DNA from: Kondoa subrosea | Taxonomy: Eukaryota | Length of the DNA: 64,000 nt | Assembly: GCA_039545335.1 (NCBI GenBank) | Contig: BCIN01000008.1 | Span: forward strand, 383,528-447,527 | Reading direction: 5' to 3' | Part shown: positions 1 through 64,000 of the stretch, in pieces | Position numbering within the stretch: position 1 is the first letter of the stretch | How the letters are laid out: every line of letters begins with the position of its first letter | Notes under the pieces: generated by a model | The model's input: the letters and a program-made list of their open reading frames with translations, nothing else | Told to the model about the DNA's origin: nothing | Databases searched by the model: none | Program-made: the position numbers and the translations under genes

Positions 1-458
1 GCAAACCGAGATCAACGTTGACGTGAGTTATGTAGCGTGCTGAAAGTCGTCGCTAAGGCTGCGAGGCAGTGATGAAGTTGGGCAAACTCTGATCCAGCTC
101 CAAGACCAGCTTGAAGAATCAGAACTTTGGGATAACAAGGACGTCCGCGAAGCTGTGCTATCGCTAGCTATTCCAAAGCCACTGTTGAAAGAGCTCGGTC
201 TACCGAGTGAGTTCTCTCAGTATTGATGCAACTGTTATTCATGTTCTCCTTAGAACTGCTCGAGCGCCTACCGCCAGTCTACGCTCGATCACTCTTCGCA
301 TCGTACATTTCATCGCACTTTATCTACAAGTACAGCATTCGTGCTTCACCTGTTGACTTCTATGCATGTGAGTTTGCTGTCACTCTGTGTTCGACTCTTT
401 ATTGAGTAAAATACCAGACATGGCGCAACTACAGAAGTCAGCTGCAAAGATTCAATAG
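1..458 (+). CDS. GDH2: NAD-specific glutamate dehydrogenase, 3' end (partial, spliced)
   Basis: Spliced C-terminus LEESELWDNKDVREAVLSLAIPKPLLKELGLP/KLLERLPPVYARSLFASYISSHFIYKY...AAKIQ* resembles the fungal Gdh2 C-terminus. TAG at 456-458. Confidence 0.8.
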
Positions 459-796
459 CAAGATTCAAGAGAGCCTCAGTAGGTTGCGTTGCACCTGTGA
501 GCGGAGAGGGGATTGTTTAGGCTGCTTCGACACCTGCAAAAGAGAGTTAAGGGAAGGTTGCTAAGCACCTAAAGCATATGGACAATTGCATGGCTCAGGG
601 AAGCCGAACCATACAGCATGTCGAGAGATATGCGTGTGACAACATATGTCGAAGTGACAGTCCGAACCTCATTTGAGACCTACGCGTGACATCTTCAACT
701 GCCCGAATGAGTCCACAAGACTTACACAAAGACAAGAAATCAACACTAATTGATGATCAACTCGAAACATCGATAACATTGTCTATACGCGCCCGG

Positions 797-3272
797 ATGC
801 TGTCGGTAAAGCGTCAACGGCTCTTTGCAAACACTGTGAATGTACTTCTGAGCAATGCGCGACTCTTCTCCTGCTCTTCTCGCCTGGGCAAATCTCGCGT
901 TGCGATTTTGGGATCTGGTGCGAAAGAGCTTCCTTCTGGCCTAGCAGTAGCTGATTGAAATATTCAGGATGGGCTGGATAGTAGATCTCTTTCATTCATT
1001 GTCGAGCTATCCTGGAGCTCATGCGGCCTTTCAGCAAAGTATTATCTAAAAGTTTGTTCCAGTTTGAGTCTTGCGGACACTGTTTTTGATCTGTAGTATA
1101 GTTAATAAGAGCCATTATGATGTGGTCATGATTTCTCCTTCGCCAAACTTTGTATTCAGTAAGTCTGTAATGCTTACCTAATCACGTAGCCTGAGTCGCC
1201 TTCGCTCAAGCTCCGCTGTATGCTCTTTCTCGAGCTGCTGAATTCGGCTGACCTTCGATAGTCTGGCTTCAACTGCTACCGGAACCCTCGAGTACAGATG
1301 CTCTCTGTGTGTCCTCTCAATTTGGCGCGTCCTGGTAGCTTCTGACATTTACCACTTACAAGAGAGCCGGTGGTATGGTCTTCTCTTCGAATTGGCAGCG
1401 ACAAGTCTCTGAGCGATCTGTCAGCGCCGCTATGCCAGAACCAGCAAATACTTTCAAGCTTGGGTCAGTGACGAGACTCTTCAATAGCTTTGTTCGCTCG
1501 CATCAATGTTTGACTTATCATATAGGCAGATGACATTGATTTTGCGCGAGGCACCATCAAATGCACTACCGTAACCTTGAAAGAACGGGCTAGCGGGAAA
1601 GCTCCTGAAAAGCGATCCGAATTCGAAGTCCCTTTCGACAAGCTCGTCATCGCTGTCGGAGCTTACAGTCAGACTTTTGGAGTTGAAGGAGTTAAGGAGC
1701 ACGCGTTCTTTCTTAAAAGCATTGAAGATGCGAGAGCGATAAGAGAACGAATCTTTACGCTACTAGAGCAAGCTTCTCAGCCGGTCAGTTCTTTCCGAGC
1801 ATTTGTTCGACTGGATGTAGCTCATCCGTAATTTTAGACAGTCTCTGAAGGTGACTTGTTACTTCTCTAGGCTGTCCTGAAGCTGAATCTTTCTAGTGGA
1901 CCGAGCCAAATTGTTACACTGGACTATCGTAGGAGGTGGTCCGACAGGAGTATGTTGGCCCCTCATGTGCAAAGTACGCCGCTGATGTGTGATAAAGATA
2001 GAACTGGCTGCAGAACTACATGATCTTTCGGTCTCCGATGTCAGTAATATCATCAATCACATCCGTTGAGCTGTTTCTGATGACTTCATTGACAGGTCAG
2101 GCGAGAATATCCCGCAATTGCTCATCTAATCAAGATTACGGTGTAAGCATCTTTTCACGAGTGCATTATCATTCGAAATGATGCTACTTTGATAGCTTCG
2201 AGACAGCCGATAGAGTACTTGGATCGTTTGACAAGTCTCTCGCAGCATATGCTGAATCGTAAGCTCATCCTTGCTTAACAGGACATTGAACGCTGATATG
2301 CTCGCACAGGAAATTTGCTCGCGAAGGCATTTCCATCAAGTCAAATCATGCTGTTCTTCGCGTGACTGCTGTAAGCTGACGAAGTCAGGTTATCAAAACT
2401 TCGCTGAGTTATCGTCTAGGACGGTATCGAAACCAAGCAAGAAGGTTATATTCCTTCGGGCATGAGTGCGTTCATTCAAAGATTTGTACCAGGATACTGA
2501 CTGACAATTTCAGCTGTTTGGTCAACTGGACTAGCACCGAATCCAACCATCGAGAATTTGAAGGGCGTGCGCCATGACGAAAAGACCAAATCTGTCTTGA
2601 CTGGTGAGCAAAGATTGGCATGACTGCAGCGATTCATGCTGATAGCGATGTTAGATGATCATTGTCGAGTGCTCAAAGAGGATGGCTCGCCATATCCAAA
2701 TGTCCTGGCAATCGGCGACGCGGCTGTTATCGAAGGAGGACCATTTTTACCAGCGACAGCTCAAGTAGCAAATCAAAAAGCAGATTATGTAGTCAAAATG
2801 CTCAATCGCTCGGTGCGAGACAAGGAAACGACAGAGAGCTTCACTTTTCGAAATAGAGGCACGATGGCGTATATTGGCGAATGGAATGCTTTGTTAGATA
2901 CTCCTGGTGATGGTCCAAAAGTGACAGGACGAGCTGCATGGATTGCATGGCGCGGTAAGCGATGCTCTGAACTCGAAGCAATCGGAGTGTGATCTGATCT
3001 TTCCGTATATTCGTAGGCGCTTACTTTATACAAACGTGAGCGAAAGAAACTATTATGAGCTGTCCGTGTAATCTTATGCTTGATAGGCTGAGCATTCGGA
3101 ACAAGAGTTAGTCCCGTGCGAACATGATTTCTCCGTTCGAATAGCTAATCGCGTATGCCAGTCCTGATCCCGTCTTTTTGGTTGGTGTCGTCAATCGTTC
3201 TGGGCCACAAACTTATGTCTCACCAACAGGTTCCTCAATTGGATTTTTGGACGATCTTTATCAAAATTTTGA
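797..3272 (+). CDS. Mitochondrial type-II (alternative) NADH dehydrogenase, Nde/Ndi family, about 21 introns
   Basis: Arg/Ser-rich presequence. Motifs RVAILGSGWAG, FTPLLASTATGTLE, FDKLVIAVGA, IVGGGPTGIELAAEL, AIGDAA...PATAQVANQ, MAYIG. Stop TGA at 3270-3272. Confidence 0.92.
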
Positions 3273-3585
3273 TTCCCTCTCGCACGTTTCTGATACATTA
3301 GACGTGTTTATAGCTTGCATTTGCACCTCACCTTTCCCCTTTCAGCCTTGCATCATCGTTCCCTTCGCTATTTTGGTATTGGAAAAAAGACTGACGCCTC
3401 GGAAAGGAACACATAACATATGCGTACCTCGACCAGCCGTCCAGTTACTTGTTTTCTTGTTGCTGCGGCCTGAACTGGAAGCATGCACAAAAGTCTGCTC
3501 TAACTCTCTTTACGTCTTTCCTCATTCAATTCTCAAGTCTGTTCTTCAAGCCAACGCTACACCACGTTCCTTTCTCTAAATCACA

Positions 3586-4674
3586 ATGAAGACAACGCTC
3601 GCTCTCCTGTTCGCTCTTGCTCGCCTTTCTGCTGGTCAGAATCTCGCCTCGAACACTTCAAAGATAATCACTCAAGACGTTTCCGATCTTGAGGAACGCG
3701 ATTGGTTCCCTATCTCTACTGGACTCATGTGGGAACGATCTCATTCAGCTGAAGAAGGTCAAGCACTCCTCAAACGCGCTTCTTCAGCCAGGCGAGCTGG
3801 TCAACCTGTTACTCGCGATTTATCTAGTACTCCAATCAAGCTTCCAGTAGACAAGCAAGGCAAAATCATTATGCCCTCGGATGATCTGGACCCTACTTCC
3901 TTCTCTGATCTCAGCGAAACTCGGGTCATTCGAGCTCTTCGTACTTCTCTTACTCGACGATCAAAATCTAGGAAACAAAAGAAGTTGGTCAAGAGCAAGA
4001 AGTCCAACAAGTCCAAGTCGAACAAGAAGAGTAGATCACCTCTTCATTTGGATGATGTTACCGATAGTGTCTCAAGGACTTTCACTTCAATCATTACTTG
4101 GTGTAAGTTGTTTCCTCTCTGATATTGTTCCCGGTCTAACCATTGTCTACAGACACCGGGCATGATCTGTTGGCTCGTATGCTTGCTTTCTTCTAGCTCT
4201 TACGACTTTCTCATCACAGCTTCTTTAGCTTCTTGCGTACAGAGCTCAAACTGGGCGCCAACAGACAAGTCTATGATAGCCGCAGTCACAATCAAGTGGG
4301 ATGGCAAACCAGCTTGCGGATCTTGGTTGCGATTGAGAGCCAAAGGTGGAAGCAAGGCAATTGTTGTCAGAATCGTTGATTCATGTGCTGGTGAGTTCTT
4401 CTTTTGTCCGTTACGACTATACCAATGCTTCTTCTTCTTTTTCTCATAGGCTGCAAAGCTGGTTCTGCTCATGTCGATCTTACCAAAGCCGCTTTCCAAT
4501 CTCTTTTTGATCTGGATGTCGGGTAAGTTTTGATTGTCTTCTTCTTCTTACCAAATATCAGCTTATTCTTGGACTAGTCTCGTCAACGATATCCAAGCTC
4601 AAGTACTGTCCGAATCACCTGTATCTTCATGGACTGATGAAGTGATTGCAATCTATGGCCCCAAAGTGCTATAA
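3586..4674 (+). CDS. Secreted RlpA-like double-psi beta-barrel (expansin/loosenin-like) protein
   Basis: Signal peptide MKTTLALLFALARLSAG, Lys/Ser-rich linker, then TWYTG...MIAAV...ACGSWL...VVRIVDSCAGC...HVDLTKAAFQSLFDLDVGL. Confidence 0.8.
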
Positions 4675-5438
4675 GAACGCGTTCTGCATGGGCTTCATTG
4701 TACAACCTGCTGGACAGGTTTTCTATACTAGTAAAATGATTATAATGAGGGTCTTATATGCGTAATGTTCTTGTTGTTTCTGCTTTGACCTTTGCAGTTG
4801 TACATGATGCAAGCGCTGGCCATGGCTTATCAGAGCCTGCGTTAGCGATTCGCTATCGAGGAAACACATCTCATCCGCGCTTCACCACCTTCGGTTCCGT
4901 CTGTCTGTAATGTGCTCTGTCTTCACTACTTGCTATGTATATTCGCTCTCTGACCCGAACACTTCCTTCATCTTGGCCAAAACTGCTGCATAAAGTATCT
5001 CTTTAATCCAACCGCTCTCGATCATTCGTAACTCACAACCTCTAAACCTCTTGCGTGCTTGATATGTGCATTCATCCCGTGCTTGGCAATGCTGTGGGAA
5101 CGATGTCCTATCCAAGGGTCCGACGGGCTGAATCTGGAAACTTTTATGAATAAATACTTGCTGGGCTGGGCTGGCAGCTCGCGCGCTGACAGCCCTTGGC
5201 TACGACTCAAAGTCGGCGACGTTGAGGCTGCCGGGACTGCGAAATGACCGCCGCCGCCGACCCGACGCCGATGACAGTTCTCCATGGGTAACCTTAAACC
5301 TATGTAAACAAGTTGCGTTAAAACAACAGTAAGCAAGTCTCCTGAGGATATACAGCACGCCGCTCTTATCTCTTCTTCTCCGTCCATCATTATCCACATT
5401 CGTTTCTACCTCACTCATTTCAAGCTCTAATTAACAGC

Positions 5439-6380
5439 ATGTACTTCACCAGCTTACTATCGTCTGTCTGCCTCGTTGCTGTCGTCACAGCTCACTACTC
5501 TCCTGTTACATACAACAACGATCAAGCACTCGAGCGACGCGAACATCACCCTCTCACCAATGTATGTTGTCCCTGCCTCTTGAGCGTGTTATCTTTAATG
5601 ACCTCGTAACAGGCCGAAGCGTTCAGCCGAGGCTTACCTCCTCTTCCTCCGACTCGAAGACGCTCCGCTGTCAGGAGACAGGCTTCGCCATCGCCGGGTG
5701 TCACTGTGAATTTTGATGACCTTTCGGGCAATTTTGAACGTCAGTTGCGATGGGTATTGCTCTACAGGAAGTTTCGCTGCTAATGCTGCAACTAGCTATA
5801 CCATCGGGCTATAAGGGTCTCAACTTTGCCGGGGGCTGTCGTTCTTATGTCGGCGGTAGTTACGAACAAGCGTACTCAGTTCCCAATTACCTCATTACCA
5901 ATTCAAACACCGGTTTCAACGCGATTGTGAGTGCCTTCCCCAACTTGAGTGGTTTTAGAGCTGATCCCCTTGGTCTATAGATCACTGCTGCTAATGGTGG
6001 CACACTCACTCTAAAATCCGTTGCCTGTTCAGCAAACAACGCTGACGGTAGCTCAAACTCGGTCGTTGGCAAGGATGCAGCTGGAACAGTATGTGATCTT
6101 CAGCTAATGTCTACACATCCACCCAGACTGATAACCCTTCGCGCTTACAGGTCGTCTACACCAGAGCGCTCGAATGTCCTGTCTATCCTCTACCCGCAGC
6201 ATTGATCACCTTGGCGGGTCTGCCTGCAGTATCTGAAATGTACGCGTGTTTTCCTCTATGTAATGCTTGGTGTCTACAGACACTCATGCAATTTACGACA
6301 GTTCTTTCGTCTCAACTAATACTGCTGGGAACACTGAAGTTGGCTACGACGATATCACCGTGGTCATCAATGGCCCTTAA
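5439..6380 (+). CDS. Small secreted protein with a TNAxxxxRGLPPLPP propeptide motif and a beta-rich C-terminal domain
   Basis: Signal MYFTSLLSSVCLVAVVTA. Five GT-AG introns give a continuous frame ending VGYDDITVVINGP*. Confidence 0.7.
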
Positions 6381-6651
6381 GAAAACACTTGACGCGACGT
6401 GATTGCCTTATATAGGTTCTTGCCTGGGACATTTTGGATATTTTCTTGGGATAAGTACAAGTCACTCATTACTAGATATTCGCTTCTTTTCGGTGCTTTT
6501 GTATTATAAGGGTCATAAGGGGAAAGGAAGTATTGCGTACATGCATTACATAATCCGACATATTGAAGAATCTCCCCTGCAACCAGTCTCTCTTGAGCAT
6601 GTCCTGAAAGCATTTGATACCGTGACTGCTATACCCTTAAGACAGCTAGTG

Positions 6652-8340
6652 ATGGCACAGACTACGCGACGTCTGAATTGGAACTCTGTTTGGCAAGAAT
6701 TCGCAAATGCTACTTTGGAAGACGGAGATTGTGCTTTGCCCCTGTCTGCTGCTGTCTAGAGCCCTACTTGACTGTTTATTTCAATAGTCGATGATGCTAT
6801 CATTAACCTTAGTGGTCTCGAGTCTGAATTGCTGCTGCCTTCTCCGTTAGCTATTCTTTCGTGTTACATCTGGTATTTGCCTCAAACTTGCTGTTGCAGA
6901 GATCACGTTCGCAGTTTGATTGCTATGGCTTTGGATCCACTCTCATGTACAAGCGACAAGAAATCCTTCATCAATAGACCAGATATCAACCCAGACGATC
7001 CCTTTACGCTTTCAGCCAAAATGCTACAACAGCGAGCCCTAAGTCTCTTACGAGCTTGGTTGAGTGATGATCCCGAAGGCGTTCTGAGAGCTCTACCTGG
7101 TTACACTGAAGCAACAGCAAATGAATTGAATGGATCAAACGATTCTCATGTTGCCTCACCAGCTTCGAAACGTACCGCCTCCATTACCAAACTGATCAAA
7201 CCAAGAACAAGTACAGTATCTAAGAAATCGGATGATCCAGATGAAGTAGGAGACGATGCTGCTGTGCACACAGCTGGCAGAAAGATAGGTCGAAGTGATG
7301 ATATTTGGGCAGTAATTCGAGGTGATGCACTCAGGAGGGCATCTCAGACTGAAGAGGTGGAAGAAGAAGAGAGGATGTCACCGGATGCCTGGGCAGTCTT
7401 GGATATGATAGTCGACGGATGGGAGCATGACAGTCAAAAATTACCTGTCGGGTGTGAGTTGTTTAGACAATGACGAGTGATCTGCTTTGATTCTTTGTGC
7501 AGCTCAATGGTCTCCTCATCTACTCAGACAATTTGCGAAGCCATCAAGCGGACCTAGAAAGGATATCGGACACTGCCTTTCACTGATTCTGGCTCCTTTT
7601 CTTCCTTCAGCCCTGAAAAATGCCCTCGAACATGATTTTGACCTTGATCCTATGCGGGAAACGGCATCACGGCTGTTCGGATTGGTGAGTCTTTTCCCTT
7701 GTTTGACAGAGATCTGGGCTAAGTGGACTTCAGCTTTTGGATCTTGTCCAAGCTGAACGGCTAGATACAGATCGCTTCACTCGAGACTTTGTTCTTCGCC
7801 TGAGCGAGTTATCTTCGGACTCATTGAACATCTTCATGGCCGTACGTCTCACTGCACCTCAATAAATATCCAATCTTAGCTATTGCACAGTGTATACCGG
7901 CAGGAAGAGAAGTCCTTCGCGCTAAGCTGTGGATGTACTATATAGACAGCTACTGCCAAGCCTTACCGAACTTGAATGGCTCAACTTCCTCGCAAAAAAG
8001 GAATTCCGCCATGTCGCCTCGCAAATTAGCAAGAGAAAACAGTATCTCAAGTCAATCTACCCTTTCTCAATCATCATCTAACCCAAATGGGCTTCCATCT
8101 ACTTCGGCTATCCTAAACCAGTATTTATCTCGATTACCTATCGAATACGTTAGGCAAGACGCTTCGATTGAACAGAAACGGGAGGCGATGGCTAAATTGG
8201 ATGCGATCAAGGATGGATTAGTGGCAGTCATGTCGTCTAGCGAAGGCTGGGCGGAAGCTTTGGCTGAGGGGAAAGTGCAAGCGGCTTTGGATGTAGCTAG
8301 GCGAACGCAGCTCGAGAAGGAGGATGTGGAAATGGGCTAG
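6652..8340 (+). CDS. Hypothetical protein (multi-exon, start uncertain)
   Basis: Long coding-like exons at about 6900-7453, 7503-7684 and 7890-8340 flanked by GT/AG signals. No family recognised. Confidence 0.55.
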
Positions 8341-9846
8341 CATACATGGCTGAAAGTAGTACAGAAAGAGAAATCTAGTAGATACGAAAATGACCTCGAC
8401 TGCGAATCTCTTGTCAACTGTTGAGCTGTCTATGGATGGTCTGGATGCCAGTTATTGTAATTATGCCGTCGAGCGGGTTTCGGCATCAACTAGAACGAGT
8501 CAGCATTATCTCCTGAGTGACTGAATGACATACCCTGCAAGAACGAGCAAATTGCTGAGCGACAGCCCTGCCTTGCTCACTATCGTCTTTGTACAAGAAA
8601 GAAAACTCTGAGCCTGGCGGAACCTGGCTGGCATGATCCCAGCTCAGCCGATGTCTCTCGAAGATGGACTTGAGGTGGTCCAGTGCAGCGTCGGTGCGAC
8701 GTGCGTCGATTGTGCGGACCGTCATTTCGGACCTTGTTCTAGACCATTCTGTGTCTTCCTGGTGTAGAACATCCCTTGCTGCCTCCCGATTTAGGTTGTC
8801 TGGTGCAAGTGGTCCCTTATTCTTGGAGTGCGACTTTCGTTGGCTCAACCAGTAACCAACGACCTGAATATATGATCAGACCGAAAAATTCAATTTTAAT
8901 CTTTCTACTGACCCGGATATCATCTTTATCTTTCTCGACCGCAGAATCATCGTGGACCCGACCGTTATCCTGAGATAAGTACTATGAGCAGACTGATTGT
9001 AGCTATGCAGCTCGAAGAGACGTACATTATGAGCTTCATGGAGAGCTTTGGCTCTGCTTCCCAGTCTGTTGTCCACGTATCTTGACGGCAAAAAGCGATT
9101 CAACCGATTTTTACGATTGATACTCCTCCTGCAGCGAATTCTGTCAAGATTGACTGAATGCGATATGATTGACGTACATTTCATCGGCAGTGAGTACCAT
9201 GTTGTTGTCAAGATAATCAGCCGGTAAAGAAGAGCTGAAGAGGACCAAGAGGAAGAAGAGAGGTTGGAATATGTAAATGACTGGACTAGAAGAATGCTTC
9301 TGAATACAAAGGGTCATCATCCAAGTCATGTATGACAGGGAAGTGATAACACCTCAGGAGCAGGAAGAAAGAACAGGATGCACAAGAGAGATAAAATCAA
9401 ACCGAGGAGCAAAGAATCCCTTCTTCACAAATTTGATGCGTCTAGAGCTTTTGCAAGGCTGACTTTATCGAACAAAACATAACGACAGCACTGGAATTTA
9501 CAGACTGATGTAGACAGCCTTACCAGGCCCGCACAAACTGCTCGTATCACGCGAAATGGCAGAAGAAGAACGTCTTGGGCAGTGCTCGGTCTTGATCAGG
9601 AGGTTCGCTTGCACGAATAGCTCGCATTGAGCTCTTGCTCTTACATCTCAACGAGCCACATCTCAGCAACAGGTCAACCCGCCAATAAATCTCGCTTGTC
9701 TCGAACTTCCATTCTATAAGAATAATTGACAGTGTGAGCTTCTAGCTGACCAGTGACGCTGTCGAGATCTCATTGTCGGGCTCCAATTCACTCTCTCCTC
9801 CTTACTTTCCACTTTCGGTCTCGTTCCTTGCATTTTTGGTTTCAGT

Positions 9847-11060
9847 ATGGCTGCAAAATGTTACGTAGGCAATCTCAGGTATGTAGTACAGATTGGTAGG
9901 GCGCGTTGTGGCCCATCTCTGCGCTGTTTAGCTGGAACACCACCAAGGATGATCTCGGACAAGTAAATGCTCAATTTCACGCTCAGACTTGTTTAGCAAT
10001 GCTTATTCTTTTGCTCGTCTACTGGCGTTCTCGCAATTCGGAACCGTGATTGATTGCAGTATGGTTGATTTTGTGCATTGCGGTTCGAGATTTGATTCGT
10101 TTTGTTCAAAGTTGTCATGCAAGAGGTATCGATTTTGCTGTGGGATTCGATCTGGTTTGATACTTGCTTGTGTGTTTTGTAGCAAGAAACCGGTCGTTCT
10201 CGTGGATTTGGTTTCGTCACTGTTCGGCTTTGTTTTACGTGTTTTGGTGTTTGCTCTGATTTCAAGTCTCCGGATTCCCAGTTCAGTGATCAAAGCGAAG
10301 CCGATCGAGCTATTCAAGGCATGAACGATCAGCAGCTTGTTAGTTCTCGCGTGCTGTGTTTTTTGAATATTTTTTATGACGCGCTTGTTTGACCTTTAGG
10401 GTAAATTTCCTCTTGCTTCTCGCATGGCTTGTTTAACAACTAGCTCCTCAGATGGACGTAGACTTCGCGTCAACGTCGCCAACCAGCGTGGAGGCGGTGG
10501 AGGAGGATCTTGTTCGTCTCTCTACCTCTTTGAGCATTTTTGATCTCATCCTCTCTTGCATTCTTTAGTCGGAGGAGGATGTACGTTGCTCTTCACACTC
10601 GCGCGCTATCTCTCTAATGTATAGATTACCCAGATGGCCAGAGCTGTACGCCTGAAAACGAGCTAATTCTTGTTAGCTAACATTTGTGATCAGATGGTTC
10701 TGGGTACGGTCAGCAACAAGCCTATGGAGGTGCTGGACAAGGCTTTGAGCAATACGGAGGCAACGCTGGAGGTAAGTCTATTACTTGGCTCTATTCCGTC
10801 AGACATCTGATTTAGGTGTTCTCTGGTAGGCCAATACGGCCAGCCTCAATACGGTGCTCCTCAAGGATACCCCGGCTACAACCAGCAAGCTCAAGGATAT
10901 CCTCAGCAAGGATACCAGCAGAACTATGGTCAACAGCCGGCAGCGAGCTACAATCCTCAACAAGGTGGTTACTCCGGCCAGAACTAGTAAGATTCTTATC
11001 ATTTGTCACCGTCAATCGACCTCTGACATCCTACTCAGTGGTGGTGCTGCTCCCTACTGA
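9847..11060 (+). CDS. Glycine-rich RNA-binding protein (one RRM plus a G/Y/Q low-complexity tail), 12 coding introns
   Basis: Spliced product MAAKCYVGNLSWNTTKDDLGQAFSQFGTVIDCIVMQEQETGRSRGFGFVTFSDQSEADRAIQGMNDQQLDGRRLRVNVANQRGGGGG... has RNP2 (YVGNL) and RNP1 (RGFGFVTF). It requires a 1-nt exon and a TG acceptor. Confidence 0.9.
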
Positions 11061-11370
11061 TCTCGGCATGTCTGTCGCGCCTGATCTTGTATACTCGCTT
11101 TCTTCTTCGTTCTCAAGGTTGATTTCGGAACTGTTCTTGGGTGTACAATAAGGGCCAGAAGAATCTTGTACGCATGCTTATGGATTTGATCTTAGCCTTG
11201 TCACATCAGAATCACATTCTTACGCGCTTCGTCATCGCAATGTTTTTCAGCTTGCACCGCAACCACTGAAACGCATTGCTTTCGTCCAGAGATTACTTGA
11301 ACACCTGTGCACTGCCTATATTCAATCATCAGCTCTAGTATTACCCTGGTCTGATTGTGCGCGAGCCACG

Positions 11371-14300
11371 ATGGAATCAGATCTGAAGGAAGAAGAGAAT
11401 CTAGGTGGCCTCTATGTCGCTCTGTATGCTTTGAGAGCTTCCATTCCTGCTCTCTCTATCGTTGTCTTTGCCTCCTACTACGCCTTGACTAAGCTGTTCA
11501 AGTCTTTCAAGAAACTTCAACGAAGTGCATACACTGCTATTGGTACTGAAGCACAAAGCACTCTTCCATCTAACCCTTATGCATCAAGACCACCTCAAGC
11601 ACCTAAAGCCAAATCACCGATCATCCCTGTTGTTGTACAATTCAAGGAGAAGAGAAGCAATCTGATACTAGCGCTCTTTGGTCTAATTGCTGTATCGTAT
11701 CTTATTGCGGATGGAGCAGTCATTGTTACAAGAGCGATCCTTTCCAATGCATGGGAACCGGAACTCAAGCTGTATCGATTACAAACCTTCTACCTATCAA
11801 CAGGCTTCGTCTTTGGGTTAACAGCCATTATGTTGGCTCATGATAGGGAAGAAGGGAAACAGAAAGGTGCATGGAAATCTTCTTTCCCAGCAACGATGGT
11901 CGTCCTGGTCTTTGCAGCCGAGACAGCTTTATTAGGCGTGCTTGGTACAGCTGTTCGAGCAAGACATAGAAGTCCTCATCATCATAAAGTGTCTCCATAC
12001 GATATCGCACATTTTTCTATCCTTGGCGTACGGATCCTACTTCTTCTTCAATTAGCTTTATCCTTTTCTCCCTTATTTCAGCAAAGTCGATTTCTCAAGG
12101 CCAAAGATGCAGCAGCATATGGTACTTTCGAGAACGGTACTACTACGCCCGAAGAACAAGCCGCCAAGAAGCCAGCTAGTGGAGATCCGACTGTCCCTAC
12201 ACCTGCTCCGCCAGTATCGTTTGCAACATTGGTATCTAGAGTCAAAGTTCTAGCGCCCTATCTTTGGCCTGCTAAATCTCGTATACTACAAGCTGTGGCC
12301 GGTCAGTCTTCCTAATTATCGTGATAAGTATGCGTCTGATATGTTCAAATCAGTGCTCTGTTTCATTATTTTGGGATTGGGTCGAGTTATCAATGTTGGC
12401 GTACCCCTTTTCCTTGGATACACAGTTGGAGCATTGGCGGATGGAAGATCACCATGGACGTACTTGTTTGGCTATATAGCTTTGAGATTCATGCAAGGCA
12501 GTGGTGGTATATTGACTGTTCTTCGTCCGTCATCTTTACAACGGATAACCCGAGGATCAAGCTAAGATTTAATGTTAGAACAAAATCTGTGGATCCCCAT
12601 CGCGCAGTATTCTGATAGAGAGTCAGTAACATCTTCATTTCGTCGTCTGCTTGTTGCTGAGAACGATATTGATTGGCAGAATCACTCTCATGACTTTCAA
12701 TCATCTGCTCAATCTCTCAATGCAATATCATGTATGAAGAAAATCGCGCTGTGCTTCCTGTTAGCTAAGATGATTTTCAATATCATAGAACCGCAGAAAG
12801 ACGGGTGAAGTCTTGCGGGCTTTGGATCGAGGCAGTGAGTCTTGTTGCAAGGCTGTAGACCATAATTGACTCTTAGTATAAGGTGCAATCAATACCGTAC
12901 GTCTCTGATCATACATAAGGGAAGGCGCCTGACTCGAATTCTGCGCAGTTCTTCCAAATGTATGGTAGCATAAATATACCTGCAATTCAACGCAAAGCTG
13001 ATTTCTCCTTCTAGGCTGCTCTTCCAGATCTTCCCAATCTTTGCAGATATTTCAGCAGCGGTCATCATTTTCTTCTTCCAGTTTGGTTTCTTGCTATCGA
13101 TCGTCGTCTTTGCTGTATTATTCTTCTATGTGGTCGCGAGCGTGGTCTTGACTAAACGAAGAGTTGCCCTTAGAAGAGCTATGAATGATTCGGATAAGTT
13201 CTGCAGAGGTATACATACGTAAGACTTATACTGACTGCCAGCGCGGGAAGATTCTGACAATGTGATTAGTGATGCTTTGATCTCGGTCGGTGAGTAATGC
13301 CAATTTCCTTCGACCCTTGCCATCGAAGCTGAAGCTACATGTAGAAACTGTCAAGTGTCAGTTCGATATTGCCCCGCTCGCTCGAAGAGTGACTAATTCT
13401 GTTTGTAGATTTCACCGCGGAAGATTGGGAAAGTCAGCGCTATCGCGAAGCTATGCAAGATTAGTATGTTGGACCTTGGCTATCAGTCTGTTCCTATCTG
13501 ACTAGCCTTCGCAGCCAAAAGAAGGAACTGCGTGTCATGATGTCGCTCAGCGTGCTCAATCTCACGCAGAACTTGATCATCTCAGGTAAGCTTTCTTGTA
13601 TTAGTTGAATTAGGACTGGACGCATGCGATCTAAAGTCGGAATGCTTGTCGGAACTCTGATTATCAGCTGGCAAGTCGTCAATGGCAAATCTAGCGTTTC
13701 GCAATTTGTCACCTTCGTTGCATATCTGCAGCAGGTCAGTACAATCTCTACTTGAAACTTGTGAAAGCCAAAGCTCATGATTTCGTCGCAGCTATACGTA
13801 TGTCGGCTTGTCTCGAGTATCTGACACTGCTAATTCGGATCTTAAATACGTAGGGGCCGTTAGTGCAACGATCTACTATACCGCTGGGCAATCAGCTAAT
13901 CGCTTTCCCTTGCGAATAGGCTGAATTCATTGGGCACACTTTATCGAGTTAGTAAGTAATATAGCGCACAAGTTCTGCACCAGCTGATTCACTGATGCCC
14001 GCCCAGTCAACCAGAACTTGATTGATGTTAGTCTACAATATAGCATTCCAGCATTTTGCTGATCCTAAAGTGATTCTGGCATGGCAGACCGAACAACTCA
14101 TGAATCTCCTTAATGAAGATGCAGAAGTCAAAGACCGCGAAAATGCGTCGGAACTGTTGACATCGAAAGGAGAAGTCGAGTTCCGCAATGTTTCCTTCTC
14201 TTACAACGGCGGCAAGTCTTTCGCTTTGAAGGATGTAAGCTTCAAGATTCCAGCTGGCGCATCAGCTGCGTTTGTTGGACCTTCAGGATCAGGTAGACTC

Positions 14301-15403
14301 ATTCACTTCGTGTAGAAAGTCAGAGCTGACGCAGTTTCCAGGCAAATCAACTATCATGCGATTAATTTTCAGATTTTACGATGTTACCGAAGGACAGATA
14401 CTCATCGATGGCGTCGATGTGCGAGATTTGACACAGAAGAGTCTGCGCCGACAAATAGGTGTCATACCGCAGGATTCAAGTGAGCCATTTATTGTCGAAT
14501 TTGTTGATCGAGCTGAAGAGCTTTGACAGTACTTTTGTGCGTTCCTTGTCCCACGTATGCAGTTCCTACTTACGCCTATATAGCAACGAATCCATCGGCT
14601 ATAACCTAGCTTATTCCAAACCTGGCAGCTCAAAAGAAGAAATCACAGAAGCTGCTAAACTTGCTCAGATGCACGATCGGATCTTGACTTTCCCTGGACA
14701 GTACGATACCATGGTAGGTGAACGAGGAGTACGATTGAGCGGAGGCGAAAAACAAAGAGTTTCTATCGCGAGAGCTATTTTGAAGAATCCTTCGATATTG
14801 CTGTTGTATGTCCAGAGATCTATTAGCGATTCTGTGTTATGCTCATGAACGGAATAGAGACGAAGCAACCTCAGCTTTGGGTAAACGGGAAGAGTGTCGC
14901 TAGAGTTAATTATACTGATACTCGATGATAGATACGACAACTGAAAGACTGATACAAGAGGCTCTCAACGGCTTACAGAAAGGAGTAAGCTCCATGATAC
15001 GTTTGCTTTCTTCAACTAACGATATTACAGCGTACATCTTTGGCGATAGCTCATCGATTATCAACAAGTAAGCAATCTGTTCGAAAATTAATTTCCTACT
15101 CATGTATGCTCTGCAGTCGTGTCCTCGGATATCGTACGCAATCTACCTCACTAAGTACCAAGACGCTGAAGCCTGTGCAACAGATCTTCGTACTAGAGGA
15201 AGGCAGTATCAAGGAAGAAGGATCGTTCAAGACTTTGAGTCAAAAGGAAGAAGGTCTGTTCAAGCAACTCTGGCAGAAGCAGATACAGTGAGTGTCTCCA
15301 CCTCTTCCGGGCAAGGACTGAACGACTTGCCAGGAGCGAGAACGAATCTGTACAAGAAGCAGAAGCATTGGCGAAAGATGGGCCGGATAAGAAGGATGCA
15401 TAG
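11371..15403 (+). CDS. HMT1: ABCB half-transporter, HMT1/ABCB6-like (heavy-metal tolerance)
   Basis: N-terminal TM extension, [22 protein letters not shown], Walker A GPSGSGKST, signature LSGGEKQRV, Walker B LLLDEATSALD, IAHRLST. Stop at 15401-15403. Confidence 0.88.
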
Positions 15404-15476
15404 TACTTACGTAACTGTATTCGCAATATATCTCTCTGGACCACTAATCCTGCCGCGGAGCTGAGATCCTTCTTCG

Positions 15477-15514
15477 ACTCCCGAACTTAACTTAATTAAG
15501 TTATGTTCTCGAGT
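15477..15514. promoter_or_regulatory. Imperfect inverted repeat with a perfect 16-bp palindromic core upstream of RPL17
   Basis: TAACTTAATTAAGTTA at 15488-15503, extended by GAAC/GTTC and ACTC/GAGT arms. Function is inferred only from position. Confidence 0.4.
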
Positions 15515-15577
15515 AAATCCTTTGAAGGGATTTTTTGTCAAGAGCTCTCGCCTCGAACTCTATACCCCTGAATCAAC

Positions 15578-16609
15578 ATGGCAAGCGCCCTTCTCATACC
15601 CGCACACTGTAGAATTGAAGAGCTGAGACTATGCTTTGTCCAAATTGACAGGTTTATTCGAGTTCTCTGTTGAAGCGAGGTGATGACCGAAGGTGAGGCT
15701 CAGCACTGTCAAGAGCCGTCTGGGCATCATGCTGATACGTTTTGCGAAGGAAATACGGCATTGCCAAGGGCGTTAGTCAAGACTTCCAATTGGAGCGGAA
15801 TACCAGGCTGACATTTTTGCTAATTTGCAGGAGCACCTTAGAACTCATTACAGTCAGTCAACAGCTTGCCCAACAGAATCGTATACTTACACAGCAACTG
15901 CAATCTATAGAGAACATGAGGTTAGCAATAGATGTGTGGGCAATAGGATGTTGGCTAAACAAGGACTGTGAACAGGGAAACCGCTGCTGCTGTTGTTGGC
16001 ATGCCAGCTGCCAAGGCTGTCCGATACCTCAAGGATGTTGAAGAGCACAAGCAATGCGTTCCTTTCCGTCGCCGTGAGTTTTGGAGAACTGGATAGTAAG
16101 GAGTGTACTCAAGCGACGCAATTTAGACAACGGTGGTGTTGGACGAACTGCTCAAGCAAAGGCTTTCAAGGCTACTCAAGGTCAGCAACCATCGTAAAGG
16201 GAAATTGGAAGAGAATTTATGCTGAGTACAATTTGGTGAAAACAGGTCGATGGCCCGCCAAGTCTGCTAAATTCCTTCTCAACCTGATCGTCAACGCTCA
16301 ATCCAACGCTGCCGCCAACGACCTCGATGTTGAAGAACTAGTCATCAAGCAATGCATTGTTCAACAAGCACCAAACACCCACAGACGTACTTACCGTGCT
16401 CACGGTAGAATCAACCCTTACAAGGTCAGCGAAGGCTGTCTCCAAGCTTAGTTTAGCACTAATCTAGAGAACATTCGTTTTGACAGGGATCTCCATGCCA
16501 CATTGAACTCATCCTCGCAGCAAAAGGCGCCGAAGTGCCAAAAGCAAAAGAATCCAACTCTGGAGCTTTGACAGTACAGGAAGATGGTCAGATTCAAGAG
16601 CTTGAATAG
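15578..16609 (+). CDS. RPL17: 60S ribosomal protein L17 (uL22)
   Basis: Spliced GEHLRTHYKNMRETAAAV...HKQCVPFRR...[14 protein letters not shown]...[22 protein letters not shown]. Confidence 0.95.
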
Positions 16610-17416
16610 AGGTTCAACGATTCCTTGCATTTTTGATTCTGGAGTATACACACTTTTGTCGCAACGGTATCTTTACTCTGATACACCTTCATCCCTCCCT
16701 GGCTATACCACAACTTTTTAATACCCTGTTCTGATTTCCACTCTGCTCTCTGTCGACTTTCGAACTCATCTTATCGGTCTGTGCCATCTAATTCACTTTT
16801 CTACTGTTCTCGCCCTTTCTTCTGGTTCTGCTCATCACAGCGCTAGATTGCCTCGTATTCTCACTATCATGGCTTACCTCTTCAGAGCCTTGGCTAGATT
16901 TATCACCCTATCCCTTAAAGTTTTGAAGAGGTACTGAAACATGTCTATCAAAGCCTTGTCTCAGCTTTTGGCGTGCTAGAACATTCCATTCTAGCTGCTG
17001 AGATGGTCCATTTCGTTCATCGGTACGCGGTGAGCATCTGTGAGTGCGAGGCAATTGCACGGCGTCATCTGTTTAGCTTGGCTCGGCAGATAGTCAGTCA
17101 TGAACGTAATGATCTATAGTACCAATGTTATGCACTAATACTGTAGCGTACGATTTTTCAGTTGACTTTGTGACATTGGCATTCGATATACGAAAAGCGG
17201 GATTGTTGAAATTTCGCTAAGTCGGACTCGCAGAGCATCGACCAAACAAGCTCGTCCTTTGTCGCGTTCTGTGGCTCGTCAGCGCGCTGTATCCCACACT
17301 CTCCTTTGGCTGTGCTCACACTAGCGTCAAGACACGCAGCTTTCCGGTCCTTCGAAGCAATCATACAAGTTTAAGAATTTATCGGAAACCTCTTCCACAG
17401 GCATAGATAGCAGAAA

Positions 17417-20400
17417 ATGAGCTCTAGCAAGCCTCGAGACCTCTCTCTTCCTTCTTCGCGACCATCTGTAGCTCCTCCAGCTGCAGTTGACTTTGCAGAC
17501 ATCACCCCTAAAGAAGAGCGATCCAGCTTTCAAGGCATTGCCAATCCTACGCTCAGAAACGTCAATTCGCTCGAGCTCGACTTTGGTGACATCCCAAGCG
17601 GTATCGTTACACCCCAACCAGGTCAGAAAACTCGACCTCCACTCAACGCAGCTAGTTTTGCTGCTATCTCTACACCTGAGCAAGACTCTGCCAGAGTGAA
17701 AAGGAGTGGCACAGTGACTCGCAAACAGTTCGATCTAGCTTCCTCCTCAACCTCTTCTTCGACTGTAGCAAGTGACGACTCTTCCGACGAAACTGAAGGC
17801 AACGAAGGTGATACCGAACGCGATCAAAGAATGTCAAACATGAGACGAGGTGATTCTTCAGAGACGTCTACTCTCCGACATTTCCCTCACAAAGTTGATA
17901 CCGTCAATGTTGATCATGATGAGAGGCCACAAATTTCAGCGTCAAGTCGAACTTCTTCAACTGCACGTCATCAATTCCCACCTGGAGAAAGTAGCGATTC
18001 CCTTTCTGCTGATTTCAGATCTAATTTCTTACATTCTCGTTACTCTTCAACCGATTCTTTACCTCATTTTGGTCGAACTAATTCAAACCATGATTCGCAC
18101 CATATGCGATCTCATTTCGCTTCCACTAAACCTTTCCCTACACCTGGTTTAAAGAATGTAGATCCTTTTGCTAGTGCGGAATACAAATCGATTGAAGAAA
18201 TCAGATTGCAAGAAGATGGTGAAAAGAAACGTCATTGGAAACGTTGGGGTCCTTATGTATCAGAAAGACAATGGGCAACCGTTCGAGAAGATTATTCTGC
18301 TAATGGTGATGCTTGGACTCATTTCCCTCACGATCAAGCGAGATCAAGAACTTATCGTTGGGGTGAAGATGGTTTAGGTGGAATTAGTGATAATCATCAA
18401 AGGTTGTGCTTTAGTATCGCTCTGTGGAATGAGAAGGATCCGATCTTGAAGGAGCGTATGTTTGGTGTTACTGGTCATCAAGGTGAGTTGGATGCTTCAG
18501 AATTGGCCTCTAGACCTTAATTGGATGTCTTCTGGTCACAGGAAATCACGGTGAAGATTGCAAAGAAATCTACTACTATCTCGACTCCACTCCTACGCAC
18601 TCTTACATGAAATACCTCTACAAATATCCCCAGGCTGAATATCCATACGAAAGATTGGTTCGCGAATCTGGTCAAAGAAGTCGTGATGTCACCGAATTTG
18701 AGATCACGGATACAGATGTGTTTGATGAGGATAGATATTGGGACATTTTCGTCGAGGTCAGCAAGTGTCCTCCTCGAATTTGTCATAGTCTGATACGAGT
18801 GGTTTCGCCGACAGTACGCCAAAGATGATGACAACCCAGATGGAGTCTCTATCCGGATCACTGCCTACAATCGTGGACCAGAACCAGCTACTTTACACAT
18901 TATTCCTCAAATTTGGTTCCGCAACACTTGGTCATGGCCAAAAGAGAAGCCAACCGGCAGAGCTATGCCTTCTATGAAAGCCATTGACGACTCAACTATT
19001 CAAATAGATCATGAAACTCTTGGCCGATACTATTTGCATATTTGCGATTCGCCGGCACCTGTTGGACCTATTTCTCGACGTGAACCAGTTCCGGAAACCG
19101 AAACTTCAGTCGCGCCTGAGCTCCTCTTCTGCGATAACGATACCAACTTGCAACGTCTGTACGGTGCTGAAAACAAGTCTCAATATGTCAAAGATGCTTT
19201 CCATGACCACATCATTCCTTCTCATCGTCCTCCTCTTCCCAAAGTAGAAACAAATGGTACTAATGGAACCAATGGAACTCATTCATCAGACTCCGAATCA
19301 AGTGATACCGAAGAGGAAAGACCATCATCTGAAGGATCAACTCCTCGTGCTCAAACGCCAACAGCCGATACCCGGACTTTCGTCAACCCAGACAGAAAAG
19401 GTACTAAAGGTGCTGCTCACTTCACTTTTGAGAACGTTCCAGGAAATGGTGGCTGTGCTGTTGTTCGATGCAAGCTTACACCAAAACAAGAAGACGAAGC
19501 GGTTCAAGATGAAGAGATCTTTGATTCTGTTTTGGATGATCGAAGGACGGATGCAGACGAATTCTATGCTAGATTCAATAGTCATGCGCTTACGGATGAT
19601 TTGAGGAATATTATGCGACAAGCTTTAGCGGGCATGCTGTGGTGCGTTCAGATGACTGCCTCGTATCATATGTACTGATATACGTGTGTCTCTTTGTGCA
19701 CAGGAGCAAGCAGTTCTACATGTTCATCCAAAAAGAATGGATTGAAGGTGATCCAGGTCAAATTCCACCTCCACCAGAGCGCAAGAACATCCGAAATGCT
19801 GATTGGCGGCACTTGCACATTGATAATGTGCTGTCTATGCCTGATAAATGGGAATATCCCTTCTTCGCAAGTACGTGAATGAGTTTGGGTTAGCGACTTA
19901 TCGCTTACCGCATTTTTCATTGCATGTACAGTTTGGGACACTGGTAAGTTGAACTCGATCATTGCTCGTCTCTCGCTGATATGTGCTTAGCTTTCCACTG
20001 CATTCCTCTTGCTATGATCGATCCCGCCTTTGCCAAGAATCAGCTCGAGCTTATGACTCGTGAATGGTATATGAAGCCAGATGGAGCTTTCCCGGCTTAC
20101 GAATGGAATTTCAACGGTATGTCAATGCCCGTACTTTCGAGCGATTGATCTAATGCGATGTTGTGCCGTGCAGATGTCAATCCACCTGTTCATGCTTGGG
20201 CGACTTTCAGAGTCTTCAAGATCGAGCGAAAGATGCATGGCAAAGAAGATTTGAAGTTCCTTGAACGGGTCTTCCAAAAATTGCTCATCAACTATACTTG
20301 GTGGTCAAACAGGAAAGATTCTGGAGGTATTGGTGTTTTCGAAGGAGGTTTCCTCGGTTTGGACAACATTGGTCTCTTTAATCGATCGGAAGCACTACCT

Positions 20401-22008
20401 ACTGGAGGTGTGCTTCGCCAGGCTGATGGTACCGCTTGGATGGCCTTCTATGTGAGCACAATTGTATTGGAGGAGGATTTAACCTAATCAATACTCTTAG
20501 TGCCTGAACATGTTGAATATGGCACTAGAATTAGCCAAACACAACGATGTTTACGAAGACATCGCTTCCAAATTCTTCGAACACTTCTTGTTCATCTCCG
20601 ATGCTATGACCTACAAGTCTGGTGAAGCCAAACAAAGTCTATGGAACGAAGAAGATGGCTTCTATTACGATGCGATAGATTGGGGTTGGGGACACACGAA
20701 ACAGCTTCCCGTCCGCTCACTGGTCGGTTTGATTCCTCTTTACGCCACTCTTACACTTGAACCTGGCACGATCAAACGATTCCCTGGTTTCAAGAAGCGT
20801 ATGGACTGGTTTATCAAAAATAGATCAGAAATTTCTGACAGAAACATTGCCAATATGTCTAGTTAGTCATTGACATATTCTAGCACTCGAGCAGAATCTT
20901 ACGGTAAATGTAGATCCTGGTAAAGCTGAGCGTCGACTACTTGCTTTGGTCAACGAAGATCGTCTACGACGCATCCTTGGTCGAATGCTGAACGAAAAGG
21001 AATTCTTGAGTGACTTTGGTATTCGTTCGCTGTCGAGAGAACATCTCGAACACCCATACTCGATGGATGTCAACGGTGAACAATTCTCTGTCAACTACTG
21101 GCCAGGAGATTCGAAGAGCGGAATGTTTGGCGGCAACTCGAATTGGAGAGGTCCGATTTGGCTAGCCACTACTGCTTTGTTGATCGAAGTGAGGTTTCTC
21201 TCTGTTGCTGTGCCGTAGTGTACTGATAACAGTATCGATGGCTCACAGTCCCTTCAACGGTTCCATCAATACTTTGGTCCTGATTTCCAGATCGAATGCC
21301 CAACCGGAAGTGGTGAAATGATGACTCTCGCTGGAGTAGCAGAAGAAATTCAGCATCGCATCATCCACATCTTCGCTCGAGACGAAACAGGTGCTCGAGC
21401 TACTAATGGCGGTTCGCAATTGTTGGACCGAGATCCTAACTTTAGAGAATACGTCGTACGTGCAAGAATGTAACAGTCGGTCCTCTCATTGCTGACGATC
21501 TCCGCAGAATTTCTACGAGTTCTTCCATGCTGATAACGTAAGTCCGGGTGATACGCATCGATTTGCACAATTTAATCGGAAGACAACAGGGCAAGGGTCT
21601 CGGCGCATCTCACCAGAGTAGGTCGCCCTTTGCCATAATGTTTAAGGAAATGATACTCACCGCTCGCTGCAGCTGGTTGGACTGGTTGGGTCGCTTATGC
21701 TATCTGGTCATCGGGACACAGCGCTCGTTTGCCAAGAACACCGAGAACACCTCGTTCTTCAGCTAGTCACTACTTCATGGAGACGGTTCGTCTAGTTCTC
21801 TCACACTTTGGGGCTAGCATCTGAACCTCTGACTCTTGGCTTGCAGGTTCCTCCGACACCCGCACTTTCTTCTGCTGGAAGTGATGGAGGAGATTACCTC
21901 TCCGGTTTCGAGACTGGCTCCGGTACTGAAATGGAACCTGACGAATTGGTAAGTCATCAGTTCCTTGTTCTTTTTAACATGCGCTAACAAGATACATTTT
22001 CCCAGTAA
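17417..22008 (+). CDS. Glycoside hydrolase family 63-like protein (yeast YMR196W-like) with a long disordered N-terminus
   Basis: [78 protein letters not shown]. Confidence 0.9.
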
Positions 22009-22297
22009 ATTTTGCAGAACATCAAGGCCTGCTTTTCATCTAGATGCATTGAGCTAGAACTCTAGATAAAATAGAATTGAGCTGAGCTCGGCACAAAAAC
22101 GGATTAATTTTACTTTTTTCATTCCTTTAGATGCGTAATCTGTACATAGACTTCTACTGCATATCTTCACAATCAGCAAGGTCCTTTTGCTTTGTCTTTT
22201 ACCTTTGCCATTTTTCTATGACATCAGAGACACGACCTTTGGGCAATTTCGCCCTTCACCTTTTTCTTCAAACCATATTCTCGAGCATCCACATACA

Positions 22298-23687
22298 ATG
22301 TCCGTAGAAGCTAGAACAGTCAGTCACTGTTATGTGCGATGGAAATGAGGTCTGATGAGGATTAATAGGTCAAAATTACTGGCCTTAGTGCTACAACGTG
22401 AATTGCCCCTTCGTTTGTGGTGTAACGGTCACGCTGAAACGCTGCATATAGCACTAAAGAAGGTCTCTCAGCTTTCTTAGGTAGGTCTCTGTGCAATTGC
22501 AGCTGGAATAAGACGTTTTCTTATCCTGGTTTAAAGGTTTCTGTGGAAGCATAGAACGTGGGCATTTCATCCAATTTAAACACTCGGCATGGGTCTCATC
22601 GTCTTATGGACAGATATCCAGCTTGAAGGCACTTCCGGAGAAGTCACTTTCGCTAAGGAAAGCGGTATGTCAAGAGTCTTTTTTGCAGCCTTTCGTGCCG
22701 ACTTTTCTATACAGCTGCAAAGACGGCCGAACTCCTGTCAGGAGGAAGTTTGGATGGCAGCACGCTTTCAATCGAAAGCACCGCTTCTTCTGCTGCTCAC
22801 TCTCACGATGACGATCACCATGAAGGATCAGATATCGCTCAAGAACACAAACCCAGAAGTGCTGTTATTGCTGAAATCTTGTCGCAAGGTTATGTGCTAG
22901 GAGATTTGGCAATTGAAAAAGCTATTGCTCTTGATCGTGCGTTAATTTGTCGAATTGATGCATAATGTATGCTAAATTCATGGATTCCGTACAGAATCCT
23001 ATGGTGTATGTATGCCGCTGTCTATAAGTGAACGCATTCTCAAAATCATCACAGATCTCCGCTCGCTTCCTCAAATTCTTCAAGCCTCTGTCAGAACAAG
23101 TCACTACCAAAGCTACTGAATTGGATCAAACGCATCACATTTCCGAGAAGGCTGTCAATGCTGCTAATACTACCGATGCCAAGCTCGGCGTAAAAGAGTG
23201 CGTACTGAAGTACAGAATATCAGTTTTATCTGATATCTTGCTCTTGGTAATCGCACAGAAACGTCAACAAGGCTACTCAGATCGGAAGACAATACTACTC
23301 TTCTGCTTTACAATCACCTGTTGGCGCTAAAGTTTCCCAATTCTATACTCGTACGCCTGTCAAGTGATTCTGTCCGCTCCTGCTGACTTAGAGCCATGAC
23401 TGTGACGTACAGAAACTACCAAGCAAGTTCTGGATGTTCACGAAGTGCGGTCATTATTACAGCATTATTTGGAACTACTAACGCTGTGTATTTTCAGGAA
23501 GCTCGCAGAATCGCCAACAGCAGGTGAGGACAAGTTGAACATCATCAGCCTAGTGCTGATACTGAAACGGTTGCCCCACAGAAAACCAGTCACTCTCGAG
23601 ACCCAGACTCCTGTTGCCCCTGCTACAAGCGGTGCTTCGACTCAAGCCGCTCCAGTCGCTTCCACTTCAGCTGGTGCCATGCAGTAG
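22298..23687 (+). CDS. Vip1-like RRM protein
   Basis: Spliced TVKITGLS...FLGFCGSI...VTFAKESAAKTAELLSGGSLDG...QEHKPRSAVIAEILSQGYVLGD...TTKQVLDVHEEARRIA resembles the S. pombe Vip1 family. Confidence 0.8.
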
Positions 23688-23818
23688 ATGAATGTTTCCG
23701 AGAGTAGAGTGTCTGTGTAGTATTATCGTGCAAATAAGCAAGAGGCAGAGAGAGCAAGAATGCAAAGTAATATATGATGTGTTTCCATTACTCTAGTACA
23801 ACACTGCTGCACACGATT

Positions 23819-24496
23819 TCATTTGGTCTTCTTTACATTCCTGCTCGACCTTCGTCTAACTTGTTCCGGTTTCACATTATCAGGTAAGAAATCATCATCC
23901 GCCGCTTGAGGTGCTTTCTTTTGCGCTTTGAGAGTTGCTGGTGATGGTGCATTGGCTAGACCTGAGTTGGCATTCGGTCGTCTGTTGCTCTTGTCAGCGC
24001 AGATACATCAGAAGTCAGTGGATGATACGAACAGGTCTATCTCTTCCAAAGCTCCGCGACCCTACGACGTGGGATTGAAATTAGCTTTGGATTAATGAGC
24101 GATCAAAAGGGAGAACGCACTTGCAACGAAACGCAATCCGGATGTTGCTCTTTCGGTACTACAGCAACATATGCTCAAAGAGGACCGAGAGGGAAGACAT
24201 TAGTCAAACGAACCTGCTATTTGTCGAACATTGGTCATGAACCCAGGAGCGCCTAACAGTCCAATAAATGAGCTCATGATGCGGCCATGTATATGGAGAG
24301 CGACGCACCTCTTCCATAACCTGATTTACTAGGTGGGTTGATATAAGTGAGCCAAATGTGTCGACCGAGTATTCCAAGAGGGAAGGAGATGACAATCAGA
24401 GGGATCCTGAGTAAGCCAAATCAGTCAATTCGGGAGATGTCATCTTTAAACACAAAGTCAGGCGGACAGAAGTTTGATATCTGATAAATCTGGCAT
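23819..24496 (-). CDS. Small single-pass membrane protein (absent from the ORF track)
   Basis: Hand-spliced MPDLSDIKLLIPLIVISFPLGILGYGRGAPGFMTNVRQIAVP...DDFLPDNVKPEQVRRRSSRNVKKTK*. Some internal junctions are uncertain. Confidence 0.5.
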
Positions 24497-24673
24497 TTTC
24501 CGAAAGAATCGCTGTTTGAAATCAAAACAAACTTTCAAGTTTCGCGAAAGAGATTTGGCGATGTAGCAAAAGAGAATGCATATAATCTAAAAGAAGCTGA
24601 TAGGTACAAGAGTGAAATTGTCTGGTTGACCGAAATCCCTGCGCACCAAAGAGTCGCAAATATCATCGCAGTC

Positions 24674-26100
24674 TCATTGCCTGCGACTTGGAGGTCTAAC
24701 CGTTGATGAGCTTGCCAGTGCGTATGACGACGAACCATAATCTGATTCATAACCATCATAGTAAGATGGCGATGGCACCCGATTGAGAGTTTCAGGCGGT
24801 TGCAGTAGCACGTCTTGCGACGCGCGTGGACTTGAGCTGGCAGAGTATCCCGTTGGATGTGCTCCGTAGCGCGGTTCTGGCGGCAAGTCATTTGTCAAAA
24901 TCAATCGCATAACTGCAGATCCAACTCACCTTGATGTGCCACAAGCAATGCAAGGCCGCTGAACCCTCCGACGATATCATTATGTCCAGTGAAATCACGG
25001 GAGGCAGCAGTATATCTGCCTAACGGGGTGTGGGCATCATGAGGGGCGAAAGCTATCTTCGATGATGATGCAGCAGGCGGGTAAGGTAAGGCTTCTTGCG
25101 TCTGAAAGAACATGAGCCTACTTTGTCACATCATCAAATAGCTGACCTTTAATGGCTTTTCAAGGTAGCGATAATCCGTTGCAGGAAAGAGCCGTTTGCG
25201 CATGTATTTATAATCACCATCTCGAAATTCTCCGTAACCAGATCGTATTAGAAGAGGGTGAGCGTGCCGTTTATCGGTTTGGGGATCAGCAAAAGAAACA
25301 GCGGTAGCCCAGAGCTTTCCACGAGCTCTCATTACGGACTCAGCTAGCTGCAGCATAGTGTCTGCCAAAGGAATTGCAGTAGATTTCAAACGGTGTTGAG
25401 TCTTCGCTCCAAAGGATTCTGCAATCCACATATCTACTATTCGGCCGTGCGTTGACTCGAGCGAAAGAGCGGGCTCTTCGCGATTTGGTTCAGCTTCCAA
25501 CTCCAGCAGAAACTTTCCGACGATGATGCGCTGCGAATTCAGTGCGGTGAGGTTGATAAAATGATGAACACTCTTGTGAATTCGTTCCGGCGAACGCTGT
25601 CTATCGGCCCATCCTGAATGTAGACCCTGGGTTTGAGTTCGGGAGGTCAGGTACATCGGACCTTGATCATGAGCATCCTTGAACAGCGGTTTCTCCAGAT
25701 GGCGAGGCGTGTATGGAAACACCCTAATGGAAATATTGTCTTGATCATAAATCTTCTGAATGATTCGAGCGAACGACTGCGCCTCCTTATCGCTTGATTT
25801 GATAATTGATTCGTCGGTTGGCCGATGAGTGGCATGATCGTACCCGTCTACGAGCACCCACTGCCCGTTGTACGCCATAGAATAATGATTGCCTTCGGTA
25901 GTATCCTAGACAAAGGGCAAACGGATACAAGATCAGCTGGAAAGTCGCCAACAGTACCCCAATTACCCCATAGCCAGGTGTATGGGCAATCCATCGCCCG
26001 TGAGACCATAGTAATTGGCCGTCAGTCGAAACAATCTACCAAGATCTTCCTTTTCAGCAGAATTGAGAAGCAGAAATAGGCGAACATACGTTGCCGTTCT
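24674..26100 (-). CDS. Hypothetical protein (multi-exon; may extend upstream toward about 27200)
   Basis: 250-aa ORF 25126-25878 plus downstream exons 24901-25113 and 24674-24910 separated by intron-like gaps. Confidence 0.45.
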
Positions 26101-27335
26101 GATATGGATGGGAAGACATTGAGATATTGATCGGATAATGTAATGATGAATGATCTGCGGCAGACAAGAAGGAGTAGCTGAAGAAGAGAGCTCATTCCGA
26201 AAATTGAAGACTCAAGGCAGACAGTGCCTCAGAAGACAACCTCTCCGAGTATCGCTTATGACCTCTTGAATGTATACAGCAGGAGCTCCAGATGTAGATC
26301 AAGCATGTAGCGAAGACTTCATCAAAAGATTGCTGATCGAGACAATTGAACGCTCTCAGAACGTCGAAATTGAAGGTAGAACCTTGATATCGTCACAGAA
26401 GGCACGAGAGTCTCTTGCATGCTCATGCTCGATCATATATGCTTGCGTTCTTGAACTGCCTTCAAGAAATATGGAAGTTTAAAAGGGGAAGACCGCAAAT
26501 GTACCGACAAGAGGATTGGTCAATCTCATATTCCTGGTTTCTCTCCCGGTGTTTGAATAACTCTCTTCTCTTCTCATATTCCTCACAATTCTTCTGTGTT
26601 GTCGCTTCACAGCAGTTCTTCTTATGACCAGCTTCCCAAGATCCACCAATCGACATTCCCTTGAACAATAGAGAGTAACATGACAAATACAAAGAAAAGA
26701 CCAGGAAAATGCAAATCACCAGACTAAAGGCAGAGTTATCCCTAGAATAGGCTGCACTGGATTCCTAGATTAACCCTTCGAGGAATTGATTGCTCGTTAA
26801 ATTCCCGTGATGAAGATAATGAAGTCTTCAATATGCTTGACGAATCCAGGCTTTCTGATCAGAGCATAGCTTTTGATCTTAGCTACGAAAGTTCAAGATA
26901 ACTTGCGGATTTTCAGAAGTAGTTCGCTTGAGAATGAAGCTCGGGATTGCTGTATCATCCGCTTCGCCTCCAAGGAGGTCTGTGTTGTATAAAGGTGACA
27001 GCACGATGTTCAGATTGTTCTCCTTGAATGCTTCATAGGATACGAGCTGATAGTGCCCTGATAGCTTTTTGGGCAAGAACCGAGACCAGAGCAGAATCCA
27101 GAGAACTCTTGCTCCGTGAGCACTGGCTTTCGTAGCGACTCCAGGACAATTCTCAGATCCATAGGGTCCCTTAAACAATGATCTTCGCCAAACAAGGAGA
27201 ATTGAGGCTATGTGAAAGTGCGCATGAGCAGTGTATGCTGCAAAGAGAGAATCAGGCCAATCTTCATAAGCAACGACGCTGTTGCTGGACAAGCCTTGCG
27301 GTCTGCTTGTTCCAACCACTTTCAATGCATCCGGC

Positions 27336-30294
27336 ATGAGCCTGCAGCAATTCCTGGTCGATATAGGAGCCAATGAGCTATCTCCTAAGGTCGCCTTTGG
27401 TAGCGAAGGCCAAATAGCTCGACTACACAAACGAATTCGAGATGAGGTTGACGACACAAAGGTGAGACCCTCTGATCAGCGCGCTAAGTAGGTCGCACAC
27501 TGATTCAGTCATACAGTCGGAAATACATAAAACTATCAAATCAAACTTAGCAGAATACGACCGACAACAATCGACTGGCCAGAAATTGACAGACAGCTTG
27601 GAACACATTAATTCCACAGTATCCAGTCTTGAGACTGCTCTACATGCACCTGGGTCTGGTCTGCTTCCTACTGTGACTTCCACTCTTTCTTCGCATGCGG
27701 TAACAGCTCAAAAGGCCGCGGAGCAAGCTGCTCTCGTTCAAGCGCTATCTGTTCTACAAGCTTCTCGCACTGCTGTCTCTAAAGCAAATGATCTACTTAA
27801 TTCGGGACAATTGGACCGCGTTGTTGAGACATGGCAAGAAACGGATCAAGCTGTGCAAGGATCCCAAGTTGAAGATTGGATCAAAGCAACGCAATATTGG
27901 CAAAGCATATCTCAGTGGCTTGAGAATACACAACAGCAAACGAAAGATCGGCTGCTCGAAGCTGCGAATGCGTGCATACAACTTCAATTCCCTTCAATGA
28001 GTATTCTGTCAGAAACTGAAAGTCGGCCAGGAGTATCGCAAGCTCTCACTCTATCGGTTCTTCTCAAGTCATTGTCATCTTTAAAAATGTTGGACGACTA
28101 TATTACTCGTCTAGCTGAGAAGACTATGAAAATCTATGTTGAACCTTACTTATCATCACCTCACTACTTTCGTCGCACATCAGAAACCAGTATAGAACTC
28201 CTCTCCTCACCTGAATCATCTCGACTAGATAGTCTCCATATCCTTACAGACTTTTTATCAGAACGATTACCTCAAATCATTCCTCTTCTCGCCCAACCTC
28301 TTTTATCGCAAATCATTACCAAAATCCTCTCACCAGCTTTACCTTCCAATTCTAATCTATCAGAGTTAACCGATTTCTATACTCTTTTGAACCGTATGGA
28401 GATCTATGAAACTTCTCTATCTTTACCTATTTCACCTATAAGTACTTGGGCGAAAGATTTAGATCGACATTGGGTAGCGAACATCAATTCTCGGTTAGCT
28501 GTTGAAATGAGAGAAATCGTTACTGCAAGACAAGGTGCTTGGGAAGGGAAAATAATCAAATTACGTCCCCTTTCGGTAGCAAAAGATTGGTTTCCCGTTG
28601 AGAGAAAAGAAACCGAGAACAGTCAAACTGAAGGAGATGCTTGGGGATTTGAAACTTCTCCTGTTATGGTACAGAAACCTTTAATACCTCAAGAACCTAA
28701 AGAAATCAAGTCTTCAAGAGAAGAACCTAAAGTTGAAGAAGAACCTAAACTTGCAGAAGAAGCGGGTTGGGAATTTGATGATGACGTGATTCTACCAACT
28801 GAGAAAGAAACGCCAGAAATAGCTGAAGATGCATGGGGTTTCAGGGAAGAAGAACCTGTTGAAGAAGTAATCGAAGAAGAACAACCAACAACTACCTCAA
28901 AAGCAATGAAAGGCAAGCAGAAAGCTGAAGATCAAGATGATGGTTGGGGTTTCGAAGAAGAAGAATCAACAATACCTGTATCACCCTTTTTGGCTCAAAA
29001 TTCGCAGCAAGTTCAAGCTCAGACAAATCATTCAAGCGAATCATCTTGGGAATGGGAAGCGGAACAACAACCGAAAAGTCATGAACGAATGCGAAGCAGG
29101 GGCAAACGGAAGTCTGTCGAATCTGTGTTGTCGCCAGCGGAAGATTGCATGATTTCGGTCAATTCGGAGAAGATTGTTGCGCTTGCAAGAGACGTTCTGT
29201 CGCAATTGAAACAGCTTTCTGCCAATGAGTATGTCATATCTCTTAGCCCAGTCTTTATGCTGATAATACCACATCTCTAGTTTCCCACATCCTGAATTGG
29301 CGAAAGCTTCCACCCGTCTTTCTCGGTCGTTCCTAGATATTTTCGACTATTTCAGAGCTACTATGCCTATACAACATGCATCTTTGATAAGTCAAGTTCC
29401 AGCTCTAGGAATGCAATTCGCAAACGATTGTGATTGGCTCGCTTCTCAAGCTGTTCAAATCATCTCTAGCGCCAGTGATATCTTCCCAAAGCCAGAAGCA
29501 GAGCGTTTAATCACTGCTCTGAGTACTTTGGCTGAAAAAGAACGTATGCGCCAGATCGTTTGTTACTTCTCATTGTCTACACGAACAATTACTGATGGGC
29601 TCGATAGGAAACGCAACGAACAATCTTGATGGAAAGTCTCGATGATGCTCAAGGTTTCAGAGATACAGCAGATCCTGCTGTATACGCGCGCTGCGAAAGA
29701 TCTATCAAGCAGATACATCATTCTTTAGAAAGACTCGCAAAAGTCTTGACAGTGAGTGCGAACTTCCAGTAACAGGACAACATTGAGAACTCTTGGTAGC
29801 CTGTCATGTCTCGAACTCGCTTTCTCACCCTATTTGGCGATTTAGTCAACAGTGTTCTCACTCGCATGCTCAAGGAAATAGAGGATCATGCTGATATCGG
29901 GGAAGAAGAGTCGAAGCACATGAATCAGCTTTGCAAAATGCTTCACGATCTAGACAAGTTATTTGCACAAGGCGATACTGTAGGCTTTAATATACTGTCA
30001 ATAGAGATCAAGCTGATGCTTTACCTAGAATCCGTGCGGAATATATGTTCCAATCTGGTTCAAATTTGTTTTCTTCAGCGAAATACTTGAGGCCTCAATG
30101 GTGAGCTATTGCTGCCGATCACACGTGACAGCAGCTAAAACCTGTATCAGGTCGACTTGATGTATCTGTTGGATGAAGGTCATTTGACAGACTTTGGGTC
30201 CGAAGAGCTGGTGAAACTAGTGCGGGCACTCTTCTCAGACAGTCCAACGAGGCAGAAGAACATAGATAAGATCCGTAGTACAATCAATCATTGA
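27336..30294 (+). CDS. ZW10: Zw10/Dsl1 tethering / kinetochore complex subunit
   Basis: Helical protein with an acidic Trp-containing loop (DAWGF, AGWEFDDD, DDGWGF), then FANDCDWL and C-terminal WFKF..FSEILEASMVDLMYL...ELVKLVRALFSDSPTR. Confidence 0.85.
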
Positions 30295-30326
30295 ACTGAA
30301 CTACTCTTTTCTGTACAATTTACAAC

Positions 30327-33300
30327 CTAAAGCTCCATCAAGGGCAAAGGAATCTGCTCGACTGACAAGCACTTTGGCATATCGAGCAGTGAAGTATCAT
30401 ACACATAAATTGGACAAGCTTTTCGCCCTTTGATGTGAGTAGAAGTGACCTCGATCAAAAAGTTATCGATCTGTGATGAGGTAGAGTCCATGAAGATATA
30501 AGCCGGTCTCGGATCTTGTAGGCCTCTTCCGGTTCTACGTCTCTTGTCTCGCCAGCCGGCGGCGTCGAGAATTGCTGCAGGACTGTACAGTCTTCCTGCT
30601 TCAAGTTGTAATCTCTTCCGCACATTCGTAGAGTCAAATTGCCTGACAAGCCACCACACTGCACTTGACGAACTGCAAGGAATGGATGAGGCCGGTATCC
30701 GATCCATACTCAGTTGATCGATGGTTTCTTCATGAGAAAGTCTCTTCTTGAGTAGAGGACGCAGGTCTGTCGGCAGATTTGCTGAATCATTGATCAGTGG
30801 ATCAATTTCTATCGCGCATGCGGGCCCTTCGCTTGACGGTGGAGGAGTTGGATAAGTGAGAACTTTGCCGGAGAACGACGATTGCGATTTGTGCTTGTGA
30901 TTGGCTTTTTTCGGAGAAGGAGAACGAATAGTAGGCAAGATGACTCCGGAATGACCCGTATTTCTTTGCTTCGAGCGTGATCGCCTTTCAGGTTCTATCA
31001 CAAAGGCTGGTTTTGGCGAGCTAGATTTACTGAAGACATCGATTGGCGAATTCTGATCAAGTCGAGGTCGTTTGTTACTATCAAGAGCAGCCAATCTGCT
31101 GATTCGCTTTTGCCGTACTTCTTCCACATCGGGAGAACGACTTCTGACTTTGGTGTGATGATTTGGATGTACAATGACAGCTTCGGGTGCTGGTTCTGTA
31201 GCAGTTGACGGATTCTCTGAGCGGTTCCAGATGTTGCTAATGTCTTCTTCTGCTTCCGTCAATTCGACAGAGACGCTTTTGTAAGCCATTCGTTCGGTTT
31301 CGTAAATACTTCGCGTGACTTGAGGATCATCTGGTTTTCGTCCTTTGTAGTGTACAGCGGTGATACGAGGCCATCTCAACTCGTAGTACTGCTCTGACGA
31401 TAAGCTTTACTTGAGACTACGGATGAAGGGAAAACTGACTTTGCTCTGCATGCCTTGCTTAGTCCAGCCGGCACCTTTAATTCTGGACACAGAAGATGAG
31501 AGAAGCGATCTAGACAGGTCGATGTACTCACTCAAAGACGAGAGGATCGAAAAAGACATGCGCGGGTGGTTTGCTGCCCCCAGGAAGTACATCAAGCTTG
31601 AATGGCCATGCTTTTGGCTTTTTGATCTGATTTAGGATGAGCCTTGCATGTCATACTGAAGAAGTGCACTTACCAGAGCCTCAAGGGTGCAGGTAGCACG
31701 ATCCCGCAAGAAGAAGTTTAGATACTCCAATTCACCTCGACTCAAACCCCATGACACAGCCCAGAAAGTAGCATATGTGGGTATATCGGAAGGCTGATCG
31801 ACACAATAAGGCAAGAGCTTGATCCGGAAAGCAGTCGACTTACATGTCGTTTCACATTTGCCTCATTCAGGAGTAAACCAATGTGGAAAGTTGTGAGGAC
31901 ATTGCAACCAACTAAGCGGCAGAGTTCAATTAGCGGCAACTATGTACTGGAGAAACGAGTTAGCTTACCACCAAGGATTCTGCCTCGTTCGGCATCGTGG
32001 GACGCGCCAACAATCACGAAGCTCGCAGTATCGCCTAATCCAGGTATATAATCTGTCCAGCAAGTTAGCGGAAAGAATCAGCGGAAGTTTTTCAAGCTCA
32101 CCAGCTTTCAATTTCGTCCAGCGCATACCATACCGCCAATCGTCGTATCTAGAGCAAGTCGACTTGAGGAATAGACCCTCTATACACTTACATAAGCTTT
32201 GGCCCTCACAATTAGCACGAAAGACCAACCTTCTTTGCGTTTCGTAGCTTCGTCAAACAAATTTTGCAATCGCTGCATACACAAATCAGCTGCATCTGTG
32301 AAGTAAAGAAACTGCAAGATACCTGGCATGCGATTGGGAACGGTATATAGCGAAGATTTATTTCCGTCCGATGTGCAATCTTGCTCTATCGCATTGCACT
32401 CTGTCAGTATGGCCAGGCAATGGTGACTAGTATGGAAACTTACGTAACCTGCAATTGGCCGAACAACTTTGTCGAGGACTTTGATTCGCTCTGCGTAAGG
32501 CTCTGCGCAGTATGTCAGCTCGCTTCAGGTTCAAGGCCGCTTCGATACTCACTTCGTAGCAAACTCTCCCCATTCAGCATAAGCACGTCAAAAAAGACGA
32601 GAATCAGATGTAAGGCGATTTCCGGCAGTACATTTGCGAATTCCTTGCTCATAGAAGTGGTAGACCCAAAGCTCTCGTTATCTGTCGTTTGAGTAGATCG
32701 TTGACTTTCTTCCAAAATCTGGATAGCAGGTTGATATTGGCCAGATTTAGCTTGTTGAATCTTCCAAAACTCGTCTATCCTTTGTGCGATCTCGTTGAAG
32801 GCACACATTTCAGCTTCGATCATGATGCTCTTGACATTGACTGATGGTGGGCGATAATTTCGGTGTGATTGTTCGACCAGATGTTGATCTGCCTCGGTTG
32901 GACACAAAGGTCGCATCCAGTACAGGTCCAAAGCAGCTCGAATGATTCTGCTAGGTCTTTAGCTAGGCATAACTGCATAGTAATGAAGCCTACGGATGAG
33001 TCATAATGCGATCTCTTGTGCTGTCACGCTTTGATTTGGAAAGAATTGTGATCTGTTCGTCGTAAGGTCGGCTCATGTCGACGTGAATTTGCATTCTGTT
33101 GTCAATGCAGAATTGTAAGTGGCAACCAGAGCAAAAGGGCTGTTTCGACCGACCTTTCACCATCATACTTCGTTTCGACGGAAACTGCTTCCACCCTAGC
33201 ATCTCTGTAATATTTGAGAGCGACTTCCATTCCTTGGCCTTTGATCGCTTTGGGTATCTGTTCTTTCTTCGTCAGCTTACAACCCCTCGCCAGACAGAAA

Positions 33301-34338
33301 TGACTCACCTCCACAGGTATTCCATGTTCAGGAGCACAGAACTGTTCAAACCACCAAGCATACCCGCTCAAATCAACCGGTTTCTTCCTAGGCAACAAAG
33401 CTACAGCATCGCAACTTCTATCCAGCTCGCTTCGCACGTTGTAGACCAGTTTCATAGCCCAATGAAATTTCTCAATCACTTCCCATAGCTGTAGTTCATG
33501 AAAAGCGTTGGAGTTGTATTTCAGTAAAGCTGCAGTAGTTGTGACGTTTGGAAATGGGTAAAGAAGAGGTCGAAGGTCTTTGAGGATGATTTGGGTTAAG
33601 ATACCGGCTTGACGTGGTTTAAGGCCTTGGTAAAGTCGACGAAGAATCGTTTGCTGAGTATGCAGCGGTCCAATCATTTTGGTGACAGACTCAGCTGTCA
33701 GTCAAAGATCATGTATTAGGTGTAATTCAGTGTGGAGGCATAATCCGAGCTAACCTGAATACTTCGAGTGTCGAGCCAGCTGATCTAACTCTTCATTCAA
33801 TTTGATCAAAGTAAGTGGTTCCTTGACCTTCTCTACGTACTGTATCCAATCATTGGCATGAGTGCCACTTACGTAAGCACTGAACTAACTCGTTTCTCAA
33901 TCACTTCAGGCAATTCCAAGCCAAGACAGCCGCTTTTGAACGTTCTTCCATCATCTTCAGCTACGTCCCACATTCTGAGAGGAGCCGCAGCACTTGGTGT
34001 CAAGCCATAAATCTTGACCAGTTGCTCGCTCAACAACTTCTCCTTTAAGCCGTATCTGTCAGGTCGACCTACTTATCAAACTTGCCGTATGTAGCCAATT
34101 GAAGTAAGATAACTGACCTGCGCCTAATATCCTTCTCAGGAAACAACAGACGAAAGAAAATAGAGCCAAGTTCAGGCTGATGTTCCAGCTGAGGTTCTAC
34201 GGAAGCTAGCCATTTTGTTAAGTAAACCAAGACTTTAGGATGTCCCTTGTGCTTCTCGCCTGCTTGTAGTGGTTGGATGGAAGAGCAGGCATCAATGAAA
34301 CTGCAGAAGGACGCGAAAGTCAAAGGAGGGACAGCCAT
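30327..34338 (-). CDS. ATP-dependent DNA ligase, LIG4-like, with no recognisable BRCT domains
   Basis: N-terminal FFRLLFPEKDIRRR. Motifs I ETKYDGERMQIH, III IEAEM, IIIa VFFDVL, IV EGLFLK, V WTKLKADYIPGLGD, VI ELRWPRI. Confidence 0.88.
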
Positions 34339-34713
34339 CGCCTGAGACGCGGCAGTAAAGGAGTGTGAGGCTAAGCGAGTGAAGGAAACATGAGAAGAGA
34401 AGGAACAACGCGGTTTTGAATAGACCGTGTTTTGATTTCAGGATAAAGTGCATAAAGTCGCGGAATACATTACATGCGGATTAGCTCGGCCAGCGATGAT
34501 CTCATGTCACTCGTACAGCAGTAAAGTGTCTATAGGCGCTCAGACTTCTTCAAATCACCTGCCTTTCCCCTTCTGGTCAACTTAACCATCCGTACATGTT
34601 CAATCGACCTTGAGTAGTTCCCTGTGCAGCTCTTGCCTTTCACCTCCTCTCGTGTAGAGAGCTCGAGTCAGAAGATAATATTAGCCTTTTGAGGCAATGG
34701 GGTTTCGAGGCTA

Positions 34714-35934
34714 TCAATCTGAAGGAGGAATGTCTTTCAATCGAATACCTTGATCTTTGCAGAGCCGCTGCAGCAGTACGATATGGAGCTAATGAGCAAT
34801 CCCGTACAAGGCAGGGTGCAGGTGCGTACCTTGACTAGGTCCAAGGACGTAACCTCAAGAAAAGGTACAGACAGCTCTTCCAAGTGCGGATTTTTTGCCA
34901 GAGACGCACAAATCAGACTTGATCCCATAGTCTCTTCTGGTTCCCAAAGTACCAATCTTTTCAAAGCTGGCGGCAGATTCAATGCAGAATCTACATGTAG
35001 TTGAACGGTTCCATCCACAGCAAGAGATTCCAAGCATGAGACATTCCGAGTACGAATCTCTATACGTGCCTTGTAGATCTGTGCCATAGATAGGTGCCTT
35101 AGAGAAAACTTGCAGAGTTCCTTTATCCTGTCCCAGAGTTTGCATGCGAAAGGCATTAACTCAAATCCTGACAAATCCTGATCTCTAAAATGATTGATGC
35201 GCAATATGTCGAGAGATGCTAGAGAGGGAGGTAGACTATCCATGATGAGTTCGAAATTTGTTGGGCTTATCCATACGTCGTCTAACACAAATTTTCTTAG
35301 AGAGGTGAAGCCGGCGACGAGTTCATCCGCAGAAAGAGCCAATGTTTGTGTCGCGATGTAAGCTTGATTCAATTCGAGACTTGAAAGCTTTGAATAATGT
35401 TTCAAAGAAGAAAAGAGCTTTGTGGATGTTATGTTCTCCATGCAGCTGATCTCCAGGGCGCAAATCGTTTCCTTGGTAGGTAATATATCCAGGAACATGT
35501 AAGATAGAGTTTGATCGCCGTATCCCAATGGTGTACCCACTGTTCTCAAATTGGGCATGCTTGGGAGAATATTGTAGAGAATGAGAAGATTCACTTCTCT
35601 TAGGCCTGACTCATCGTGATATACGTTTTTGCTGATTGTCAGGCAAGCGACGTTTGAGCCGACATCTTGCTTTGTTCGAAGTGTTCGATTGAAGAAGATA
35701 AGAGAGGAGCTGCGTCCAAGGCCTCAGTGGACAATATTTTTGGAATTGGGCAACTCACTACGTCCGCAATTCTACTCTTCTGTAGAGCACTTGCTGAGCC
35801 TGGTTTCCGATTCTTTTGTTGATTAATGTCAGGGGCAGCAGATGACTTGCTGTGACACGACTATAATCGTTAAGACTAACTTGCTCTAGGATGCCAGTAA
35901 GGAGCTCCAACGGTAGTCCATTGAGGGGTTTCAT
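34714..35934 (-). CDS. F-box-like / leucine-rich-repeat-like hypothetical protein
   Basis: Starts MKPLNGLPLELLTGILEQ (F-box-like). LxxLxL-rich exon 34737-35594. Confidence 0.55.
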
Positions 35935-36541
35935 GCTATTTAATAGTCAAGCTCAATTGCTAAGGCCAGCATACATATGAGCTGTAGACAAAGATGCAGA
36001 GGATCTCCGCCTACCTTTGGCTGGTATTGTCCCTGCCCTGCTGCCTCCTGCTGCAATTGCAGAAGAATGAACAAAACCGGCAGACTGACTCCCAAGGAGC
36101 TACTGTCTCTAAAAGCTGCTGAGAGTCGTGTTCGTATCTAGAGGCGCTGACAGAGCCTTGACGGCTTGAAGCTTGAAATTGGGCTTGTCGCTGTTTCAGT
36201 CGAATATCCAGGGCTTGGTTCGAGCAGGCATCATCCACAATCCGGTACTTGCAGACCTTGTCAACGGAGGTGCGCGTTACTTACTGACTCACTACTCGCG
36301 CTTCCAGCACGATTCTGGCAGAACACGCTAACATCTAGAACCAGTTCCATCCTGTGTCTGAGGGTCCGACTGTCTAGGACCTCCCTCTTCTGGCACCAGT
36401 ACTCAGGCTCGTAGCAAACGAGTGCGTGACAGCAACGGGTCTGCTCGTCGAGATTTCTTGCTTACTAAGCACTTCAGAATCTCCTTCACCTTCTTCACCT
36501 TACTTGCTCCTTCCTTCCTTCCTATCTGCCTCACATCATCT

Positions 36542-37656
36542 ATGCAGCATCTACCTACAGAAGTGATTGGTCTGATACCGGAGCGCGCCATCATATCCGG
36601 CAAAGCTTTGGATCAATTCAACTTGGAAGAGCTTACCGAATGTCACGCATGGGCGAGTCGCACATTAAAAGTCACAGCAGGGTCCTTCAAGGAAACTTCA
36701 TTGAATATGGCGGTCTACATGCGAGCCTTATCCGAAAACCCTTCTTGCCTGGTCGCCTTCTGTCGTAAACTTTACATCCGGATGTATCAAGATCCGGATC
36801 TGTTGACGTACGATCCTCGGAAGGTCCGAGATACGCTGGATGCCGCCATGCTTGGTTCCAATCATCTGAAAGGCTTCACCCAAGACGATGTTGTTGAAGT
36901 TCTTGCAACAGCTATAGAATTCTTTATCATGTCCTTCGCCGCCCTTCTACATACACAAAGCGATAAGCTCGCCTTCGAAATGACAGTTCATACGGTCTTC
37001 TTGCTTGGAGCTATGAACAAACATCGGCGAGAAGTCGATGTGGTGGTTGATAAACTCCGATCAGACGATACGATCAAGACCCTGGAAGAAATCATAAATT
37101 TGGCAATAGAATGCACAAAAGTAGCGGACGCTTCAGAAGATCATAGTTTACTCGGTCTTTACATCTCGAGTCTGGCGGCGGTCCTTGCTATTCCAATCAA
37201 ACCTTTCTCCTACAACAAGATCCGTTTCGATCTATCCTTGGTATATAATCTGCCCAGTGCAGAAGAACGAATTGATCGATTGAACGACTTTGGAGCGTTT
37301 GCTACTAAGGCTCGGATGAATTTTGTATGCCTACATTGTCTCAAGTATTACATACCGGATCCAAAGGAATTGGCTGAAAGATCTACAATTGATGAGATTG
37401 CAGCGCAATTCAAAGTCTGCTCAGGGTAAATAGAACGAACATCTTCTTTGACTGTACTGAAATTTGATAAAATACAGATGCTCAACTGCGATGTACTGCT
37501 CTCGGTAAACTTATGCATCCACTTCCGAGTGATTGAGCTAATGCTTGATTCTGCAGAGATTGCGCGACGGCGGATTGGAAAGCTGGTCACAAAGATAGGT
37601 GCTCAGGGAGACAGCGTAAAGAGGGCAAGAGAAAGGAGGCGGAAGCGAAGGCATAA
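36542..37656 (+). CDS. MYND-type zinc finger protein
   Basis: Spliced C-terminus CLHC...KVCSGCSTAMYCSRDCATADWKAGHKDRC matches the zf-MYND pattern. Confidence 0.8.
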
Positions 37657-38158
37657 ATGTGCAGGCAGATATGCTTTGGGATGCTTCCATTTCGGCGTCA
37701 ATAAGTTGTGGTCCAGCAAGCGAAGGAGAACAGCAATGTACAGAGTCACTTATCTTTGTAGTGAGTGCTATACTGCTTTCTCAATTAATGGTGTTGATTC
37801 CTTTTAAAGGTCACCTAGCTGGATTCATGCAATTCTCAAAGCAGAGGAAGATCAACTTCTTGCATAGCTCTTTATGCTTACGTTGATCAGTCGGTCGCGA
37901 TGTACCTTTTCGCTAGGATTTCACTATTCCAACCTAATTTATCTGCCTTTCGAACAGAACGACACGCGGAATAGTCAAGAGTCCTTCAGGATTCCCAGCT
38001 TGGGTCAACACAAAGTATCAGTTAGAATGCCTTGATCACTTGTTGAAGCTGGCAGTGCGAAGAAGGGGGTTAGGCGTCTGGACAGTTCTTAATATGGTAT
38101 AGAACTATACATTGGAAAGATGAAGCATAAAAAGTACACGTAGAGATGCGACAACACG

Positions 38159-39174
38159 CTATGAGCGAGGTGGACCTACTTGCCCAGTCCTTTGCGCACT
38201 GACGAAGTCATTCATTGTCCGGTGGATCTGGGCTCTTGAACTGTCCGTAGCTTGATGATAACTACTCAGCCTTCTGCATCCTTCCACGGGTCTTTGATTA
38301 TTTCGGAACCCAGTCAAGATCTGATGCAACTCCTGAAGCATTATCTTGACAGACGAACAGATCGCGTGGGAATTAGGAATGAGGTGAAGAGCCTGGAGAT
38401 TGGCGATAAGCTTTTTGTACTCTTCGCACCTAGCACTCAAATCCTGATGCAAATTGGACTTTCAGCAATTTTCTCCTCTGTCATGAAAGACTGGACCCAC
38501 CTGATGCGGTTCACTTCCTGCGCAGAACCAGGATGTTAAAAAGAAAATGTGGTTGAAGCAGTGCAGCTAAACAAGGTAAGCTGAATGGAACGCGTCTTGA
38601 GTCCGAGAAATAGCCTCACATGGGCAACGATATGATCATTGAATGCCATGTGCAGAGTCGAATCATCCGGAGCCACTTGATGAGCAGATGGACGCCATGG
38701 GAAATGGAGTGTAGCGTTGTATCCAGTTGTAGGATCCTGAACTGCTGGCCGACCAGCAACCATAATTCGGGCAGTCTTGCCCGCAGCCATGAGGTGATAA
38801 TGCATACAGGCGTGCACCTTCGTGAGGTCGGCGTTTTCCGCAACTTCTCCGATGAAGGGCATGCGCTTTAGCTGCTCCACGATCCCTTTATGCTGCTCCG
38901 CAGGGTCCTTTGATTAGCCAGAATAGAGCAAAATATAATCCTGGTCACATACAGGAGCTAAAGAACGCAAATAGGCAGCGAAACGAAGAAGAGTCTCATC
39001 TTCTTGTACGATGGGTTCCGTAGCAGCTTGGATGGCACCGAGATTCTGAAGGGAGTAAGTTATATCATCTTCAGGGTAGATCATGGGGAAATTGAGAGCA
39101 GGATGGGTTTTCAGTCTGACGATATCGGAGTCCCTCAGGGGCTTGTTGCGATCGAATGTAGGCTGAGTTTGCAT
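38159..39174 (-). CDS. Hypothetical protein (probably three exons)
   Basis: Collinear ORFs 38914-39174, 38536-38880 and 38159-38452 separated by intron-sized gaps, downstream of a CT-repeat leader. Confidence 0.45.
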
Positions 39175-39199
39175 ATGAAGAACAAGCAGAAAGGGAAAT

Positions 39200-39201
<2 letters not shown>

Positions 39202-39245
<44 letters not shown>
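39202..39245. repeat. (GA)n microsatellite of about 22 units followed by a GAA-rich purine tract
   Basis: Directly visible in the sequence. Confidence 0.95.
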
Positions 39246-39249
<4 letters not shown>

Positions 39250-39389
39250 AGAGGAGGAAGAAGAAGAAGAGAGAGAATTCGCGAAAGTCGAACGAGCCTG
39301 ACAAAGGGGTTGTTCGTATCATATGAACAACATCCGTCCGAGTCAATGAAAGGAAGCGTGTACAAGCATTCGCGTAACGCATGAGACAG

Positions 39390-40460
39390 CTATAGCGTTC
39401 TTTGAGGCTGGCGAGGCCGTCTGAGACAGCTGCGAGCCGTCACATCGATCGTTGATGCAGCAAAGGACTCAGCGAAACAGCTCCATGGACCGTGCACCGG
39501 ATCTGCTGCATGTCTGCCCTCCTCTGCGGCATCAAGTCTAGCACGCAGTATATAGCACTCCTGGCATACTAGACTTTGTATTGCACTGCCAATTTCCAAG
39601 CAAGACAGTCTCCTGGCAAGATTTCGTCATGCGCTGCTCTTCTGCTCACGACGACTTTACCAAAATGGCCTCAAACAGAGTAGACCCATCCACCGTCCCA
39701 GCTAATGCTACCGTTCGTCTACCATGCTTTCTGCTTGACTCACGCTGATCATGACATACTTAGACTGCTGAAATCGGAGGCAAGTCTCTTCGCCCAAATT
39801 CCTACGCAAGGAGCTCATTTGAATGACACAGCTACTGGCTCTGATGCTTCTCAATACGTAGTCAAGAACGACGTAACTGGTTAGTTTCATTCCATCGCAT
39901 AACTTTTATAACTCCATTCTGACTTGCATTGCAATTACAGATGGCCAACAGCCTCAAGCCGAGTAAGCATCGTATGAGATGGAGCAAGAATGATACGCTC
40001 ATAGTCGAGAATAGCCATGATACCGAACAAAGCTTGCCTGGACCCAACAAGGCTTTCTCGCACGCTGCCGAGTAAATCTATTATCTTCTTCATGGGTATT
40101 GTTGAGCACGCTGATACCTGTGTACGAACAGATTCAAGGATGGAGCTACAGCTTTCGACAAACCAGCAGCTGGTACGATCCTTTCTGTTCAATATGTTTT
40201 CCGATATTAGAGCTGAAAGCTGACGTACAGATCCCGAGTCCGTTGAAGCGCTTTCAGCACAAACAGTTGCTTCAAACCACGGCAACTCGTAAGTATACTC
40301 ACTGGTGTCAGCTGTTCCGAGAGCTTATTCCGAGAGATGCTTACAGTCAATTCATGGCTTCGCTCGAAAAGGCTGCTTCAAGCGATGACACCACCGTCTA
40401 AAGCTTTAAACAAGATAAGCAGGTTAGTACAGACTCTCACCTTCAACCGAATTGGTGAAA
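39390..40460 (-). CDS. Possible multi-exon hypothetical gene divergent from U2AF65
   Basis: Chain of minus-strand ORFs (39935-40285, 39708-39890, 39390-39599) with intron-like spacers. No homology recognised. Confidence 0.3.
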
Positions 40461-40667
40461 TGATGTCTTCGGTTGTTAAAGTGAAAACAAAGAGAAAGGG
40501 TCGAAAGATTTGCAAAGGACATAGTTGCATTGGAATAATTCTTCTACATCATTGACCAGCCGTACTTGTAGTAATGCTGTCTACCACCTTGACATAATCG
40601 GTCCGACCCGTTTTTGACGCTTGCCGAAGATTTCCCTAAGGTTGTTCTCTCACAGTCAGTTTGAGCC

Positions 40668-42871
40668 ATGTGTGAGTGTAGACAGTCCTAAATGCAGTAT
40701 ACAATTACTTATTCCACCCGTGAATACAGCCGCAGAATTCTTGAGCTCTGCTTTGGAAGGTTTCACTAAAGGTGAACCAGTTGAAAGATCCGACAAAGGT
40801 CTGCTATTCTCCTTCTGCCCCTCTCTGGCTTCGCACTTTACTTACTTATAATGTAAATGTATACAGACCGACATCGCTCACACCGTTCTAGTAGGGAAGG
40901 CGAGGAACGGTCATCCAGAAGAAGGTCATCCAGATCTAGAGAACGCGGTAGTGAAAGAGACAGAGACCGTGGTGATCGAGGTGATAGAGACAGAGAACGT
41001 GATAGAAGAGATGACAGGGAGAGAGATAGGCGACCTAGATCAAGAGATAGATATGACCGGTATGATGATAGAAGAGGTCCTTCGAGCGGTAGTTCCAGAA
41101 GAGGAGGAGATGACAGAAGAGACAGGTATGATGATAGAGGAGGTGGAAGATCTTCTGGTGGTGATCGAAGAGGAGGTGGAAGAGATTCTGCCAATGATCG
41201 AGGGAAAGAAGCAGACAACGATATCTTTGGTACAAAGAGAAGATCAGCTACACCTGAAAACACAATCCCTATCTCCAAGCGTAAGAGACCTCGTACAGCT
41301 TGGGATGTTAGACCACCTGGTTTCGAACAAGTTACACCTTTGCAAGCTAAAATGACTGGTAGGTCTGCTGGATAGGTGATTGAGACATGTCTCATCCATT
41401 CTTTCGGAAACCTACAGGTCGCTTCAACCTACCTGGTCAAAACAGACCTCAACTTCCACCTATGTTCATGGGCATGGGAGGTGGATTAGGCGAAGGAAGT
41501 TTACCACCTATGGCCTACGGAACACTCGAAGACAATTTACCTCCAGGTATCACCTATGCTCGTCAAGCTCGTCGTCTGTATGTCGGTGGTATAACAGCAG
41601 AAGGTAATGAAGAGAATATTGGTACCTTCTTCAACTCGAAAATGCGCGAAATGAATTTTGCGGCGGATGATAAAGTTGAAGTTGAAGGACCTGAACCTGT
41701 CATTTCAGTTCAAGTCAATCATGAAAAGAGCTATGCTTTCTTAGAGGTGCGTCAACTTGATTTGGAATGCATTTCGCATTGAGATGATCTTGTTTTTTTT
41801 TTCGCACAGTTCCGATCTACAGAAGAAGCTTCCTCGGCAATGTCATTCGATGGTATTCTCTTCCAAGGAGAAATGCTCAAAATTCGTCGACCAAAAGATT
41901 ACCTCGGCAACGAATTCATGTCTGCTATGCATGTACCAGGAGTCGTTTCTACAAATGTACCAGATACACCATGGAAGATCTTCATTGGTGGTTTACCTTC
42001 TTACTTGACTGAAGATCAAGTTATCGAACTGCTCAAGAGTTTCGGTGAAGTTAAAGCTTTCAATCTGGTCAAAGAAATGAACGGTTCTTCCAAGGTGAGT
42101 TTTGGAAACGGTTATCAACATGTTTCGTCATGTTCAACGTTCTCGCCCTCACAGGGTTTCGCTTTCGCTGAATACTTGGACCCAGAAGTCACGGATCTGG
42201 CTTGTCAAGGTCTGAACGGAATGGAACTAGGTGATCGATACCTAGTAGTACAAAGAGCATCTATAGGTCAACAAGGAGGTCGATCTAATGCTGGTGGTGG
42301 ATTACCTCCTGCTTTGGATATCACAACTACAGTTTCAAGAGTCGCTCCTTCTGTCTTGGCTTCCGCTGGATCTGAAGGTCAACCTACCAGAGTTTTACAA
42401 ATGTTGAACATGGTTACACCGGAAGAATTGGTTGATGATTTGGATTATGAGGAAATTGTTGAGGATGTTAAAGAAGAATGTGGGAAATATGGTGAAGTGT
42501 TGGAAGTCAGGATTCCGAGACCGATCAAGGTTCGTCAAAGTGAGCAACATATTGGCATGAAGCTGATAGGTGTTTTGTTTGCATGAACAGAACGATGCCG
42601 GTCGAATGGATTCTCGAGCAAGTGAAAGTGTTGCAAATCTGGGCAAGGTGTTTGTCGTAAGCTCGATTCCTTCGTCATTGATCCATGTGCTCAAGCTTGT
42701 TACAGATGTTTGACAGCACAGAAGCAACAAAAAAAGCAATGGGCGCTATTGCAGGCAGATCTTTTGGCAGCAGAGTCGTAATTTGCGCTTTCGCTGGAGT
42801 GAGTAGCTTTTCTGGTCTCAATCGGTGGATGCTAATGTGTTTGCAAACAGGAGGATATCATGATTGCTTAG
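40668..42871 (+). CDS. U2AF2: Splicing factor U2AF large subunit (U2AF65/Prp2/Mud2)
   Basis: RS/RD-rich N-terminus, ULM KRKRPRTAWDVRPPGFE, RRM1 RQARRLYVG, RRM2 KIFIGGLP, UHM VLQMLNMVTPEEL...GRSFGSRVV. Confidence 0.95.
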
Positions 42872-43382
42872 CTATATCAAAACGGGTTGTATTACAATGA
42901 AAAGGTTACACGGGTATCGTAATCAAGCTGCCATGCTGTACTGTCACATCTCTTGTGTTCCCTTGTTCACCGCGCCACACTCTTCCGCGCTTCAGACCTC
43001 TGCGCAATCCGCTCGAGCACTTCATCCTTGTATCTAGGCAATAAAGCCGTTAGGCGCTTCTCTGCTGGTCTGTTTGTGCGTGGATGTCGTTCATAGACAT
43101 AGAAGGCGACTGCCGAGCTGTCAGGCGCAGGCAAATCGATCTAGCATCACAATCTCACAAATGCCAGAAGCGATTCCAAGCAGAGGATCTGCAACTCTGG
43201 AGCAACTCATCAGGCTTGTGTGATTGGAGCACAAGTAGCAGCATACTTTGATACTAGATACATGTCCGTTCAATTGGTCTCAATGCTTCTGAGATGCTTG
43301 ATCGTGCACAACCGAGACAAGTCGAATGAAGGTTCACTTCAATTTGGAAGGGGTTCACTACATTCTATCTACTACATTTGAT

Positions 43383-45049
43383 CTACTCTACGCCATACAA
43401 CGCTTTGAAAGCTTCAGCATTCTCGGGCGTCGACTTGAACTTGTTCCACTTCTCCCATGCCTTTGGCAATCCGTCCACCGACGCTCCTGCAATGTAATTC
43501 CCCTCGTCAATTACATGAGTCTTGCCATGTTTGAGTGTAAAGATGTTGATATCCCTCGCTTCACAAATGTCAAGACATACTCGAGTTGAGTAATCCAAGT
43601 GATCAGCCAAAGCAAGAAGTGTTAGAATGATGAGCGTTTGATTACTAGGCGATGTAAGTCGAAGACTAGTATGAGCTGAATCTTGTAGTAGAAGATTGAA
43701 GCAAGATGCAGCCAATAAAAACAGAGGCGAAAGTCTGCACATAAATTGAGCATTGCTTAGAGAACAAGATCAGTAGTACTCACAAACACCAATCGACCGT
43801 CGGCATCTCTCCTCTCGTCATACTCTGCACTACAATCATGCATGCAGCTTTTGCAAAAGCGCAACCATGAATGAGCATGAATAAAGCAGGTTGACGTTCA
43901 GCTCGAGGACTTGACAGATAGGTACCGTAGTTCAAGCCCAAGAGGATCGTCAGAAGTATCAGAAGGCTGAAGACTTGCATCTTGACTTTGCGCCGAGGTA
44001 TGCGGAGGCCAGCTTCTTCCAAAGGTGTTGATCGCCCTCGAATGAGCATAACGTTTGCTAACGTTTTACGAACGAAACCGAAGCCACTTTGTAGGACAAG
44101 CTGCAAATTCAATTAATCTACAGCTGTTAGAACCACACGGAACTTACCAGGCTCGCTAGGTTGATGCTGAAGTCCTTCCAGCTGACGTCCCTAGACCAGA
44201 TTTCTTGCCCGTACCATGCGGTTGCAAGGTGCATACCAATCGCGAACCATTGCACTTCCGTTACGTCGAATCTGATCGATAGTCAGAGGGAGCTAATTGA
44301 TATGAAATCGGGCTCACTTCTCAAAAACACATGAATGAGTGAAATATGTTACTGCATGCGTAGTATATAGCGCGACCCTATTGGATACTAGTCATTACCC
44401 TCGGCGCAGCGTGCACATTACTCACATTGAGATTGCAAAGAGAGGCATCAGCAGCGGCGACTGCCCAAGTCGAAGAGCGGAAGCTAAAGAGATTGCCAAG
44501 AATATGGTAGACAGCGAATCTGCACTGTGGTCGGTGAATCTAGGAGATGGCCATAAGCATGTATCAATCTCTGATCAAGTAGTCTCACTCTTCTAATTCG
44601 CAGCATTGAGTCTTGTAGCTGAACTGAGTGAACGCTATCCTACTGTGGTATGAACCAGAACTTACCTCTGCTTTCCATCAAGAGCGTCATAGGTCTGATA
44701 CAGGAATAGATTGACTGCATTCATGTAATAGATCCAGGCTGGAGCTTGTTCAGTAAAAGTAGGTGTCCAATACAAAGTTAGGCAGGCAGAAAGGAAGCTT
44801 GTGAGAAGTCCTATGGCGGTGATGCTTGACGCAGTAGCATTCTTAGGTACGAAGTTGACTAGCCAACGCCAGAATCTGGTTGTGAAATAATTCGTCAGAA
44901 TTTCGAGCGGATGTCATATATTGGAGTAAATACGGTTGTAGAAATCGGTCAAGATACGATACACTGTATGCATTGTAATGATAAGGGTATTTGGAGAGGA
45001 ATTGTATCTGTTTCGCATCCAGAACTAGGCCATGTTTCGCGTTGGCCAT
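43383..45049 (-). CDS. CDP-alcohol phosphotransferase (choline/ethanolamine phosphotransferase-like) with a divergent motif
   Basis: SYLDRFLQPFWRWLVNFVP...ITAIG...LFLYQTYDALDGKQ...DHSADSL, followed by several TM segments. Confidence 0.82.
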
Positions 45050-46160
45050 TTTCGTTTGTTTCTGACGTTGACAGTTCTAGCGCGCAGAACACTGATACGT
45101 CGTTTGGTCTAGGCAAGATCTTCTGCGGAAGAGCTGCAACTCGGTGATATAGATTAACGGAGCAGGAACAACATTGAAATCCTTATTTCAACCAGATAGG
45201 GGTATTGGCCCGAGAACAATACAGCTGATAATGGAGCAGTGGATAGTATGATCAGAAAGCAGCTACGCATGAATGATATGCTTGCTCCATTATTGACCAT
45301 CCTTGAGTTACCTTGGGAAACTGCGGGCGAAAGGTTTCAGCATATCTTGATGTTGTTTGAGAAGAACTCACACTGCGCAGCAGAGCTAATTTACTACGCT
45401 TCATCGCAACGTATAATCAATTGCCCATGCCATTCAGAAGAGAAGAGCTCGCTTCCGTACCAAACATTGCTCCGATACTAGCCGTGTCCACAATGGATGA
45501 GTGAGAATCATTCTGCAGCGGAAGGGCAATCAATGCATAAAATGAGTGTGGTTTTGTGCGATTTGTGTGGACAGGAAATGTAGGCATAAGGCCTATGCCA
45601 AGGCAGCTCTTGACTCGTTGAGATCCCAGCGGATCTCTGATGATTCTACATAAAGATGCCGACGAGTATTCAAGCATGATGCATGAGAAACAGATATAGA
45701 CAGGGTCTTGAAGCGTGGCGCTCATAGATTTGACGATAGGCGGAAATCATTACGGCATCTCGCCAATGTCGGAGATGACAGCGCAACCTTTCCCTGGAAA
45801 ATCATAGCGAGAAGAGTATAATTGATGTCCCAGCGGGGTAATTCGAGAAGAAGTCAGCAGCTAGTCGGCGAATACTCGACTGCCATATCTGGAGCGGATC
45901 GTCTCGCAGAAGATATGTTAAGAAGTTCTGGAGATTCGGGATAGATGCAGTAGGACTAGAAGATGTACTGTAGCTCTTTACAAGCGAAAAAGTGAATCCG
46001 AGCAGGACAAAGCACATGCATGATAAGCTGACTTGGTCGAGCAGCTCAAGGGCCAAGTCCATCGGAAGTAACAGCACAAGGATGGGTAACAAACACGCTC
46101 AAGAAATCTCAATCAGGTATATGGGCTCGCTGTACAGTTCCAAGATGTTACTTTCATACA

Positions 46161-48281
46161 ATGACACTGGACATTAGCCAGCTTCCAGTGGATCTCATAG
46201 TCTTCAATCTCCTGCCTTGTCTCGACGCACACTCGCTTGTCTCCCTAGGCCGAACGAGTAGAGCCTTTCATGACCTCATCTTGCAAGCTGGCACAGCAAC
46301 GAGCGAATCTCTCTGGCGCTCTCGCTTAGCAGACGATATCAATTTCCCTGTCTCTAACTCTGCTCGAACTACTGGTTGGCTCAGATTGTACAGTAAAGCA
46401 ACTAGACCTGAGTTGTACATTTGGGGAAATACGCAGAATGGCAGAAGTGGATTCAGCAATCCACCTTTTGGTGGATTAGATCAACCTACGCGTCTGATAC
46501 TTCCTAGAGGTGTTAAAGTGTTGGATATCGTAGCTGGCGGTTGGAGTTTCCATGCGCTGGATTCCAAAGGTCGGATGTGGTTCTGGGGACAAATGAGTGG
46601 TGATTCAGGCTGGGAATGGGAAGGTAGCGTGAGTGTATCTGAATATACTACTTTGCTAGGATTGCTGAGAAATGCTTCGAAAGTATATTGATCCTGGTCG
46701 CATACAAACTACTCCTCGTCTTCTTTCTATCGATCTACCTTCACCTATCGTATCCATCGACTGCGGCCGAGCTCACATTATGGCCCTAGACAAGCAAAAC
46801 AGAGTATATGAATTCCGATGTTGGGGTAGAATAGCAGAAATCAAGGACGCAAACAGAAGATGGGGTTCTATCAAATCTATTGCAGCTGGCTGGTCTTTGT
46901 CTGCACTTCTTACATCAGGCAAAACATCTCAAGACAAAAATCTTGTCTTCATACATCATGCACCGTCACAAAATTCTGTCATTACTGCTGCTTCCAGTCA
47001 AGGATTTGGTTCGGAAGGTCACGAAGCTGAAGCCGTTCTCTTCTCTCTTGATGTCAATTCATTGCAATTACCACTTTTACCTGAACCGTTCGAAAATGAC
47101 AATATAGTCCAAATAGCTGCAGGGGATGATTTCCTTGTTTGTCTGTCAAGTGAAAGCAGGGTCTTCAAGATCAATGTTTCAGCTCTACCTCATCCAGCTC
47201 ATCTATCACCACCTGAACCCGAACGTGATCTGAATAGAGTAGAAGGGATGGATCGCGTGTCAAGAGAAAGGTTACAAGCTGCTTTTGATCACGGTGAAAG
47301 AAAATGGGAATATATGCCTTTGTTCTCCGATATGGATCAAATCAGTCAACATCCTACATTCACCTCTTTCTCAACAACGGAAAAATTGATCAAACCTGGG
47401 GAAAAAGCAAGAATCAGTCATGTTTCGGCTCATTTCGAACATTTTGTCGCTTATTCTGTTGGAGAAGAGAAAGAGGAACAGATTGTTGTTATGGGTCGAA
47501 GAGAGACTGGACCGAATGATGAGTCTGTGATCATCGAAGGATTGCAAAACAGAGGTGTGATCAAGTGAGTTTTGATTCAATCGCACCAGGTCCGTCGCTG
47601 ATTGAAAGGTTTCAGAGTCGTTATGGGCGATTACCATTTTGGAGCATTAACTGCATCTGGTGCATTATTGACATGGGGTGTACGTATTCGTCTTGATTAC
47701 ATTAGCAAATAGTTGATCTCTTTTCCCCTTAGCAATACTCCAGTGGTGCTTTGGGTCATGGACCTGGGAATGTCAACCTTTTACCAATAGATCAACGTCC
47801 TGCAGGTCAAACAAGACCTGTAAACCGAGTGGGACCGCGTAGATTCGCTGGTAGACCTCCTCAACCTGCTTTAGCTAAACCGGAAGAAGTCAATTTCGTT
47901 CCTTCACTTGAGCTAGATCACCGGAAGAAATTTGTCTTGTAAGTCTTCCCCCAGTTCCTAGAACCACGCAATCTGATGCGTATATTTTCAGTAACGCGGC
48001 ATTCTCTGGCTGGCATTCAGCTGCTTTAGCTGTCGATATGGATGAAGATCAACCTCAAGAAGAAGAAGAAGGTCTGTTTTCGGTAAAGAAGCTGTATGAA
48101 GCAGCTCAAAACATCACCAATAGACTTGGAAGATGGCTCTGAGCATATACAACAGTCTCAATCATCGACTGTACCTGTTCAACCTATAGCTTTCAGAGGA
48201 GGAGGACGATTTCGCGTTGGTCGAGCGGGAGCTCAGGCTTCTAATCGTTTGCCGGGACAAGGATCGACTGGGAATCAATGA
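46161..48281 (+). CDS. SAF1: F-box plus RCC1-repeat protein, SCF-associated factor 1-like
   Basis: F-box ISQLPVDLIVFNLLPCLD. RCC1-type motifs LYIWGN, IVAGGWSFHAL, IAAGDDF, VVMGDYHFGALT..LLTWG, SGWHSAAL. Confidence 0.8.
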
Positions 48282-48473
48282 TTGTGCTCTGTAGATCTGT
48301 AGACAGTGTATCATTCATGCATCTTATCGCTTCAGCCGAAGACTCCGGTTTTGCCTGCATTGCTCGACAGAGCGGAGTTTGTCTTGACCTCGACCTTTTG
48401 AGAGAAGCGACTGGACAGAAAGCCTTTGGATCTTGAAGGCCGTCGTTCTGAGTGCTCTGAAGAAGCCAGGGTC

Positions 48474-49855
48474 ATGCTCGCTGCGAATGGCTTCGCCAAC
48501 AATGCAGCAAATTCGAAGCAAGCACTCTTGAATACCCTTAACAGTCCAGCTATCAAGAACAATGCCATCTCCTCAGCTCTGCCATCTGGTCTGACCTCAC
48601 CTGGTCTAAGCAACGGGGATCCTTGGACGCTGAATGCGCAGCGTTCTGACACGCCTTCGTTATTATCTCAAGCAGGACCTACACCTCAGCAATCCAATGG
48701 CTCTGCTCCTACCTCTCTACATCCTAACATGTCAAATGGCACCTCGAATGGCAATTCAGCTGGAAGATTGCTTCTTTCAGGTCAAATGAGCAATGCCCAG
48801 CTACCTTTGTCTTCACAACAACAGCAACAGCAACATAACATACAAAACGGTCATATGAATGGTAATGGTCAGCAACAACACCCTAATTCACCTCCATTAG
48901 GTCAAGCTGGACAAACGGAAAATGAAAAAGTATACCTCTTAATAGCGGAGTTATGCAGCCCGATAACCAGGGAAGGCGCTTTGTTGGAATTGAGCAAAAA
49001 GAGAGAACAATGGGATGATTTGGCTCTCGTTCTTTGGCATTCTTTCGGTCAGTTCAATTCGGAGTTTGCTGTTTTTAGCAGCTGAGATCCTGATAACTGA
49101 CTGACAGGCGTGATGTCCTCCCTTTTACAAGAAATCATATCCGTCTACCCTCTCCTATCACCGCCTTCACTCACAGCACCAGCGTCCAATCGTGTTTGTA
49201 ACGCTCTCGCACTACTTCAATGCGTTGCTTCGCATAACGATACACGACCTCTCTTTCTCGCAGCTCATATTCCTCTCTTCCTCTATCCTTTCCTCAATAC
49301 GACCTCCAAAACTCGACCTTTCGAATATTTGCGTCTTACATCTTTAGGCGTGATCGGTGCTTTGGTCAAACAAAACGATAATTCCGATGTCATCAATTTC
49401 CTCTTATCGACAGAAATCATTCCCTTATGCTTGAGAATCATGGAAACTGGTTCTGAACTAAGCAAGACAGTAGCAATCTTTATCGTTCAAAAAATTCTTT
49501 TGGATGAAATGGGTTTAGCTTACATTTGTCAAACTTACGAACGGTTCTATGCGGTAGGAACGGTCTTGAGTAATATGGTGAATCAATTGGTGGAAAATCA
49601 AGCGGTTAGGTTATTGAAACATGTGGTGAGGTGTTACTTGAGGTTGAGCGATAATATGAGGGCAAGAGAAGCGTTGAGAGCGTGTTTACCTGATCCATTG
49701 AGGGATGCGACCTTTAGTGCGGTCCTCAAGGGTGATTTGGTTACGAAGAGGTGTTTGGCTTCGTTGCTGTATAATTTGAGCGATCGGTGAGTTGCGTCCT
49801 GGAGTATGCATTCACTTATGCTGAGATCTTCTTTGCGATTCACAGCGTGGACTGA
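48474..49855 (+). CDS. RCD1: CCR4-NOT subunit Rcd1/Caf40 (CNOT9)
   Basis: [13 protein letters not shown]...[44 protein letters not shown]-rich N-terminal extension. Confidence 0.96.
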
Positions 49856-50098
49856 ACGACTCGTTCTCTTGCTTCCTTTATCCAGCACCTGTACTGCATC
49901 CTGTATATCAATAACAATCGCTTGCATTTTCCAATCAAAACGCGTAATCAAGAAGAAGACAAATGTAATTGGGCAAAACAATGAGCATGGGATGATATCA
50001 GAGGGGCACAAAACTGTACTTGTCGAAATAGAAGTCGTAGACTTATGACTGGCTTGGGTCTCACGAATTCGCGCGGGCTGTTTTGTCAAGCGACAGTC

Positions 50099-51546
50099 AT
50101 GTCCCAGGCGGACCTGCTCGCTGAGTTCGACCCACTACATGTATCCCTGCAGCCTGTAAAGACAGGGCCGCTGCAGAGCGCCGGTGCTCAGAATACCCAA
50201 AGCAATGATTTTGTTCAAAGAGCTCAAGCTAGACAAGCAGCTTTCATAGCTCCTCTACAATCTGAGCTATCCAAGGAGACTTTGTACCACCATCGTTCGC
50301 CTGCACAGAATGGCAATGCTCACAGACAGAGCCCACCGAGACGATTATCTGGTCTCATGTCTGGTCAAGGGACGCTCTCTACATCTCCTCCTTTAGAATC
50401 ATCTTTTGCGCCTGGTAAGCAGCGAAGAAGATCAAGCGCTTCTCATCAGGAAGAATACTCGGATTTCGTATCTGCAGTGGTCTCGCCAAGTTCCCTTATT
50501 TCTTCTCCTCCTCCAGCCCAATCAACTTCAAAACAGCCTGCACAACAACCATACTCGACGGACACCTTTTCTTCGGCACTACATACAGCAATGTCTTCAG
50601 AAATAGCAACAGATTGGGTTCATTCGGCACAAGCGCTGTCTTCTTCCCTTCGCAATAGCTGGCAATCCGCGCGCAGCTCAACGCTCCCTTCTTTACGCTC
50701 GTCAGAACGTGAAAGACCAGCTTTAGCCCATCTCTTTTCCGAATCTACTTTCCCTACCGAAAAACCGCAACGCAGTCAAACGCATCATACTTATATTTCT
50801 GGAGCACCTGGAGTCAACTTTGAGACTGAGTCGAGAAAGAATTGGAATACCAATGGTTGGAAATCTTCTCCTTCTGATCCGCCTGCACCTTTACAACTCC
50901 TTGGTTCTACTTCCAAATCAGTTCTGACTACAGATATCGCAGAAGGACTTCGACCTTCTTTACCTACTCGATTGAGAATAGCTTCAACCTGGACTCTTCT
51001 CTATTCACTAGATCAACATGGCGTCTCTCTCTCCACCTTATATACTCGTGTTGGTCAAGGAATGCAAGGGAGGGGTGTAGGATCAGGATGTGTATTGGTA
51101 GTACAGGATAACGAAGGAGGCTTGTTTGGCAGTTTCTCAAATGAGGCATTCAAGAAACGAGAAGGTTACTATGGAAGTGGTGAATGTTTCTTGTGGAAAG
51201 CTCAAGAATTTGCAAAGGGTGATCCGAGAATTGGCGTGGGAGTAAAAGCGTTCAAATGGACTGGGAGGAACGAATATATCAATCTTTGCGATGACGAATT
51301 CATCAGCTTCGGGGGAGGGTGAGTTCCGACTTATTAAGGTGCTATGAAATCAAAGCTGAATTCGGATCCAGGGACGGTAAATTCGGTCTATGGATAGACG
51401 CTGCCTTCGAGAAGGGACTCAGCAGTCGATGTATGACTTTCGACAATGAAGTGCTCCATTGGCACTCGCCTCCATCGGATCCAAAGGCTAAAGAAGAAGG
51501 CAAATTTGACGTGTTCAAGGTAGAGGTTTGGAGATGTGGTTCGTAG
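50099..51546 (+). CDS. OXR1: Oxidation resistance protein 1 (TLDc domain)
   Basis: WTLLYSLDQHGVSLSTLY, YYGSGECFLWK, ISFGGG/DGKFGLWID, TFDNEVL. Confidence 0.92.
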
Positions 51547-51763
51547 CGTAGAGGTTGTCTATTGTATCATAGCATTTTGTAACTCATCCGCATATAGCAT
51601 CATTGCATTGGTTTTTCTTGCATGATCTGGCGACTTCACTGTTTTCGCTTGAGGATAGCACAGCTGAGTCACGCTGCTCGAGCTCAACATTGCATTACAT
51701 AATTTTCGAGGGTTGCTGTCGCACAGCGATATTACAGCGTACCACTTACCGAATAGCTACGCG

Positions 51764-53327
51764 ATGACCACTGCTACTCTACCACACGAGATTCACGAGC
51801 GAATCATCAAGCATGCCTTGAGACAATTGGGTCCGCCTGTCGAATGTTTTGCCCCATCTCAGGCTGCGAAGTCTTTCCTAGCTTCTGGTGTATGTCTCGT
51901 CAACAAAGTATGGCTGTCGGTTGGGTAAGCCTGCTACGTCTCAGCTCTTTGATCTTTCTTCATGCTGCGGTCAGACGCAAGCTCTTGTATTCGACGGTTC
52001 ATTTGAACACTACAGACATTGTTGTCCGTTTCCTCAATTGTCTGGGAGAAAACGAGGATATGGCTGGTTGGGTTCAGAGACTTCTGGTCTATCCTTCTTT
52101 CGTCGTTCCAGCTATTACCTCTGGCAATTTCGGCATTATTGGTGGTAGCGGATTCATGCCATTGATGATGCACGTTGGCCATCAACATCAGTTCGGATTG
52201 ATGGTCGCGCAAGGACTAACATTGAGGAACGAAACGAAAATCATCAGTTGGAAAAGCCTGTCTTGGGAATTCCCGTGTCTGCATCACCTTCACCTCACTC
52301 CTTCTGGTTCGTCGAAAGAGTTGACGGCGAGTATCTTGAATTCGTCCGCCGCTGCAACCATTACCAATTTGCGCATTACCGTATACGATCAGGGTAAAGA
52401 ACTTGTCAAGATGGTGCAAAATTTACTCGACATGCCAGTCATGGAACGTCTAGAAATTGAACTTAGAACATTGCACTTCAGTCCTCCCAAGCAATGGTGT
52501 GACCGCGGTACAGATTTACCTTGCGTACGTGCTACATCAAACAGCCAGCTTAAAGAGTTCGCAATTACTTCTGTACCAACTGAAGCGACTTACTTCAAAG
52601 CCATCATGGCTACTTTGCCAATGTCCGTTAAAGCTATGCGCATTGCTTTGCCAAAAGGTTGGGAACCCGAATGGATGACAAAGGTAGTTTTGGATTCAGT
52701 TGGTCAGCTTGAGGCATTCGCTCTGATTGTCGGAGGCTATGATGGACAAGTACTGCCGGTCGAAGACGAGGTTGGAAACGGTAAGCAAAGCAAGTCCTGT
52801 TGCTGGCTTTCTCTTATGATCGAGTAGAACCTATGGACATCTCTGCCCTCTTGTCTGGATTGACCACTATCAGCCAACTTGAACTCGGTGGTCCCATTCC
52901 TTCCGATGCCCTCGCTTTTATTGGATCCAATATCGAGCATCTTACCTTGTCCGGAATGCCCTTCTCTGCCCTCGATCCTACGAGCAAGATTTTGCATCAC
53001 CCTGATCAACTTCTTCCCTTTATTGAAAGCGACACATTGTCTCCTTTCAAGACTTTGCAGTGGAACTGTTCTTACTATCATTCCACCAAGGAGATGCCCG
53101 ATTTGGTTGTAAAACAATTGTACAAGCTTCCGTCTGATGAGGTAATCGATCTCTTCAATCAGTCGGCCAAGACTGTCGTCACTGTGGCTGCAAAGAGAGG
53201 TATTGATATGCAAGTCAAGGATGATTTAGGTGAGATGGAGGTAATGAAGCAATGGGGAATGATTGAAGTGGTGGGTGAAGGTAAAGATGAAGGTGCTGAA
53301 GCTACTGGTAATCAAGACGCTGAGTGA
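51764..53327 (+). CDS. Hypothetical F-box-like protein
   Basis: Starts MTTATLPHEIHERII, then LYSTVHL and LxxLxL segments. Three exons. Confidence 0.55.
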
Positions 53328-53752
53328 GACTGACGCTAGGAAGCATGGTATTGAACAGCTTTCATATTACGGTATCAGGTCGTCCTTTTGTTCCGTCTTG
53401 CGTTGTACTGCTGTGCCTATTCGGTCCCGTTCTATCTCTGCTTTCTTCTTGCCTATCGTACTGTGCTCTAGTGTCGTTTTGGACTTGGCTATGATATCTT
53501 GAATTTCTAACTCGCAACCTCAACAGATCCTCTTCATATGAAGCTCTCACTGTACTTCTTCGGTTGCACGAGAGTGCCGGCGACAAGGCAATGGAATGTG
53601 ATAGGTGTGTTTCAGTTTTGCAGGTAACGCGTCCACTTTGGCGTATATGCATGGAATATCGGTACAATATGCGTTTACATGCGATGAATTCTCTTGCACG
53701 GGCTGTGGAGCTGTTTCGCTCTGTTGAGTGTTCATACGTCTGCGCTAACAAA

Positions 53753-55306
53753 TCAATCGAAGAGCTTGTTCAGCCGATCGTCTTTTAGTTCTCGCACTTG
53801 CGAGATGTCCACCTGTGTTGTCAGAAGAGTAAGATTTAGAGTCTCAAAAAAGCATTTGCAAAGAACTCGCCTCGACTTCTTCGCCGAGGGCAGCCCTTAA
53901 TTTCCTAATTACACTTCTCAACTCTTCTTCCAGCTCACTCATTCCTTCGCAACCCAACCAACATCTCCCAACACTGCTTAATATCAAACCTCTCCATCTT
54001 TTGACCACTGCTTTTCCCTCGATGATCAACATCTTGACAGCTCTTGCGGTCAAAACGAACAATCTTTCCGCTTCTTTCGAGTTCGTGACCGGTAACTTAA
54101 GCGTGACCAACAAAGGATGCATCAAGTCCTTGAAGAATCTCAAGATACCCACTTTCATTCTTTTAGTAATAGCAATGATTGCTTCTGCTGCCAAAGTAGC
54201 AAAGACGATCTTCTCTGGTGCGAAGATGAAGATATTTAGAGGACCTTGTTTGACCAAATCGGAAAGAGCGTTGAATTGGTTTTCTGAAGAGGACGGATGG
54301 AGAACGTCGATTAAGAGGAGATTTGTTTGTAGTGCTAAAGAGACTAATGGTGCGTAGGAAGGCGAGGAAAGATAGGTCAAGGAGGTAGTCAAGCTCTAAG
54401 TCGATTTGCTACTTAGCTTAAATCACGGGAAAAGAAGGGAGACTATTTACTTTTTGAAGCAGCAGATGGAGTGATGTTTTCTTGAGTAAAGATGGATCTA
54501 CTTTAGCCACCAATAGGCTCATACACCTCAATCCACGAATGCGATAAAGCATATCATGGTCATCCACTAAAGTCATGAGCGGCGGTACAATCAAGGGCCA
54601 ACTGATTTCCATATCTGGCTTCTATAAACGTACTTTAGCTTTCATATTTGACTTTCATTTTTAAAAGAAAGCTTACCGCTAATTTATCAATACAAGCATA
54701 CAAAACGTTCCAACATCCTATAGCAGGCGACCAAGTTTCTCCTTTCCATCTTGTTCCGCCTAGTCCATCAGAATTTGCAGCGTGCGGTCCACCTATCGGT
54801 CGAGGTAAGATTCTTCCGCTTGATGGATTGACAAAAGGATGCGCGTTGGCTTGAAAACAGGATCGCATATATGTGTTGAGAAGATGTTCTATGATATCGA
54901 TCGCAGGATTTAGATTCAGAAGCGAATCTAAACAAACTGTGACAAGGGTAAGACGATGAACTCGCAGAGAGAAAGGAGATGGCTGACTTTGAGCGCTTTG
55001 ACGAACTAAAGGAGTAGCGTATTCGTCGTCTTCTGGTCCATCAAATCTTGCAAAAGCGATAAAGAGATTGGTAGCTTGATCTTGAGAGAAGGAGTGCTTG
55101 TGAAGCAATAATGCTGAATGGAGAAGTTCAAGATAAGCTGTACTTGCTGCTCTCCATTGCGCTCGTTGTTCAATTGATTTAGCGTCTGTGTAAAGACTTA
55201 GTAAGATAATAGTGAGAAAGGCATAGAGACTCGCCATCTTCCCAGTCGTGCAAGAGGAAGCATCCTGGAACGAGTAAAGCTTGAGGTGCATTTTCCCATA
55301 GGTCAT
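53753..55306 (-). CDS. TTI2: Tti2-like (TTT complex) HEAT-repeat protein, start uncertain
   Basis: F...HP.VNPSSGRILPRPIGGP, ISWPLIVPPLMTLVDDHD..YRIRG, RWRGLILSSVGRCW resemble basidiomycete Tti2. Confidence 0.7.
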
Positions 55307-55858
55307 CGAGCGAAAGATCTTCTAGTGATGTGTACTTTCGCAGATGTAGTACAAGCTTATCCAGTTGCCCGAGTGACTATTAGTCCCTTCATCGAGTGAG
55401 TCGGAGGTTCAGAAGACGCGAGGAGAAGTATAGACGAACAGCCTCAGACAAGTCTGTGTAAATACTGATCTGTTCCAAGAGATCCATACCGAAAGCGGAA
55501 CAGACAGAGGTAGGTACGAGGTACGGAATGTGCAATTTAAGCAATTTGGAGAATGTGCATAAAGGGAAACCGCAATGCTTAAAGGAAAGAGTTCAGAATT
55601 AGTGGAAGACTAAGCCGGCGTCCGTTGATCAGCTCAAGCGCCGATGAGAAGCTGTAGTGCGACCCTCCCTTGACTGTTGCTGGCAAGTTAGGCATTAATT
55701 CGGTTTGCTTGGTCTTCCTTTGTTCGCGACTCGGAATCTACCTGCTTGGACTGGCTGCTTGAATCCTGCTACCCTCAAACAGCACGCTATAATATATATC
55801 CTGACACGGGCGTTTGGGCGTCTCCTCTCTGCCTGGTAAACGAACAAGTGAACAATCA

Positions 55859-57926
55859 ATGACCGAAACATCACCGCCTCCGACTGGACCTCGAGCAATG
55901 GCAGGTACTCGGGAAGGTAGACCTGCAACTAAAGCAGCCAATGGAGCCAAGAAAGAAAGAGCAGAATCAGTAGAGCGCGGAGGTGAATCCAAGTCGCGGA
56001 AAGCTAATCTCGTATGTCTTCTCGCTTCGGTCGATTCTCATAGCAGCACCTTACTCATTCTGATTCAGTCACTGGTGCCGTGTAAATGTACGTGTTTGAA
56101 GCGCGATGTGCACAGGAATTGATGACTCATCGCCCAACACCTATATAGTCTTCAAGGCCGGATCATGCAATAACAATGATTGTCCTTTCGCTCATCCTCA
56201 AGGGCCGCAACCAAAACAAGTTTGTCCTTGGTTTCTGCAAGGCCCGAACAAGTGTAAATTCGCTTCGCGCTGTGCTCTAGCCCACGTCTTGCCGGGCCAG
56301 GTATGGCATCGATCTATGAACGTATGAGAAGTACTGATGATAAGATAGCCAATGGGCATGGATCGGAAGAACAAAAGAGCGCAACAACAAGCTCAAAGAG
56401 AAGCGGAAGCAGCAGTACTGAATTCGCCAGAACACTTGCAGTCTATACCTCCCGCAGTAGACACTCCTATATCAGCGCCAGTCAAACAATCAAGCGGTAT
56501 TGCTCGAGCTCTAGAGAAGAATGAAGGTGGAAGTAAGGTCATGTCGGGTTTCGTTCCATCTCCTACTTTACCAAGCTCCGCTACGGTCACGTCGCATACT
56601 GCCTCCCTATCAATGGATGATAGCTCAGCTTCTTCCAAAACATCGAGATCATCATCGAATCCTTGGGGCATGCCTTTACCGAATTCTATTCGAGGCATTT
56701 CGACGACTGAATCAACTAAAGCTGCTCCAGCGGCACCATCGCGACAGTATGGCTTCTCGACAGAATCAGTTGCAGCTTCTTCCCCTCCATCTACAGCTAT
56801 TCCTTCACCTAGTACTAAAGAAACCTATACACCACAAGCGATAGGTTCACCACTCAAAGCTTCTTCTTCACCTTTCCATTCATCACCGTTCGGTCTGCGA
56901 GTGGATAGCGAATCTTTCGCACCTAAACTTCCCCAAATACCTCGAAGTACTGCACCAGTGAATATGACTTCCACTTCGAATGCTTTTGATGGTTTTGGAT
57001 CTTCTCCGCCTACTTCAAGATCAATGGATATGTCTAATTCTGTTTTCGGTACTTCGCCATTCAGCGCACCTGGATCGAAATCAATCTTTTTATCTTCTTT
57101 CCCTTCGACAAGCGAAGAAGAAGCTACTCGATTGGCAAAACAGTATGGGAAATCAGTGAATGCTTTAACTGGTGAAGGACCTAGTGCCATAACCCGCATG
57201 ATGATGGCTAGGAACGGGTTGGTGTTTGATGAAGAATCAGAAGATGAAGATGAGGGAGCGGCGGAAGAAGATGAAGATAACGAAGATGAATTCTTACCTT
57301 CTTCTTTACATGATTTACTTACACCTGAAGAATTGGATAAAAGAAGGAAAAGAGCAGAAAAAGCTTCTTCGTCCATGATTGATTTTTCAAGATCTGTACC
57401 GAATCCTACCTTCTTGAGAAGAGCTTCTATAGTGGACGAAAGGGATGAAATCGTTTCCTCCCCTACAAGAAGTAATGGGTTTTCCACATCACCAAGTTCT
57501 AGAACTCTACTACCTCCTTCAACTTATCATCAAACTACTACTTCTTCTTCTTCTTTTGTAACATCAAACGTCTTGCAACAACATCCACCTGGAACTTCAC
57601 TTCCACCAGGATTAGCAGCTGGAATGTCAAGATTACATTTCAGACCTATTCCAGCCGAACCTTCTTCACCTTTATCTTCATACGCTGGAAGTCCAAAACC
57701 GATTGAAAGACCTTCTTCAGCTTTGAATAGAAGAGTGAGTAGTGGCAATGCGAATGGAGAACGATTTCATGTTGGAAGTCCTCTAAGTCAAACTTGGGTT
57801 CCATCAAGAACAGCAGTAGGGGAAAGAGAGAAGAAAGAGAAGGATATGGATGAAAGTAGTCCGAAGAGTAAGGAAAGGCATGTGATGCAGTTACAGGAAG
57901 AAGAGTTGCCTTTTGAGATGGATTGA
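55859..57926 (+). CDS. Tandem CCCH zinc-finger protein, Lee1/Cps3-like
   Basis: VPCKFFKAGSCNNNDCPFAH...VCPWFLQGPNKCKFASRCALAHVLPGQ, then a Ser/Pro-rich region with EFLPSSLHDLLTPEE. Confidence 0.82.
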
Positions 57927-58216
57927 ATTAAATTAAAATGAAATTGTATGGGTCTTGTTGGGTGAGAAGCTTCTGGAAAGTTGTTGTATGTATATTATAT
58001 CGTGTAACACTGCTATCCTTATTGTCCCTCACTTCCTGAGACTTCGCGAGTCATTGCCACTTTAGGCTCGCTCGAGCGCGCGTTGATTGACTCCGGCTTA
58101 CTCTTGACCAATACCTGACTGTTTCGCTACTTCTCGCTTTCAGATCTATACCCGCTGCTTTATCTCTCTGCGCTGTAATCAGCCTGCCTATCCTATTACC
58201 CTTTTGACCGGAGCGA

Positions 58217-60548
58217 ATGGAAGAGGACGAAGTGATGTCTGCTTCTTCAAGTGATCTAGGATACGACGACGATGATCAGTCTATGCATGATGGTGAGCTT
58301 CCCATTCACATTCATTCAGCTTATATATCTGTGCTCGCTCGTTCGCTCGGGTCGGTATTAAGTTGATTACTCCATTGTTTCAAATGGCCCCTGTTCCGCC
58401 GATTGAGCGATACTAGTCGCCTGCAATGAGCTCTCTCTTCTACCTCGCTTGTCTGGGAGATTTACCAGAGTGATTGCCTACAACCAGATTGCTTACTGCG
58501 GTCTTTATTGAACACAGATTTCAACAATGGAGATGAAGAGGATGACATTTCTTCAGTCGACGACAGTGGTTTCGAAGCTGCCAGCGCAGAGAAAGCGAAA
58601 GCTCATGTTATTGATTACAAAGTTCTGAGCGTCAAAGAATTGGAAGCTCGTCAGAAATTGGATGCGGATTCTGTGGCTTCTATTCTAGCTATTGAGGTAC
58701 GTCAACAAGTTAGAGAGGATTGCTCTTTAGTATGTAAATCTGATTAATTGACAGCCAACTGAATGTGTTATCCTTTTACGACATTGGGGTTGGAATAAAG
58801 ATAAACTGATAGAAGCCTATATGGAAGATCCAGAGAAGTGCAACACCGACGCAGGATTAGAGAAAGGCAAACAACCTAGATTGAAACGAATGAGAGGTTT
58901 CACTTGCGAAGTTTGTTTCGACGAAGATGGATCTAAAGAAACTTTGGCTCTGAGTTGCGATCATCGGTACTGCAAGGATTGTTACACTCAATACCTCAAT
59001 CAGAAAGTAGCGTGGGTCAATGCGCTATTGAATCAATTAAATTTGCTATAATAGCTTTTGCTTGCACAGAGATGGCGAAAGCAAACGTATTCAATGCATG
59101 GGATCTAAATGTCCGCTGATAGTGGATGAAAAGACTGTGGATCTACTGGTGGATACCGAAACAAGCGAGAAGTACGTTTGGCAGGAGCGTTTCATCAGCC
59201 TTTGCTGATGAGTCTTGTGCATGACGCACAGGTACAAACGCCTACTCAATCGGGCCTACGTAGACGATAACCCAGCATTACGATGGTGTCCAGGACCAGA
59301 TTGCGATCTAGCTATCGAATGTCACGTACCTACCAAATCTTTGGATGCTATCGTACCTTCGGTCAAATGCGATTGCGGTCATGCTTTTTGTTTCGGTTGT
59401 GGTTTGACGGATCATCAACCTTGTATTTGTCCTTTGGTCAAGAAATGGTTGCAGAAATGTAAAGATGATTCGGAAACGGCAAATTGGATTTCTGCAAACA
59501 CTAAAGAATGTCCAAAGTGCAATTCGACAATTGAGAAGAATGGTGGTTGTAACGTGAGTCGGCCATACTTCTACTCTGTCGAGAGTCGACTCAGAGATGT
59601 GTGCTTCTAATCACAGCACATGACATGTAAGAAGTGCAAGTATGAAGTAAGTCCCTTGTGCATTCAGTACCCAGCCTTAGCTTAATATTGGTATGACTAC
59701 AGTTCTGTTGGGTCTGTATGGGGTTATGGACGGATCATGGAACAGCTTGGTATTCTTGCAACCGCTATGACGAGAAAGAACCGCCAGGCAAAGATGCGCA
59801 ATCCAAGAGTCGGGCTTCTCTGGAACGATATCTACATGTGAGCGCTATGGCTGAGATATCAGAGTAATCTGATATCGGTGCCGTTGTCACTCACAGTATT
59901 ACAATCGTTACGCAAACCATGAACTTTCAGCCAAACTTGAAAAGGATTTATACGTCCGCATTGAGAAGAAGATGAATGAGATTCAAGAAGTTGCCAACAT
60001 GTCTTGGATCGAAGTGCAGTTTATGAAGAAGGCTGTTGATACTTTGAGCGATGTATGTCTTTGTGTTTCCAATCCCACTGATGAGGCTGACGTTGACATA
60101 TACATCATACAGTGTCGAGTGACTCTGAAGTGGTCTTATGGATTAGCTTTCTTCATGGAACGAAACAATCAGTCGGAATTGTTTGAGCAGAATCAGAGCA
60201 ATCTGGAAATGGCTGTAGAGGCTTTGTCAGAGTTGGTGAGTGGATAGTCTCATAAGCACGATTGGTGTTAGATGGATCTGAACGTCTCACAGATCGAGAA
60301 GCCTATAGAACCAGAAACGATTCCAGAACTACGAGAGCAAGTGACGAACAAATCTGTCAGTACCAGCTACCAGCTAATACCTGTATGATGCTAACGTCTT
60401 GCGCCAGGTTTATGTACACTCTCGTCATCAAGTTATGCTCGAAGATACAGCGAAAGGGACATTGGATCACCGGTAAGTACATTTGATTTTCAGCGATCTG
60501 TCTTTTAATAAATTACATAGATGGGCTTTTACTACTGGAGGTGCATGA
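58217..60548 (+). CDS. ARI1: Ariadne-family RBR E3 ubiquitin ligase (Hel1/Dbl4/ARIH1-like)
   Basis: Acidic N-terminus, RING1 [47 protein letters not shown]2 [19 protein letters not shown], Ariadne domain LERYLHYYNRY. Confidence 0.95.
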
Positions 60549-60898
60549 GAGACCGGAGTCCTGGGGTCGTTTACTTCACTATTCACACACATCATTACTT
60601 GAATCATTGTACAATTTTTTGCCTGTATCGGGTATGCGTTCGACTTTCATCTTCCTCGTTCTTTCTGGCATCCATCAATAACCCTCCACATGGACTTCGC
60701 AAGGGAAGTTATTACGCTCGGGATCTTTGCCGCTGCTTCATGTGAAGTCAACGCAAGTATCTGTTGCAGCATGACTTTTGTGAGTATACGAGATCGCAGA
60801 TTGAAGGCCACATTGAGAGAGAGTACATCTCCTTTTCCATTTTTCATGCAAATGAGCGTATGAGGGTATTACAAGCACAGAAACATCTCCCATAGCCT

Positions 60899-63003
60899 TC
60901 ACACCAGAGGGAACTTGTCTGCCCAGTGCTGCACCACTAACGCGAAGAATCAGCAATTGAAGGAGTCGACTGATCAAATTCTTACTAGGTATTCCGTCTG
61001 TATGCCCGGGAAAGCTCTCCGTTCTACATATGAGAACTCCATGCTGCAAGCAGATTAGCTCTCATGAAGAAGACCTAACCAGTTTCCACCTACAGCGTTC
61101 CGTGTATCAGGAAACCAAGCCAAGTACTTCTTCATGTGTTCAATCGAATTCAGATTTGCCAAAGCTCTCAATTGTGCTTCAGTCAATTGCGGGTCAGTGA
61201 CAGCGCTGTCTTGTAGAGCCGATTTTGATTTGTTCAATGGTTCCCCTTCCCTTGCGTCAGTGTTTACAGGTGTCTCAGTCCCACTGTTCATAGCGGAATC
61301 GGGATTATTTGCGTAACCAATGTTGTCTTCCAGCATATCATTCACTTGATCCAGCATGATACCGACCCTTTTGAGTCTACCTTCACTAGTCTGCAGATCG
61401 CCGACTGTAACTCTACGAATTCGACGCTGAGAGGAAACATTCTGCAAAACGAAGCGACTGAATACGAGCACCACGAAGAAGGCTAGATGGATTACTTCAT
61501 CAGACGCTTTATAGGTGAGAGGACTGGAAAGAGGAACTCACGAACGATGATTGGAAATGTGAACACTACTGCATAGCGCACAACAGGCGGGAAGAATGGA
61601 TAGCTTTAGACAAATGAGTCTCGTTATCAACATCAAAAAGGTTTGGCCAAAGACTCACCCAGAAGGTCTAAGCATCTTTGGCCTACCACAACGATAAGTA
61701 TCTTTTTAATGTATGTAATGTAAGGAACGCGCCACTTGTATTTGTGATACCAAGCCTTGTGCGGCACAGGTTTGTCTTGCGACGGTAGAACAGGTGTACA
61801 AGGTTCGTATGATTCGATAAGAGGTTTGTATTTGGTGCTGAGCGTACTTTCAAAAGGCAATTGAATCAGCATGGTACATGATGAGCATATAGCGAGTACT
61901 AACAGCTTTAGACCTCCTTCACGGAGATCAGTAGGATAATCTTCAGGCAACAACAGCTTCTTTCGCGCTTTGAGCATTTTTCTATGTGCTTTGGCGAATG
62001 GATCGACACTTTCGATAGCGCCAGAAGGATAGGGCACAGTCAAGTCGTTGAGTGCGGATGCATAGATTGAGATTTGAGAGAAACGCCGAAGACCTTTCAC
62101 GAAGGAAGTCCCTTCTTGAGTCATTCTTTTTGCATGCGAGATTTAGCTTACGTTTGCGACGTAAGGTAGAAGACTTACACTTCAATCAGCGGTTTTCCTT
62201 GATGAAAGTCATCTCGAGCGTATAATTGCCCGCCTGATCGACTCAATAGCTTAGAACCAAGGAAAATCAGTGTGGGTGACCAGAACGTCTTGTAGCGAGG
62301 TCTTGACACCCAATATTTAGGACTCGTACGCATCGGACTCGACAATTAGACTTACATGCCTAGATGAGGTGTTGCCTGATAGGACAGGTAAAAGCGTCCA
62401 TAAGCACGCGGCCGATTGCGCGAGTGTCTAGTCATGGCTCACAAATGTAGCAAAAGAGACTGGTTGCACCGAGTCGAAGTAGCTAGGTTGCCTACTCTCC
62501 AGTAGCCCAAGCGTAAACCGAGCAATAAGACCTCCCAGCGAATCTAGACTGAAGTTGAGTATCTCGCGTACTATTTGACGCAACGAGCTTACAGCCCGCT
62601 ATCGAGAACTTTAAGATAGTAGCTCCAGCCTTCTCCTGCTCAGCTGTGAGCGCATCGATTTCTTGGGTAATTCGTTCAGAGCATAAATCGATTCCCTGAA
62701 ACACAAGCGTCAGCCTTCGGGATCAGACCAGACCAGAATAAGCCTACATCATAGGTGTTCGTTTCACGATTCCCTGCTGCCGCTAGGATGACAAGCTTAA
62801 TGCCTGATTCTTGATGTTCTCGCTCCCATCTTTCAGTCAGTAATCGCTCTAATGTGTGTAGATGCTCTGGAACACCCCTATCATCTTGATCAATACAACC
62901 ACGATAGTCAAACAGCTGCAGTAGCTGACCAAAGACCGTGCACAAGCACAAGCAAATGAATGCGATTCGAAGTGTTTCCAGTTTCTAAGATTTCTGTGTC
63001 CAT
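60899..63003 (-). CDS. DUF676 putative serine esterase/lipase (Rog1-like)
   Basis: HLLVLVHGLWG, TYDGID, nucleophile elbow GYSLGG (split by an intron), FATPHLG, LSRSG, NDLTVPY, C-terminal VQHWADKF. Confidence 0.88.
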
Positions 63004-63220
63004 CACCAAAGGAGCAGAGAGAGAATTGTTGAAGTCCTGGCTGCGAGATTCCTGATTGAGCAGAGAAAGCAACGAGATAGAATTGTTTCGTCGGTCTTCG
63101 GCAAGCGGTGACGAGTCACTGACGACAAAAAACAATGCAGGACTATATGTTGCGGATGCTATATGTATGTACAAGAAAAGACATGCGAATGAATGAATGG
63201 CATTGAAGACACATGAGAGA

Positions 63221-64000
63221 TCAACTCTTGCAAAGGAACGATTTCAACCTTGAATCAGTAATAGGTTGACGTGAGTAAGGTGTTGTAGTGGGTGTGCTTT
63301 CTCTGGCTGGTATTGCGTCCTCTCGGATAGTGAAAGCAGGTAAGCTCATCCTTGAGACGGAGCGTGAAATGCTTTTGTCATTGAGCATAGTGTTGGCACG
63401 CTTGAGCTTGGTCGGCTGATTGTTAGGTGTTGCAGCTCGAGGTAATGGATCTGATTGACGAGGCTTGAGTTTGCGAGAAGCGGTGCTTTCATTGACAGCT
63501 TTCCTAATATTGGACTTGAGACTGGACTGTAGGAAGCTAATCAGCTTGCAAAGACATGGTTGAAGACACACAGAGCTTACACTTGCAGGAGCTCGCATGA
63601 ATTTGGCCTGCCATCCGGCTACCACAGCACTGACAGCATCTGCCTTGATTGGCTTGTCCTCTTCTTCATTGTCGGAGAGTACAATTGAATCTTCCTGACT
63701 CAAGCCATTCTTGGGCTTTCTGTTCTTTTTCGCCAGAGGAGTCTGTCCGTCTTCACTTGCAGAACCACCATTCCTGATCCGAACATTTGGTTGCTGAGCT
63801 TCTAGAGCTGGAGTAATAGGTTCAGAGAAATCAGAGATATCAGAACTTGCTGCTTCTTTCTGCACGAAAGGATCGCTAGGTAGTCTAGAGATGGGAGAAG
63901 GCGACTTGACCACTGGTTGTTCAGCCTCTACTTCCCCCAAAGGAGCTGCAGAACTGATGCCAAATTCCATTGATTCGGCTTTGCTTTCTTCTCGGGTTAG
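63221..64000 (-). CDS. 3' part of a low-complexity hypothetical protein running off the window
   Basis: Open Ser/Pro/Lys-rich frame with an internal intron-like segment at about 63528-63580. Confidence 0.45.
   Translation of the reverse strand, partial: LTREESKAESMEFGISSAAPLGEVEAEQPVVKSPSPISRLPSDPFVQKEAASSDISDFSEPITPALEAQQPNVRIRNGGSASEDGQTPLAKKNRKPKNGLSQEDSIVLSDNEEEDKPIKADAVSAVVAGWQAKFMRAPASVSSVCLQPCLCKLISFLQSSLKSNIRKAVNESTASRKLKPRQSDPLPRAATPNNQPTKLKRANTMLNDKSISRSVSRMSLPAFTIREDAIPARESTPTTTPYSRQPITDSRLKSFLCKS

Follow-up and report, generated by a model that had tools for sequence, protein, structure and literature searches.

Gene structure and encoded protein

The window analysed here is the whole stretch of 64,000 nucleotides of Kondoa subrosea DNA, numbered from its first letter. 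Its forward strand carries, at 9847-11060, an intron-dense gene which we read as 13 exons separated by 12 introns of 48-62 nt each. Exons 1 to 6 were placed at 9847-9878, 9932-9962, 10025-10058, 10112-10125, 10183-10221 and 10282-10338, and exons 7 to 13 at 10400, 10452-10511, 10569-10580, 10634-10645, 10694-10771, 10830-10986 and 11039-11060; their sizes in this order are 32, 31, 34, 14, 39, 57, 1, 60, 12, 12, 78, 157 and 22 nt. Besides the single G at 10400, hereafter G10400, the model has three small exons of 12, 12 and 14 nt. The coding sequence was built from these coordinates and then translated, which yields a protein of 182 amino acids with an N-terminal RRM and a Gly/Gln/Tyr-rich tail, and with the normal stop codon at 11058-11060. 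The tail exons were placed by means of reading frame and composition only.

Exon 6 (10282-10338, forward strand, 57 nt) encodes F-S-D-Q-S-E-A-D-R-A-I-Q-G-M-N-D-Q-Q-L and ends in phase 0 after CTT (Leu). It corresponds to helix 2 of the RRM and the start of its last loop, and was aligned to residues 55-73 of PDB chain 4c7q_A. Exon 8 (10452-10511, forward strand, 60 nt) contributes AT, then the codons of G-R-R-L-R-V-N-V-A-N-Q-R-G-G-G-G-G-G-S and a final T, and covers RRM strand 4 together with the first part of the Gly-rich tail. The piece encoded by exon 5 matches Pfam RRM_1 (PF00076) at 21.8 bits, the cut-off being 20.7. With both RNP2 and RNP1 and a full-length match to an RRM profile, the predicted product is a glycine-rich RNA-binding protein of the RRM_1 (PF00076) kind.

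An apparently non-canonical intron precedes the region of main interest. Intron 2 (9963-10024, forward strand, 62 nt) has donor GTAAAT and 3' end CTACTG, and is thus of the form GT...TG. No AG occurs between 9997 and 10057 and no GT/GC-AG solution exists for this intron. The peptide D-L-G-Q-A-F-S-Q-F-G, collinear with all relatives, is obtained solely with GT-TG or its equivalent TA-GG; a 56-nt AT-AC path would insert two further residues. GT-TG introns are rare but known, and in Table 1 of the curated Ganoderma lingzhi annotation they account for 22 of about 92,100. Either the organism tolerates odd sites at intron 2, or the strain carries an acceptor mutation or a damaged copy of the gene.

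Several searches around the locus gave no useful match. No transcript-derived protein near-identical to the product was found, and a query of exons 5-6 with in-frame read-through of the intron had one candidate, which was not significant. The protein search with the 51-aa tail exon returned 439 candidates, none of them significant; a 52-aa piece searched against representatives gave two weak matches, both to unrelated multi-RRM proteins, and the 21-aa piece of exon 8 had no match in PDB. An orthologous locus was sought in metagenomes via a neighbouring gene (128 pattern matches, none related) and by means of a degenerate pattern of GFGFVT plus donor, which retrieved 118 stretches; the RRM matches among these were all intronless bacterial genes and included no orthologous locus. 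The nearest protein clusters of a neighbouring gene are mostly from Basidiomycota. No Rfam family was detected in 9000-12000, and an ORF of 130 aa on the opposite strand (10003-10395) had no Pfam match and was set aside.

The single nucleotide at 10400

Exon 6 ends at 10338 with ...CAGCAGCTT and is followed from 10339 by GTTAGT, the donor of intron 6 (10339-10399, forward strand, 61 nt), whose acceptor is TTTAG. The candidate one-nucleotide exon, exon 7, is the G at 10400 on the forward strand. It is followed by GTAAAT, the donor of intron 7 (10401-10451, forward strand, 51 nt), which has CCTCAG as its 3' end, and ATGGACGT opens exon 8 at 10452. In the resulting TTTAG-G-GTAAAT (10395-10406) the single base is flanked directly by an acceptor AG and a donor GT. 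Branch-like motifs, which are candidates read off the sequence by eye, are found in intron 6 as TTGAC (10389-10393, with its A 7 nt from the 3' end) and TATGAC (10375-10380, A 20 nt), and in intron 7 as TTAAC (10433-10437, A 15 nt from the end).

Joining CTT, G and AT gives L-D-G-R-R-L-R-V, with G10400 as the first base of the Asp codon. Leaving out G10400 shifts the frame, as does excision of the whole 113 nt (10339-10451). The length of intron 7 is divisible by three and it has no in-frame stop, so that its retention adds 17 residues.

Two runs were assembled separately (word depth 143 and 54; contigs totalling about 18.8-18.9 million letters), and each gives one contig that is identical to the window over 9800-11100, with 0 substitutions and 0 indels. 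Both runs derive from one sample, which is probably the source of the assembly and not an independent strain. Since two separately assembled read sets give identical DNA, it is unlikely that a G was lost from or added to GGG at 10399-10401, and an assembly error as the origin of G10400 was rejected within what contigs from the probable source sample can show.

An earlier note on this DNA had described the letters and coordinates around G10400, and all were correct when the sequence was read again. Its statement that removal of the 113 nt as one intron breaks the frame was confirmed by translation, and the lengths of 61 and 51 nt, which it had called typical of the genome, do fall inside the 47-63 nt spanned by the 26 introns described below. 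An assembly error, a possibility which it had raised, was checked here on the contigs of the two read sets, and the G is intact in both.

Splice sites, intron lengths and chance

Every GT/GC-AG solution across the gap was listed, requiring introns of at least 38 nt and both exons in frame and stop-free. Fifteen such paths exist, and the sole one that is collinear with the relatives is that with the one-nucleotide exon. The claim that only CTT, G and AT can produce the conserved sequence is therefore too broad as regards reading frame, for which there are 15 solutions, and stands as regards collinearity with the family. The one-nucleotide path also has the top summed site score, 19.6 bits, a sum taken over four sites as against two for a single intron.

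For reference, 26 introns were collected from the window: 17 are hand-picked junctions between long open frames and 9 are the unambiguous introns of the gene. All 26 measure 47-63 nt, and a single intron of 109-113 nt would have about twice the length usual in this genome. A survey with a strict motif found 47 candidates of 40-69 nt, as against 8 in a reversed-sequence control, and no clear excess above 80 nt over the reversed control. Initial automatic intron surveys of the window were too noisy for site frequencies. The site matrices were trained on the 26 introns, among which donors range from 3.4 to 10.6 bits and acceptors from 2.9 to 10.8 bits.

Intron 6 has a donor, GTTAGT, of 6.1 bits and an acceptor, TTTAG, of 6.5 bits, which place them at the 93rd percentile among all GT and the 97th among all AG dinucleotides of the window. 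Intron 7 has a weak donor, GTAAAT, which at 2.2 bits falls short of even the lowest training donor (3.4), and an acceptor, CTCAG, of 4.9 bits. GTAAAT has A at position +5, where 25 of the 26 training donors have G; hand-picking of the training introns favoured G at this position, which makes part of the penalty circular. GTAAAT also serves as the donor of intron 2. As to composition, the T fraction of intron 7 is 0.37, compared to 0.35 in the training introns and 0.20 in coding sequence. Its coding/intron log-odds of +2.2 bits falls within the range of introns (-25.2 to 4.5) as well as that of coding windows (-4.6 to 18.7), lies in between their medians (-9.0 and about 6, respectively) and is ambiguous. 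On these signals each flanking intron appears complete, with a donor, a branch-like motif, a YAG and the usual length, the second donor being weak.

The frequency of such an arrangement by chance was simulated with 40,000 intron-like random 113-mers that had the real ends, requiring halves of 45-70 nt. In 131 of the 40,000 an internal AG-N-GT arose whose signals were no worse than those required. The count fell to 25 when the observed acceptor score was demanded and rose to 620 when exons of 1, 4, 7 or 10 nt were allowed. Within the window the four-signal pattern is present once on the forward strand, at G10400, and once on the reverse strand, with 5 and 0 in the reversed controls. The reverse-strand site, near 59500, has stops in all frames, is not coding and was discarded. 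The bare four-signal pattern means little; what counts is its position exactly where the frame needs it.

Two further ideas about the pair of introns were rejected. An origin by intron duplication was considered, with p 0.03 for introns 2 and 7 and p 0.07 for introns 6 and 7, neither significant over 66 pairs. An RNA structure that presents the splice sites was not seen in the fold of 10325-10465 (z +1.95; 195 of 200 shuffles fold at least as well).

Comparison with related RRM proteins

The piece encoded by exons 5-6 was scanned against prokaryote genomes, which yielded five small bacterial RRM proteins. These were aligned with six exon peptides taken straight from the window (alignment A1), and the exon peptides tile without overlap along the five proteins. 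Exon 6 occupies columns 51-69 and the first whole codon of exon 8 is found at column 71. The sole column between the full codons of these two exons holds Asp in four of the five bacterial proteins.

A search with A1 scored 8,000 candidates, of which 7,997 were significant; 120 of these, mostly bacterial, were listed, and 124 RRM domains were cut from them, 122 of which have both marker motifs. The listed relatives were fetched by a profile that holds the gene's own exon peptides, though without the Asp. Spacing was defined as the number of residues from the end of G-F-G-F-V to the Gly of G-R-x-L-x-V. Among the 122 domains from the matches listed, which are a tight and mostly bacterial group and not an independent random sample, so that the counts describe a subfamily and not all RRMs, the spacing is 21 residues in 119, 20 in two and 19 in one, and the residue that precedes the Gly is D in 116, N in three, E in two and L in one. 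The one-nucleotide exon results in a spacing of 21 with D, an intron that starts at the alternative donor GTTCTC in 22 with N, and retention of intron 7 in 38.

A family profile of 80 positions, made from the domains cut out of the matches listed, ranks these models in the same order. The one-nucleotide model scores 111.6 bits, end to end and with no gap, the GTTCTC-donor model 103.9 bits with one insertion, and the model with intron 7 retained 93.2 bits with the domain split; the one-nucleotide model thus outscores the other two by 7.7 and 18 bits, respectively.

One of the matches listed is an RNA recognition motif protein of Ceratobasidium sp. AG-Ba (P0004), which itself covers RRM_1 positions 1-70 of 70. 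Its residues 1-89 align with the one-nucleotide model without a gap, from Met 1 through the Gly run past the RRM. The alignment passes through ...MNDQ[QE]LDGRR[LI][RK]VN.ANQRGGGGGG, in which exon 8 matches ...DGRRIKVNGANQRGGGGGGGSF of P0004. Taken at the level of the encoded protein, G10400 appears to be needed both for the reading frame and for a conserved residue.

Alternative readings of the gap

Protein collinearity, splice signals, intron lengths and the read-back of the DNA together point to a one-nucleotide exon that would supply the first base of the conserved Asp codon, and this core reading is the one best supported. We consider it likely that G10400 is a real one-nucleotide internal exon in an intron-dense gene that encodes a small glycine-rich RRM protein. 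The alternatives differ in what they retain or remove. If only intron 6 were removed, 10400-10451 would be coding, always or as a sizeable isoform, and the loop would gain the 17 residues G-K-F-P-L-A-S-R-M-A-C-L-T-T-S-S-S. The 51 nt of intron 7 are indeed in frame and stop-free, such splicing would use just the two strongest sites (6.1 and 6.5 bits), the GTAAAT donor that it skips is weak at 2.2 bits, and the log-odds of +2.2 is not clearly intron-like. However, by our estimate roughly 15% of such introns are in frame without a stop by chance, and the stretch is of typical intron length, has a T fraction (0.37) like that of introns, and contains a donor, TTAAC and a CTCAG acceptor. The insert would furthermore bring the spacing to 38, where none of the 122 domains from the matches listed exceeds 21, and it lowers the profile score from 111.6 to 93.2 bits while breaking the domain in two. 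We find this reading very unlikely: intron 7 may be retained in a minor isoform, but retention as the main form is contradicted by the spacing in the family. Scarcely credible is a single canonical GT-AG intron of 109 nt, from donor GTTCTC at 10343 to the acceptor at 10451, after whose removal the product would gain one residue and read Q-Q-L-V-N-G-R-R-L-R-V. This path keeps the frame free of stops and still reaches 103.9 bits on the profile, but among all GT in the window its donor, at -3.3 bits, stands at the 12th percentile, and it has no G at +5; the intron is about twice the normal length, the spacing of 22 occurs in 0 of the 122 domains from the matches listed, the profile score is 7.7 bits lower than that of the one-nucleotide model and an insertion is needed, and the strong GTTAGT donor, located 4 nt upstream, would go unused.

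The remaining two readings draw on the irregular 3' end of intron 2. A single non-canonical intron of 112 nt, either GT-CA (10339-10450) or TT-AG (10340-10451), would leave an identical mRNA with CTT-G-AT; both sets of boundaries reproduce exactly the mRNA of the one-nucleotide model, so junction reads alone would look the same, and intron 2 of the gene also seems to have a non-canonical 3' end, TG. Such an intron would nevertheless be about twice as long as any of the 26 collected introns, its TT donor and CA acceptor score -5.6 and -7.0 bits, and it turns the internal arrangement of acceptor, G and donor into a coincidence (131 of 40,000). The 20 non-canonical intron types above 0.01% in Table 1 of the curated annotation of Ganoderma lingzhi include neither GT-CA nor TT-AG, and we hold this reading to be highly improbable. 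It is also unlikely, if less strikingly so, that the gene copy is defective or decaying in this strain, in which case the frame break between 10338 and 10452 and the missing AG of intron 2 would be lesions and no correct mRNA would be made. Two irregularities do lie within 500 nt of one gene, no identical transcript-derived or annotated protein was found, and no run on record as RNA contains 9700-12400. Yet absence from databases is expected for an unannotated genome, the other ten introns are all GT...YAG, the 13 exons are open in one frame and their product is collinear with relatives from the Met to the tail, and random loss of 1 nt would not bring with it a gap of 113 nt that splits into two typical introns on either side of a single base. 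The cDNA junction predicted by the one-nucleotide model is, on the forward strand, CTTGATGGA, and that of the rival with the GTTCTC donor CTTGTTAATGGA; CTTATGGA is the forward-strand junction expected under rival readings.

Proposed splicing and the skipped form

Under the one-nucleotide model, two ordinary short spliceosomal introns of 61 and 51 nt, one base apart, would each be excised separately, each by means of its own donor, branch-like motif, pyrimidine-rich 3' part and YAG acceptor. Excision of both would join CTT-G-ATGGACGT and so provide the Asp of the L-D-G-R loop ahead of the last RRM strand, and G10400 would keep the Gly/Tyr/Gln tail in frame. The mature mRNA would thus be expected to carry G10400. 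In fungal splicing, recognition across the intron is the expected mode for introns so short, and introns 6 and 7 are presumably recognised by intron definition.

The nine nt that U1 would contact at the second donor (10398-10406) overlap the first acceptor and take in its AG, with the branch-like motifs of intron 6 located 7 or 20 nt further upstream. Since two spliceosomes would hardly fit together at 10398-10406, stepwise removal of introns 6 and 7 is what this geometry suggests, and the ordered, intron-defined splicing put forward in the earlier note is reasonable on these grounds. Either order of removal keeps a usable site, TTG/GTAAAT when intron 6 is removed first and TTTAG/GATGGA when intron 7 is removed first.

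Skipping of G10400 had been put forward in the earlier note as a source of frameshifted product and a possible autoregulatory off-switch. The frame does shift, but in the G-skipped mRNA it stays open to 11149-11151, within the last exon and beyond the point where translation normally ends; such an mRNA would encode an RRM without its last strand followed by an out-of-frame tail, about 140 residues. NMD usually needs a premature stop; with the shifted frame closing this late, the usual trigger is missing and the idea of an off-switch finds no support. Retention of intron 6 is the only form with an early stop. In plants, GRP7 is subject to autoregulatory alternative splicing coupled to NMD, a scheme that differs in that the unproductive isoform has a premature stop, which the G-skipped mRNA lacks.

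A more speculative extension, which we think highly doubtful, is that the abutting acceptor and donor compete for a handful of shared nucleotides, such that the share of G-retaining mRNA would form a tunable checkpoint on protein output, with the protein perhaps influencing the choice, and that GT-TG splicing would reflect an unusually relaxed 3' splice-site recognition in a basidiomycete genome of yeast size.

Relation to known systems

Recursive splice sites, or zero-length exons, are sites where an acceptor abuts a donor (YAG/GTAAGT-like) and by which very long animal introns are removed stepwise. The arrangement at G10400 is similar in that one splicing step would be followed by a second from almost the same point. 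Unlike in recursive splicing, one G is kept, without which the frame breaks, and the introns have only about 50-60 nt; G10400 is not a zero-length exon. Stwintrons of fungi are introns in which an inner intron interrupts a splice signal of an outer intron and which are removed consecutively. Here too two spliceosomal introns are in immediate contact in a fungal gene, but introns 6 and 7 both have uninterrupted GT...YAG signals and do not form a stwintron.

Internal exons of 1 nt had been called extremely rare, a view that is overstated and dated: the portions used here of the long-read annotation of Coprinopsis cinerea give 13 exons of 1 nt in 13 genes, together with 57 of 2 nt and 27 of 3 nt (Cell Genomics 2025, PMC12230235). 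As described in those portions, C. cinerea belongs to the same phylum, has a similar style of gene, with short introns and many microexons, and has 1-nt exons whose omission breaks the frame; they differ in being backed by full-length transcripts, whereas G10400 is known from genomic sequence.

A one-nucleotide exon in P450 genes of Fusarium, CYP621A, is conserved in 20 orthologues and was confirmed with 18 SRA reads (Int J Mol Sci 2026, PMC12940212). Judging by the sections of that report drawn on here, the case resembles ours in a gap of about twice the median intron length, an internal AG-N-GT and a conserved motif that needs the base. The argument made there also shares with ours the use of an intronless relative as length marker. 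It differs in that CYP621A is an ascomycete P450 in which the base is the middle of a Gly codon, while G10400 is the first base of an Asp codon.

In Arabidopsis, exon A333 of APC11 is constitutive and was proven by base substitution and cDNA sequencing (Sci Rep 2015, PMC4674806). According to the parts of that report relied on here, A333 is, like G10400, a single nucleotide between AG and GT that is needed for the frame; it belongs to a plant gene and has long flanking introns (422 nt in all), in contrast to the 61 and 51 nt that flank G10400.

In the literature searched and the portions of the Coprinopsis report used here, we found no report of a one-nucleotide exon in an RRM gene. G10400 is probably a further case of a phenomenon known from a plant and other fungi, and it raises nothing new; both the phenomenon and the experiment by which it is proven are already in the literature. 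It would likely be a further basidiomycete addition to the few documented one-nucleotide exons. With the three exons of 12, 12 and 14 nt elsewhere in this gene, it bears on the lower limit of exon size under intron-defined splicing. From standard gene finders and read aligners the gene would come out broken or with a non-canonical intron, and an automatic proteome of this genome would probably be without a correct version of the RRM protein.

Intron-exon structure of the RRM gene

The intron density of the RRM gene is extreme, as the 549-nt coding sequence of the model (9847-11060, + strand) is broken by 12 introns and the exons average about 42 nt. Besides the proposed one-nucleotide exon G10400 the model has other very short exons on the + strand: one of 14 nt (10112-10125), which collinearity with relatives supports, and two of 12 nt in the Gly/Tyr tail (10569-10580 and 10634-10645), for which frame was the only guide. 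GTTCG-type donors occur in the introns at 10222-10281 (GTTCGG) and 10512-10568 (GTTCGT), both on the + strand; their +3/+4 pair is uncommon yet the G at +5 is retained.

Intron 2 (9963-10024, + strand, 62 nt) opens with donor GTAAAT and ends with CTACTG. Inspection of its sequence for an acceptor showed that AG is absent anywhere ahead of exon 3, and an exon 2/3 junction collinear with the family was obtained only with this 62-nt GT-TG intron. Either CTACTG serves as a non-canonical acceptor of a rare kind, or the acceptor has been mutated in this strain.

The four-signal pattern around G10400, being a donor, an acceptor-N-donor and an acceptor at suitable spacings, recurs in the window at one place only, at about 59431-59568 on the - strand. 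Since stops are abundant in every surrounding frame, this site was ruled out as a second candidate and is a chance match.

Neighbouring gene and basidiomycete homologue

The next gene downstream starts some 310 nt past the stop of the RRM gene. Its first long exon (11371-12312, 314 aa) found no match in Pfam and no relative in a metagenome scan.

P0004, the public 300-aa RRM protein of Ceratobasidium sp. AG-Ba, contains two serial RRM-plus-Gly-tail units, and the start of the second, G-N-L-S-W-N, falls within a motif. The annotation appears to have merged a tandem pair of paralogous genes into this one protein.

What the first reader, a model, noticed from the sequence alone, without database searches (positions are those of the whole stretch)
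9963..10024. Non-canonical GT-TG intron in the same RRM gene
Seen: the exon ends GGA CAA|GTAAAT and the frame resumes at GCG TTC TCG CAA TTC GGA (AFSQFG), but the preceding bases are CTACTG rather than YAG. The only AGs inside (9985-86 and 9995-96) give 24- and 34-nt introns and both break the frame. Use of TG gives a normal 62-nt intron and a well-formed RRM helix. Inference: a functional TG 3' splice site that may throttle expression, or else an A-to-T error or mutation.
Basis: partly seen in the sequence, partly recalled or inferred. Interest (0 to 1): 0.75.

Follow-up and report, generated by a model that had tools for sequence, protein, structure and literature searches.

The report
Fungal intron ending TG, not AG
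An old intron in one of two copies of a fungal RNA-binding-protein gene ends in TG instead of the near-universal AG; the letter is real, but related genes keep AG there, so it is more likely a recent splice-site mutation in a spare copy than a regulatory switch.

Summary
Intron 2 (9963-10024, 62 nt) of a 13-exon glycine-rich RRM (GRP-type) gene reads GT...CTG, no GT/GC-AG cut keeps the frame, and the TG cut restores a gap-free RRM. Contigs built from two DNA runs (143x and 54x; one sample, possibly this assembly's source) carry the same T, so a base-call error is unlikely. The intron is ancient: a metagenome scan that left the acceptor free found it at the same position in 36 GRP matches (25 distinct introns), and all 36 end in AG. 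The TG is therefore derived. These homologues are distant; no close relative was reached. The genome holds a second, fully canonical GRP (10 of 10 GT-AG introns). The window copy was long under purifying selection and has no other lesion, but it is the more divergent copy. Branch point and U-tract are intact, and Prp18, Slu7 and U2 are present. Best reading: a recent -2 A>T change in a spare paralogue, giving mostly unproductive RNA and perhaps leaky TG splicing (0.55). Rivals: an efficiently spliced neutral GT-TG intron (0.27); a selected throttle (0.12). Splicing itself is untested. GT-TG introns are a known rare class.

The parts
9963..10024 (+). Intron 2, 62 nt, phase 0, GT...TG
   Evidence: same position as AG-ending introns in 36 homologous matches
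9963..9968 (+). 5' splice site GTAAAT (the same hexamer starts intron 7 of this gene and intron 7 of the C7 paralogue)
10000..10006 (+). Best branch-point candidate TGCTTAT, A at 10005 (-20); median strength (47th percentile of 62 auto-picked introns)
   Evidence: inferred, not mapped
10000..10021 (+). U-rich stretch: 12 U and 17 pyrimidines in 22 nt, overlapping the branch point
10022..10024 (+). 3' end CTG; 10023 is the T at the normally invariant -2 position
9985..9996 (+). Two internal AGs (9985-86, 9995-96), upstream of the branch point; 24- and 34-nt introns, both out of frame
9932..9962 (+). Exon 2 (31 nt), RRM loop 1 and start of helix 1
10025..10058 (+). Exon 3 (34 nt), end of helix 1 and strand 2; skipping it shifts the frame
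9847..11060 (+). Host gene: single RRM plus G/Y/Q-rich tail, 185 aa, 13 coding exons (9847-9878, 9932-9962, 10025-10058, 10112-10125, 10183-10221, 10282-10338, 10400, 10452-10511, 10569-10580, 10625-10645, 10694-10771, 10830-10986, 11039-11060)
   Evidence: hand-made model; tail exons rest on frame and splice signals only; PF00076 hit for exons 5-6
10400..10400 (+). One-nucleotide exon (G), also present in the C7 paralogue

Best explanation
An ancient U2-type intron whose acceptor changed from CAG to CTG by one A>T substitution in this strain or its recent lineage, in the spare and more divergent of two GRP paralogues. Donor, branch point and U-tract are still in place, and no AG lies between the branch point and the donor of intron 3. 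Most transcripts should keep intron 2 or drop exon 3 with both flanking introns; both routes hit a premature stop (a 49-aa product for retention) and are probable NMD substrates. Any full-length 185-aa protein must come from leaky ligation at CTG. The canonical C7 paralogue covers the function, so the change is tolerated, not selected. Shown: sequence, frames, ancestral AG, paralogue. Inferred: recency, splicing outcome, NMD, redundancy.
For: 36 of 36 homologous matches (25 distinct introns, 19 clusters) end in AG although the pattern left the acceptor free. ACAG is the commonest last 4-mer in this genome's auto-picked introns (18 of 62), and ACTG is one change from it. A canonical paralogue exists at G000:C7, 167 aa, 10 of 10 introns GT-AG. 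The window copy has 11 RRM residues seen in none of 28 homologues, including E-Q for a D-R pair that is 28/28 invariant, against 6 for the C7 copy. Human AG>TG mutants cited by Szafranski et al. activated neighbouring AGs and did not splice at TG (PMC2374985, passage). Prp18, Slu7 and U2 are present; the conserved core of Prp18 reads through and U2 keeps its GUAGUA branch-pairing motif, so no genome-wide loss of 3' splice-site fidelity is evident.
Against: The gene has no other lesion: an open 185-codon frame, 23 other canonical splice ends and a 1-nt exon, and pN 0.19 against pS 0.75 versus the paralogue. If it is a null, it arose within about 2-3% neutral divergence (assumed indel rates), a narrow window. 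The excess of odd residues is weak: 9 versus 4 private changes (two-sided binomial p about 0.27, hand arithmetic), and one of 28 homologues has 12. The 3' end is U-rich (12 U; maximum 11 in 62 reference and 25 homologous introns), which favours non-AG use in yeast (PMC10711555). The AG-ending homologues are distant and may not be orthologues of this paralogue, and the scan warns that very near genomes may be left out. GT-TG makes up 22 introns (0.024%) of a curated Ganoderma annotation (PMC11590231).
Confidence: 0.55

Rival explanations
1. A working, neutral GT-TG intron. In a 62-nt intron defined across its length, the spliceosome branches at 10005 and, finding no AG, docks CUG efficiently enough to make normal protein. 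The TG is fixed in the species but has no regulatory role.
For: Gene otherwise intact and long constrained. Median-strength branch point at the typical -20 and the most U-rich 3' end in the comparison sets. No competing AG for 34 nt. Region folds less than shuffles (z +1.18), so the site is probably accessible. CUG use is documented in yeast lacking Prp18 (PMC10711555 section 15). GT-TG occurs in a curated fungal annotation.
Against: U-richness is shared by canonical introns of the same gene (11, 12 and 11 U in introns 3, 4 and 8) and of the paralogue (up to 15), so it is not a TG-specific compensation. Prp18 is present. Human TG sites were found only beside an AG, never alone (PMC2374985).
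Confidence: 0.27
2. A selected throttle: the weak TG acceptor makes this transcript the regulated member of a GRP pair. The protein, or its C7 paralogue, binds the U-rich intron and shifts it between productive TG splicing and retention or skipping coupled to NMD, as AtGRP7/AtGRP8 do with a cryptic 5' site.
For: Family precedent for auto- and cross-regulation by unproductive splicing (PMC2602770, abstract). Two paralogues exist. All alternative outcomes carry premature stops.
Against: 0 of 36 homologous matches, and not the C7 paralogue, have a non-AG end here. No structure above chance. Premature stops are expected of any retained 62-nt intron.
Confidence: 0.12
3. Sequencing or assembly error (true base A at 10023).
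For: One substitution restores the commonest acceptor. The two runs laid are one sample and may be the assembly's source, and contigs drop rare variants.
Against: Two separately built contig sets, mean depth 143 and 54, agree with the window at every base of 9700-11150.
Confidence: 0.03
4. Another architecture (nested or twin intron, hidden micro-exon, AT-AC ends, shifted register) removes this sequence without a TG acceptor.
For: The gene does use a 1-nt exon elsewhere, and the paralogue's intron here is shifted by 1 nt.
Against: Any final cut must end at an AG, and none lies after 9996 within the intron. The equal-scoring registers read AG-CT and TA-GG, both worse than GT-TG.
Confidence: 0.03

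Closest known systems
TG 3' splice sites in human U2-type introns, e.g. GNAS intron 3 (Szafranski et al. 2007, PMC2374985; parts 1-2 of 6 and passages read)
   Same: GT donor, U2-type signals, CTG end.
   Different: Human cases are validated in RNA, conserved, and always alternatives to an AG within 28 nt, mostly downstream. Here TG is the only productive end. The nearest AGs lie 28 nt upstream (before the branch point) and about 34 nt downstream (overlapping the next donor), both out of frame. No RNA proof and no conservation seen.
GT-TG introns in the curated Ganoderma lingzhi annotation (PMC11590231; passages and Table 1 read)
   Same: Basidiomycete, same dinucleotide class (22 cases, 0.024%).
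   Different: That annotation was corrected against transcript data; the genes are not named in the passages or in the one supplement held.
Classical -2 A>T acceptor mutations (human cases cited in PMC2374985, passage)
   Same: Single change at the invariant -2 A with all other signals intact.
   Different: Here no in-frame rescue AG exists, a paralogue is present, and the effect on RNA is unmeasured.
BG 3' splice sites in S. cerevisiae lacking Prp18 (Roy et al. 2023, PMC10711555; passages and section 15 read)
   Same: CUG end with an upstream U-tract.
   Different: Requires loss of Prp18, which is present here; those sites compete with a normal AG.
AtGRP7/AtGRP8 auto- and cross-regulation by splicing and NMD (Schoning et al. 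2008, PMC2602770; abstract read)
   Same: Pair of single-RRM glycine-rich paralogues; unproductive outcomes carry premature stops.
   Different: The plant switch is a cryptic 5' site in a conserved intron; nothing here shows regulation or conservation.

Membership tests
U2-type spliceosomal intron | GT donor with U2-type context | tested here: met
   GTAAAT, also used by two canonical introns of the GRP genes
U2-type spliceosomal intron | Branch point at the usual distance and length in the genome's range | tested here: met
   TGCTTAT with A at -20; 62 nt against a median of 55.5 in 62 auto-picked introns (noisy set)
U2-type spliceosomal intron | YAG 3' end | tested here: not met
   CTG
U2-type spliceosomal intron | Position homologous to canonical introns | tested here: met
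   36 matches with AG-ending introns at the same codon boundary
Functional GT-TG intron | Junction at TG seen in RNA | not testable with these tools
   Only DNA contigs could be laid
Functional GT-TG intron | TG is genomic, not an error or masked allele | tested here: met
   one sample only, contigs drop rare variants
TG-AG tandem acceptor (Szafranski class) | Partner AG within 28 nt used as an alternative acceptor | tested here: not met
   The AG 28 nt upstream lies before the branch point and gives a 34-nt intron, below the 40-87 nt range seen (search floor 40); none lies between branch point and TG or within 28 nt downstream
TG-AG tandem acceptor (Szafranski class) | Conservation of the TG in orthologues | tested here: inconclusive
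   0 of 36 distant homologous matches have TG; close relatives not reached
Splice-site loss-of-function allele | Ancestral AG, derived change at the invariant position | tested here: met
Splice-site loss-of-function allele | Loss of correctly spliced mRNA; AG in conspecific strains | not testable with these tools
   needs RNA and other strains
GRP-type splicing/NMD feedback switch | Splicing ratio depends on GRP level; unproductive isoform is an NMD target | not testable with these tools
   only the premature stops are shown
U12-type or AT-AC intron | RTATCCTT donor and CCTTAAC branch (motifs recalled, not from a call) | tested here: not met
   neither motif is in 9940-10030 (sequence)

The most novel reading that the evidence does not exclude
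A sole TG acceptor with no AG partner, fixed in this lineage and obligatory for the protein, acts as a tunable bottleneck in a fungal GRP paralogue pair. It would break the human rule that TG sites need a nearby AG and give a fungal counterpart of AtGRP7/8 control built on a non-AG 3' site.
Probability: 0.12. Interest if true: 0.65.

Novelty: new member of a known kind. Interest (0 to 1): 0.27.

Why it matters
If RNA shows efficient use, this is a natural, single-letter test of AG-independent 3' splice-site choice in a short fungal intron with Prp18 present and no partner AG, a situation the human survey did not find. It would also be a gene that GT-AG annotation must mis-predict. If it is a fresh mutation, it is an ordinary damaged allele of a duplicated gene. 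One RT-PCR separates the two.

Tried and rejected
Sequencing runs: no RNA holder listed; 2 DNA runs of one sample, marked as possible source. Look-alike stretches in earlier scan notes: none; a search with a database GRP gave 1 unrelated bacterial note. Protein searches with single window stretches found nothing useful: exons 5-6 read through intron 5 gave 1 candidate, none scored and 2 unrelated multi-RRM proteins; the tail exon gave 439 candidates, none scored. These are weak blanks. A profile search returned 7033 hits, of which 120 were listed, mostly multi-RRM proteins; none was flagged as the window's own. Pattern scan of prokaryote genomes with a first, slightly different pattern: 6 of 6 hits chance. 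Viral contigs: 1 of 1 chance. In the metagenome scan 22 of 58 matches were dropped as chance because the three codons upstream of the pattern did not read N/G-L-S and no RNP1 followed; 4 of these end in AG (one repeated sequence) and 1 in TG (L073, stop codon in the would-be exon). None of the 58 had the window's own intron-1 position with RNP1 downstream. Canonical alternative cuts, nested introns and micro-exons: rejected. RNA structure: none above chance. Loss of Prp18, Slu7 or a changed U2: not seen; U2AF35, Prp8, U5 and U6 were not examined. Literature: 'GT-TG + intron + fungi' 7 papers, 'TG dinucleotide + splice site + acceptor + fung' 6, 'GU-UG + intron' 3, two six-term searches 0, a glycine-rich/basidiomycete search 198 with 25 listed; by their listings none describes a TG acceptor in a fungal GRP gene. 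PMC3990503 and PMC13149111 had no hits for the terms asked. Per-species GT...TG counts exist in the supplement of PMC7072748, but only its header row was seen.

Full report
Observation. The window is from an intron-rich fungal genome (G000, 18.9 Mb, 27 contigs; the stretch 9840-10500 has one DNA match in it). Bases 9963-10024 form a 62-nt intron that starts GTAAAT and ends CTACTG. Its two internal AGs give 24- and 34-nt introns that break the frame, and all 3 GT/GC-to-AG pairings found between exons 2 and 3 are out of frame. Retention, exon-3 skipping and the next downstream AG all lead to premature stops. [quoted passage not shown] Scoring 798 in-frame cuts with an HMM from 9 database GRPs puts the top score on three adjacent registers, of which GT-TG is the only one with a GT donor. 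The product aligns without gaps to 28 homologous RRMs.

Is the T real? Contigs built from two DNA runs cover 9700-11150 in one piece with no differences, at mean depths 143 and 54. They come from one sample that may be the source of this assembly, and contigs hide rare variants. This makes an error unlikely but says nothing about other strains.

Homologues. I scanned metagenome contigs with a pattern for exon 2, a GT, a 46-76 base gap and exon 3, leaving the acceptor free. It gave 58 matches in 54 loci. 36 pass an independent test (the three codons upstream read N/G-L-S), and all 36 end in AG; they hold 25 distinct introns in 19 clusters (TAG 10, CAG 8, AAG 1), some listed twice through overlapping loci. 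The 22 others look like chance: 4 end in AG and 1 in TG, with a stop in the would-be exon. A similar pattern gave 6 chance hits in prokaryote genomes. So the intron is ancient and its ancestral end is AG.

Paralogue. The same genome holds a second GRP on contig C7 (locus L104): 167 aa, 10 of 10 introns GT-AG. It shares the intron-3 and intron-4 positions and the one-nucleotide exon with the window gene. Its intron at the place in question is shifted by one base and ends CTACAG. The two RRMs are 61 of 79 identical with pN 0.19 and pS 0.75, so both were long under purifying selection. The window copy is the odder: 11 residues unseen in 28 homologues against 6, including E-Q for an invariant D-R pair. 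The excess is not significant (9 versus 4 private changes, p about 0.27 by hand), and leave-one-out values among the homologues range from 0 to 12.

Signals in the intron. Against 62 introns picked automatically from the window and 49 loci of this genome (578 candidates filtered by donor motif; a noisy set), the branch candidate TGCTTAT (A at 10005, -20) is of median strength, and the 3' region has 12 U in 22 nt, above all 62 and above 25 homologous introns (6-11). Canonical introns of the same gene reach 11-12 and one of the paralogue 15, so this is a family trait, not a clear compensation. ACAG is the commonest ending (18 of 62), one change from ACTG. The region folds no better than shuffles. 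Prp18, Slu7 and U2 are present, with the Prp18 core reading through and the U2 branch-pairing motif intact.

How it most likely works. A single A>T change hit the -2 position of a normal acceptor. With no AG after the branch point, the transcript either retains the intron (49 codons, then TGA), loses exon 3, or is ligated at CUG at low efficiency. The first two are probable NMD substrates, and the C7 paralogue can cover the function. I put this at 0.55. Against it, the gene has no second lesion, which limits a null allele to roughly the last 2-3% of neutral divergence (assumed indel rates). An efficiently spliced neutral GT-TG intron gets 0.27, a selected throttle 0.12, error 0.03 and another architecture 0.03. 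The first two grade into each other and only RNA can separate them.

What is known. TG acceptors are established in 36 human genes, always next to an AG within 28 nt and never as the sole site; AG>TG mutants there used neighbouring AGs (PMC2374985). A curated Ganoderma annotation lists 22 GT-TG introns, 0.024% (PMC11590231); in Coprinopsis 99.8% of sites are GT-AG, GC-AG or AT-AC (PMC12230235, passage). Yeast uses CUG and other BG ends when Prp18 is lost, helped by U-tracts (PMC10711555). Plant GRPs regulate each other by unproductive splicing at a cryptic 5' site (PMC2602770, abstract). My searches listed no report of a TG acceptor in a fungal GRP gene. Earlier unchecked scan notes list several other broken-looking splice sites in this genome and RNA-supported TG acceptors in other fungi; I did not test them, and they point in opposite directions.

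Verdict. A real, derived TG at an ancient intron end, in a gene with a canonical spare. It works like a weak non-AG acceptor at best. It fails the membership test for TG-AG tandems and cannot yet be filed as a functional GT-TG intron. Interest 0.27; the bold reading (a sole TG acceptor as a throttle in a GRP pair) has probability 0.12 and would deserve 0.65.

Noticed in passing
window 10400 and L104:1894 (G000:C7): Both GRP paralogues keep the same one-nucleotide exon (G) between two GT-AG introns, although their synonymous sites are near saturation; this supports the 1-nt exon noted earlier for this window and shows that it is old.
   Followed up: partly
L104:1185-1239: The paralogue's intron at the TG-intron place lies one base downstream (phase 1) of the position used by the window gene and 36 homologous matches (phase 0): a candidate 1-nt intron slide. 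It is followed by a 7-nt exon.
   Followed up: partly
L104:951-1018: The paralogue appears to start with a split ATG (2-nt coding exon, then a 13-nt exon), and its intron 8 is 303 nt, far longer than its other introns.
   Followed up: no
window 10222-10281: Intron 5 is 60 nt, in frame and stop-free; retention would insert 20 residues right after RNP1.
   Followed up: no
L039-L090 (metagenome GRP loci): Homologues share unusual donors: GTCAGT, GTTCGT or GTCCGC at this intron and mostly GTGCGC or GTACGC at the next, which hints at conserved weak 5' sites in fungal GRP genes.
   Followed up: no
window 10119-10185: The window RRM has E-Q where 28 of 28 homologues have D-R just before the RNP1 loop; either relaxed constraint or altered RNA specificity.
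   Followed up: partly
window 11364-15410: Neighbouring intron-rich ABC half-transporter gene, HMT1/ATM1-like by my recall of the motifs in the translation; no family search was run.
   Followed up: no
L106 (G000:C1 about 3949000-3949500): The Prp18 gene seems to contain a GC-AG intron inside its conserved region.
   Followed up: no
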